A stretch of 62,398 nt of DNA, filler included, from Asterionella formosa (lineage: Eukaryota), in assembly GCA_002256025.1 (NCBI GenBank). It is 6 parts of 6 records of this genome, joined end to end, with 100 filler letters (N's around TTAATTAATTAA, not from the genome) between each part and the next. Parts side by side here need not be neighbours in the genome. Positions count along the whole stretch, not along the records: positions 55,324 to 57,017 come from NKIB01001469.1; 5 more parts are not named here. The stretch is one strand, 5' to 3'. The position numbers were made by a program, and so were the translations under genes. Every line of letters starts with the position of its first letter. Position 1 is the first letter of the stretch. Positions 1 to 62,398 of this stretch are shown piece after piece. Below the pieces are notes generated by a model. That model was not told where the DNA came from. It made no database searches and was given only the letters and a program-made list of their open reading frames with translations.

Positions 1-2080
1 TTTCAAGTGTATGGGTGAAAGGGCGCTTATTTTATGATGCTCAAGTTACTTAGGCACTATCAAGTGACAGGGATAAGGATATGACAGGAATCATACAACA
101 AATAAATCGAAGGCGATATTTTTGTATTATGCTGCGTATATCATATAACAGTGAGTCCTCAAAACATGGGGTAATCCGTGTTCTGGCAATATTTTCGTCG
201 ATCGCACTTTTCAACCAATATTTTAGGAGAAACCAATTGCTATAAACTTATATCTAATGGCATAGCCTTAGAGCGTACATGCTCAGGATTGCGGTCGAAG
301 TTTTAAAATGAACAAATCTGCATTTGGTAGGGTCAAACCGTGTTTTTCTCCTGTTCAGTGGGTCACAGCGGTTCCAAATTTTTTTTAGTGGGTCACAGCA
401 GTTTTTTACTGGTACCGGTACCGGTAATGGTACCAGGTACCAGGTATGTAGCACCGTCGACAATTCTCGCGATGTAACCCGGTACTTTCTGTCTAATGGT
501 GGCTGCTCACGATGATGACATCATCACTAACCCAATCCAATTGCTTACAACTTTTCTCTCTCTCAGCTCAAATACATCCGCTGGTCAGCAATTCATGGCA
601 GAATACCTGCAGTCTATCCTAAACTGTCAAGATTTACGCTTAGTAGACTCATTTACTAAGCTTTGCATTAGTCAATTGCAGTTCAACTATGACACAACAG
701 AGGGCCCTTCGTTGTGCATCAACCTCTTCAAAATTCTGTCAGAATCGAAAACAAGGTGTAATCTTCTGATATTGAAATTATTTCCAATTCTATAATTGAT
801 GCCACCAGAGATGGCAATTGCTGTAACCAAATTATGAAGTGCTTATGCGATAAGAAACTGATGATTGTAGCGAAAACGGTAACAGATTTCGAAACCACCA
901 GCTAGTATCAAGAACATGATTGCAACTGTTCTCGTCATCTTGGGAAATTGCTTCACAGCCGCAGCCAACCGCCACTGTACCTGGTTGAAGCACATTGAAG
1001 CAAACCGCACAACCTAGTACTGACATTGTAGTGAACTCGAAATTCGTTTCTTCACGCAATAGCTCACCATTCTGGACAACATCATGATCCAAGCCTTTTG
1101 GCGAAATTCTCGCTACGCAAAATCGGTGCAAGTCATGATGGATATCCAGGTTGCAGTCGGCAATCCAATGATCTTATCACACCACCCACGCATTGCCGCA
1201 CTTTTCCTCCAGCCGAAACAAGATTGAGATGATCAATCTGATGAACATCACCATTGTTACCAGCAACAAGTCATGCACAACCATAGAAAGCACCAATCCG
1301 AGGATCACCAATATCGCTACACTAACCCTTTTGTTCGATGACAGGCAATCACCAACTCCTGGGGCAACATTCTTTTCTGACACCCCTCAGGCACATTCTG
1401 CCAGCTATGATTTCCTGGCCTCCGTCCTTCGCAAGGCACCCAAAATAATTTGTTCGACAAACTGCTGCTGGGGGCAAATATCCGATGTATACATCGACAA
1501 CTGCAAAAGAAATATGCACATGTTCAGCTGACAGGGGGGGACAACAAGAAAGCATTTCTGACGATTTTCAATGAAGCCATTTGAGGAGTCATGCCCCCAT
1601 CACCACAGAATTGACTAGTAGGGCAAACCCAAGTAGCTGTAACACCTCCAAAACACAAAGCCCACTTGCCGCCCACGCACGCACGCACGCCATCATTACA
1701 CCATCCGAACTTTGTCAACAAGACATGTAAAAACTATTCTGCACATGGAGATCACAATTTGCTTCTTGACTATATACATGCCCAGACCAACTCTTCATCA
1801 TTGTACACATGGCATGCCATTAATCTTGCCGCCATTACCTACTACATCTATGACACCAATTATTGGTAAAGCCACCAGAAAAAACGCTAATCAATTATGA
1901 TCATCACCCAAATTATTTATTTGGGTGGCCCAATATTGTGAATTTGGCATTACATAAAAAAATATGATGCATCACATCATATATATGATAGGAGTGAAAA
2001 AAATTAGTTTTGAAAAACTTCCATAATTTATGCTATTTGAGTTCTCAGAGCAGCCGATTTATGAACTTCCTCAATCTGAC

Positions 2081-2362
2081 AACTTGCTGGTAAGCGTTTC
2101 CTGTGTGTCATTTTTGATATTGGACTAAGGCACCCTTTAAGTGCTTACCAGCAAGTTATTGGTTTGAGAGAGATCTCAGTCCGCTGCACCAAAAACAATA
2201 CCCCAAATATCTCGGAGCAGCCAAGTCGGGAGGAGATATACTAGAGGATTAGTATACAAATTTTAGAGATTGTAGTCTGTTGCACCAACAACGATACCCC
2301 AAATTTCTTGGCGCAGCCAACAAGTTGGGAGGAGAGAGATAGAGGATTAGTATACAAATTTT
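2081..2362. repeat. 15-bp inverted repeat followed by a ~70-bp degenerate direct repeat (probable TE remnant)
   Basis: AACTTGCTGGTAAGC (2081-2095) pairs with GCTTACCAGCAAGTT (2143-2157). Two copies of ATACCCCAAAT...GGGAGGAGA...TAGAGGATTAGTATACAAATTTT at ~2194-2267 and ~2290-2362. Confidence 0.65.
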
Positions 2363-3511
2363 CAGTCTGGACGTCAAAACATGTTGCTAGTCGTGGCATC
2401 CGAATTCTATCTGTAAATGTCAATTGCTCCATGTGAAAGTGACAAAATTGAAGTTCCATGGATCCTTGCCCTCTGAAACCTCTCTCAAGATGTTGTTATT
2501 TTCAACCTCAAATATTCAAAAGAACACCTCCACTAAATTGCACAACTCTTGCTCAAAAGTACCTAGCAGGGAAGCCCAGTGCTATTGAATATTAATAATA
2601 GATTGCCAGTGTCCAATTGCTTTAATAGTCATTTTTGGATGGCTCTTGTGTACATACTATGCAAATATACCGGTATGCGAAAATGAGCTTTCATCCAACA
2701 CACGATTCTTGTCTGTACATGGGACCATGTATACAGGTAGCTACCTGTGCAGGTTGCAGTCATTTGGCGTAAGGTTGCTGCATTTGAAACTCTAGGCAAA
2801 AATTAAAATATTTCTCAGGTTTGCCTAGTACATTCCCTGGAATTAAGAATTTCATGAGCTATTTTTGAATGACATGATTCCATTTGAAATATTTAAATCA
2901 GTGAAAATTTGCACATATGTACTACTAGTACATAGATTCCTTTTCGAATCTGCTAAATATGTATGAAAACATTCTACACTGCTTAATGTATATACAACCT
3001 AGTAGTATGATACTACTACAATCAACATATATGTGTCTTATGACCTGGTAGTGGGTGGGAAAATATTTGAATGTGCATTCTAGTGCTGGTACGCATACAA
3101 TCCATGATGATCAGCTACCGGCAGTGGAGCAGTAAGCAATGTACTGGTAAACACCCCCAAATAGATAGAAATGCATCTAGTGTGGCTGGCGTACTAGGTT
3201 TGCAATGCCCTGCAAATTAGCACAATCAAATGGAGCAAGCAAAGTAATTCACATGATTGACAAATCATATTACATGTGTGGAAGGGGGCAATTGCAATGG
3301 AATTTATTGGACAGGTTATTTTAGAACTAAAAATTCCAGAGCAGGACTACTATTCTGATGATGACATTTTGGCTCATAGTTTTTCAGATTCTGATATTTT
3401 GCCATTGTAGAAAAGGTAGTCAAAATTTTGGACAATGATGGCTCAATGTTTGCTGGGTCTGAAGGTGATTTAGAGACATAGCTAACTTTCAAATAGCATT
3501 AGTATATATCT

Positions 3512-3732
3512 TCTGGCAAGAAACTGCAGAAAGGGTCTTTGGTCTTTTTACTATACAAAATAAAGAGAATTCCCCATATTTTTCTTGTCTTTCTATTTTT
3601 AGCATAGAGTAGAAAAACCAAAGTTTGGTCTTTTTACCATACAAAATTAAAAAAATTCCCCATATTTTTCTTGTCTTTCTAGTTTTAGCATAGTAGAAAA
3701 ACCAAATTTTCTTTCTGCAGTTTCTTGCCAGA
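3512..3732. mobile_element. MITE-like element with perfect 22-bp TIRs and an internal tandem duplication
   Basis: TCTGGCAAGAAACTGCAGAAAG (3512-3533) and CTTTCTGCAGTTTCTTGCCAGA (3711-3732). The interior is two ~85-bp copies (3538-3622, 3624-3706). Confidence 0.7.
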
Positions 3733-4430
3733 TCCTATATCCTGATGATATATAGAGTGGACCTACAACACCCCCTATTTGACAGAAGACTGTATGTAAG
3801 CATAAAGAAAGAGGTTAATTGGTGAAAGGTTTGTTGAGAGTTATACACATCAATTTGTTTCATGAAAAATATGTGTTTGAATCAATATTTATTTCTTTAA
3901 CCCTACCTCGAGCTAGGGGTTCTATTGGATAAAGAGAGCTAAACGTTTCTTTTCAGCAGAATTTCCGGCACCGCAACGTGTTGGCACCTGGTCGTCTACC
4001 AGTAAGTGAAAGAATATTCTGAAGGAGAGTGCGTGCCGTCATGTATGGTATATGCATCATATGTGCATACGACGATGTAACGCATCGTCGCCGTTGCTAT
4101 GCCCATAGAGAACTCCCCGCATCAGCTCGTCCACCGCTTATCGACTCTCCCTTTTGTTGCATCATCGTCACTGCTTGGAAGAAAGCCGCTGTTAAAACGC
4201 TTGACATCACCACCATACAAATATCATCCCACGATATCCAGTACCCTCCTGGTACAATAACCAAGTTATCATTCTCATTGTTATTCCGACTTTCGATCTG
4301 ATTGATTTCCTTTCGACGAAAGAGAACAAAAAGTCAACGGAAGCAAAGGACCAAACAGAAGAATAATCATTGGCGAGAGAGAGAGAGAGCAGCAGCAGCA
4401 GTCTGTTCGTACCAAACGTTTCTCGCCATA

Positions 4431-6966
4431 ATGATGTCCGCACCTGATCGCGTGCAGGTGGATCATGCCGGAGCTCATGGGTCTGGTAGGATTGCTTCTA
4501 CTGTTGGAACAGACCCGTCGTTGGCAATGGCTCCAGCCCCAGCTGCAGAACCACCAGAAGTAGCACGGCGATCCACTCCATGGACCATTGGTTCCACGGA
4601 AACTGTGGCCCTTTTGGAGCATCTTAACAACAACATGTCCACTGCTGCTGCTACTGCTGCTGCTGCTGGCTATCCTGGAGAAGGAGAAGGCGCACTGGTA
4701 GATCAAGCAGGCGTGCGACGGGCAACTCCTTCGCCACCTCCAGCAAGCCTTCGAGCCGCTGCAGACGGTGGACCCACGGGAATGGCCGTGGGAGGTGGAG
4801 TTGCTATTGGGGCAGGTGGGGAGGCAACCTCCCTACAAGGACTAACAGCCAACATGCAACAGTCACACTTTCAGCATCGACTCGTTCATCAAGCTTCCAC
4901 TTCAGCTGCGGTAGAGGCAGTGCTGACAGCCAGTTGTGATGTCATGGGATTTGATATTGCAGAGGTATGGCTCAGAACTGGACTAAAGACACATCAGCTC
5001 ATCAACTCACATTTGAGACCATGTGCATTGGAAGACACTGTCCGGGATGAACTCATGGATGTGTACTATGGAGAACGGTCGTCGGAACGAACACACAGGC
5101 TCTCGCCAGCACTTTGCAAAAGAGCCAAGGAAGCCATGGATGTTGTATGGGTCACTGCACATACCTTGCATGGAGCAGAAGCGCTCAAACTTTCCATTAG
5201 TGATGTCAGAACAGCTGTGGCTGTTCCTGTATGCCATGAAGAGTCAAATACTAACTTGACTGTCATTTTCTTCTCCATTCGAAGGTACGTTTTCTAATAC
5301 ATTGCATGTATAGGCTGATGGATGTGTCTTTGTGATACATATATTCATAGATGTATATTTGTCGTCTACTAATGACCAACACATTATTATTCCAGAATCA
5401 TTATGAAACCACCATCAGTTGAATTCCTGGTCCACATGTCCCTAGCCACTGGAATCGCTTCTGTCAATGCATTAGCTGATGAAAGTGACAGAGACATTAC
5501 AATGAAGGAGGATTCAATTATCAACGCCATGATGATGATGGTACCCAAAGCCATGTCTCAATCAGAACACATTCCATCATCAGCACCCATGTTACGACCG
5601 AATATTTTCTCAGCCAGAGTATCTGTCACAGGAGCCAAATTGGACCTACAATGGAAAGCATTGAGAAATGTGGAATACTTGACTGATGGAGGCAATTCAT
5701 GGATCCATACTGCCATTTTGGATGGCAAACCTGTGGTTATCAAGACGTTGAAACCTGAATGTCAAGATCTGGCACTTGCGATTAATGAAATTGAAAGTGA
5801 ACTTGGTACGTGACTATCATCCATGTTACTGTGGATAAATACTACTCTGCTCTATTGCTATGTTTGCCGCATATGTTACTACTACTACCGGTACTTACAT
5901 TGCTATGACTTTCAAAACAACAACTCACACTCGATTGTCGTCATATTCGGGTAAACACAGCTGTCCATTCAAGGTTGCATGATCCTAACATTTGCGCTCT
6001 ACTTGGTGCCGGCACCACGACAAAGGGGGTGCGATTCATTGTTATGGAACGACTGGACGGGGGAACATTGACGCAAATGCTTGGATATGATACCAGAATA
6101 CGAGATCGACGAAAGAGATTTTGGAGAAAGAAGCAAATGTCATATTTGGATGTGTTGCAGTGTGCTCGATCCATTGCAAGTGCCATGGAATACTGTCAAG
6201 TCAAGGCGATTCCTGGAAGTATGGTACTTCATCGTGATCTTAAACCTGATAATATTGGATTTACATTAAATGGACAAGTCAAGGTTATAGACTTTGGGTT
6301 GGCTAAAATTGTGGACAATGCGTCAGCCATGTCAGATGAAGTATATATTATGAGTGGAGAGACAGGATCACTTCGATACATGGCACCTGAAGTGGCGGAT
6401 TCTCTTCCCTACAATCACAAGGCAGATGTTTACTCGTTTGGTACGTGCCATGTGTGTGTGTGTATAAAAAATGTTTTGTCTCATTATATTTATACCTCAT
6501 GTGTGATCGTCATCATGACCTTCTATAGGCATCATTTTGTGGGAAATGAATTCTTGCAAAAAGCCATTTGACGGATTAAACAGGGATGCCTTTTATGAAA
6601 GGATTGTTCACGGTGGAGAACGACCACCATTGAACAAAAAGTGGCCAGAAGAATTAAAGACGTTGATGAATGAATGCTGGAAGTAAGTGTCTCATGTCGT
6701 TGATGTTTTGGTAAAACTGAAGTTATATGACCTCTTGATGATGCAGGATGGCTTATTATCTATGATGCTAACGATTTGCTAATTTTGATATTTTGTTTCA
6801 ATTCCATTCCCCCAAAAGTCCCAATTTTAACGCCCGTCCAACCTTTAGTGAAATTGTTGCCCGTTTGGATTCAATGATATCCAAAGAAAAGGGAGGAGGT
6901 GGTTCAGCGAAAAAGACCATTCGAAAGTTGACGGGTATTATCGATCGACATTCGACTTGGTTTTAG
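4431..6966 (+). CDS. TKL-type protein kinase with N-terminal GAF-like domain (5 exons, ~681 aa)
   Basis: Exons 4431-5284, 5396-5805, 5961-6440, 6529-6682, 6819-6966 join in frame through GT-AG introns. Kinase motifs VIK, HRDLKPDN, DFG, YMAPE, DVYSFG, CW..RP. GAF-like segment FDIAEVWLR...AVAVPV...VIFFS. Confidence 0.9.
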
Positions 6967-7393
6967 TGCGAGCGCAGCACACAACAACAAATGTATGTTC
7001 TGTTTTGGATTTGTAACCTTTTGCGTAATTTATGTAGGTGGAGGAAGGACATGGACTATGGCGGAAATAAACGAACGCTCTTCTCTCCTTGTGTTCTTTA
7101 AGGTTACAAACAAACATGGCGATGATCAAACTATATATGTTATGTATACGGTGGCAGGCTGAATAGGAAAGGACAAAAATTGGAATGTTCAACAATTCGT
7201 GCCCAGCTTTTCATTATTGGTTCACCACACAGTTTCCACAAATAATTATAGATTGCATTTATCTGTTTTCATTGAAGTGTTTGACTAATAAATGTATTCT
7301 TCAGTGATACTCTATATGTAAGTAGATAGGTTACAGCATCCACAGGATGTCAGCATCGAAACGACCGAGTTTATTGTATTACCATAGTTATCC

Positions 7394-8929
7394 CTACAAT
7401 AACGAAAGGTTATCTTCTCCTAGACCGTCTATTTTGATATATTCGGTCAATCGATCGAGAGGAATGGTCTCATATGGTTCCTCGTCGTCATTCCATTGCG
7501 ACTTTAAAATGTTCCCATTCAAGATAAATCTAACCAAGTGATTAGTTTCTCCACTAGTATTGCAAACGGCTTCGATCAATTCCAATGTCAGGGTGCTGCC
7601 ATATTCCGGCCACACGGCCGGTTGTTCCAATCGAAGGGCACACAACAAACCAATCAAGGTCGAATCATGTGCAGAATATAGAATGACTGGAAATGATCCA
7701 TTTTGTATCATGGCATGCATAGACTCCACCATGGCATGTACCATGGGATTCATGGCAAGATATGCCAATCTAGGATGACGCAACAAATGGAACCATTTTG
7801 ACGCTGTGAATGTCGCAATCCTTTCTTGATCGTCGGTTGTGATGGTTGAAGGAAGCAACCCTCGCACTGCTAAACATTTGATAACTTCAGCCAATTGTGG
7901 CAATGTTAGCGATGATGGCTGATGGTTAAAATCAACGATAATGGTATCATTCTTTTCTTCTCCAACTCCAAATGAAACTCCAAACGCCCCTTTTCCTAAC
8001 AATGGCAGGAGGGCCTGTGTTACGTGAATTGCAACTGGTTGCAACTCCATTTCTTGATGGTGAAGCATCTGACTTTTGGCCAACATGGCTTCTAATTTCT
8101 CTTGTTCTTCTGTACGTCTTGGTTGAGGATCTGGTATCATTTTGTCTGTTTGTCGAACATCAATTTCCATGTCAACGACTTGATCTGGGAAGAGACCAAT
8201 CAATGTTCCCCGTACACTTAGAATAGTCCTAGGAAAGTCTGTGCTAAATACCTTGACATGAGATGGAAGAAGAGGATTGTTGGTGGAATGAAAGATACGT
8301 CCCTGATTTAAAAATACATTGCCACGTTCATCATGGATGTTGTCATTGTTGTCACTATTCCGTGTCCATTCGAATTGGTCTCTTAGAGCAGTCCCAACGC
8401 CCACCATTTGCAAAAGGCCCAGTTGCGTCAATTTTCCGAATGGCCCTTGTCCGCCCGCAGGATGGGTCGGAACAGCCATTGACGCTGATGATTCCTGACT
8501 TGTTTGTTGACTAACGACGGTGGTTCCCTTTGCAACTAAAGTCAAGACATGTTCTGATGGGAGTGTGGAGGCCCAGTAGTCAGTATCCGCCATGGGCGTA
8601 ATGGGAGTGCGGTCTCCATGACGATGTACCACTTGCGATTGCAATACACGAAATGTGGTGGGTCTTTGATGGGAAACGTGTGATGACCATTGAGGAATCT
8701 TGGGTACAATTCTAGCGGACCGTGAATGGATAGAAGAAGTAGCCAATGCTGCTGAAAATCCTGATGGAGACGATGTAGTTGTTGTGGATGGCACCGATGC
8801 TGCCACAACAAGAAACAATCTCCTTGAAGCGTACAGCGTCAGGGATGTCAGTACTATTACTGGTAAGCGATACAACTTGGTGAATGGCATACCGGTACTG
8901 GCATTTCGAAAACTATTGGTCCTCATCAT
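7394..8929 (-). CDS. Histidine acid phosphatase (branch 2, ACP6/lysosomal acid phosphatase-like)
   Basis: 511-aa ORF with catalytic RHGDRTP, STDFPRT and YSAHD. Hydrophobic then Ser/Thr-rich N-terminus suggests a targeting peptide. Confidence 0.9.
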   Translation of the reverse strand: MMRTNSFRNASTGMPFTKLYRLPVIVLTSLTLYASRRLFLVVAASVPSTTTTSSPSGFSAALATSSIHSRSARIVPKIPQWSSHVSHQRPTTFRVLQSQVVHRHGDRTPITPMADTDYWASTLPSEHVLTLVAKGTTVVSQQTSQESSASMAVPTHPAGGQGPFGKLTQLGLLQMVGVGTALRDQFEWTRNSDNNDNIHDERGNVFLNQGRIFHSTNNPLLPSHVKVFSTDFPRTILSVRGTLIGLFPDQVVDMEIDVRQTDKMIPDPQPRRTEEQEKLEAMLAKSQMLHHQEMELQPVAIHVTQALLPLLGKGAFGVSFGVGEEKNDTIIVDFNHQPSSLTLPQLAEVIKCLAVRGLLPSTITTDDQERIATFTASKWFHLLRHPRLAYLAMNPMVHAMVESMHAMIQNGSFPVILYSAHDSTLIGLLCALRLEQPAVWPEYGSTLTLELIEAVCNTSGETNHLVRFILNGNILKSQWNDDEEPYETIPLDRLTEYIKIDGLGEDNLSLL

Positions 8930-9386
8930 GCTTCTTTGTGAGGGATAAAATATGTTATTTTTACTACGTATAAAATTATATTTTTTTCAATGAGCGAACG
9001 CGAATCTTCGAGTTGCTTGGTGAGGATGACGATGGTGATTATGCTCTGACGCATCGCTCATGTTGTTGTATTTGTCCGACCTGCCTCTGCCTACTGTATT
9101 CATATACTGGCAACGGGTTCTCCATCCAATGATGGCTTAATACCACTTGGTACCGGTTGTCTGTATGGTAGATACATTTATACATAGACATTCCTATATA
9201 TGTATATGTGTTTATTAGATAATATTCATGTTGGGGTAATTAACCATTCTGATGAGGCGGCCATCATAATCATCCTATCGGAAGAATCAACAAACCAACT
9301 AACTCTACGCATGGTTTAATTAAATTCATCTTCGTCTTGACATTTTCTTTCGTTTGCGCCCTCCCCCAACATTGACATCACATCAC

Positions 9387-11627
9387 ATGATGACAGAGAG
9401 ACTCAAGCAGCGACGTCCAAATTCTAGAACTCCCGAGCATCAACAGGATAGTACAGCACGAAAGGAGAATCATCATCCTCATCATCATTATGATGAAAAG
9501 TCGTCGAGACTACTAATGATACGTAGTCCACTTCAAATCAAAACCACCCATTTATTTGGTATTGTGCTCCTGTTTGTCGCGACTACTGTTGTAATTTATA
9601 CCAGAGACATATGGATTGGATCTCCAGGGAGCATTAGAGGTGGATTGATAGGCAGGTTGGTTGATTCAACCATGCGACGGCGAATATTGACGATGCGGTT
9701 GAACCAGAGAAAACAAATACTATTAGACCTCAATCTACAACTTCCAGCATCGAGTCAACTAGTCAACCAAAGGGGAATTGTTAACCTACCCCAGTCTACT
9801 GTCGAGCAAATATTAGTCAGATCCGCCTCAAGAAATATGGAACAGAAAATGGCTTTGAACCGCGCTACTGAATGGAAGAAAAACGGTTGTAAAGGGAGCG
9901 ATTCTGCCATTCCGGATCAGATATTACAACCTAATTACGGGTCCTGGTTTAGACCACTTGTTGGTCGAAATGATATAAAGAGATTACAATTTAGCGACGA
10001 TGAATCATATCAGTTAATCAAGCAAGACTTTCCTATGATTCTTCCCATGTACAAAAGGACCCTAGAAACGGATGCACGGATCCTGATTTGGTCTGTTTGT
10101 GCTATATATCAATATGGAGGCTACTTTCTTGGCAATTCAACTCGCTTGGTTGACGCGGAAATTAGAAAAATATACGACAAGCCTCCTTCTTCTTGCTCTG
10201 ATTTTGGGATTGCATTTTTGAGCAGTACTAGTCTCACATTACTTGCCGCTTCACCAAGACACCCTCAACTCGAATTGGCAATACAAAAATTTGAAAGGGC
10301 TAAATGGGATCAAGAATTGAGTATCGCATCATTCCTCAATTTTACTTTTGAGAATTTGAAATCTACTACTGAGTTTCGTATATACGCAGACTCTCCAGCT
10401 CCAGACGACATACACCCGCAACAAAGAGTTGAAGTAGTCATATCTGAAGTTGTTGATGCTCCAAAAACACAAAAGACAATCAAAAATCCTTTGAATGATC
10501 AACTCATTAATGCTGGTTGTATAGCAGGATGGCTGTGCAATCGTTGCCTACGACTTTCCTTTCGGGGGTCCTATTCGACTTGCAAATCGTTTTGTAATTC
10601 TTGTTTTGAAAATATAATATGTGATAGGAAGGAGACAGCTGCAATGAATACCATCACACTCGAAGTGAAACGCCAAGGACCCAACCGACATTTGATTCCA
10701 AGAATTATTCATCAGACTTTTTCCGAGGACCTTTCTACAGATCGTTATTTGCAACTTGTCCGGTTCCAGAATACATGGAAAAGTTCTGGATGGGAATATC
10801 GCTTTTACGACGACAATGACATTCGCAATTACTTGATTAAGAACTTTCCACCGAGAGTGATGGATGCCTTTGATGCTGTGAAGCAAGGTGCATTCAAGGC
10901 AGATCTGTTTCGGTATCTTGTGCTGACAAGGGAGGGAGGCATCTATGTGGACATTGATGTTGTCTTAGACACCAACCTAGATCTTTTTGTACCCCCCAAT
11001 CTCTCATTTTTCGCTCCCATTGATATTGTGTGCGACTATGCGGCACCAGGAAGTTTTTGTCTGTGGAACGGTTTGATAGGGTCTGCTCCAGGACATCCGA
11101 TTGTTGCAAAGGCCGTAGAGAAAAGCCTGACAAACATTTTAAACCGAGCTGACTACTATGATATAGAACGTACTATATGTCATTTATCCAATGGGTCAGC
11201 AGAAATTTGGAAATTACGTCTTCTTCCCATTCTCTCCATCACTGGACCCTGCTTACTTGGCATTGCCATGAACGAGGTACTTAGGAGAGAACCGTTGGAC
11301 AACTTTGAAGCGGGTTGGGTTTTTAATTCAATGGATCCTGGAGCAGTTGGAGACGTGCTTTTGCTTCAGGCTAGTAAAGGAGACATGGGTGCCTTTCGTT
11401 TCACTGATGTAGATCGTGGTGTTGTCGTGGCTTCTACCAACATGGAGGGAATGCTACCCACTGATAAGGATGCCTTCGATGCAGACATTTTGGAAATCCC
11501 CAAAGAAACAAGGAGTGAGGTTAACCACTATTCCAAAGCTGAGATAGGGGTTGACATTTTTGGGTCTGAACGTGTCTATATTGACAAGTTTGTGGCAAAT
11601 GAAGTAATTAGTTTGCTACTTATGTAA
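9387..11627 (+). CDS. Glycosyltransferase family 32 (OCH1/SUR1-like), type II membrane protein
   Basis: N-terminal TM (LFGIVLLFVATTVVIY), IPRIIHQT, ADLFRYLVL, GGIYVDID (DxD), APGHP, TGP. First in-frame ATG at 9387. Confidence 0.85.
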   Translation: MMTERLKQRRPNSRTPEHQQDSTARKENHHPHHHYDEKSSRLLMIRSPLQIKTTHLFGIVLLFVATTVVIYTRDIWIGSPGSIRGGLIGRLVDSTMRRRILTMRLNQRKQILLDLNLQLPASSQLVNQRGIVNLPQSTVEQILVRSASRNMEQKMALNRATEWKKNGCKGSDSAIPDQILQPNYGSWFRPLVGRNDIKRLQFSDDESYQLIKQDFPMILPMYKRTLETDARILIWSVCAIYQYGGYFLGNSTRLVDAEIRKIYDKPPSSCSDFGIAFLSSTSLTLLAASPRHPQLELAIQKFERAKWDQELSIASFLNFTFENLKSTTEFRIYADSPAPDDIHPQQRVEVVISEVVDAPKTQKTIKNPLNDQLINAGCIAGWLCNRCLRLSFRGSYSTCKSFCNSCFENIICDRKETAAMNTITLEVKRQGPNRHLIPRIIHQTFSEDLSTDRYLQLVRFQNTWKSSGWEYRFYDDNDIRNYLIKNFPPRVMDAFDAVKQGAFKADLFRYLVLTREGGIYVDIDVVLDTNLDLFVPPNLSFFAPIDIVCDYAAPGSFCLWNGLIGSAPGHPIVAKAVEKSLTNILNRADYYDIERTICHLSNGSAEIWKLRLLPILSITGPCLLGIAMNEVLRREPLDNFEAGWVFNSMDPGAVGDVLLLQASKGDMGAFRFTDVDRGVVVASTNMEGMLPTDKDAFDADILEIPKETRSEVNHYSKAEIGVDIFGSERVYIDKFVANEVISLLLM

Positions 11628-13469
11628 AAGGTAGTCCACAAAATCGCTCCCTCAAATTAAATTATACATCATGGAGAAGGAAGCCAATGAATTACAGTCG
11701 GCAAATCATATAAAGGTGTATATGATGATGGGAGATCTCTAATTGCATTATTGTACAATTCTTTAATGGATATGAAAGGGACAATGATGTTGTTTGCAAC
11801 CAGTAAATAATCATCAGTCAATAGATGACACAAGTTGTTGCATCCTTGGAGCCTATGCAACAATACAAGATTACTTGGTTGTCGGGGTGTCAACAAGTAC
11901 AGGAGTTGACATCGATGTGCCTTCTACATTGGAATGTGTACCAATGAATTGATTATTTCACATCCTGCAGTGACTCGATCAGTCACCACTTCAGGACCAA
12001 GGGAGATTAGTCTTGGATCTCTTTCCATCTATTTCGTTTGCTCTTTGGTTGTAGGGAGACGCTCTATTCATTGCAGACATGCATTGTGTCCAGTTGTGCT
12101 ACTACTCCAGCTCGCATTCTTACAAAATAATCGAATTCACCATGTTGCTGATCGTGAACCCATTATCATTAGAACTTTTTGGAAGCAAGAAAACAATCGT
12201 CATAGCTACTGTTACTGTTACACCAAAGCGCTCGATGTGGCTGCGGACAGCTTCTACCAAAGATCATTGCTACTTTCAAAGTATATCAGGCAGATCAGCT
12301 GTTGACAGTCCTTCAAATTTGTTGTGGCTGTTGAGCAATTTCATTGTGCATGAACCATTATGTTGGCCTTGCTGTGTTTGTCATCAAACGATATCGTCAT
12401 CGCAATTAAAGATCGCGTCCATCGTTGTTGAATGATCGTAATTCCGTGGAAGCAATAAAAAACAATGAAAAAAAGTATAATTATAAAAAGAAGAATTACA
12501 ATAGCATACCAGTCGGTATACTATCATGAATCACGTAACAAAAGAAGTTTTATACATGAGCAATCCTAAGTAGGGGGGGAAGTTTTGCACGCTTCCCGTA
12601 TCTTCGCTTGCTAGCAGGAGCTTTTGCTTCTTGTACCACTCAAAGGAGTACACCGTTTCTTCTGACGGTCCCTATTCTACCTGGTTGTCATCATGCCGGA
12701 TTATCATTAGGTGGTGGGGGACATTGTATGTCCCTATCTCCCGTGCTTGGTGCAGAGAAGGAAATTGTGCCTTTGCAGCCCTAATCCCTACCTATGAGTC
12801 CGTGATACAGTTCGGGGCATTCGACAGTATCGAACCCCCAACCTCACTCCTACTGGGTGGGCCTGCCAATCTTAGAAGGATCATTCATTTCATATAAACC
12901 CTGGACAGTTTCAATTTCAGTTTCAGTTTCAGTTTGAAATTGAAGGAATTGTGAGGCACTTGGTGCTGGGGCGGTAATTTCTACTCGAAGTTCCGGTAAT
13001 CGAGATATTTAGCATACACTCTTTTCCTCAGGAAAAACCGTGTTTTACCGGACCTTCCTCTGGTGTGACAGTTATTCGTAGAAGTCTACCAGCTATCGGA
13101 TATACCTGTGGTAGGAGTTGCGCTAAGTGACAGTCCTTACTTATAAAAGGAAAGAAAAGCTAAAAAAAGTTAAATTACTCATTTACCGGTACCGGTACCG
13201 GGACCTGGGACCTTACATAAAGCAATCTTCGTTATATTTATACAGTACGTGGTACTGTACATATAAGTACTGGTACTGGTACCAGGTACAAGCCGAGTGA
13301 GAGGACGACATTCGAATTGCCGTACATAAGCCCTGTGGTAAACTACCGGTAATGATTATTTATTATTATTAGCTAATACGAAATCAAGCACTGTTCGCTA
13401 TCAAGTGTTCCCACGACCTGATGGACTACCGGTTTATGATCACTTTTGTTCTTGTTGAATTAAAACACC

Positions 13470-16453
13470 ATGAGTTTCTGTCGACGGCCGCTGTCCTTTG
13501 ACTACCACATCGACGCTATACATCGCCTATCAGAAGTGAATACGAGGGATGTGAGGATCATCATTGATGCGGCGGATGACCTGGGGATCGATGACGACCC
13601 TGCCGACTGCCCGGTTGACGCTTCTGATGATGAAGGTTCTGATCTGCAATTAGATAATGTCAGCAATGACCCATTCAGTGAATTTCCGTTTATGGTGGGA
13701 TCTGATCAAGATTTGGTAAGTTGCTGTTGCGTTTACATTTTCTTCCATTCAGTGCTGGAACTTGCCTTGCCGCCAACTCAACTTCATATGCCTCACTCTC
13801 ATAACCTGCTTGAAACGATGGCTCGCCTGTCTCTACGCTTCCATCCCAGGTGATAGATAAAGATTATGATCCAATAGATCAACGATATATGATAGACTCG
13901 AATTATGAAAGGCTTGAGACCAAAGATCAAGGCATATCCACAGAACATTCCATCCCATTTATGTCGGAGCCTCTACTTGTAATCCCTTCCATGTCGGAAA
14001 CCATCACTCAGAATGATCAAGCCTTAACAAACATAAGCACTTTGAAGATTAGGAATCAGGGAAAGATCTGGCTCAAAACATCAAACTTGGAGGAATATGA
14101 ACCCACATGTCGATTTGTACGAAACCTTTTGATGGTCCTCTACTTGCAACAGAAAATACCGAGACTGGCCAATGGGTCATGCAACGACCACGTGAAAAGA
14201 AAAAGATTTGTTGCTCCATCTCCACACTTTTCGTGGACTCCCACGTGCCTCCTTCATCGTAATCCTTCAAAACAATTCAATCAATCTCCTTGCTCTACTG
14301 TGCACAAATTCACATTACTTACGCAAGGAACCGTTGCCTCACTGATTGATTCCTTAACGACAAATCCACAAATATCGACAGCTTTGACAATTTTTTCGCA
14401 GAAGCCAACAACTATCCCAGAAATATTTGTTCAAGTAGTCAGTGCCATTATAGATTTTCTGCAAACCAAACAACGCCCTACTCATATGCAGGAGGAGCTT
14501 CCATTTCAACGTCATGGTGTTTCGAGTTCGCGAAATATAGTCGAGACTGATCCATGGCGAAAGTTTTCAGCTGCACCTTCTCAAAGGAATCTAGCCAAAG
14601 CAAAGATTCTGTGTCAAATGAAAAAGCAAAAATTGCAAGAAATTGGCGAACCCAAAGAAACTATGAGCCACAAGAGGAATTACACTATGCAGTTGCCGCC
14701 AAGAATGCCTCCGATTGTCGAACATGGAAAGCCTGTGGCTATCTTGACATTCCAAAAGCCAAAACTCAATCACGATGAGCCGCAAATGTCCTCTTTGATG
14801 AAATTTGATTTGAATCTCAACGATTCATTGAAGAATATACATGATTCCAATTCGCTATGTCGAATTGATCTGTGTCCTGAATATGTTACTGTGATACCAT
14901 CAGCTGTTAGAACATCACAAATGACTGAACAACTGGATTCAACCCTTGCTTTCCACAATAACACAATCACCGCCCACTTAAAAACTCAGAATGCAGGCAT
15001 GCGTACAGCTGACATGCCCCCTGAAGACCGACGTGCTAGAAAACGGCTTAGACGAGAGAAGAGAAGAGCAAAGCTAGAAACAAGACGGAAATTGAGCAGT
15101 CATGGTTCAGTTCATGACGCTGAGACCGAAAGGCAGGAGCGAAAAAGAACTAAAATTGCGCTTAAAGATGAAGCGTTGAGAGAAACTAAGAAACTAAGGA
15201 GACTTCAACCCTTGCCTAAAAATGAAGACGACAGCAATGAAAATCTTGTTTTCGTCAAAAGCAGGTGCAGTGAGAAGGATCCAAACATCACTCTGGGACC
15301 TACGAAATCTGGGGAGTTTATTCCCAAGAAATTGGGAGTTGGAGATAGATGGTTAGACCCAAGAATCAAGAAATATGACTCCAAACTTGTCACTTCTCGT
15401 CTTTATACCTTGAACAATCATTTGCATCCTGAGATGCCGGTAAGTCAAAACTATCATAGCAGATCGGGGCGAGAATTGGAACCACCTGTACCTATCCCGA
15501 CTACGCGGCAGCCAGTTCTAACGAGTCAAGTTGCACGCAGTTCTCATCCCTATCATGTCACTGAAACCCCAAATCGAACGCTCCAACAACTTCATCCTCG
15601 CACCGATCCAAGTCAACATCAGCATCCTCCGCCTACATACATAGATTTCCCGCCTTTGAAATTTTTGTGCTCCGAGTCATTTCTTAGTTTTTGGGGCCAT
15701 GCTACAACTGAGCTGGCGTCGGGGACATGGATGAAATCATTGCTTCCTGTTTCTCTTGAGAGAGAAGACACTGTTGATCTGGTTTTGCCTGTTGGTCGTA
15801 AAATTCTGATGCATGATACCTCACTTCTAGATGAGATTGGAGTTGACGTCGAGACTCCAGGAAGAGGTGCACTGATAGTTTGTTCCCTGGCTAGCTGGAT
15901 AACATTGGACATGAGGTCGCAAGTACGAAAACATATCCTCACAACAGCAATGGGGAAGTACAAGAACTTGGATTTCTTCTTGTGTGTTGACACCGAAATT
16001 ACTTCTTCCCTAGCGTCCCACATTGCCTTATTACAGAATTCTTTGCTTTGTAATGGTGGCAATTGCATTGCGTCCTTTCGCACTGTGTCTCCTCGAACTC
16101 TGTCTGCCGCACTTGCTCAACGAATATTGAGTTGCCAGCATCATCAGTCCATGTCATTTCTTGACGACAGTGTGCACGATGATCGATTGGAGCAACGGGT
16201 ACGATTCTTACTCGCAATTGTCCCTTGTTTAACTGCTACGGGGGCTTTATTTCTCCTCAGGGCAGCTGGACAAGGCGACGATAATCCGCTTTCGGAAGAA
16301 GGTTCGAGGCTGGGAATACAGAATCTTCTTGGAAACAAAGCCTATTTGGAAAAGTGTCGTGATGACATCAAGTCGGGACAGTCATCTACACATGTCGACC
16401 TGGGTACAATCAATCAAATTGCAATTGCTTCGTTAGCTCCGCTGAGGTGGTAG
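13470..16453 (+). CDS. Probable SHOC1/Zip2-like meiotic crossover protein with C-terminal XPF/ERCC4-like domain (2 exons, ~949 aa)
   Basis: Exons 13470-13715 and 13850-16453 (phase-0 GTAAG...CAG intron). C-terminal motifs KFLCSESFL, GALIVCSL, ASHIALLQNSLL and RFLLAIVPCLTATGALFLL resemble the SHOC1 C-terminus as I recall it. The gene is well supported; the family is inferred. Confidence 0.6.
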
Positions 16454-16812
16454 ACTCTGACGAAATTTTTATTAGAATGTATTACGACACTAAGCCATTT
16501 GAAAGTTTTGAGAAATCATAAAATATATTCTCGCATAGACAGACTGCGGGGGAATGGATTGACGAACAACTAAAAAGGCCAGGAACATCCATTCGTTGAC
16601 ATGTAGCATTTAGAGGAAAAGTGTACTCAATTGTCATGGCCTCATGTTGGATTCACCAGCATTTTTTGTCCTCATGGGATGCCACAGTCGCAATTCGTAA
16701 GGCCTTCATTGAATTTGGGCGTTTTATTTCCTTTCTAATAATAAACTTAAATTTTTTTTAGGGAACTACATACTCTATACTCTGTCTATTGCTCAGTCGC
16801 AACGTAAAGAAA

Positions 16813-19038
16813 CTAAAGGATTTTAAAGTTCTCGTCGGCGGCAATCAGCTTCTCGTACACTGTGAGGAGGTCATCTTCATCGGTGATTTTGGCACGATCT
16901 CTCGCGTCTTCCTTCAGATACGATACTAATATTCTCTTCAGTTCATTGTGTTGGTCTTCGTCGTAGATGTCGATATCGTGTCCACCATGAGGTTGATCCT
17001 CAAAGGTGTCCAGAGCAGTCTCAATCTCCTCACGAATATTCCGGTTGTTGGCTTCTTGCAAGTCTTTCATGGTTATTGATGACCATTCGTCTTCTTCATC
17101 TCGTTTGCCAATAGTTGGTCCTATGGTTGGAAGGAATACTCGACTATATGTTTCCATGAATGCCGTCGAAAGCAAACATGCAACCTCGGCATCACCAGTA
17201 TCTAGGGCGACCCTCCCCGCTCCACCAAATTCATCATCTACAAACTGCTCCAATGGATCTTTGTCTTCCGAGCTGTCATGACTTAATCCAATATGAGCAA
17301 ATCCATGTCCCTGATTTGGAAATACTTTGACCATGTAATCCTTAACTCGTGTGTCTTCCTCTAGGAGCGCTTTTAATGAAGCAGCATCACTTGCTGTGGC
17401 ACCATCAATTTCATCCAGTTCCCCAAAGAGTGCAATTACTGCCACATTTCTTCGATTGTCATGTGTCAGTGTAGATTCTCGAGACTTTCCAAAGAGAGAC
17501 TTGCTGTTGTACCGTGTTGGGTACCACGCCACGCAAACACTTGGATCGACGGCTGGTGGACCGACAGATCCATCCCAGTCGTGCACAATGTCATTGGGGA
17601 AGTAACCAGCGGCCGCTTCCAACGCTCTTCCTCCTCCGAAGCATGTCCCCCAAACAACTACTGATGTGACTCCATAGTTCTCCCTTAAACATGCCGCGGC
17701 GGCGCGAATATCAACACTCACTCTGAGTTCATCATGTTGGGATCGCCATTGTTCATAGGTCTGACCTTTTTCATTTTTCCCTGTGGATGTTTCTTCCCAG
17801 GGGTCACCTCTGAACAAATCGGGCACCATGACAACTATTGGTTGACATTCAAAGGCAATCTTTTCCGCCAATACTTGAGTATCGTTGTCAAATGCTCCGT
17901 ATACATCAGACAAGAGCAACACCCCTTGAACTTCTTGTGCCGATAATTGTGCTCCTGTCTGTGTATATTTTCCCCAGTCACTATAGTCTCTATCCATAAC
18001 GTTTGTGTATATCCCTTTCTCATCACCTTCATCCAGTCCTTCCTCTTGTTCTAATCTAAGCGGTATACGCGAGGCCAGTTCTCTTTTGGTTTGAATTTCC
18101 ATCAATCGTGCTTCTACTGTGGACGTGTTTCTTGCTCTGCCTGCCAAGAATCCTTGCAACGCATCCCGAGATGCAACAACAAAGGCTGACACATATGTTT
18201 GATTCGACCCCTTGAATTCTACTATTGTCCGTGATAGTGAATCCACCACGACCGATCTTCCTTCATAATCTTCCACAATACGTGCTTCGGTTCCCCATGT
18301 TTCAGTACCATCATTCGTACTTGTCATGTCCACCTCATTATTGGTGTCGTCTTGTAATGTCCTTGTGGCTTTATTTCTATCCTTGGGATCCAAATATTCT
18401 GTAACATTGATCAATTCTTTCCCACGTTCATTTGCAAATTTAACTGCTTTGGTAAATTCCACATCCAGAATAGCAGTAGCAGTTGTAGTCGTAGTGGTAG
18501 TATCCTCTGCTTCTGCACTATTGCTGTTGCTGCTATTACTGATGTTGTTGCTGTTGGTAGTAGTACTGGTAGTAGCACTGGTAGTAGTACTGGTAGTTGT
18601 AGCAGTAGTACTATCACGACGATTGGTTGCTTGAAAAAGCCGTTGCATCAATTCTGATTTATTACCACTGACTTTTTGTCCACGCAATCGTAATTGTTGT
18701 TTCAATTGTGGTACAGTCAAGTAGTTCATATCCTTCATGGTAAAATAGTCTTCCTCGTCTCCAGGTAGCATGGCTTCCATACTGGCAGTAGCATCTGCAT
18801 CCTCTTCCATGAAAAAGTCCTCCTCGTCGTCTTCGTCTTCGTCTTGGGAAGTAGTAAATGAAGCGGTAAACGAGGTCGTAGAAGGCGACGAAGGACGACA
18901 GCGAACATGACAGCTTCGTGTAAAGGGAACGGAAAGGAAGGAATTGACATGTAGATTCTTGGTGCTAGCAACTAGAAAAAGTAGCAGAAGAGCCATGCTG
19001 GAGACCGAGGAGGAGGAATAGTGCCTCATCGTCGTCAT
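16813..19038 (-). CDS. Plastid-targeted SAP-domain + dienelactone hydrolase family protein
   Basis: Signal peptide then VNS-FL and Ser/Thr-rich transit. SAP motif LTVPQLKQQLRLRGQKVSGNKSELMQRL. DLH motifs VPDLFRG, WGTCFGG (Cys nucleophile), GELD, HGFAH. Confidence 0.85.
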   Translation of the reverse strand: MTTMRHYSSSSVSSMALLLLFLVASTKNLHVNSFLSVPFTRSCHVRCRPSSPSTTSFTASFTTSQDEDEDDEEDFFMEEDADATASMEAMLPGDEEDYFTMKDMNYLTVPQLKQQLRLRGQKVSGNKSELMQRLFQATNRRDSTTATTTSTTTSATTSTTTNSNNISNSSNSNSAEAEDTTTTTTTATAILDVEFTKAVKFANERGKELINVTEYLDPKDRNKATRTLQDDTNNEVDMTSTNDGTETWGTEARIVEDYEGRSVVVDSLSRTIVEFKGSNQTYVSAFVVASRDALQGFLAGRARNTSTVEARLMEIQTKRELASRIPLRLEQEEGLDEGDEKGIYTNVMDRDYSDWGKYTQTGAQLSAQEVQGVLLLSDVYGAFDNDTQVLAEKIAFECQPIVVMVPDLFRGDPWEETSTGKNEKGQTYEQWRSQHDELRVSVDIRAAAACLRENYGVTSVVVWGTCFGGGRALEAAAGYFPNDIVHDWDGSVGPPAVDPSVCVAWYPTRYNSKSLFGKSRESTLTHDNRRNVAVIALFGELDEIDGATASDAASLKALLEEDTRVKDYMVKVFPNQGHGFAHIGLSHDSSEDKDPLEQFVDDEFGGAGRVALDTGDAEVACLLSTAFMETYSRVFLPTIGPTIGKRDEEDEWSSITMKDLQEANNRNIREEIETALDTFEDQPHGGHDIDIYDEDQHNELKRILVSYLKEDARDRAKITDEDDLLTVYEKLIAADENFKIL

Positions 19039-19838
19039 CTTTAATCTTTTTATTTTAGCTTCTTGTCAATTTATAAATGAAAAAAGGTTTGTTCATCAAC
19101 AGATTATTATATTTACTTTATAGCTAAAATATAACCAGGTAGACTACCGGTATTCGTTTTATTAGGATGATGGCTGGGCTGACAGTATTACTGGTATGGT
19201 ACATGGATGGTACCAGGTACCTCGTGCTCCTACATACATACTCTGCCAGGGACCAGCACCAGTACCAGGGTGTACAGATTAGTGTACGTGGTCCATAGAA
19301 TTGATGAATATAATTCGGCATGCACATAATCATATACTATGTAGCTGCATGCAGGAGGTCTGTATTTCGTCACCAAGTGATCTACCGGTACTATAAATAC
19401 ATATTTATATTAATACGTATGATTTGATGTATTAATTATACATCATGCATTACATAAAATTTCTAAAAAAAGAAAAGTAAAAAATAAATGGCCAGAAACG
19501 TCTCACTTTTTGTTTACTGTCTGATCATACACGTCGAAATACCGTACCAGGTACCAGGTACCTGGTATAAGTACCAGGTACCTGGTATAATACCGTGATA
19601 GTCCCTGGTACTTCCATATGACGTGGTTTCACATGATTCATGCTTCCTTACTACGGTATGCTACCGTTGATACATCTGAAATTTAGTATCGGTAGATCAT
19701 TTTTTACGGTCGTGTCAATCATATCTTACGTTTCAGATATATCCTTCCTCGTTTCTACTTCTTCTTCTGGTCCATCTGCCTCGACAGTGGTTGGTGTCGA
19801 CGCCCTGTCAGTAGTAGTACTGTAATACATAGAAGAAG

Positions 19839-20582
19839 ATGCGATCTCGTCGTTGCGGCATAGTCGCATTACTAGTGATGACAATGTTGTCGGCTGTGAT
19901 GAGTTTTGCTCCGTTCACGAAGCAACAACAACGCCATTGGAGGTTGGAATCCTCCTCCTCATCATCATCATCATCAGAACAAGGCATCGTATCATTGACA
20001 TTGGACAAACCACTTGGATTACTATTGGAAGAAGTAGAAGAAGGTCAACCCAAGGGTGTTTTAGTACAAGACATAGCGCCGGGAGGATCGGCCTTTACCT
20101 ACAAGGAACAATTGATTGGTGCGCGTTTACACAAAGTTCAAGGAGAATCTGTCACTTCCATGATGTTTGAAGCGGTCATGGAAGCCATCATTGCTGCTCC
20201 AGCATCCTTGACTATTGATTTCATAACAACTAGCAGTGACACCACTACAGAAACAAATATTGAACTGGACATTGGGACACCTGTCACCATTACAGTGTTG
20301 CAAGATGGGACACCGACGAAAACATTGGCAGCCAAGGTGGGGGACAATTTACGAACTACCTTGTTGGCCAATAATGTGGAATTGTATCGTGGGCTTAAGA
20401 AGAAGTTGGGAAACTGTGGAGGAGCTGGACAATGTACCTTTTGTGCTGTTAAATGCAGCGACCTGGGAGAAGAATGGGCACCACGATCAGACTATGAAGA
20501 AACGAAAATTGGAAAATTTAAAAATGCTCGTTTGGCATGCATGACCAACATTCAAGGATCTGCCACTATTGAAATTCAGTAA
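19839..20582 (+). CDS. Plastid-targeted PDZ-like + 2Fe-2S ferredoxin protein
   Basis: Signal peptide with VMS-FAP cleavage motif. PDZ-like LDKPLGLLLEE...V..I..GGSA. Ferredoxin NCGGAGQCTFC...RLAC. Confidence 0.88.
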   Translation: MRSRRCGIVALLVMTMLSAVMSFAPFTKQQQRHWRLESSSSSSSSSEQGIVSLTLDKPLGLLLEEVEEGQPKGVLVQDIAPGGSAFTYKEQLIGARLHKVQGESVTSMMFEAVMEAIIAAPASLTIDFITTSSDTTTETNIELDIGTPVTITVLQDGTPTKTLAAKVGDNLRTTLLANNVELYRGLKKKLGNCGGAGQCTFCAVKCSDLGEEWAPRSDYEETKIGKFKNARLACMTNIQGSATIEIQ

Positions 20583-20758
20583 CGCACGACATTATTAGAA
20601 AATCAAATTACACTTCTTATCATTTTGTCATGCTCGTGAGAATTTTCGCAAATCACAAAAGCCTACGAATGACCAAAATCTATCCTGTTGTATTGCTCCC
20701 GTTCAACACTTTTGTTACCACGCCGGTAGAAACGGAACCAATTATTTACTTTATTAAT

Positions 20759-23700
20759 TCATTTAGGTTCACCATCATTACCTTGCCAGAGCTGTTCTAC
20801 TTCCAACGAGATTTCGTTAGTTAACCTTTGGAACGCACGATTTTTGCTCATTTCAGGAATCACCTTCTTCACCAGCATGTGCCGATCCAGACCCAATACT
20901 GTAGGTGCAGAAGACAACCACCAACAGGTACTTTTCTCAGTAGCAATAGATACAGAACCAAGAAGGAGATCGATCACCATACGCACGAGATCTTCGAATC
21001 CTCCCTGTACCAACGTGCGCACATACCGCAACAGCCAAAACTCAAATTCCCCCGCGGACTCCAGGACCATGGCGCAAGCGAGTCTGTCCTCACAATGGGA
21101 CCGTGTTACGGTGCAGGGGTCAGGGTGGTACATGCCTGACACAGAAGCTTCGTCGCGACCACGCCGAGATGGCTTGATAGATGATGAAGTTACCCCACCC
21201 CGGACAGCATCGTCAATTGTTGCTAACAATCGATCTGGTGTTTTGGCGGAAGGCAAAATCGTATAAAAGTCTGACAAAACAAACCGACTATCGGCAACTC
21301 GCATCCATAGTTCCGCAGCAGCATTGTACACAAAAGCCTGGATGGACCCACCAGGACCAGACGACGATGCCGAAGTAACACTACGAAATGGAGACTTAGA
21401 ACTAGCATCGTCTTCGTGGCCAACTGACGAGCCCTGTAGAGAAAGTAACATCAAAAGGCGGCCTGACTCTGTTATTTGCACTCTCGCAAGTTTTGGGAGG
21501 GGACCAGTGATGGCGCGATTCTTTTGCCCATTTACAGACAGGAGCAAGTGTGTCATGGCCGGGAAGATGGAACCCTTGAATTCTAATCGTAAATCTGGAA
21601 GCAAAGTGTGAACATAGAAAGTACCATCCGCAGAAACAACCAGCATTCGGACAGACCCATCCCCTTCATACAGCTCAAGTGATGCAATAGGCTGCCCAAC
21701 GATAAGGGGAGGATGTGATCGAAATGACGTGCCACATTTCCAGCCGAGGGTAGGAGAATTTCCGTAAATATATAATGTACCGTCTGTTGTTCCGACAACA
21801 AGAATTGATTTTCCTGCTGCTATTGCACAACAAGATGTTCCGATAATTTCATCTTTCCACATTGTACGACCGTGGAGAGTAATTGACAAAGTCGTGCACA
21901 GTAGCGGTTGTCCCGACGAGCCCTTTGGTATCCTTGTTGAATTAGAACAATCTGCAGTGTATGTTTCCATTTTTTCAGCGGACACTGATGCTGCAAACAT
22001 TGGCAACTCAACGGTGTGAACTCTACTAGTACTATGCGGAATTTGAGCCACAGGAGCACTTTGAGTGATTTGTGGATGTCGATGCTGCGGCGTCGTTGTC
22101 ACATGGTGGTGAACCGGAGCTATCCCGTTTGGTTCTTTATGTGGCACTTGCGACGGGGCTTGGATACCTTCAGCTGCAGAAGCTGCTTTGGCTGCCATCT
22201 CAAGTACGTCCTTGACCGTCTCTGCTTTGGTTTTCGCCTTCTTTTTAACTCCTTCCGAGGATCCATTTATTATTTGTTTCTTTGAAGAATCGTCAACGAC
22301 TGACATGAGGACTGGTCTAATTCTCTTTTTCCCATCCTTTTTTGTCTCTACTTGCTTCGTATTTAGCTTTTCTAGTGGCGCGAGTGGGGCTTCCTCTTGG
22401 TCGGAGTTAGCAATGTCATTGTCGACATCCTCCTCCAGGGAGTATTGTAGGGCATTCTCAATCAGTTTTGGCGCCGAATGATCTCCTACAAAGAATCGTC
22501 GCCCGCCCACTCCTCCATTGTCATCATCAATTCCATATCGCAACTGAAAGACTCGTCTCTGATCTGCTTCCGAAAGAAGAGTCCCCAGCTCTTGTTCTGA
22601 GAATTTCAATGCAGTGGCATGGCCATCCAAAAGAGTGACGAGTAAAATGACGTTGGTTCCCGTATATCCCCAAGCTAAATCTGTAACTGTGCATCTGGAT
22701 TCACTGCATTGCAGTTTGAACAATGGTCTAGATTTCCGTGTACTCCAGATGGTTACAAATCCCCTTTTGTCCCCCAGGGCTACAAGTGTCGCATACTCCG
22801 GGTCGTCCCCACCGGCTGATGATTTAACCTGTATCAACCGTGACAAATGGCGACTCACAACGACTGGCTGCTTGTGTCCGATCAAATGTGCTGTTCTATT
22901 TGTTGTCCATCCTTCTCTGGATATGGTCGATGCAACATGTTTCTTGTTCAGCGTTGCGTTGGTACAACAAATGTAGGTCCCATCAGTGGCCCAGCTCAAG
23001 CGGCGAAAGAGTGTTTGTGACGACAATGAGTCCAAGAATCCTTCCGTGACTTTTGTTTCAAGACCCCAATCGTCATGAGCACGCCAAATGCACACAGCTG
23101 GATCATCTCCTGACGATGCCAAATATGTCCCTGCAGGATCAAAGGTGACCCCCTTGACAGTAGAAGTATGCGAGGGAGACACCCCAAGTATTTTGTAAGG
23201 ATTGACCAGAACATTCGATTGTGTAATACTGTGTGTGTTGTTCAAGTCTGTCAGTTTCCATACAATTATCGGAGCATCCTTGTCCAAGGAACAGCTGACA
23301 AGGTGACTGTCATCGGGAGCCCATGCCAAATCTACAACGTCCAAGGTGTGACCTCGGCAGAGTTTGATGCGTGACCAGTGATTGTCGGTGGTCTTATCCG
23401 GGGCGTAAATACAAACGACGGCATCGTCGCCTGCCGAAGCCAAGAAATTGCCGTTGGTACTGAAACGTACGCAAAGGACGGAGGATCCCGTGTGGGCCGA
23501 TAGCGTGCACAGCAATTTGCTGTGTGGTGGAGGTTTGGTACTAGCAGTGTTTTTGCTATTGCTGTTATTGTTGTTTGTCTCAATCACAGGTGCAGGTTGA
23601 GTGTCTCCCTTTTTCCGTCGCACCAGATTAGTGATATCATGCACAAGCACTGCCGATTTGGTGGGTTGGTCAGTCTCTGCCCCATTGCCCCCGTCGTGAC

Positions 23701-23989
23701 TCTCTGCTCCAGAGTCGCTGCTGCTTCCACTGCTCGCATAGGCTCCTCCTGCAACGAAGGCTCCTCGATGCTTGGCGAACAAGGCCCCGGTGGTCCACAG
23801 TCGTACCTTGCCATCCCCGCCACCCGTGGCCACCGTAGTTCCATGGACGTCAATGGAATACAGAGGTGACCGCGCACTGCTGGCCGCGTCCAACAGTTGC
23901 AACGATTCACGAGGTTGCCGCGGCTCGCTTGCTGTTGCCGTAGAGTCGCTTGAATGAACGACCCAAAGAGGGACTTCGGCAACGACCAT
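20759..23989 (-). CDS. HIRA: Histone chaperone HIRA/Hir1
   Basis: 1076-aa ORF with N-terminal WD40 repeats (ATGGGDGKVRLW, GHTLDVVDLAWAPD, VKGVTFDPAG, FRRLSW), B-domain KDGKKRIRP and C-terminal Hira domain (W.RVAD, T.SH.E.RL). Confidence 0.95.
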   Translation of the reverse strand: MVVAEVPLWVVHSSDSTATASEPRQPRESLQLLDAASSARSPLYSIDVHGTTVATGGGDGKVRLWTTGALFAKHRGAFVAGGAYASSGSSSDSGAESHDGGNGAETDQPTKSAVLVHDITNLVRRKKGDTQPAPVIETNNNNSNSKNTASTKPPPHSKLLCTLSAHTGSSVLCVRFSTNGNFLASAGDDAVVCIYAPDKTTDNHWSRIKLCRGHTLDVVDLAWAPDDSHLVSCSLDKDAPIIVWKLTDLNNTHSITQSNVLVNPYKILGVSPSHTSTVKGVTFDPAGTYLASSGDDPAVCIWRAHDDWGLETKVTEGFLDSLSSQTLFRRLSWATDGTYICCTNATLNKKHVASTISREGWTTNRTAHLIGHKQPVVVSRHLSRLIQVKSSAGGDDPEYATLVALGDKRGFVTIWSTRKSRPLFKLQCSESRCTVTDLAWGYTGTNVILLVTLLDGHATALKFSEQELGTLLSEADQRRVFQLRYGIDDDNGGVGGRRFFVGDHSAPKLIENALQYSLEEDVDNDIANSDQEEAPLAPLEKLNTKQVETKKDGKKRIRPVLMSVVDDSSKKQIINGSSEGVKKKAKTKAETVKDVLEMAAKAASAAEGIQAPSQVPHKEPNGIAPVHHHVTTTPQHRHPQITQSAPVAQIPHSTSRVHTVELPMFAASVSAEKMETYTADCSNSTRIPKGSSGQPLLCTTLSITLHGRTMWKDEIIGTSCCAIAAGKSILVVGTTDGTLYIYGNSPTLGWKCGTSFRSHPPLIVGQPIASLELYEGDGSVRMLVVSADGTFYVHTLLPDLRLEFKGSIFPAMTHLLLSVNGQKNRAITGPLPKLARVQITESGRLLMLLSLQGSSVGHEDDASSKSPFRSVTSASSSGPGGSIQAFVYNAAAELWMRVADSRFVLSDFYTILPSAKTPDRLLATIDDAVRGGVTSSSIKPSRRGRDEASVSGMYHPDPCTVTRSHCEDRLACAMVLESAGEFEFWLLRYVRTLVQGGFEDLVRMVIDLLLGSVSIATEKSTCWWLSSAPTVLGLDRHMLVKKVIPEMSKNRAFQRLTNEISLEVEQLWQGNDGEPK

Positions 23990-24518
23990 ACTACCGGGAG
24001 TTGCAGGAGGGGAGTGCAGAACAAGCAGATTACCGGTGGGTTTGTATTAACAAATTATTAAATGATAACATGGCAAACACCGGGATTCTTACCGGTACTA
24101 TGCTGCTTATATTTTATCAGTTTTGAAATATCCCGGTACAATGATTACTTTATTGTAGGTACAGGTAAATGCTAGTAGTAATTTCTTACGGATATACCGG
24201 CAATAGTTGAAGAAACTCCAAACAGTCCACTGTCAGCCTCTGCTCGGTTCATTAACCATAACCCTAACAATTCCATATTTTCGCGATATTTGCCATCCTA
24301 CCGGTACATTCTGAGTATGCATGCCAATCACCATGGCGCATATTCATTCTTGCTTTTCTCTTGTTGTCATTGCGCTCATCTGCTCCTTTGACTGCCAGCA
24401 TTCATATTATTCATACTATTAGTCTTTGGTGTCAGACTGCTGACTAACATACCCAGGTATGTTAGAATTTTCATCTAACCAGTATATTCCCTTCTTGATG
24501 GGGGAAAGGGGTCATATG

Positions 24519-25205
24519 CTATTTTTTGCTAGCAAAACAGCCTTTGCGGCTTTGTAGTATTTTATAAATGCGATGTCCCTGCATTCGCTTCCAGAGTAGA
24601 ACAGAATATGCGACACTGCATCCACTCACGTGCTTTCGGTTGTTCCAAATTTGACGTTTGAGCCAAAGGGGGCTCCCTTCACAAGTCATTAAGTGAAATG
24701 CAATATTGGGTACATGATTGGAGACAAAGGTAGCAGAGCGGCATTGAAAAACTTTATCGCCATTGCAAAGGCGACAGCACATGCTTTCAGAATCAGTGGT
24801 AGTAGACGCCATTACCATGTGAGAAAACATCACCACCTCATTGATTGTGCCATATCTGCGATCAACCTCAGAATAGACCAACTCAATGCTCGAAGGATCC
24901 CATTTTCCGGTCACTCTCGTCCTTTTCGTAGCTAAGTGATGCCACTTGTCATCGGATGGAAATATGTGAATTTTGTCTGAAGAACTTTTCTCTGTAGAAT
25001 TTTTGTAAACTAGAGGCGTGGTGACAACAAGTTGGTTCGACTGAAAATTCTCAAAAGGGCCCTGTTGATCCTGTGACCATGATGGACGAGATGGACTAAC
25101 TACTCGTGGGATTGTCGACTGCGAAATCATTCTGGGAGCTTCATTGCCAAACTCTCTTGGTTTCCCCAGCAAAGGGAGTTCCACTCGCTCCTTCCTTTTG
25201 ACCAT
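24519..25205 (-). CDS. Hypothetical protein with Cys/His motif (CRLC...HLMTC..SP.WLK)
   Basis: 228-aa ATG ORF. The motif resembles a putative Zn-binding domain recurrent in diatom hypothetical proteins; function unknown. Confidence 0.5.
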   Translation of the reverse strand: MVKRKERVELPLLGKPREFGNEAPRMISQSTIPRVVSPSRPSWSQDQQGPFENFQSNQLVVTTPLVYKNSTEKSSSDKIHIFPSDDKWHHLATKRTRVTGKWDPSSIELVYSEVDRRYGTINEVVMFSHMVMASTTTDSESMCCRLCNGDKVFQCRSATFVSNHVPNIAFHLMTCEGSPLWLKRQIWNNRKHVSGCSVAYSVLLWKRMQGHRIYKILQSRKGCFASKK

Positions 25206-26104
25206 TTCCGTGGATCAGATTTGTGGCTCGTTCGAATTGTTGGAACTGTAAAGGTAATAAGTGAAACAAGAATTGATTTTACTTTTCTTCAAATCCGGAT
25301 GGTCTCTTCTAATAGATAAAGTAAGGTATGAAATCGACAGAATATTCATGAAACGGACAACAATATATCCGAAACCTTCGCGTGGTCGACCTCGTTGAGT
25401 CGTTGTACCTGGAACTGGTACCTGGTACATTACCCAGTACCTGGGACCAGAAACACGTATTTGGTCTACCTATATTTTTAGTCCTTTCAGACAATAAGTA
25501 CAAAATATAGCTAGAATAGTCTCCAAAGAAGTCTCCAAAAGGTGTCTACAAATATACTTCTATGTACTGGCAGTTAGTATCTTCGTGAATACGCAATGTG
25601 TGAATGAATTTAGAACAATGTCATACCGGCATGTATAACCAACGACTATTTTCCCGCGTGGTACTGGTACTAGTATTTTGCACAGTATCTGGGACCAGAA
25701 AAGCGACACGTATTTCATAGTCTTTCAGACAATATATGAGTACTGTTCTGTCTAGCGGGAATGGATTACAATGGTGTCAACAAGTTGCTTCAGTATTTTA
25801 TTATCAAATACGTAATGTGTGTTTGAATTTAGAACCATCTATATACCGACAAAACTAAAGAACATGTCCCCAGGAAGGTCCGGTAATCAGCGAATTGCGC
25901 GCAATATGTTGTAAAAATTCCACGTAGCGGTTTCAACCTACCGGTACTTCATTGGAAGTCTGACCGGCTCACCAATTCCGAGATGATGAACGATCTCAAA
26001 ATATTTCCTTTTATTTATTTTACCTGTAACCGTTATAAAGCTTCCAACGGAAAAGCGCTGCCACCTTTCATAGCAGAATCGATGACTATGTACCAACTTC
26101 ATCT

Positions 26105-26246
26105 CGCTGACTGCGGACTTCTTGTTGCTAAATGCTGACTTGATTTGCTGAAGATTTTAAATATTCGCAGACTGCTGACTTCATTTGCTGACTACCCTCG
26201 GTACTGACATTCAGTCGCTGACTGCTAACTTAAATATGCTGACGTC
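26105..26246 (+). repeat. Degenerate ~21-nt-period minisatellite (GCTGACTGCTGACTT core)
   Basis: Recurrent units gctgactgcggactt, gctaaatgctgactt, gcagactgctgactt, gctgactgctaactt. Confidence 0.55.
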
Positions 26247-26388
26247 AAGCAGCCTACTTTGTACATAGGAAGAGACCAACTACCGGTACCGGAGTACGAA
26301 TCGTGTTTCCTTTTCATATTTGAATAATGACTGAAGCGCATCTTTTCGTCGTTGGGATACCAAAAGCGATTCCTTCTACGTTCATACT

Positions 26389-27609
26389 GGGCGCGCTCTG
26401 ATAATAAAAAATTATTATATAATGTGTGTATTATAACACAAATTATTCTGGTGATCTGCTACATAATATTGTCCTTGTGCTCTGATAATAGAGATATTTT
26501 AGATTACTTCTCTGACATTATATATATTTTTAACTTTAATTTTCAACAGTTAAATTTTCATATCGATGCATCCTCTTGTATGCTATGCCGCCTCTTGTTC
26601 ATTATATGCATGAGTTCTATATATTCATCATCGTCGGTCACTGACCATGTCGACTTTCATCTCATCTCCTAATGATGATGATGATGACATTATGATCACA
26701 TTGCTACTGTTAGCAATGTGCTATCCAGCAGTAAATAGGACGCCATCGTTCAGGGAAAGTTTGACTGTTGATGAGGTCCGTTAGAATGAATTAATTTAAG
26801 GTTGTTATTCATCATCACTACTACTGCTACCACTGTTGTTTTTTGGTGTTTGACATTGAGTTGAGGCAGACAAAGTTTGTTGTGCATTGGCACCTGCTGT
26901 CGAGGTTGGATTTTGGCTTTGCATTGTTTGCTGCATTGAAATCATGTTTGAAGCAATAATTGAATTCATAATTGCCTGAGTTGCTGGGATTGGCACTGTC
27001 AGTGGAGGTGGTTGTTTGAGATACCCCATGCTGATTCAACAATGATGCCATGATTGACATCATCATCATGTTCATCATGTTCTGTTGCTGCAGTTGTTGC
27101 TGCTGTTGTTGTTGCTGCTGCAGGTTATCAGTATCAGTTCGAGTAGCCTTGTGAAGCAACTGGCTGTGTTGAAAGAAGAGAAAGCACTTTTTCAACAGGC
27201 CCAGTATTGTTTGACACTGCCTTATCTCTAAATCGAGGAGACACCATAGGTCGAGGAAATCTTGAACCAGAAAAATTAGCATAAGCGGCAGATGTTGCTC
27301 CACCATTGTCTTCACTCTCCCCACCAGAAATCGCTATAAAATCATCATCAACATTTGGCTCATCAATATTGGGCTCATTGGGCTCTCTCTCTATTCCAAG
27401 ATCATTGGAATCAATCTCAGCACTTGCATCTGCTCGTTGCTCGATTCCTCGAAAAATTTGTTTGGCATATCTCACCTCAGCAGGGCATGTTGGGTCCCCA
27501 GTTGGTTTCTTAACTTTGTGCAGTTGTGAAAACTTTCGGCGAAGTGAAGGTCCTGTCCGTTCTTTGTCTGGGAAATTCTCGTTGTGCTGTGATGCAACAA
27601 CTTCCCATT
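26389..27609 (-). mobile_element. 3' end of a TIR DNA transposon (PIF/Harbinger-like) carrying the 3' part of a DUF6818/Myb-like ORF; truncated by the contig end
   Basis: TIR GGGCGCGCTCTGATAATAAAAAATTATTATAT...ATAACACAAAT (26389-26443) matches 54593-54645. Minus strand from the gap reads WEVVASQHNENFPDKERTGPSLRRKFSQLHKVKKPTGDPTCPAEVRYAKQI, then after a frame change a polyQ/MMMMS tail. Confidence 0.7.
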
Positions 27610-27709
27610 NNNNNNNNNNNNNNNNNNNNNNNNNNNNNNNNNNNNNNNNNNNNTTAATTAATTAANNNNNNNNNNNNNNNNNNNNNNNNNNNNNNNNNNN
27701 NNNNNNNNN
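27610..27709. other. Artificial contig-join spacer (N44-TTAATTAATTAA-N44); also at 55224-55323, 57018-57117, 58812-58911, 60606-60705
   Basis: Five identical 100-nt spacers with a six-frame stop linker. Contig lengths 27609, 27514, 1694, 1694, 1694, 1693 look size-sorted. Confidence 0.97.
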
Positions 27710-27960
27710 AAGATATCGATGCTTAGCAAGGTCATACGAAACTATTTGTAAGGCCAACCTGTACTGTACAAGCATCATATTACGAATTATAAGTTACTAC
27801 CGGTATTATACCGGAATTTCATATCTATATCATATAGCTATCGGTATTATATTTTAGGACAAGGCTATTCTTTATTATTATATCACTGATGAAACGTTGC
27901 CCATCGAAGTCAAAAGAAACAACGCCTCTATCCTTTGGTTTCACGTTAGTATTCTAGAGA

Positions 27961-28910
27961 ATGAAGCGCCTCTCTATTGTCTCTCTTTTGTTTGTTGTGG
28001 AGATGAGCACGGCCTTTTTTCCACCATGTTGTTTCCGGTCTCGTGTAGAACCCCTTTTCAGAACAATTGCCTTGTTCTCCGCGCAACCCGAACAGCCAAC
28101 CGAAGGAGAAATCAAACCTGATATCTTGGTTCCATTTCTCGCTGCTGCTGATCCAATGTATTATGTACAAGGTCCCATCGGGCAAGATGAATTTGTTATC
28201 TCACGAGCTGGTGAACCAACAAAAGAAGAACTTAGTAACGAAAACTTGCTTCGAATTGTCAAAATTGAGTGTTCTGATCTCGAAGTAAGTTCCAAATAAT
28301 TGATTCAATGCACTCGTAGTCTTAATAATACAAATCAGCTACTGACAAAGAGTCGACAGGTGAACACATTAGTCTGGAAGTGTTTGGGCTACCGTTTTGA
28401 TGAACAAAACCAAGCTTGGACATCCGAGAAAGTATTTCCAAAATGGCGAGAAAAATTCCCCATTCCACCGGACTTCATTGGAATGAGACGAGACTACAGT
28501 AAGGAAATCGACCAGCCGAGCTTGAAATCAAACCAATCTCTTGTTAAATCTGTTCCTGTTGACAGCAAACAATCCTTAAAGAGGCATTTCATACCTCTTG
28601 GTTTCAAAGGCTACAAGGTAAGTGCATAGAAAGAGTAAAGTACATTTCAATTCGATATTTTGTTATACTGAATCCTTTTCTGTATTATTAACCCTTCAAA
28701 CAAAAGATGGCTGAGCTAACCCCAAATAAAACTCGAAGAGCGCAATGTACTAATTGGTTGTTGTATTTCCGAGAGGAGCTGTTTGGCTTCACTATCGAGG
28801 AATTAAAGGAGCGGAGACGAGTCAAGAAGGAATCTGAAGATAATGAATTGGATGATGAAGGTGCTGAAGCTGAACCTGTATGGAAGCCACCTGTATCCGA
28901 AGTTTTCTAA
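27961..28910 (+). CDS. DUF1823-family protein, probably plastid-targeted (3 exons, ~261 aa)
   Basis: Exons 27961-28284, 28360-28617, 28707-28910. STA-FFP presequence. VNTLVWKCLGYR, WREKFP.PPDFIG, LGFKGYK, ELTPNKTRRAQ..NWLL. Confidence 0.85.
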
Positions 28911-29651
28911 TTATAAGTCATTAGTTACAAAAGCGCATAAGGAAGAAGGATTACCTTCATTGACTTGGTGCTTGCACTCAAGCAATGAAAGGAAGAAAAT
29001 CAGCGTTCACAGCCAATCAACTCGAGTACTGGTTGGAATGATAAAGGGCTAGCTGACATACTTCACGGATTTCGCACCATCACATAACAATAGTGCGGCA
29101 CTGCAATTACCGGTAGCTAGATCCAATATTTTTTAGGGTTATGTGGTTCTTCATACACGTAATATGTTGAGCCAATAGGAATGTATGTATGTACAATCTA
29201 CCGGTAACTATCATGTAATATCCTAATGGTTGGGGAATAGGGTGTCATACCGGTACCTGGTAATTTATAATACAGTATCTCGATGATGTAGTAGACTATA
29301 GCTATTACCGGTAACAATAGCGATATGCACATGAAGTACCTCTATGAGAGAGAAAGCCGTAGCTCATAGAAATAGATGATCCTCGCGAAAAAAAAGTTCA
29401 CACGAGAAAGAATTCTGATCTTGGTGTTAGATTTCAACATTGAAAGAGATTGAATGAATCTGCGACCCTGTTAAGTACACTAGCTATTGTCTAGACAAGG
29501 GAAGGTTTTAAAACATGCCGTGAGTGTTCTCAATGTAGCAAGCAAGTTGACTCATATTGGGTTTGGCTGCAGCATAGATCCGCTATTCAATCCTTCCATA
29601 GTGAGGAATTGCTAACAACTCCGTTTTGCTTCTTTGCCCAGGACGACCCGA

Positions 29652-31784
29652 ATGATGTCCAAGCTAGATTTCACCAAAACGCAACTTGCCATCTTTGGTG
29701 TGACAGTTCTCCTCGCTGTCGATTCGATAAAGTGAGTACGATTTATTTCATGTTTGTCGCAGCGCACGTGGAAGGGCAAAGCCAGGAGAGCGTCAACATC
29801 AGCTAACACTCGTTTTGTGAATAGTCCTGTCAAGATTTTCCTTCACGTCTTTCCTAGTGTTGCCCCATGGCACATTGCAGGCGTGTGCATCAGTCTCATG
29901 ATCTATGTAAGTCCGAGGGTTCTTGCTATCGTCCTTGTGGTTTTAGACTCGCCTGACGGCTGATTATTCTCCAAAAAGGTCTTTGTTTCGGAACTTAAGG
30001 AACTGCTCTACTTTTCGGTCAAGGTGTTTTTCCACTCTATTCTTTCGATATTCTTTCGAGAAGTCCAAGTTGTTGGAAGAGACAATGTTCCTCGTCGAGG
30101 ACCAGTTATTTTCACTGTGAATCACGCCAATCAATTCGTAGATGCAGTTGTTTTTCTTTCAAGTTGCGAACACAAGGTGTCATTTCTAATGGCAGAAGCA
30201 AGTTGGAAGCGTCCTATCATCGGGGATGTCGCTTGGGCCTTGGATGTAGTACCCGTGAAACGGGCTCAAGACTATTCTCACAAGGGAACTGGAGATGTTG
30301 TGTTTCACCGAAAGCAGCAACACGCGGAACTAGAAGGTACTCCGACGGTTATTTCGGTAAATGGTGTCAATACGATCTTCACTTCTGAACTCAAGATTGG
30401 AGATAAGATTCGACCCTCAGGTACAGCTAATGCTATGCGAGTAATGAGTATTGAAAGTGACACTGTCTTGACTTTGGATGGAGCTGATTGCGATCATATT
30501 GTTTTCCCAGAAGAATCAGCTGGATTTGACATTCTTCAAAAAATTGACCAAAAGCAAGTGTATGAGAAGGTCTTGGACAAACTTGTTAGTGGTGGATCCG
30601 TCGGAATTTTTCCCGAAGGAGGTTCCCATGATCGTACTGATCTTTTACCATTGAAAGTTGGTGTCGCACTTATTGCTTACTCGGCTATGGAGAAGGATGG
30701 TCTGAATGTCCCAATTATTCCTGTTGGATTGAATTATTTCCAACGAAATAAGTTCCGCGGTAGAGCTATCGTTGAATATGGTCGACCAATGTACATTGAC
30801 CCCACAACCATAGCATCATACTTACAAGGGGGACCGGAGAAACGACGAGTGTGCAGTGAGCTTCTTGACCGAATTCAAGACAGTATGAAGTCTGTCCTTG
30901 TGACCACACCAGACTATGAGACTCTGCAAGTAGTTTACACCGCAAGAAGACTATGGCAACGAAAGGAATTGGTCGTGTCAGAGAAGCAAGACATGGATCG
31001 TCGATTTGCGGAGGGATACAAGATGCTTCTCCAAAGCGTGGATGGTCAACCACCTAAAGAGTGGATTGACCTCCAACGACGTATCTTGGCTTACCAAGAC
31101 GAGCTCACCGAACTTGGAATCAAAGATTACCAAGTCGCTGGACTTGCTCGTGACGAAAGCACTGACGGAGACCTTTTCTTAAGTGGGATGCGATTTATTT
31201 ACCAGACTGTTTACCTAGTTTTCCTCATCCTTATTGGCGCCATTCCTGAAATTTTCTTGAATCTCCCTGTCGGACTAATTGCTCGAGTTTACGCCGAGCG
31301 CCGCAGAAAGAAGGCCCTCGCTGGTTCAAAGGTCAAACTTACAGGAATTGATGTTATGCTCACTGAAAAAATTGTTCTTTGTCTTGTCCTTGTCCCAGCA
31401 CTCTGGCTCGTTTATGGTTTGCTCCTTTGGTATTGCACTGATCTAGATGTATCAGCTATTGCTGTTGTCTTCGTTTCAATGCCTATCTCATCGTACATGG
31501 GCATCATGGTGGCCGAGTCAGGAATGATTGAATTCAAAGATTTGAAACCTTACCTAATGAGGCTTCTCCCAAAATCTGGTGCCCGTCTGACTGCCCTTCC
31601 TCAAACTCGCAAGCAACTCCAGACTGATCTTCGCGGATTCATAAAGGAAATCGGCCCGTCACTCGGCGAACTTTATCATGGCAAGAACCTAGACTGGGCC
31701 GCCATTCAGGAACGGGCTAGAAAGGAAAGAGATACCGGTATTCACGGTGAATGGGGTCAACACGAACCGAAAAAAGATAGGTAG
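29652..31784 (+). CDS. Glycerol-3-phosphate acyltransferase, fungal Gpt2/Sct1-type (3 exons, ~655 aa)
   Basis: Exons 29652-29731, 29825-29906, 29979-31784. Motifs NHANQFVD, PVKRAQD, IFPEGGSHDR, IIPVGLNY, plus C-terminal TM helices. Confidence 0.9.
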
Positions 31785-32708
31785 CTCGCGTTACTGCTGG
31801 AGAGACGACTGGACTCAACTCAGCGTCAGTAATCGTCTTAAAGTGTATAAATATTTTAAGAACATACACTGGGGTTAGATTACTTAGTAAAATAGGTTGC
31901 AAAAAATTATTATATTCCTCGACGTTGGGCCCCATAATTTTCACACCTCCTTTCGTCTCGTTTGCTTATACCCATAGAGATGTCTCCGACCCTTGACCAA
32001 TTCATGGTCTACCTCGTTCCTCTGTTATGTTGAATCTGCGGTTATGACAGGGAATCTAGGGTATGATGTTAAGTGTTGACCATTGTTGATGATATGATCA
32101 TCATTCAACCAATCAAGTATCAGCATGTTGTCAGATGTCCCCTGATGGTGTTCAAATTTGATGTGACAAGCCTCATGAAGGTTAAAAGATTTCTTGTGCC
32201 CCACCCTATGCAGCACACGCTGTGGACCGCAGATGGTACAAATTACAATTTTAAATTACCAATCATGTTCAGTAAATGTCTTGGGTCAACACATGTTTAA
32301 GATGATTAAAGTAAGCGAGCTCTTCTGAAGAAATTCAAATGATAATATAGAATGGAGTTGCAATGAATTAGCTAGTACCGGCCGGTATTCACAATATTTC
32401 ACATTCAGTGATGTCAATATGTTTTGTTGGATTCTATCAAAATTGTGTGTGACGAAACTTTCGCATTTACACTTTTGTATTGCAATGGTCGAACAGTTTT
32501 CTGGTCTGCACCGAAATTTCGGGTCTGACCACATGATATTCCGATATATAGCATTCCTAAACTGACTGGCGGCAGAGTTATTGAACAAAATTCGTCAAAG
32601 TTCGTTTTTCAAATTCAAATTGCAGGACCTACTAAACCAATGTTTCAGAAAATCAGCGTACCAGCCAATTAATTGCAATATGGACGAGATTATATGAGCG
32701 TGAAAACT

Positions 32709-35700
32709 TTAAGTTGCGCTATTCATCATTTTCCGTCTTGCCATCGCAGTCTTTAGTTCTGCAATAATCTCAGAGTTGGAAGGCATAGGCTTCTTCCACA
32801 CCCAATCTGCTCCGGCTTCTGCAAATTGCTCGTCCATGTCGTTGCCCGAGCACCCAATTATGATTGACAATATCCTCATTCGTCGCATTGCGAACACTAC
32901 ATCAGTTCCAACCATGACACCACCAGCTTCTTCCATGTACTGATCAACAACAATTACATCAAAATTTTCTTTCCCGCAAATCTCAAGTGCTTCTTCTCCA
33001 GTTGAAGCTTCCTTGATGATTGCGTTAGGCGCAATACTTTTCATGATGCGACGCTTCAGCATCATGCGGTTCATCTTAACGTCGTCAATGATGAGGAATG
33101 AAATTTTTTCATCCATCAACGTCGAGTCGTCAACTTGCACTCCGACATCCGGAGGATCACAGATGGGTAAAGGCATGAGTACAATACACGACGTTCCGGG
33201 TCTAACTTTGGGATCACTGTCAAAACGGATTGATCCCCCCGTCAGATCAACCAAATGTTTGGCAATCGCTAATCCAAGACCAGTTCCTGGCGCCCCTCCC
33301 CTCTGAACGAAGCGTTCGAATAGCTTCTTTTGCTCCCCCTTTGGAATACCAGGGCCAGTGTCTGCGCATTCAAATTTGACAAACGCGCCTTCCCATCGTA
33401 TTATCAGTGTAATTGATCCTGATGTTGTGTACTTAATCGCATTTGTAATGACGTTTGTCATTACCTGCTGAATTCGATGTGAATCGCCGAGAACCCAATC
33501 CCTCCCATCAGTATCGCAAACTTTCAAAAACGCAACCCCGGGCCGTATTGATGGAAGCAACATCTTGTAAACGCTATCAAGCAAGGCCTGCAACGATATA
33601 GCAACTGCGTTCAAAGTCATTTTACCTTCTTCCATTTTTCGAACATCAAGTAGATTGTTCATGATCGACGACATGAAGCCTGTGCAGAGTTGCATTCCAT
33701 TTATCAAGCTTTTCGCGGACGGAGGCATGTCATCTGGCATTGCGTTCAAAGCGCTGTCGATAGCTCCCAACGGGTTGCGCAATTCATGGGCGAAGTAAGC
33801 TGTCATATTTCTTTCCGTTTCCACCTTGGCCTCTTGTGATGCCCTCAAATATTGCATCTCTCGCAACTCTTTTGCATGCCGACGGTCTTCCGTGACGTCT
33901 TGTGCAACACCCACAACGCCGACGATATTGCTTTCGGGGTCTTTTCTTGTAGTAGCATTTACAAGTAAGTACCTGATTTCACCTGACTTTGTCACAAACT
34001 CCAATTCGTAGTTTGCAGTTTCATTTCCTTGAAGTCCCCTTTCCATTACTTCTTTGACTGATTTCCTCAGCGAAGGAACAATGAATTGCACCAATGGCTC
34101 GTCAAAAGCTTCTTCCTTGAGATACCCAGTAATTTCTGCCGTTTTGTTGTTCCTATGTGTGTTCGAGAGTTAGCGCTACAAGTGCATTCAACAAATGAAA
34201 ATTGAAATATAAACATACCATTCGTTGATGTTACCGTCGCAATCAATACCAAAAATTGGGGCATTCGCGGTGTCAATTAGTTGTCGGAGTTCATTCGCCA
34301 TCCCCGCGACAGCTCGGTCACGCTGCACTGCTTCAGTGACATCCTGCGCAACACCAACAACTCCGACGACGTTATTTTCTGCATCCCTCCTAGTGGTAGC
34401 ATTGACGAGAAGATGTCTGATCTCGTTCGACTTTGTTCGAAATTCGAGTTCATAGTTCGATGTCCCACTACCTCGTAAAGCATTGTCCATTACATCTTGC
34501 ACTGATTGCCGGAGGGAAGGCACGATAAACGTCTCCACTAGTGGGCAATCAAATGCCTCCTCTTTCGTGAATCCAGTGATTTCAGCCGTTTTATCGTTCC
34601 TGTAGGCGAAAGTGGTCAGAACATAGTCTGTTGCGCCAGCAGGTCCCCTTCAGTAGCACGTACCATTCATTGACGTCGCCGTCCACATCAATACCAAAAA
34701 TAGGAGCATTTGCAGTGTCAATTAATTGTCGGAGTTCATTCGCCATCGCAGCTACTGCCCGATCGTGTTTCGCCGCCTCTGTCACGTCTTGAGCTACGCC
34801 TACAACACCGACAATATTGTTCTCTGCGTCTCGCCTGGTAGTAGCATTCACAAGTAAATAACGAATCTCATTTGACTTTGTTCTGAATTCAAGTTCGTAA
34901 TTGGACGTCCCTCTACCGTTCAAAGCATTATCCAATACTTCCTGCACAGATTGTCTCAACTTTGGAACAATAAATGTCTCAACAAGAGATCGATTGAAGG
35001 CTTCATCGCCGGTGAATCCGGTTATCTCAGCAGTCTTGTCGTTCCTATATTTCAACGTTTACAGTGTCAGAACAAGAGAAGCAGATGAGAAATGATATCA
35101 GACTGAAACTACTTACCATTCGTTGACATTGCCATTGATATCAATGCCGAAAATTGGGGCGTTGGCTGTGTCAACTAATTGTCGTAGCTCTCGAGCCATG
35201 GCTGCTACTGCTCTGTCATGCTGAGCGGCCTCCGTTACATCTTGAGCAATAATAAGGACACCCACAATGTTATTCTCATTATCCCTCCGTGTTGTGGCAT
35301 TCACCAACAAATACCGAATCTCACCGGAGATGGTCAAGAATTCCAACTCGTAGTTGGACGTTTCGTCACCTTGCAAAGCCTTATCCAAGACTTCTTGAAC
35401 CGAGTGCCTCAAGGATGGAACTATGAAGTTATCAACGAGGTGCTTATCAAATACCTCGTCCTTGGCGAAACCTGTGATTTCCGCGATTTTGTCGTTCCAC
35501 TCGTTGACGTCACCATCAACGTCGATGCCAAAAATAGGAGCATTTGCCTTGTCGATCAGCCGTCTAAGCTCGTTCGCCATTGCTTCCACTATTTTATTTT
35601 TTCTCCCCACGTTCGTAATATCTTGAGCGAAAACGATGACACCCACAATTTTGTTATTGGCGTCCCTTCTAGTGTTCGCGTTGAACAGAAAAAATCTCAA

Positions 35701-36771
35701 TTCCCCCGTTTTGGTTCTGAACTTCAAATCGTTATTAGATAATTCGACTCCTTTGAGGGAATGATCCAACACTTCTTGTATTCCTACTTGACAGCAAGGC
35801 TCGATAAAGGTTTTAACAAAAGGCTTGTACAAAACCTCATCTTTGCTGAAACCAGTAATCTCAGCAATCATGTTGTTCCACTCGTTGACCATCCCTTTCG
35901 TGTCGACTCCAAAAATTGGTGTTTGGGCATTTTCTAAAAAAGATTGAAGCTCTTGAGCGACAATGAATTTTCTTCTAGTCTTCTCCATATCCTCCGTGGT
36001 GTCTTGCGCACCAACATATATTAGTTCACCGTCGTGGAGAAGCGTCAAATTCAGGAGAAAGTACTTCAATCTTCCTCCCTTTGTAACAAATTTGATCTGA
36101 AAATTTGGCGTTTCCTTTCCGTCAAATGCGTCATACAGCATGGTCTTGGTGGTAAGCCGGTCTTCTTCGCTCACCAAAGATTCAACGAAACATTTTCCCA
36201 AAACGTCCTCGTCGGTGAAGCCAGTCACTCTCATTGCTTTCCTGTTCCAAAACTTGGTCAAGTAATTGCGATCAAGCGTGAATATAGGTGTTTTCGAAGA
36301 TTCCACGAATTCTTCATGTGATGGTGTTTGCGATGTCGACAAGCTGGATACTGACAGCAGACCATTTTGTAAACCTGACAGTACCTCCTCCGCAAATAAG
36401 ACAGCACCGATGTAGGATCCTTCATGGTCACGCAGCACTGAGGCTCTGATATCAAGGCGCTTCACATTTCCGCTCTGTGCGATTAATTCTACGACTTTAT
36501 TTGTGCAGTCCTCTTTACCTCCCTTGACCTCTGCTAGCCAGCCGAACGACAGAGCAAAGCTAGGGGAGATGTGTTCTAGCTTTGTACCGACTAAATCCTG
36601 AGCAGAATAACCCAAGATCTCCGTTGTCTTGCGATTCCATCCGGTTATTAGCTCGTCCTGGTCTACAACAACAATTGATGTCTCGACAAAATTGATCCAA
36701 TCTGGTGGTCGCGTTGGACTCGACGGTTCGACCATTCTCGTGTGATTGTCAATTCGTGCCCTTTTCTCCAT
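32709..36771 (-). CDS. Hybrid sensor histidine kinase: 7 PAS + HisKA + HATPase + receiver (4 exons, ~1286 aa)
   Basis: Exons 36771-35117, 35044-34664, 34599-34219, 34152-32709. PAS repeats ANAPIFGID..G.VNEWN, H-box AHELRNPL, N-box NVITNAIKYT, DTGPGI, GTGLGL, REC IIDD...VVDQYM...KP. Confidence 0.93.
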
Positions 36772-38630
36772 TTCGAGCCGCAGATCGATTCCTTGAAGTA
36801 AATGGCTCCTATCAAGCAAGAGTTAACGAGACTAGAGCGCCTCAAGTCAGCTGAAGAGATGACAGAAAGCCCCCTCCTATAGCAGGAGGTACAGTAATAG
36901 ATGAATGTATGATACTAGATATTTAATAGGGAGTACCTGGTAACCGGTGATAACATTCTGGAATATACCGGGTACCTGATGGTATGTATATACATTAAAA
37001 ATATTTTTTCTTGAGCGCAACTGGACGAAAAGACCAACTTATAAATGTATAGAGTATGGTACCTGGTAGTGTACCCGGTCATCTGGTTCTAGAAGGATAG
37101 TGCAGTGTACGGACGAGTATGTACCCGTATGTACATTAGTCGACGCCATGTGCGAGCTACCGGTATCTACATGCTGGTATTCTATCATAGTATGTTTTGT
37201 GATGATTCTGGATAAACCGGTTAGAAGATGGCCCAGTATGTACAAGCAATTTAAAGGTCTCAGACATCCAACGTGGTCCCTAGTAATCGTAGCTGAGGAC
37301 AAGAATCGTCGTTTAGGATTTGACAATCATGTATGAATGATGACAACATCCTTCCTATTCATATAAGTGTATTAATTACTAATTACTGCTACAGGTTCGA
37401 CAGTATCATGTGCATGAAGTACGACCGCAAGAATGTTATTCGCGGCTGCAAAATCTCTCGAATGACCCAACAAAGCCTATGACGTGCAACCTTCCGAGTC
37501 TGAAATTACCCTGGTACCTGGAACTGGTACCTACAGACATGAAGATACATAATATGATATATTTGTACTGTAACTGGAATATACCGGCACGTTGGAAAGG
37601 ACAGAAATGACCCCACTGACGACATTTTCCCGCTCAATCATATAACGGCATGTAAAACTCGGTACCTGGTACCAGGTACCTGTGTACCTGCTACTCTGTT
37701 CAATCAATGGTTTACTGGTCGTAGTCGTTGCAACCAAACTTTACGGCTTGGCTGATCATAAAGTGCAGCAAGCTCCGATAATTCTCTGGCCAACAGCCCT
37801 TCCTATTTGATATTCATTCTGAAACGATTTGTGTCTATAATATAAGTTCTAAGTAGTCTAGATTAAGGTGAACCTGACCTCGATTTTTTTGGCGCATTTT
37901 TCGTAGAATTGCACCTTGATTGGAATGTTTGCTCTGGATCTCCCCCTTTTTCGTTGACCCTTTGTTACTCAATAGACATAAGAAGAAGGATTTGACACCA
38001 GAACAGCGACAATACATTGCCGATTGCTTGCTTTGCAACCTAAGAAGGGAGACTGACAAGACTGTCGACATGGATGGTGGCCAGCTCCTCATAAATCTGG
38101 GCATGGTGCACAAAACTTTGGCTTTATTATTCGACATCTGTAGAACGAAATATTTTGTGTCCAGATACACATGCTTGTTAGTTTATTTAGCTATATCTCT
38201 TTGTTAGTAATAGCTGATATCACAAACACATGGACAGGTCAGTCAGTTAGTATGCTGGCCAACAAAAATCAAAGCCCAAAATGATCCATATCATGTATCA
38301 CTATTTAGCGTTATACATGCCCAAATATACTTATCTAACCAACAAACCCATCTTCAGCATTGTCTTGCGTAAAAAATACATATTGCTTCTAGAGAGGGCT
38401 TCTTTGCTTTAAGAATGTGGATCAGCCAAGCAACAAGCCAATGAAATGGATTGTTGCAACTATAGTTGAACAGAGGGAGCAAGCAGTACTGCAGAGGTAG
38501 GTCCTCCCTCTGTCCAATAACACTTGCATCGAGAATTCAAATTTCTCTGAGGCCATTTTGACTCCTACGATTTTCTCCGGCTTAATTGTCCTTTTGTGCG
38601 GCTTGCTCTAAGCTATAGATCCATGTATAT

Positions 38631-39481
38631 CAGGACACACACCAAGTCACAAGGAAGGCAATCATGATGGCAGTGGACAACCAACAAAAACTAGAGAGAA
38701 TTCTCAATCTAAGGGGTTATCTAACTCTAACCTGGTGCGGGACAATGTTATCAGACCCAGATCAGGGGGATCACTGCCATTCAAGCTAGCAGATGAATGA
38801 AGACAGCAGCCATCCAGCAGCTATGGCTCCTAACCTCGGAGGCATGGGAAGAAAGAACTATGGTCCTTCACAAAGGAACAAGCAAATGCGAGCATAACTC
38901 AATCTGAATATGATGACAAAATCAAGAGGTTGTACACCAGTCAGAAACACACAATCAACAAAAGAGATTCACATCTTTTCTCTAAGACCCTCCAGGTATT
39001 GCTGACTGCACAGCTAGGAACAAAACGCAGCTTTTAGAAAAAGCGGCATGTCTTTTCGAAGAATCGGCGCATCTGGCCAAACAAGGTCAACAGAATCTAC
39101 ATTAATTTTACATTACAACTCCATGCGCATTTGGAAGACAAGCAGCCAAGACCTACAGTGTGGCCGCAAACTACTTTGCGCTCACAAACCCAGCTAACAA
39201 GTTTCTTCACCCATTGAAAAACGAGGCAGAAGTCTGAAAAGCACACAGCACAATTAAGTACCCCCCCCCCCCCCCCGACTCTCCCTTGAGAGAGTGTATC
39301 CACAACTCCACAACCACCTTCCCGCGTACAAGTACCTAGAGTCACCACATACTATGTTGGGCTGATACCATGCGGGTTAGGGTTAATTTTTCTCATTTCA
39401 GCGAAACCCAGGCTTAGTACGCCAGGAAGCGCCATGAGGGCTCCCCTACCAGCAATAAGGCGCTTAATAAATGACATTTAT
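38631..39481 (+). mobile_element. 5'-truncated, degenerate non-LTR retrotransposon (LINE) with 17-bp TSD
   Basis: TATAGATCCATGTATAT at both 38614-38630 and 39482-39498. Interrupted frame NQQKL...LRGYLTLTW...IQQLWLLTSEAWEERTMVLH...IKRLY...DSHLF resembles the C-terminus of diatom LINE ORF2. 3' end AATAAATGACATTTAT. Confidence 0.8.
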
Positions 39482-41199
39482 TATAGATCCATGTATATAA
39501 TATATATAGAATGATTAAAATTGCTTGGCAACTAGCTAGGAGGGTAAAAAGAACCGTTTTTAGGAATTTTTCTATTTACACTTTTGCTCATCTCGAGCAA
39601 AATGCAGATGCCTGACCCCCATTTTTTTCTTACTTCCCCTTCTCAACAAGCATATGAGAAAGTATCTAACACCAGAAGAGCGTCAACTGGTGTTGGAATA
39701 TGGTTTACAGAGGAGCCTCAGAAGATGACCTTATGGAGGAGACGAAATAATGTGTACTAGCTACCAGAACTGAGGAGCTCTATTTAGATTATATGGCTAG
39801 CTAGCTAGCTACTAGTACTATTGGTAGTAGAGAAAATTGCGGAATAGGGCCAGAGCATGCTGATATGGAATTACTCCCTTTCTTTCTTGCTTATGATGGC
39901 CTCCTTCTGTTAGTCTTTCTAGCTGGTATTATCAACCATTATTCCGCCACTTTCATTTGAATCACAGCAGTAGTAGCTGGCTGCTGTATCACTAGCATCT
40001 GGTAATGGTTAGTTGTTGAATGACTGGAGAATGACAAGTAATGTTTCATGCAAATATGAGGGAGATGAATCGGTTAGAGCTGCTTAATTGAAAACAATTG
40101 CAAAGCACTCAGACCAGCCATTGTTGTTCTTACCTTATTTTGTCTCTGGAAGAATGTCACAAAGCATTTTTTTACTGAAGCACGAGCTAGATTACTTGTG
40201 TGAGAGTTTGCAGTGAAAAAATAGCAATACAATAGAATGAAACAACTAACAACATACTACCACGAAAAGAGCCAACAACAAAGCCTTGAAAAAAACTTAT
40301 CTTCAATGTTCTTCAATGGAAGACTATAATGTTTGTCTCTACGGTAGAGACAAGGATGAGGTGCGAGAAGAAGAATCTCAGAGTACTAGTATCCCTCAAT
40401 TGCATCGAACTTAATGTGCAGAGTCAATATAACTGGTATCCTCCCCGAATCCTTCCATTTCGCTTCTGAATTTTCTGGATGGTAGATCAAATCGTTTGTC
40501 GTTGACACCTTGTTTCGAAAACAAGGATCATGCTCTCGCCTTCAACAGATACCGCAACAGCAACTGTTTGTGCATCCAGCCTTTTTGCATCAACCTTGGC
40601 ACTTCTTCCATATCCAATACAGTTTTTACTAGCTAGACTCAAGCCATCATCTATGTGCGCTTTTCTTGCGACCTCGCTCTTGAGCCTTGTGAGTGTAGTC
40701 ACATTCATTGCAGCCTCACATTTAAGACAATGTTAACGGAACTTTTCGAATTTATGCCAGAAGGAATTCTGGGTTACTAGCCAGATAGAGGCTTAATAGC
40801 TGACAAGAGAAAAGGGCATGTGAGGAGCAGAACGAATATGTCGGAAACTGTGTAGTAGAGACTTTTGGTTAGTTGGCATAAGAGAAGCCTGGCAGTCGTT
40901 GGCCACTAGGATGAAATGTAGCTAGGAGGCCATGATGGGAAACAAGTGAAAGCACTCTTGGTGGAATCCGGATGCTGCAGCAGGGTATGCAGGGTGATTC
41001 GAGTTATTCGGAATTGGGGCAAGGGAGTGTCACAAGATCATGGCTGGCTGTGAAGAGGGGACATTAAGGGTGCTGTGACGCTTGAAGTAGTTACTATGCG
41101 CCAGGCCAAGGTTGATTACTTAATGAGAATTACCTTCCACCAATTTACTTTGATCATCTAATGAAAATGTTGTTCAAGGAGGCAAAAGCAATAAAATAT

Positions 41200-42800
41200 T
41201 TTGATGTAAGGTATCAAGCTCCATCCTACCATACTTTGAAGAAACGCATAGATGTTTCATTTACACAACATTAGCTGGTGGTCAACTGTTGACCAAACAA
41301 ATACAGATTGATAACAATTCAAACATGGTCATCCCACGCACACTCCATTATTTCGAACCAATACAGCTCATGGCAGCATTGCTACGCGATTCCGATATCA
41401 TGCAACATTTTGTAGTATGTCACCCACAAGTGAAACTTACAACTTGTGGAGAATGAATATATGACGAAGTAACTTCCGCGACTTGGTTTGAAATGCATTA
41501 AACAATTCTCCAGCATCAGAAAATGGAGTGTTGAAGACAGGGTGTTTATTTGTTGCCCTAGCAGCCAGTTTTCAGTGATGGTTCACCTATTGATAAACAA
41601 ATTAAACATTCCGAGCATCTGTTTTTGTTGACTGACAATGTTAAACTTAACATTAGATGGCTGGAAGGAATGAAAAAAGTTGATGGATGGCAATTGGTAT
41701 CTCTTTTGCCAGACATAAATCAGTGATCTGGAGAAACAAATGAATAATAAGTTGTCTGGTGACAAGTTGTCCTTATGTAGACTCAAGTTATACCATTCTG
41801 TTACAGAATTTCTATTGTCGCCTTTCGAAGATCCAAATAAGTCATACGATATTTCTTGGGTTAATGGTCTTGGTATGACAAAAGTTTATTTCCAGATCGG
41901 AATGATCATTGGTGATACAGAAGAGCACAACAAAATTTGTGGTTTCAGGGGTGGTAATGGATTGTATTGACGATATGTTTGTCGTGATTGCTTGGTTTCA
42001 ACTTAAGATGCCGATAATCCTGATATTTTTTATGTGAACGTCATAAAGTGTCAGATGTTAAAAATTTATTAATCAAATTTCTTGACAAAAATGCATATCC
42101 CAACGGAAAAATTACTATGTATCCCACCTGAGTATGGTGTCTCCCAATCTAATTGCAAATACACAACACCAAACGAGTGGTGCCATGCTATATCGCATAA
42201 TCTTATTATGTCTGCACTAATTAATAATTTTTTTGGTGGTGGCTTAAAAGGATTATTTGGTGCAACTCCATTTGAGGTTCTTCATCAACTATTACTACTT
42301 GGAATATTTAAGTACATTTTGGAATCATTGTACAATCATCGGACTATCCCTGAAGAATTGACATGTTCTTTTAAAGAAAGAAAATCTCCATATATTCCAG
42401 AGAACATCCCTGATCAGAAACGTATCACTGAAACAACAGACATTGCTTTTTTTGATCAAGAGCAACCGAAGAAACGGGCGAAGACCAAAAAGGACACATG
42501 CACCAGATACCAAAAATATCTACACTGGCAAAAATCAAGACGCAACACTTGTACCAGCACCAGAAATGTATTTTCGAAACTATACTTCGATATGTCAATA
42601 GTCATTTGGAAAGGCAAAGCGATCGTGATATTCCAAAATTGTCATACAGATCTGGGATGACAGCTTTGTCAAAATTTCAGGGCAAGAAATCCCTGAATTA
42701 TGGGTATACCGCTACATGCAGTACAGGCGCCACTACTAGTAGTATAGAGCAACATCAATGTTTTCCTAACATCTATGATATGGTTTGTTGCATTGTAGAA
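41200..42800 (+). pseudogene. Degenerate Plavaka/CACTA-like transposase (boundaries approximate)
   Basis: Fragments YDEVTSATWF, FSDGSPIDK, IGDTEEHNKICG, CRDC, GATPFEVLHQLLLLG, SDRDIPK broken by stops and frameshifts. Confidence 0.65.
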
Positions 42801-44419
42801 GTCTCACACTAACTATATTTATAATGTAACTACTAAGCATGCATTGGATTCTATTTGATCCATTCAAAATCAACGTCGTCGTCAATGTCCCATTGATTAA
42901 TACGTTCATTTTAGCTAATCAATATCCTTCTCAGGAACATTTGGTTGAAGTGGTTCAACATATTGATGCATATCCTCTTCACTAACGTTGGGAAATGAGA
43001 AGTATGAGTGTGGGTAGATGATATTTGTGGTGGAAGTAGGGGGTAGCAATTCCACTAGGATTCCTTCCATATTCAAATCGATTCTTTTGTGAAAGTTCAG
43101 TGTAGATTTCCTTATAATAACCGAGTAAATCATCAGTCCATTGATCAGTGAGACCATTTGAAACTGAACTTTCTTCCCTCACACTTATTTTGATAAGTGG
43201 TTTCCCACCAATGTCGACAAAATCGTCAGAATGACGAATATCGTTCTCTGAAGCAAATTTCATGCGTATCTGGATTGAAACCCAAATATTTTTGTTGCAA
43301 TCGGAAATTTCCTTTCAGCACCAAGAAGCAAAAGGATTCTGTACTGGCATTGATCAGCGAACCAACAAAACGTGATTGCAATTCACATTGTGCCAGAAGA
43401 CTTAGTTAAAATTTGGTCACACCAGATTTGTCTCCTGTTAAAAATGGCTCTCCACGGCTTGTCCTGCCTATAAAATACACTGGAGCAAGAACATCACGCC
43501 AGACTTGCTTGGTATCCTTGGCTTCCCCTTTCAATGTCCTTTTACTGCGCAAAACGATAAAGCGTGAACGCCCGCCCACCTAATAAAGTCATCAATATCC
43601 ATAGTCTGGAAGTTATATTCTGTTAGACCAGCTGGTGTGTCATGAATTATGTTAGCATTTTTAATTCAAACATATTTGATAAGAAATAATCACCGGCTCA
43701 AAACATCATGCTTTCAGAGCATCTCCCGCCGCCCTGCAGGAACTTATCTACTAAGATTCCTTTAAATTGATTATTCAATACATTCTGACATTCTCTAGCT
43801 CAACTTTTTAATGCACATGCCACCAAATGTTGATTTGATGTAATCTAAACGTGCCTTGTTGGTACGTTCAATGGTCTGATTCATCGGAAGTAGTGCATCA
43901 GAACCATTCCATATGAAATCGGCAAGCTCTGGGTCACTCTCCACTTCTTTGCCTAACTCCGGTTTCACTGTGTATAGCCGAGTTAGGCAGGTCAACATTG
44001 GGCAAACCAATCCTGTTTGTGATTGGAAATGCCTTTCAACCCACTAGCTAACTCCCTGTTGCCGATTGGGTTCCTTTGGATAATCGCCTTTTCTCTTTTT
44101 CTTTGTTAACTCATTTTGGTACTTGCTTCTTTGTTCCATACCGGCAGTATTTGCCACATGTCGCTTGTTTTCATGAACCTCTTTATGGTTTTTTGAAGAC
44201 ATTGCTTGTACTACTAGATAACTGTTGTCGTTCTCTTCCTTAAAGTTCGATGATCTTAAAATCATGTGTTGCTAGCTACAATGAAATGAATCATCAGCCA
44301 CTACATATAATATTTTACGCTGTCTACAGTGCTATTTACATTATCATATACAAAATCAGAACTGAGTTTGAGTAATAGCATATCTTGTTTTCAATTATAC
44401 AATTATACGATCCTAAAAA

Positions 44420-44607
44420 TATGATGATTTACTGTCCCGCTGCAGTAGCAGCACTCATGAACATATGGTGTTCTGTTGCTCGCTTACTACTCTGTCTACT
44501 CTCTTTCAATTTTACGATCGTAAAATCCTGAAACTATGATGATTTACTGTCCCGCTGCAGTAGCAACAGTCATGAACATATGGTGTTCTGTTGCTCGCTT
44601 ACTACTC
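44420..44607 (+). repeat. Direct repeat, 2 x 73 bp, 115-bp period
   Basis: TATGATGATTTACTGTCCCGCTGCAGTAGCA...TGTTGCTCGCTTACTACTC at 44420-44492 and 44535-44607. Confidence 0.9.
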
Positions 44608-47226
44608 CGACTGCCGCCAGTATATCACTTCGTACCTGCTACTGGTACTCTGTATATATATGATAAAATGTTATTGTCGTATGATGTACAAATGAAGAAC
44701 TCCCGCCCCAAAAAAGGGGCTTAAACAATTTGCTACCAAAATCCTTGCGTATAAATAATGATACAAATGGGTTATGACTTACACCAATTGAATGGTGTAA
44801 ATAATTAGTTCCAATGGACGTAGAAAATATTGATGCAAACAAATTTCCAAAAAACAGTACCGGTAAACAAAGTCGTGGAAAACAATGGACATATCGTGCA
44901 TTGAATATTTTCGAATTATCTATATGTAAATATGATCATCTCAACAATACCAGACATTCCATATTGAGAGTGCCTTTGATTTTAATAAATGTACAACACT
45001 TGATATATTTTTATATTTACAAATTTTACAACTATATACATGGCAAATATATGCATTTGAAATCATTCTGTCATGTTAACAAACAATGCCTGCTTCATGA
45101 AAAGAAATATCGTAGTAAAGCACATGACAAGAAAGGAAAGTTTACGCAATAACGAAAAATTTTTGGCTTCGACACATTGCGCCTTCGAAGGATGGAGTAG
45201 CTATGTTTAAGGTAATGAAGCTATCAATGTGGTACTTGGATGAAAATCGTTGGGAGGCAGGACAACAACAATTTGTAAACTAAACGCACATTTCCTTTTT
45301 TCTCAGTTGAATCAACAGCTCGTTTCGCTTGTTGGGGAGTACCAATGTAAAACAAAAAAAAATTGGTAAGTGCTCTTGTCGTTGGACCTACTATTAACTT
45401 CTGATGGAACATAACTGATGGACATGCCACTTTACCTTCTCTCAAAGTTAAGCTAACGAAAATGAATCGGTAAGTTTTATTCGGCAACATTGGAAACCTG
45501 AAACTTTCTTATTCAAGAATTTACTGAAAATTTACTATAACAGATTTATGCATCACCTGCTTTGATTTGGCTGTGGTAAGTGAAGCAAGTAAGAGGATAC
45601 GATGGAATGGCGTGATTTGTGTCAGTGTAACATGTCTAGCTAACAAGTCATTCCTTCTCTTCTCATTGTTACTGTAACTGCATAGGACAATAAAACCGAT
45701 CAAACAACGGAATAGTCGGCGAGTTCAGAATGACACTAACAGCAGGGAGAGAGACGCAACATTAGTAAGGCATTGCTTGGCACAAGATTCAGAAAAGAGG
45801 AAGAAAAGGGCGAGACAGGAACAATATACATTGAGCTGAGTAGAGAGAGAAACGTCGGGTCGCTGGCATATAGAATAATAGATAGCATTGCTAAATTTGA
45901 TAGTTAAATTACGATCCATTTCAATCTATTTTGAACAATGCTTGTGATTAGAATTATGATCATGTTTACAATAGATTTACAATGAAACAATTTAAATGAT
46001 AGCATAGAGTTGAGCTGATTTTAGGATGCATTGTAGTAATAATTTACATCGGGCAATCACGAGAATTGAAAATAATATGAGAAGGTTTATGATGTTGATG
46101 AGTAATGTTGTTGATCAGTTGATATACGTTGCTTGATGATAATGTTCTTATTATCATTATACTTCAAGGTCGTAAAATATTAATAAATCATCACAGTTAT
46201 AAGATACCTAGATCATAGTTTTGATCCAAAAATTATCATATATACGAAAATCCTGTGCCACTTAGCATATGATACCCTTGATCCTATATTCATGATACTT
46301 TTTATTTGCAGACGAGGATTGTTCTTTGATCCATTCAACTGGCTCCTGTCGCAAATTCCTGACTTCTTCCACTCATTGTCAAACAAATTGTTTGCAACTT
46401 CATTTTGGAAAAAAATTCAGATGCTGGGGCATGCATTGTCATCACCAATATCAACAAATCCAGCTGGGAAGGCAATATTGTCAGTGTCAAGATTTCCGCC
46501 AGTACACTTTACAAGTTTGAGAAGCTCTGAAGGCATCACTTCACCTCCTGCTGCCTCTTCAAGTTAATAATCGCCTTCATCATAGTAAAAGTTGTCTGGA
46601 TCACCATTGGAAGTTATCTAGAAGTGATTTTCAAGGGCATACAGCTCAGTCATATCAACATCATCTACAGTCCCGGGAGCAGGCAGCAGTGACCACAATG
46701 GCCATCGCATCCTTACCTCTGATTTTCTTGAGCTCCCTCTGCTGAACTGTCATTCTTGTAAGTCGATGGTCTCTTGCGATGTTCACATGATGATTTCGGA
46801 CTCACAAAGATGGGTGAATGTACATAGAAAGGCATGAAATGAGGGGCCCATTGTCAAATTTTGTTTTCGCGCCCATTCTGCACAGATATTTTTGAGATTT
46901 TCTGGCAGGCAGACTTCTCATGTATCTGAATTTTTTTTTAAACTATATCAGCTTATTGTCATTCATACCTCCAGAAACATAACAGTTCTCTAGATTTAGA
47001 TTAACTTTTCAGAAATGAGGTATCCATTGAATTGAGCTAGGGGCAAGTGATTGAAAACCCAGACTGAATCCAGTCTACTAGAATGAAATCAGTCTAGCCG
47101 GAAAGAATCTGATGACGGTATGTAAAACCAATAAAAAGACGAGCGAAAGAAATCGCTTTCATGCACAGTCGGGAACAAAGAAAGAAATATGTCTCCAGGG
47201 CTCGTTGAACGACGACAATAGACATA

Positions 47227-47643
47227 ATGGACCATTATCATTCCGAAGATAACGATCCTCATCGTGCCTTGGTCGCATCACGACATCGAGGGTGGGCTGG
47301 CGAAGAGCTCGAAATGAATCACACGCTTGATCAAAATCGACATGGATCAAATTCCAAATTCGCCGCTGTTGATTTGAACCAGTTTCGCAATACGATTGTG
47401 GGAGTCGGTTATCAAGCAAAGGGTGTGATAAGGCAAAGATCCGGATCAGAAGCGATCAAAGAGAAAGTTACGAAGCATGCCAGTGCACCAAAGAAGGCGT
47501 TGAGCAAGCGAGATGGAAATAGCACAGGGAAGAAACCTGACAAAAAGCAGCGACTGGAGAGTTATTTGCAATGTGTAGGCATTCGAGAGTTTCGTCGTCA
47601 AATTGAGGAAATTCTATCATCGGAGTCACCTGTTCAAAGGTGA
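47227..47643 (+). CDS. Hypothetical protein (138 aa)
   Basis: ATG-initiated ORF with coding-like composition and a Lys-rich C-terminal half; no recognised domain. Confidence 0.5.
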   Translation: MDHYHSEDNDPHRALVASRHRGWAGEELEMNHTLDQNRHGSNSKFAAVDLNQFRNTIVGVGYQAKGVIRQRSGSEAIKEKVTKHASAPKKALSKRDGNSTGKKPDKKQRLESYLQCVGIREFRRQIEEILSSESPVQR

Positions 47644-48321
47644 AAAGTGCAGAGAACACGACAGGCCTATGCATATCGCTCCACTTCACATCTATACGAC
47701 AAGGCAAATTTTAGATGAATATTCCCAAATTTATTGACGGACAGCAGTAGGACGATTTCCGCTCGTTAACTACCAGGCACTTTAAATAAAGAAAGAGGTG
47801 ATCATCGTCCCTTGCTGTAAGCTAAAATTTTAATTGGCATGATGAACTCACCATTTAGATGCACTTGGTACTTAGCCAGCTCGTTGTTCCTCCTCTTCCT
47901 CCCTCCCCTGGCCCTGTTATGCCCATGTCTGTTGTGGTCTTCCATCGCCATCATCGCCTCTTCCTACGCACGTTGACAAGATTTGTTGGTATTATACATC
48001 GTCGTCACAACATGATTCATCATTGCCTGATTTGGTTGACCCAGAGGAAAACAGGGGAAACTGACGACAGTACGTTGTTTGTTGTTTCTCACCATAGCAC
48101 CGGAGGGGGGTTACTTTTCAAACCATGTGAGTTTCTTGCGAAGCGTTTCTTCTCTAGCCAAAATTGCCTCGAGAGATGATGATTTTCTATCAGGACTCGA
48201 AATGAAGACGGATTAAAGTATTCGATCCATACGACAGATGTTACCTATAAATAGTATTTTTAACATGGTAATTTACTCAACAACTATCCATGGCCCGCTT
48301 ATTCTGACTTCATCTCTGCCC

Positions 48322-49785
48322 CTACGCTGGCGGTTCCTGATGAGAGCTATCCGAGTTGTTGGCCATACCCACTTCCACCGTATTTTTATCCACCTGTTCC
48401 AATACAGGTGTCTTACAAAGTGGACAACACCCTTGGCGTTCCGTCAGCCAAGGTTTTATGCATTCCAAATGAAAGCAGTGACGACATTTGGGCAGGACTC
48501 GAATACTTTCACCCTCTTCAAAATCATCGATACAAATGGAGCACATGGTACAGCATATAGCGTATTCTGTGCCGTTTCTGTTGGGACTTGTGCTTGGGGT
48601 AACGTTGTTCGTAGTGGTGGAAATTTCTGGCGTGCTCGGAATATGCTCAGAAACTGGCATATTTACCTCCGAACATTCAGGTGGTGTTAATGCCGCTTCG
48701 GCTGGCGCACATGCATCTCCTCTTACCACTTGCTCTGGAGTTATTGGGACATGGATTTCGCGATCGACAGGAGGGTTGCCTTCTGGCGCTTCAGAATTGC
48801 GTACTGGAGTTTGCTGTGGCGCACTAATAGATTCATTATCTTGTGACAGCGCATGATATGCAACTTCCGGCAAGGCCAAGACTTGGGCTTCAGTCAATTG
48901 ACTATCAACCCTATCAGTAACTTGCTCCGCAGCACCAAACGCATACCAGTAGGGCATGGGCCGCACGTATTGAAGTCCAACAATTCGGCCCTCGTTATTT
49001 CTGCGAAAAATGATACGGCCACCAAAGGCATACCAAAGAAACAAGAATCGTATACAGGGCGAACAAATCAAGAGAGAAAATAATATAAAGCGAAGCCAGT
49101 GAAATGCATTATTGGGCCTTGATGTCCCGGCCGAGGAAGGTCCCGTACCAGGAGGCTGTGAGTACTTTTCGATCAAGATAGGAAGTGACCCAAGGTGAGT
49201 TTCGTTTCTTCCGAAATATGGACTAGCACCTTCCGAATCGCCATTTGCAACTACGAGGCTCAAGATTCTGGACCCGCTTGCCGTGCCTACAAAAATGAAC
49301 CCAAGGCTGTCCAATTCCGACAAGCTTTGATTATCAGCAGAAGATGACATGACCAGAAGATCCTCTGATTGATTCGGTTTGTTATTGTACACGACAATGT
49401 ACTTAAGCTGACTTGAAATGTTTTTCTGGATTTCAAGAGCAACTCGAGCTTTCTGATCAAAGGAACACTCTCCTCGACTGACGAGTAAAGCTAAAGGAAA
49501 ATCAGTTTGGTAAATTACACCTTTGACAATCCTGTTCAACAAGTCATCCGGAAACTTGCAAAGCGTTTGATCGCCTGGAGGAAGAAATAAGTTTGCAACA
49601 TAGCCCTTCTCGTCTTGAAGTCGATCCCCAAAATTAGCTATTTGACTAGGATAAGAAAATTCTCGTTGACTGTTCTTCAATACAGAGAGGATAGCGGGGC
49701 CACCAAAGGCTTCGCTATGAACTAGCTGAAAACACAAGCATGACGACAGTGCTCCAGCAAATAGAATGTGTACTCGAGATCTCAT
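48322..49785 (-). CDS. PA-TM-RING-H2 E3 ubiquitin ligase (RNF13/RMR-like)
   Basis: Signal peptide, PA domain ALLVSRGECSFDQKA...IVVYNN, TM helix, RING-H2 CSICIDDF...LPKCRHCFHLECIKPWL...CCPLCK. Confidence 0.92.
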   Translation of the reverse strand: MRSRVHILFAGALSSCLCFQLVHSEAFGGPAILSVLKNSQREFSYPSQIANFGDRLQDEKGYVANLFLPPGDQTLCKFPDDLLNRIVKGVIYQTDFPLALLVSRGECSFDQKARVALEIQKNISSQLKYIVVYNNKPNQSEDLLVMSSSADNQSLSELDSLGFIFVGTASGSRILSLVVANGDSEGASPYFGRNETHLGSLPILIEKYSQPPGTGPSSAGTSRPNNAFHWLRFILFSLLICSPCIRFLFLWYAFGGRIIFRRNNEGRIVGLQYVRPMPYWYAFGAAEQVTDRVDSQLTEAQVLALPEVAYHALSQDNESISAPQQTPVRNSEAPEGNPPVDREIHVPITPEQVVRGDACAPAEAALTPPECSEVNMPVSEHIPSTPEISTTTNNVTPSTSPNRNGTEYAICCTMCSICIDDFEEGESIRVLPKCRHCFHLECIKPWLTERQGCCPLCKTPVLEQVDKNTVEVGMANNSDSSHQEPPA

Positions 49786-50604
49786 TGCTCTCTCTTCTCG
49801 TTCGACTTCGGTAGGAGATGAATTATTGCGGGGGAGAAGAAGTCAGCTTGTCAAGCGCCATTTCACAATTATGTTTGGCGTAATTATATATTCATAGTTG
49901 TGGAACAGTAACCTTCACATGATACTATCGCTTATCTAACGTGTAGGACTTGAGGTACCGGTACCTGGTACCAGGTTCTACCAGCTACTTGGTGGCTGAA
50001 ACTGTAAAAGGGACTCCTAACAATACAGATGTGTGTGAGTCGATCGTACGAAAGAATTCCGGAATCATATCATACGGACATAGACACCGGTACCGGTATG
50101 CATATGCCATGAATTATATGTAGTATATGTGTCTCGAATACCGGTATGCTGCCAACACTCCTGCGCTTGCTTGCGTTTTCGCAAATTGCTTCTCTTCCCA
50201 CGGTACCAGGTAGTTGGAATCCCTTTGTATTCCATCACTACCGGTATCCATGATTAATTTACCCGTATCAAGTGGCATGCATACCGGTATCATGCATGCT
50301 CATTCCTGAATAAAAATCAAATATATACAACCGGTATGTGCGACGTTGAAGAAATAGAGTGCATCGTTTTCAGGACGAGGAAGGAATTAAAACATTGTTG
50401 GGTACCTGGTACGGGTTCCAGGTACCAGTGCATAAATGATGTACAATCATTTTGGAATTCAACGCATGCTGACATGGTTACAATCTACGTAGTTTGTAAA
50501 ATATCTCTACTTACTCCTTGAACGTGCGTAAGAAGGTATGTAGGCACCAGTAGTATCGGTAATCAGAATCATGGGGAGTTTGTTTGCCTCAACAGGAATA
50601 GCAA

Positions 50605-50790
50605 GGTACCGGTAGGTCTACTCGGAGTACCCTGGTATCAGGTACGAGTACCCGGGACCAGGTACCTGGTACTCCGAGTAACGGTAACTGATGGACCTGA
50701 TACCTGGTACCGCTGCCTTGTACTGGAACCAGGTACTAGGTACATACTACATCAGCGCATCTATTGAAGCCCAGAAATATCTGTACCGGT
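50605..50790. promoter_or_regulatory. Dense cluster of GGTACC / TACCWGGTA / TACCGGTA palindromic motifs (representative of many upstream clusters)
   Basis: Many overlapping copies here. Similar clusters at ~411-445, 13183-13350, 19130-19610, 24000-24305, 25405-25445, 29108-29310, 36930-37690, 49955-50430, 52710-52740, 58520-58811. Regulatory role is inferred from position only. Confidence 0.45.
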
Positions 50791-52908
50791 AATCATAGTA
50801 CAGGTATGACTTGTCAATAAATCTCTATGTAACAACAGTAAACAGAATAAGCTGTACTGGTAATTGTTTTCAACAAATCTTTAAATTTCTTATCATATCA
50901 ATATTGAATCTAGGAACTACCATCCAATTGCAAATTCCGAACTTAATTCAATTTGAATTGTTCATATTACATCAGCACATCTATTGAAGCCCAGATTTGT
51001 CTTGTTCATTGAATTTTTCTGCAATATTGGTTGCTTGAAACAGAAAGTGGAACAACTAGCTTCCCTTCTGCTTTGAGAATGCATGAATTATTTTTTACAT
51101 AGACTACCAATATAGTTATATATGTATGCACTCTATCTAAATAAAATATCTATTTAAAAAAGCTAAACTTCTTTAGGCCGACACTTTTGTTGCTGTTATC
51201 AATTATTTACAGATCAGAGTTGATTATTTAGCATCAGCTTTTAGACAGTGTACCATTGACTAAATATTGGTCCTAGATGTCTATCTGATTCATGACTCTG
51301 GATTAACGTACATTGTTGCACTATGCATCTTTAAATGTCAGATCCATCGAGTTACTTGGTAGCTACCTTAGTAGAGCTTGTTGATATAGTTAACTTTGCT
51401 AAATGGTTTTGGTTAATTATAGCTATTTGCATAGTCTGATGTGTAGGTAATGCTATCTCCATCTACCATAGGCAACAGACCCTGAATTATTCCAATGCAA
51501 TCAAGCACTTCTCTCAACACAAGGGAATCTGAAGGAAGGTTCAAATCTTTGCAGTCCCATCCAACTTCTTCATCAAAATCCTAAATTCGTCTAGATTCTG
51601 CATTCCTCTTTTACATTCAAACCAAATAACATTTTGGCCAACACTTATGGTTGCAAAGTTCACATCCCAATGGACCAATTTTTTAGTAGACTATATTCTT
51701 CACTTGCTCCCAAAAATGCCGAAGTCGAAATTTAATTGAGTCTGTGCACAGTTGGAACCGGCAACCACAGAACACACCGTAAAATTACTTCATGTGGAAG
51801 CAAGAACAATTCTGACAAACAAAGACTGCCTTGATGAATCAACCTTGTCAGCACCAATAGGTTCACTTTTTATCATTTCAGTCTTTGCCCTTATGCCATT
51901 CAACTGGTCCTTAAGCCCCTCTAAACTTTACCCAATAATCCACTGAATCAACTCAACCAATCAAGACTCCGAAAATACACCTCCAAAAGTCCGATCATCA
52001 AGCATATTTTCAAATTCCTTTATTAACATATGCCAATACTAGTGTATAAATCGCCCAGGAAATGACAAAGATACAAAGAAAGGAGATTTCGCCATCATGC
52101 ACCAAATTGATGCAGCCACCTACATTGATGCTTGTCTGCAGTATATTTAACAGTGATTTCCTCAAAATGAGCATACTGTGGTTTTCTTACTTCCCACTAT
52201 GCTTCCAACCATTGCCACTTTCGGGGTTGTGCATTTCATAATTGAACTTTAGTTACTGTTGTTCTACTGTTATGTCTTACTTTGTACATAGTATGTTGCT
52301 TGAGAATAGATGGTTCGAAGAAAAATGGGTCCTCATGCATCTGCATTTTTAGCTTGAGATAGCCATCAGTGAAAATCGAAAAACTTAAAACTTTTTTTGT
52401 CACATACCAGTAGTTGCCAATTTTAAATTTACTACATAAATATTATACATGGATCCGTAGATTATGTAATTGCGCACATTAGGGCAATTGAGCCGGAGAA
52501 AATCATTGGTATCAAAATTGCCCCGGAGAAATTTTAACAACTGCAGAAATTATTTTCAACCAGAGGAGTTTCTGTTACCAGCAATCTACTGTTTGTCGCC
52601 TTCGCTTTGTTGTTTTGAGGATGATTCATATACGACACTGTACTCCTGCCTATCGGAACTCGGCCTGATCGAGATGATTTCTTTTGTAGTGCTTCTTGTT
52701 CGGATACGGTGGTACCTTTTAGCTGGAAAACCTACCGGTACTCAATTGGCCTCGAAGTCCTACGTGCATCATAATGGATATATTATACTGTATTTATTTA
52801 CGTACGGGAGAATATATAAGTATATATTTATACTCCTCATAACATAGTGCAACATCCAGCATCATTGTTACTGTTTCTTAGATCCACTTCTTTCGCGAAG
52901 GTTGATCA

Positions 52909-54276
52909 ATGACCTCCTCCTACTCAAAGCATTGGCATTGTGCTCATGAAAATGACGGCAAGGCGCACTATGGTGGCCGTGACACGGTTGGGTATGGGCG
53001 AGGTGCTCCAAATCCGCATTGGCCCAAGAAGGCAAAGGTTAGTGGTTCTATTTGATATTCGTAGAAAGTCCCGACAATATAGAACTTCCCTTCCTCAAAA
53101 CTCAATCTTTTCCTACTTTCAGGTCGCTCTCAACTTTGTAATCAACTACGAGGAAGGAGGTGAGATGTGCCTTCTCCATGGGGACAGCGAGAGTGAAAAA
53201 CTCCTGACAGAAATCGTCGGAGCTAGTGCTTATGGTGAGTCTCGCGGTCCGCAAATTGACCTGTCAACTATTACGTTAGTATGCATTAACTCTTGCGAAT
53301 CGTAGACAACCAAAGGCATGTGAACATTGAGTCCTTGTACGATTATGGATCCCGGGCGGGTTTTTGGCGCTTGCATCGCCTGTTCACATCGCGCAAGCTC
53401 CCTTGCACCGTCTTTGCCGTCGGTATGGCCCTGGAACGGAACCCGCAAGTATGCGGCGCCATGATTGAAGCAGGATGGGAAGTAGCGTCGCATGGATATC
53501 GTTGGATTGACTACCAGAATGTGGATTTAGAAACTGAGAAGGAACATATCCACAGAACTGTGGAAATCCACGAGCGACTCTTGGGGCGGCGACCAGTTGG
53601 CATGTATCAAGGAAAGGTGAGTGACTCGCTCTCGTCGAACTCATGAGGAAGGATTCCTAGTCGGTTATTAATCTTGTAATATTTAGCCCAACAGTAACAC
53701 CCGAAAGCTGGTGGTTGAAGAAGGAGGCTTTCTTTATGATTCGGACAGCTACGCAGATGACTTGCCCTACTGGGACATGGATCATGGTTCGCCTCATCTT
53801 ATCATTCCATATACATTAAGTGAAAACGATATGCGATTTGTCAGCCCGAATGGCTTCTCAACTGGGAAAGACTTTGCTGAATACCTGAAATCTACGCTCA
53901 AGTGAGTTCGTTTGGAGCCTTCAATCGTTTTCCCATTCGACTTGTCGTCTCATGTGCATGATATCCCCCTTCCTTCCCACCTAGATATTTGATTGACGAA
54001 GGCAAGTCTGGACACCCCAGGATGATGACTGTAGGCTTACATTGTCGGTTGATTGGAAGACCCGGACGAGCTGCTGGATTAGCAGACTTTATGGATTTCG
54101 TCAAGACCCATAATCATGACGTGTGGGTCTGCACACGGGAAGAGATCGCAAAACATTGGTATGACAACCACTACCCACGCGGAGGAGGTACTCAGAGTCC
54201 CGTGAAAATGGAGCCGGCACCCTCTCATCTAATCAGCAAAATGGATTCAATCTATTTGGAAGAATCGAACAAATAA
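52909..54276 (+). CDS. puuE: PuuE-type allantoinase (polysaccharide deacetylase fold; 5 exons, ~352 aa)
   Basis: Exons 52909-53037, 53123-53234, 53306-53616, 53687-53901, 53985-54276. RDTVGYG...P.WP..AKVALNFVINYEEGGE, ESLYDYGSRAGFWR, ASHGYRWIDY, SDSYADDLPYW, GLHCRLIGRPGR. Confidence 0.92.
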
Positions 54277-54592
54277 TGTTGGGAAACTGTGCCGCCAGTC
54301 AATGATTGTTGGTATGTGAGCAATCAACTGCTGGCGTATCCATGATGCCTTTTTGGTACTTCTGCTTTCTTTGTTAATTACATCACTCCTTTCTCCGCCA
54401 TTAGATATTGCAGGGTTTTTCTAGTAAAGAAGAATAAAAATAGCTGTAATTATAACTTGGTCCTGGCAGCACGGTAAGCAATCTGCTGCTTTTCTATGTT
54501 ATTCATAATTCATTCTTCAGAGTATATCATACCTGGAAATGCTTAATTTGAACCACAAGGAGATCCACCTGATGTGTGGTTCTGCTTATATT

Positions 54593-55223
54593 GGGCACGC
54601 TCTGATAATAAAAAATTATTATATCATGTGTATTATAACACAAATCGTTGTACCCATAACCCCAAAATTTGTGTTTGTGTTGACCAAATTTGGTAATCCT
54701 GGTAAGCACCTCACAAATTTTTTACAGTTATAAATAACAGTGCATTATATATAAAGATGTTTAGACATGAATGACTATATAGAATTTCCCGGAATATTTC
54801 AAGACTTGCTTGCTCATACTCAAAATGGCTTGCTCTTGCCAAAATAGGTATGCATATACATATGCATATCGTTACAAAATAAATAAATCGTCATCGCTTT
54901 TAGATTTCGGCCATGTCTTCATCTTCTTCTGGTCAAAGGAGAGCAGCCATGGAGGACTTCCCTTCCTCTCCAAGGCTGCTTGAACGTCGCCGTCACCAGC
55001 AACAAGAACAACAAGAACAGACTCAACCAGAAGAAGAGGAGGAGGACGACGACAAGAATGAAGATGACACTGGTGCTGATGAGTTTGCCAGTGACAATGA
55101 GGACAGTAGGATGGGTGTCCCAGGTGTTTCTCAGATTGGTGTTTCTGGGGTTACTCAGTCCCCATCAAGGAAAAACAACGATTTTTCACGTGCTCCTACT
55201 AGTTCAGTTTCAAGAACAGCAAC
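54593..55223 (+). mobile_element. 5' end of the same TIR transposon family as 26389-27609, with start of an acidic ORF (ATG 54913); truncated by the contig end
   Basis: TIR GGGCACGCTCTGATAATAAAAAATTATTATAT...ATAACACAAAT (54593-54645). ORF MSSSSSGQRRAAMEDF...EEEEEDDD stays open to the gap. Confidence 0.7.
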
Positions 55224-55944
55224 NNNNNNNNNNNNNNNNNNNNNNNNNNNNNNNNNNNNNNNNNNNNTTAATTAATTAANNNNNNNNNNNNNNNNNNNNN
55301 NNNNNNNNNNNNNNNNNNNNNNNATTGACATGTTGAGTTTGCCTCAGATTTCAGTTACAGTCAATTAATGCTCAAGCTACACACAATAAAATACCTGTCA
55401 ATCATCATAATGGCCTCTTATATACTAGCAGCTTTGGTTAGAATAGTGGCTTCCATTGAAGGAGTAGCTCTTTGCTGTTCCTCTGATGAAACCATGCATC
55501 ATGCTGGTCAGCGGTTGTTTCATCTCATTGTTGTAACCTTGTTGCTGAATGCGTTGATGAACAAGATGGTACAAGGGTTGTCTAATTGGTGAAAGAGGTG
55601 CAAGGTAGAGTCGATAATAAATGATGAAATTATAAGAGAGTTCTAAGCAGATATCTGCTACACATGTATAATGAGCTGTCATTGACTCGTTCTTGTCTGA
55701 AATTAACCTGTCTGATGTATTTATTCATTCATATATGCACGAATGGTGAGAATTACATATTTCCCTCAAACACAATTTTGTCAAAGCATCCAAATGTAAA
55801 CAAAAGAAACAAAGCTAGGAGTACTATCACAGCGATCCTACTAGCACTGGTAAGCACCCCCTCTCACCATTGAGGGTGACATATATTTACAGCCGCACAA
55901 TCTAATCAGACCCTTCTTGCTACCAAATCTCTACACGACTATAT

Positions 55945-56228
55945 GCAACGAGCTAAAAATACATGAAAGAATCAACAGAAACAACAAGAAACTCAAAAAG
56001 CTTGACAAAAATGAATGGAATTCAACAACATGCATCATTCAATTGAAGAGCGCATTTGTCGATATCCTGGCATCGGAATCGGGTCTGCACTGGCACTTTG
56101 AGCTGCACAATAACTACAGGGTACGCAATGAGCTACAAAATATGAAAGAATCAACAGAAACAACAAGAAACTCAAGGAGCTTGACGAATTGAATGGAATG
56201 CAACAACATGCATCATGAAATTGAGAGC
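55945..56228 (+). repeat. Direct repeat, 2 x ~105 bp
   Basis: GCAA.GAGCTA...ATGAAAGAATCAACAGAAACAACAAGAAACTCAA...CAACAACATGCATCAT at ~55945-56051 and ~56125-56228. Confidence 0.85.
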
Positions 56229-56302
56229 ATTCATAACTGTATTATCATATGAATCAAAATAACGGTTTTATATGATCAATAGGATTGCGATCATGAGTTA
56301 AC

Positions 56303-56432
56303 TTCTGGATAAAAGTGGCAGTTATCCCTCATAGATTCTTTAGTATCCTTCATAGCCCCTTTTTATCGACTATTTTCGGGATAGTTAGCCTAGTATGATT
56401 CCTTGAGGGATAACTGCCACTTCTCCCCAGAA
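56303..56432. repeat. MITE-like foldback with ~29-bp imperfect TIRs
   Basis: TTCTGGATAAAAGTGGCAGTTATCCCTCA vs TGAGGGATAACTGCCACTTCTCCCCAGAA, with a 19-bp perfect core. Confidence 0.7.
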
Positions 56433-56745
56433 ATAAGGTCCTTACCATATCTGAAGATAGAATACCCTTAAGTTGACCAATGGCTGTATCGAAGCATATG
56501 CAAAGTGGTGGTATTGGTGAAAGCTAATTTTACCTTGAACTTTTTTTTTAGTTGTATGTAATTTCTGGATTGAGGTACATCATAAAAGTATTTTGGGAAA
56601 ATACAGACCTCGCAATTCGTAACTCCGTGGCCACAACCTCACAAAGCTAATGGAGAAGGTATCAGGGACAGAGCATATAAGAACTGTTAAAAGGTCTTGT
56701 ACTCCTTCCCGTCTGACAGGTATCTTCTTACATAGGTCTTACCTA

Positions 56746-56991
56746 AAAAATAAAAAATGTCAATTAAATTTTTAAGTACATTAAAGCTATCCAATAATTG
56801 CACTCGGGCCCACCAAAGAGATGGACACAATTAGTACCAGTTTTATTCATCCGTACGGTACAACAGGACCTGTCTTTTTGTCAGTCGCACCCCCCAGAAC
56901 CCTAGTAGGGACTACATGAAAAAGACAGGTGGAGAATGCAGGAATCGAACCCGCCACCACAGTGGGTATGCTAACCACTAAGCCGTTCCCC
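56746..56991 (-). mobile_element. tRNA-derived SINE (~246 bp) with 17-bp TSD
   Basis: TSD TACATAGGTCTTACCTA at 56729-56745 and 56992-57008. Head GGGGAACGGCTTAGTGG (A box)...GCGGGTTCGATTCCTGC (B box/T-arm)ATTCTCCA, a 12-bp stem (56868-56879 with 56919-56930), and T-rich tail TGACATTTTTTATTTTT. Confidence 0.82.
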
Positions 56992-57117
56992 TACATAGGT
57001 CTTACCTATTTATATACNNNNNNNNNNNNNNNNNNNNNNNNNNNNNNNNNNNNNNNNNNNNTTAATTAATTAANNNNNNNNNNNNNNNNNNNNNNNNNNN
57101 NNNNNNNNNNNNNNNNN

Positions 57118-57800
57118 ATAACTTTTTTATTTTCTATGTTTTGAATCATAAAATTCTCCCATGCAGCCTGCACATAGCCTTTGAATGGCTTGTTGACGCC
57201 CACATCCAGTACTTGAGCGAAGCTGGGATGTGTAGCCAGGGGTTATATACTAGTCGACCTCAGTGCCACAAGATTTAATGGCATCTACACAATTGCCAAC
57301 TTTGTGGACCGCCCGAAAAGTCGTCTATTAGCAGGTAAGTTGTCTCTCCTAGGAATCCCTGAGTCCAGGGCTTCCAAACCTGCTCGATCCAATTCAAGAA
57401 GACAGCTTGGTGTACCCAAGCCCTGGCTTGGCAAGAGTATTTCACTGAAACCGGAAATTGGTTTGGTGGATTGATGGCTAACTGCCTGCTTATCTGTCCA
57501 TCACTGGTTCCCTTGAACGCAATGAATGAGTCTTCTTGTGTTCTGAGCAACATGTGTCACTGGCTTGCTGAAGAACAATATACCCTCTTTCATCATCCAT
57601 TGCTTGACCCTCTTTGACAGAACCACAAGAGAAACATTTTCGTTCCCAGCCACCCTTTTAAGCTCAATAGCGAGCGAGCATTTGAATGGTGCAGCATCAA
57701 TTTGCTACCTCAAACCATCAAAAGTTGACCGCAACATTTCGAACTCACCAACACTTTTTCCCACCCCACCTTGGTGAGCTGTTTTCTTATTCAAAATCTG
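57118..57800 (-). pseudogene. Degenerate pogo/Tigger-like DDE_1 transposase
   Basis: VTHVAQN, FIAFKG, CQARAWV...WIEQVWKPW, LLIDDF, QVLDVGVNKPFKGY, with stops, frameshifts and an apparent internal deletion. Confidence 0.8.
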
Positions 57801-58425
57801 CAAGAGCTGATGATTTGGTTGATTGCCATTGTCCTCGTCGCTGTCGTCTCTTCTTGGAACAGGCAAGGACCCAAACATGGTCCTCCATCGCCTCATCTGC
57901 TCAGGTAACACAGAATAGGCTCTTGTGGATGGCTTAATGTTGTTGGCTACGAAAACGCTTCTGCCAAAATTGTTTTCTTCTGCCTGAGGGAGATGAATTT
58001 TCTTGTCATGATGCCCAAATAAATAACACAATGTGGTTGGCTTGCAGAAATGCCGGCAAGACAGAACCTTGTAGAACCCACACAAGATAATATAGGTGTA
58101 GAAATAGGTATATGCAGCTACATCACTCTAAAATTTAGTATGTGGCTAGTGCTAATTTTTTGGCGCACAAACAAGTGTACCAAAATTAGGAAAATCAAAT
58201 CAAATGACCATAGAAGCTGATTCAACCAAGAACAATATTACTTTTTATGTACATTTGTATGTTTTGAACTATGGAGAATACAATGGGGATGATGTTTTGA
58301 TCAACTGAAGTGGGCAATGTCAAAATTGCCATTGTTCTATCTCCCCAACTAAGTAAATCTAGTTGTGGGTGTGTACATTTGAGGAGACGTGAGCATGGGA
58401 TTTACAGTAATACCTTTCGATTATG

Positions 58426-58527
58426 GTACCTGTAAGTTGCGATTATTTTGCTTGAACTAACATTTTAAGCTTGGATAAAGATAGCTAAATCTTTAGTTAC
58501 AGCAAAATTACTGCAACTTACCGGTAC
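58426..58527. repeat. ~100-bp foldback with ~35-bp imperfect arms
   Basis: GTACCTGTAAGTTGCGATTATTTTGCTTGAACTAA vs TTAGTTACAGCAAAATTACTGCAACTTACCGGTAC. Confidence 0.7.
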
Positions 58528-58568
58528 TTACCGGGTACTTGGAGTACTCAGAGTGCCAGGTAGACTCC

Positions 58569-58748
58569 TGTTGAAATATATGGCGCCTACTCTAGCATGC
58601 TCCAGTACTGCCCTGGAATGACCGGTCAAGATCTTTCTCATGCCGCTCGTCTGCAGATTCTTCTGCTATATAAATCCTGTCTATTTCCGTTTAGACATTC
58701 CTCAGACTACTTAGTCTTCGGACACCTGTCGACATCAACAGCCTAACA
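58569..58748. mobile_element. Solo LTR (180 bp) with 6-bp TSD GACTCC
   Basis: Begins TGTTG, ends TAACA, contains TATATAAA. GACTCC at 58563-58568 and 58749-58754. Confidence 0.72.
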
Positions 58749-58911
58749 GACTCCGAGGTACCAGGTACCAGGCACCCTGGCACTCGTACCTGGTACCTGG
58801 TACCTGGTACCNNNNNNNNNNNNNNNNNNNNNNNNNNNNNNNNNNNNNNNNNNNNTTAATTAATTAANNNNNNNNNNNNNNNNNNNNNNNNNNNNNNNNN
58901 NNNNNNNNNNN

Positions 58912-59153
58912 GCATGTGAAGTACCATATAATTAACACTCGTACGTAAACGAAATTTCGAAAAGTCAAATGAATTATTTGAAACATCAACTAATTCAGTC
59001 TCGCGTTCAAAATTCATTGTGAAAACTTCACATGAAACAGTTAAAACTTCACATGAAACCGTTAAAAGTAATCTTTTTTACGTGAAGAGTGGCATTAATG
59101 CATGTGAAGTACCACATAATTAACACTCATACGTAGACGAAATTTCGAAAAGT
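58912..59153 (+). repeat. Direct repeat, 2 x 54 bp, 188-bp period
   Basis: GCATGTGAAGTACCA.ATAATTAACACTC.TACGTA.ACGAAATTTCGAAAAGT at 58912-58965 and 59100-59153, with AAAACTTCACATGAAAC x2 between them. Confidence 0.85.
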
Positions 59154-59201
59154 GGCGTATTTCGCGTCTTAGATGAAGTGTAGACTTTTAGAGGGCACTT
59201 A

Positions 59202-60605
59202 TGTCAGAGAGAGAGAGGGAGAGACGATCGCTTACAATGGATCGACAGCGATCGATTGATAGAGAAAGTGAGTTTTAGAGTGAAAGAATTAGGGATACTA
59301 TTGCTAGCTACTGGGAAAGACCTACTTGCGTATGTTCTAGTACAGGGTAACCGGTACCCTGTACTAACACCCCCCTGGAGTAGGAAATCTTCCGCGGGGC
59401 GGAACAATAATATTGCGGAGGCGGAGAAAATGGGCATCGTCCTTGTGTTCTTTGGTGAAGAGATCAGCAACATTAAGGGCACCAGGGAGGTGGGCAATGA
59501 GGATTTTGGAACAACGATGAGCATCGCGAACAGCCATATTGCGGATGTTTAAATGGCGCATTTTCTTGTTGGCACAGTTGTGGGACCAGTCGACCGCCCC
59601 CTTATTATCATTCCAGACGGTGGTGGGGAGTGTAATCTCGTCTGGCATGTGGAGATCAGCAAGGAGGTGACGGATAAACTGTGTAACTTTGGTACCTTCG
59701 TCAGCAGATTTGATTTCAGATTCGCAGGTACTACGGCTGACCCGAGGTTCGCGAATGACATGCCAAGCCAGTGGGCCACCAGTACGAGTACTAATGGAGC
59801 CAAGGAGAGAGCAACATTCAGTGAGAGTGATGAGGTCACTGGGGTGAGGTTTAGAGGCGTCCTGGGGGCCCCAGTTAGCATCGGTATAGGTGGTGAGGAG
59901 AGGATCATCCTTGGGCCAACCGTAGGTAGTGGAGAGGTAGGAGGATGCAGACTGGGAGGTGAAGGCAATAACATGGTCAAGGGACCCAGAAAGGTAGCGT
60001 AAAACATATTTAGCACCAAGTAGGTGGGCCGGAGTGGCCGTAGAATTATACTGCGCAAGGAGAGTGACAGCGACAGAGAGATCGGGACGAGTGCTAATCG
60101 CGAGCCAGTTGAGGGCGCCAATGAGGGATTGGTAGGCGGTAATGATGGTAGCGTGGGCTAAGGGGCTAAGGTCAGCGCCGTCGGGGGTAATCCGATTGTA
60201 CACGAGACCCGAGCGGTAGGGAGTAGGCGCAGACCGACAGGTGGTCATATCAAAGCGTTCAAGGAGGTTACAGAGGTAAGCCTCCTGAGAGAGATGGACG
60301 GAGAGGTGGGTATCACCTGAAGAAGGAAACCAGGCAAAGTAAATGCCCAAAAACCAGGAAAGAGGCCGCATAAAATCGACACGGAGGGAGGCGGCGATGG
60401 ACGCCTCAAACCATTGTTCAACGTCATCACTGACCGAGAAATAGGCAAAGTCGTCAACATAGATGCCAACATAGAGAGGGGGGTAGCCAGTGAGGACAGT
60501 CCCATAGAAGAGGCAGGGTTCGTGGGGGCATTGAGCAAGACCAAGGGAGAGGAGGACGTCCCGAAAACAGGTATACCAGTGGCGGGGGCTACGTCGGAGG
60601 CCGTA
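59202..60605 (-). mobile_element. Ty1/copia (CoDi-like) retrotransposon 3' part: RT-RNase H, PPT and 168-bp 3' LTR
   Basis: Frame is open from the gap to the stop at 59364: YGLRRSPRHW, YVDDF, WFLG, YQSLIGALNWL, TRPDL, YTDANWG, DNKGA, ADLFTK. PPT G6 at 59375-59370, LTR TGTTAG (59369)...CTGACA (59202). Confidence 0.93.
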
Positions 60606-60705
60606 NNNNNNNNNNNNNNNNNNNNNNNNNNNNNNNNNNNNNNNNNNNNTTAATTAATTAANNNNNNNNNNNNNNNNNNNNNNNNNNNNNNNNNNNNNNN
60701 NNNNN

Positions 60706-61019
60706 ATACTGTCTTGACTGAACTTGGTCTCTCTGATAATTCAATTGATTATAGCTTACTTAATAAAATTCAAAGAACAGTTGAGATAAGCAAGCACGTT
60801 CCCAAACCGGATAACATTGATGATAATGTTTTCAAATGTTTAAAGGATCTAGCAGCAGCCCTGATCTGGGAGGAAACAACCCATATCGGGGTGGATGATA
60901 TTAAAGCCCGGTTGAAAGATTGTCCTGAAGCTGCAAAGGTGCAAGATCGCCATGGAAACACTCTGTTGCACCATGGCATGAAAGTTTTTGCAAACTCCAA
61001 CAACATTCACGATGCCTGA
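60706..61019 (+). pseudogene. Truncated tandem duplicate of the LRR-ankyrin gene (last LRR, linker and first ankyrin-like repeat)
   Basis: 60706-60984 is nearly identical to 61694-61972 (offset 988). It breaks off 27 bp before the next ATG (61012). Confidence 0.75.
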
Positions 61020-62398
61020 ATGGGAAGAAGATGTCAAACGGTTGAAAGCGAATGATCCAAGTTTGACTTCACTTAATCTCTATAATAAAATAATTGGTGT
61101 TGACGGAGCCAAGGCCATTGCAGAGGCTCTCACGGTCAATACTGTCTTGACTAAACTTTCTCTCGGATGGAATTCAATTGGTGATAACGGAGCCAAGGCC
61201 ATTGCAGAGGCTCTCAAGGTCAATACTGTCTTGACTGAACTTGGTCTCTTTAATAATTCAATTGGTGATGATCTACGAAACGATATAAACAAATTCATTG
61301 ATGCAAACAAGAATCGCAAGTCATTGGAAGAATATGTCAAACGGTTGAAAGCGAATGATCAAAGTTTGACTACACTTTCTCTGAAAGGGTAATTCAATTT
61401 TGATGATGGAGCCAAGGCCATTGCAGAGGCTCTCAAAGATAATACTGTCTTGACTACACTTTATCTCAGAGGTAATTCAATTGGTGTTGACGGAGCCAAG
61501 GCCATTGCAGATGCTCTCTTGGTCAATACTGTCTTTACTACACTTTATCTCTATAATAATTCAATTGGTGTTGACGGAGCCAAGGCCATTGCAGAGGCTC
61601 TCAAGGTCAATACTGTCTTGACTACACTTTATCTCAGTGATAATTCAATTGGTGATGACGGAGCCAAGGCCATTGCAGAGGCTCTCAAGGACAATACTGT
61701 CTTGACTACACTTAATCTTTCTAATAATTCAATTGGTGATAGCTTACTTAATAAAATTCAAAGAACAGTTGAGATAAGCAAGGACGTTCCCAAACCGGAT
61801 AACATTGATGATAATGTTTTTAAATGTTTCAGGGATCTAGCAGCAGCCCTGATCTGGGAGGAAACAACCCATATCGGGGTGGATGATATCAAAGCCCGGT
61901 TGAAAGATTGTCCTGAAGCTGCAAAGGTGCAAGATCACCATGGAAACACTCTGTTGCACCATGGCATGAAAGCCCGGGCACCAGTGGAAATTATAAATGC
62001 CCTTTTGGAAGCTTGCCCTGAAGCGGTGACAAGAAAAGTCAACAATGATGAGACTCCTCTTGCCTGTGGTCTAGGAGGGGAAAAGCGAGTATCACTAGAA
62101 TCCATCCAAGCTATTGTGGACAAATATCCTGAGGCCATTAACTCCATGAAAATGCCCTTTATTCCACTTCATTTGGCAATTTTTCGACATGAAAAAGTTT
62201 CAGAGATCGAGCAGATCATAATAAAATACCCAGATTCAGTTGCAAACTATGGCACTCCAAACCTGCAGTCACCTCTTCTTCTCGCTTTGCAACAAGGAGA
62301 TTATCCTGATTTTGAGGTCGTCTGTATTTTGATTGAAAAACACCCAGATGCGACTAACACTCTTGATAATGAAACGAGTTATAATCCATTTGAATATT
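61012..62398 (+). CDS. RI/NLRC3-like 28-aa LRR protein with C-terminal ankyrin-like repeats; in-frame TAA at 61390-61392; runs off the window
   Basis: 84-bp units TVLTxLxLxxNSIGxDGAKAIAEALKVN and two caps VKRLKAND.SLT, then CPEAAKVQDHHGNTLLH, CPEAV..ETPL, YPEAI..IPLHLA. The frame is open from 61393 to the end. Confidence 0.8.

Follow-up and report, generated by a model that had tools for sequence, protein, structure and literature searches.

Which kind of element occupies the 246 bp that are enclosed, on the minus strand, by two exact 17-nt direct repeats in the genome of the diatom Asterionella formosa, and how did it come to lie there? The window, i.e., the whole stretch of DNA that was analysed (62,398 nt, composed of six joined parts of assembly GCA_002256025.1), contains a single, non-tandem copy of this insert (56991-56746), which an earlier note had considered to be a SINE with a tRNA-derived head. 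Comparison of the window with itself places the direct repeats at 56729-56745 (3' copy of the target-site duplication) and at 56992-57008 (5' copy), with an offset of 263. Block shuffling of the window, repeated 100 times, gave on average 0.11 and at most two exact repeats of at least 14 nt at a spacing of 80-600 bp per shuffled window, and the remaining repeats of this kind in the window itself are mostly tandem or gene-internal duplications. Both the coordinates and the shuffle control thus bear out the insert and its exact flanking repeats as they had been described in the earlier note. Terminal inverted repeats are lacking at the edges of the insert, and its visible 5' flank comprises 9 nt, after which a gap follows at 57018.

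Read in its own direction, the insert begins with a tRNA-derived head of 62 nt (56991-56930), followed by a perfect 12-bp body stem (5' arm at 56930-56919, pairing with the 3' arm at 56879-56868), by a 3' body (56867-56758) and by a T-rich tail of the form T6-A-T5 (56757-56746), the last T of which can be assigned either to the tail or to the duplication. Stem and tail were found as the earlier note had claimed. The 3' body, which occurs in high copy and is common to the second full copy described below, is a candidate LINE-related region. The fold energy of the whole element is not better than that of shuffled sequences (z -1.2).

The head, counted up to the discriminator A, is around 11 nt shorter than a tRNA. 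It possesses a 6-bp acceptor stem with a G3:U70 pair (pair 7 being broken in the window copy), a 3-bp D stem with a loop of 8 nt, a 4-bp stub in the place of the anticodon arm, and an intact T arm. An A-box-like sequence, a putative internal promoter element, is situated at 56975-56984, and a perfect B box coincides with the T loop (56941-56951). All parts that had been claimed for the head are present, although the A box can only be called A-box-like and the acceptor stem is incomplete by the broken pair. The further claim of a shortened D/anticodon region that precludes a tRNA holds with regard to length and to ARAGORN, which reported no tRNA in the window and none in the second full copy; the D arm, however, is largely kept, and the loss concerns mostly the anticodon arm. 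A full cloverleaf, a 7-nt anticodon loop and a length of around 73 nt, as required for a functional tRNA gene, are not found in the head. Since G3:U70 and the discriminator A are identity features of tRNA-Ala, the head can be called alanine-like under these general identity rules, and the label rests on these two features; overall, Thr and Ala tRNAs match the heads equally well.

Aligned to two annotated phage tRNAs, the head shows one gap of around 10 nt over the anticodon arm. The window head agrees with phage tRNA-Thr at 48 of 62 aligned positions (66% of columns) and with phage tRNA-Ala at 48 of 58 (62% of columns), and the head of the second full copy agrees with each of them at 47 of 62 (64%), these tRNAs having been picked for their T-arm match and not being the human tRNA set of SINEBase. 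None of 500 shuffles matched the tRNAs as well as the heads did (62-66% of all columns). BLAST searches with the head yielded 110 short T-arm matches in phages, many of them within tRNA or tmRNA genes, and no match in E. coli genomes; two degenerate scans of viral contigs recovered no full-length parent tRNA. Concerning known RNA families, no Rfam family reached its gathering score over 55500-58200, which together with the ARAGORN result leaves the head without the match to a known tRNA or ncRNA gene that the earlier note had named as speaking against a SINE. The sole Rfam match in this region was to the tmRNA model, a member of the tRNA clan, and involved the acceptor stem and the T arm (19.7 bits vs. 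a gathering score of 47). An identity as tmRNA was rejected, as 312 model positions remained unmatched in addition to the low score and the missing ARAGORN call. The likeness results from shared tRNA-Ala features: the tRNA-like domain of tmRNA equally combines an alanine-type acceptor stem and T arm with the loss of a normal anticodon arm, a pattern that presumably recurs in other anticodon-less tRNA mimics, whereas the insert is nuclear, of high copy and without a tmRNA body. The head likely serves as a promoter and folded 5' cap, and not as a decoding tRNA.

A second full copy (locus L001) was the one locus found by an exact-pattern scan of metagenome contigs; the same scans found none in viral contigs and none in prokaryote genomes, and BLAST of the element against plasmids gave chance-level matches only. 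L001 exhibits 84% identity to the window copy over aligned bases, and its flanks are unrelated to those in the window. Its B box is identical to that of the window copy, and the body stem retains its 12 pairs in each copy, one change being compensatory and two being wobble changes. With two sequences only, the observed covariation values are reached by 256 of 500 shuffles, and the fold of the body-stem region has a z of -2.0 in the window and of +0.9 in L001. The two sides of L001 agree at 11 of 13 nt, and the sequence concerned does not resemble the window duplication; among 820 overlapping control windows, 26 matched as well. Judged by sequence, this match is a probable decayed target-site duplication, weakened as such by the 51-55 nt tandem array in which the copy is embedded. 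The two full copies whose flanks were read, both of which were examined in this respect, thus differ in their duplications (17/17 in the window, 11/13 in L001). In L001 (135-215 and 329-517), the copy is situated downstream of the apparent end of a frame which, by its motif, we take to be a Copia RNase H, and inside tandem repeats.

The abundance of the insert was assessed with contigs of four of 24 listed runs (X1, X2, X4 and X16), which were aligned to 56240-57017 (778 bp) at 80% likeness. X1 possibly represents the source sample; X2, X4 and X16 originate from three studies other than that of X1, X16 being a metatranscriptome, and algal or freshwater samples make up most of the runs that contain the stretch. 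The aligned contigs, in which two flanking repeats are counted in, numbered 9643 in X1, 1552 in X2, 105 in X4 and 451 in X16, and most were less than 95% alike. Relative to the first flank bin, summed depth over 56760-56993 is 366-2464x in X1 and 184-1431x in X2, and drops at 56994-57017 to around 3x and 2x, respectively; such sums, which overlapping contigs and related families inflate, are not to be equated with copy number. A pile-up over the insert, with a drop at both ends and unlike flanks beyond, exists in all four runs, and one variant site in X1 is represented by up to 115 contigs, such counts being capped at 128. Loose contig ends are found at the tail (56752; 29 contigs in X1, 21 in X2 and 10 in X16) and at the start of the head (56991; 14 contigs in X16), and they agree with each other to 0.40-0.45 only, as many different flanks would lead one to expect. 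A further set of loose ends, at 56958 in four of four runs, belongs to a variant subfamily that retains the 4-bp stub stem but carries another loop. In addition, some joints point to variants with replaced middle segments (around 56810 to 56906).

The insert is, accordingly, an interspersed, multi-copy repeat with sharp ends and differing flanks, of which many copies exist, plausibly hundreds. The single-copy state that would have argued against a SINE is contradicted by the contig pile-up and by L001. An assembly artefact can be dismissed as well, since one X4 contig (56398-56804) spans the 3' junction. Another X4 contig departs at 56721 into a target-like sequence (18/22 by eye) with a single copy of the target and without the SINE tail, and may constitute an empty-site-like paralogue of the repeat into which the insert has been placed. 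This host repeat (its end at 56685-56728, LTR-end-like by eye) is itself of high copy, as indicated by a depth peak at 56682-56733 and by loose ends at 56685 and 56721, and it ends near 56685 with unlike flanks. The minus strand of the host repeat (56685-56745 and 57009-57017) shows, by eye, a TATA-like stretch immediately ahead of the duplication as well as a terminal ACA, which we take to resemble a short LTR's end. By their surroundings, both full copies are nested in other repeats.

The insert thus very probably constitutes one copy of a SINE: Pol III, directed by the internal A and B boxes, would have transcribed it, and a LINE's endonuclease and reverse transcriptase would have pasted it into another repeat. 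The tRNA-headed SINE of the earlier note is supported by the multi-copy, interspersed nature of the insert, its sharp ends, the second copy elsewhere and the lack of any Rfam family at gathering score. Transcription by Pol III, capture of the transcript by a LINE protein and target-primed reverse transcription are established SINE biology, and the mechanism itself is textbook. Applied to the insert, Pol III would transcribe source copies from the A and B boxes, the protein of a resident LINE would recognize and capture the transcript through the 3' body, and target-primed reverse transcription would insert the copy into another repeat, where staggered cuts 17 nt apart would leave the 17-bp duplication. 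Pasting by a LINE would explain this duplication, the length of which fits insertion by such a partner; no LINE with a matching tail was found in the window.

In SINEBase, SINEs are defined as interspersed elements of less than 1 kb whose head has at least 60% identity to a tRNA over at least 60 nt, and A and B boxes are regarded as an indication only of transcription by Pol III (PMC3531059). The insert agrees with the three working points of that source, as to copy number by indirect evidence. With the tRNA-derived SINEs listed there it shares the length below 1 kb, the interspersed occurrence in many copies, the succession of head, body and tail, and the A and B boxes, whereas its occurrence in a diatom, the T5 run after the head, and a head that is without most of the anticodon arm yet foldable set it apart from them, as far as they are characterised in that source (PMC3531059). 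Similarity exists also to the Au-like SINEs of plants, mobilised by LINEs of the RTE clade, which likewise combine a tRNA head with a T-rich and not a poly(A) end (PMC6007223). Of the further Au-like traits given in the same source, a duplication that starts with T is found in both copies; L001 has no T stretch near P-10, a position that falls within the gap in the case of the window copy; a 3' end in common with an RTE LINE also belongs to the signature (PMC6007223).

Concerning termination, a run of five T (56923-56919), claimed earlier to lie just after the head, is present 6 nt past the head and inside the 5' arm of the body stem, and represents a candidate Pol III terminator. In vitro, human Pol III is stopped very efficiently by such a run, which in yeast represents the canonical signal (PMC3141230). 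The suggestion that the hairpin might mask this terminator is not borne out: 40 nt separate the run from the 3' arm downstream of it, which is transcribed only after the polymerase has reached the run, such that the stem cannot act at that moment, and in the computed folds the five U have a pairing of 0.02-0.28 in transcripts of 75-100 nt and of 0.85-1.0 from 125 nt onwards, i.e., they are mostly unpaired until the 3' arm exists. In L001, no run of four or more T precedes the tail. A consensus of loose ends at 56921 in X1 and X2 exhibits five A on the plus strand, with a weak agreement of 0.58-0.59, and the run may hence not be private to the window copy. Read-through by Pol III is reported to be common, and pausing at terminators to be lost behind very stable RNA structures (10.1101/2025.10.17.683076), so that leakage through the T5 run, aided by the folded head, is possible. 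The window copy would mostly yield a transcript of around 70 nt, which makes it a probable dead end or else a leaky template; as full-length copies exist, source copies must either read through the run or be without it. RNA contigs of X16 span 56777-56989; they possibly derive from DNA or from Pol II read-through, and polymerase, strand and ends are not readable from contigs. A scan for sigma-70 promoters and intrinsic terminators found nothing, these being bacterial signals that are inapplicable to Pol III.

The same run gives rise to another explanation, which is compatible with a SINE origin: the head might be a functional, anticodon-less mimic of tRNA-Ala, whose transcript stops at the T5, is trimmed of its 6-nt trailer and receives CCA, so as to form an RNA of around 65 nt that is charged or acts as a decoy, the run being an attenuator between this short RNA and the full-length transposition intermediate. 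The succession of head, 6-nt trailer and T5 is indeed the layout of a tRNA gene, and the five A in the loose ends at 56921 extend it possibly beyond one copy. G3:U70 and the discriminator A are kept, as is the stub stem, the loop of which varies among the window copy, L001 and the 56958 variant found in four of four runs. Moreover, both full copies can be folded into a mini-cloverleaf with four arms (18 head pairs, 35 of 36 cells paired), which is the minimum-energy fold of the L001 head, but not of the window head. The fold energies, however, are no better than those of shuffles (z -0.3 for the window head, and likewise not better for L001), acceptor pair 7 is broken in the window copy, L001 is without the T run, and covariation is not demonstrable from the two sequences. 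The conservation of the T arm and of the 3' strand of the acceptor is partly due to the search pattern, and it is expected from promoter constraint alone. A functional mimic is, on balance, unlikely. If it were true, the T5 copies would be mini tRNA genes that release a CCA-ended, alanine-chargeable RNA of around 65 nt, whereas read-through would lead to the full intermediate; diatoms would then possess an abundant small RNA that is new and is supplied by a SINE with an attenuator of its own.

Still less credible is that the insert forms one module within a larger mobile element (the internal region of an LTR element, a non-autonomous DNA transposon or the 5' end of a LINE) and that its 17-bp repeats arose by local duplication. 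The nest of other repeats around it and the 5' flank cut by a gap would suit such an origin, yet coverage declines at either end towards unlike flanks, the flanks of L001 differ, terminal inverted repeats do not occur at the insert, and the target-like contig does without it. Equally improbable is an origin as a processed pseudogene, derived from a tRNA or a cellular Pol III RNA and retroposed once or a few times, to which the tRNA-like head with its terminator-like run and the sub-threshold tmRNA match would correspond, as a body and tail of 180 nt are shared, many diverged copies exist, both full copies have the short anticodon arm, in line with the distinction between SINEs and RNA pseudogenes drawn in SINEBase (PMC3531059), and every Rfam family stays below its gathering score.

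The surroundings of the SINE are rich in other repeats. The stretch 56290-56620 is another repeat of high copy in all four runs, with a 36-nt inverted repeat (56303-56338 and 56397-56432), and possibly a MITE or transposon end; it is preceded by a tandem duplicate of around 180 bp with 87% identity (55942-56228). On the minus strand at 57118-57700 lies the remnant of a DDE_1 (pogo/Tc1-like) transposase, broken by stops and frameshifts, two pieces of which match PF03184. A gap-cut fragment of a Copia-type reverse transcriptase (RVT_2) is found on the minus strand at 59364-60605; by eye, a purine tract follows it, together with a short LTR (around 59179-59369). A 279-bp duplicate with 95% identity (60706-60984 and 61694-61972), which begins at a gap and is situated around an 84-bp leucine-rich-repeat-like array, may be a local mis-assembly. 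A short repeat containing GGTACC occurs at 19544-19587, 50631-50679 and 58750-58811, in one case adjoining a gap. The gaps at 27610, 55224, 57018, 58812 and 60606 are identical (N44, a 12-nt all-frame stop spacer, N44) and represent artefacts of assembly, not biology. Among the genes, an intron-split one on the minus strand (32709-36822) contains, by eye, many PAS-like repeats and a histidine kinase and receiver-like end. For the gene at 19833-20582, the best homologue with an organism name is from Synedropsis, a diatom, and the remaining legible names are presumably also those of diatoms, which supports a diatom setting of the insert.

SINEs were formerly believed to be missing in single-celled eukaryotes (PMC7466962). 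Elements of the same class and from the same phylum as the insert have been called by annotation pipelines in Phaeodactylum tricornutum, Cyclotella cryptica, Skeletonema costatum and Pleurosigma pacificum (PMC5859163, PMC7466962, PMC8147415, PMC12803021), with 13 putative SINEs of 1,454 bp in total for P. tricornutum in one of these papers. The claim that SINEs are rarely reported in diatoms agrees with these four genome papers, the consulted parts of which give class labels or totals only and, unlike what is found for the insert, no head, duplication or partner (PMC5859163, PMC7466962, PMC8147415, PMC12803021). SINEs are likewise unmentioned in the main text of a further paper (PMC12044402). 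Among titles and abstract openings of the literature searched, in which subscription papers are thinly covered, there is no description of a diatom SINE family. Judged from this literature, the family is likely, though unproven, to be uncatalogued.

The insert is a real, high-copy tRNA-derived SINE of a diatom, and probably a new family of a known kind. By its defined head, body and tail, its long duplications and its many copies, it would provide a well-defined stramenopile SINE, which could supply insertion markers for strains and which would offer a means to test Pol III termination and the partnership of SINEs and LINEs in diatoms.
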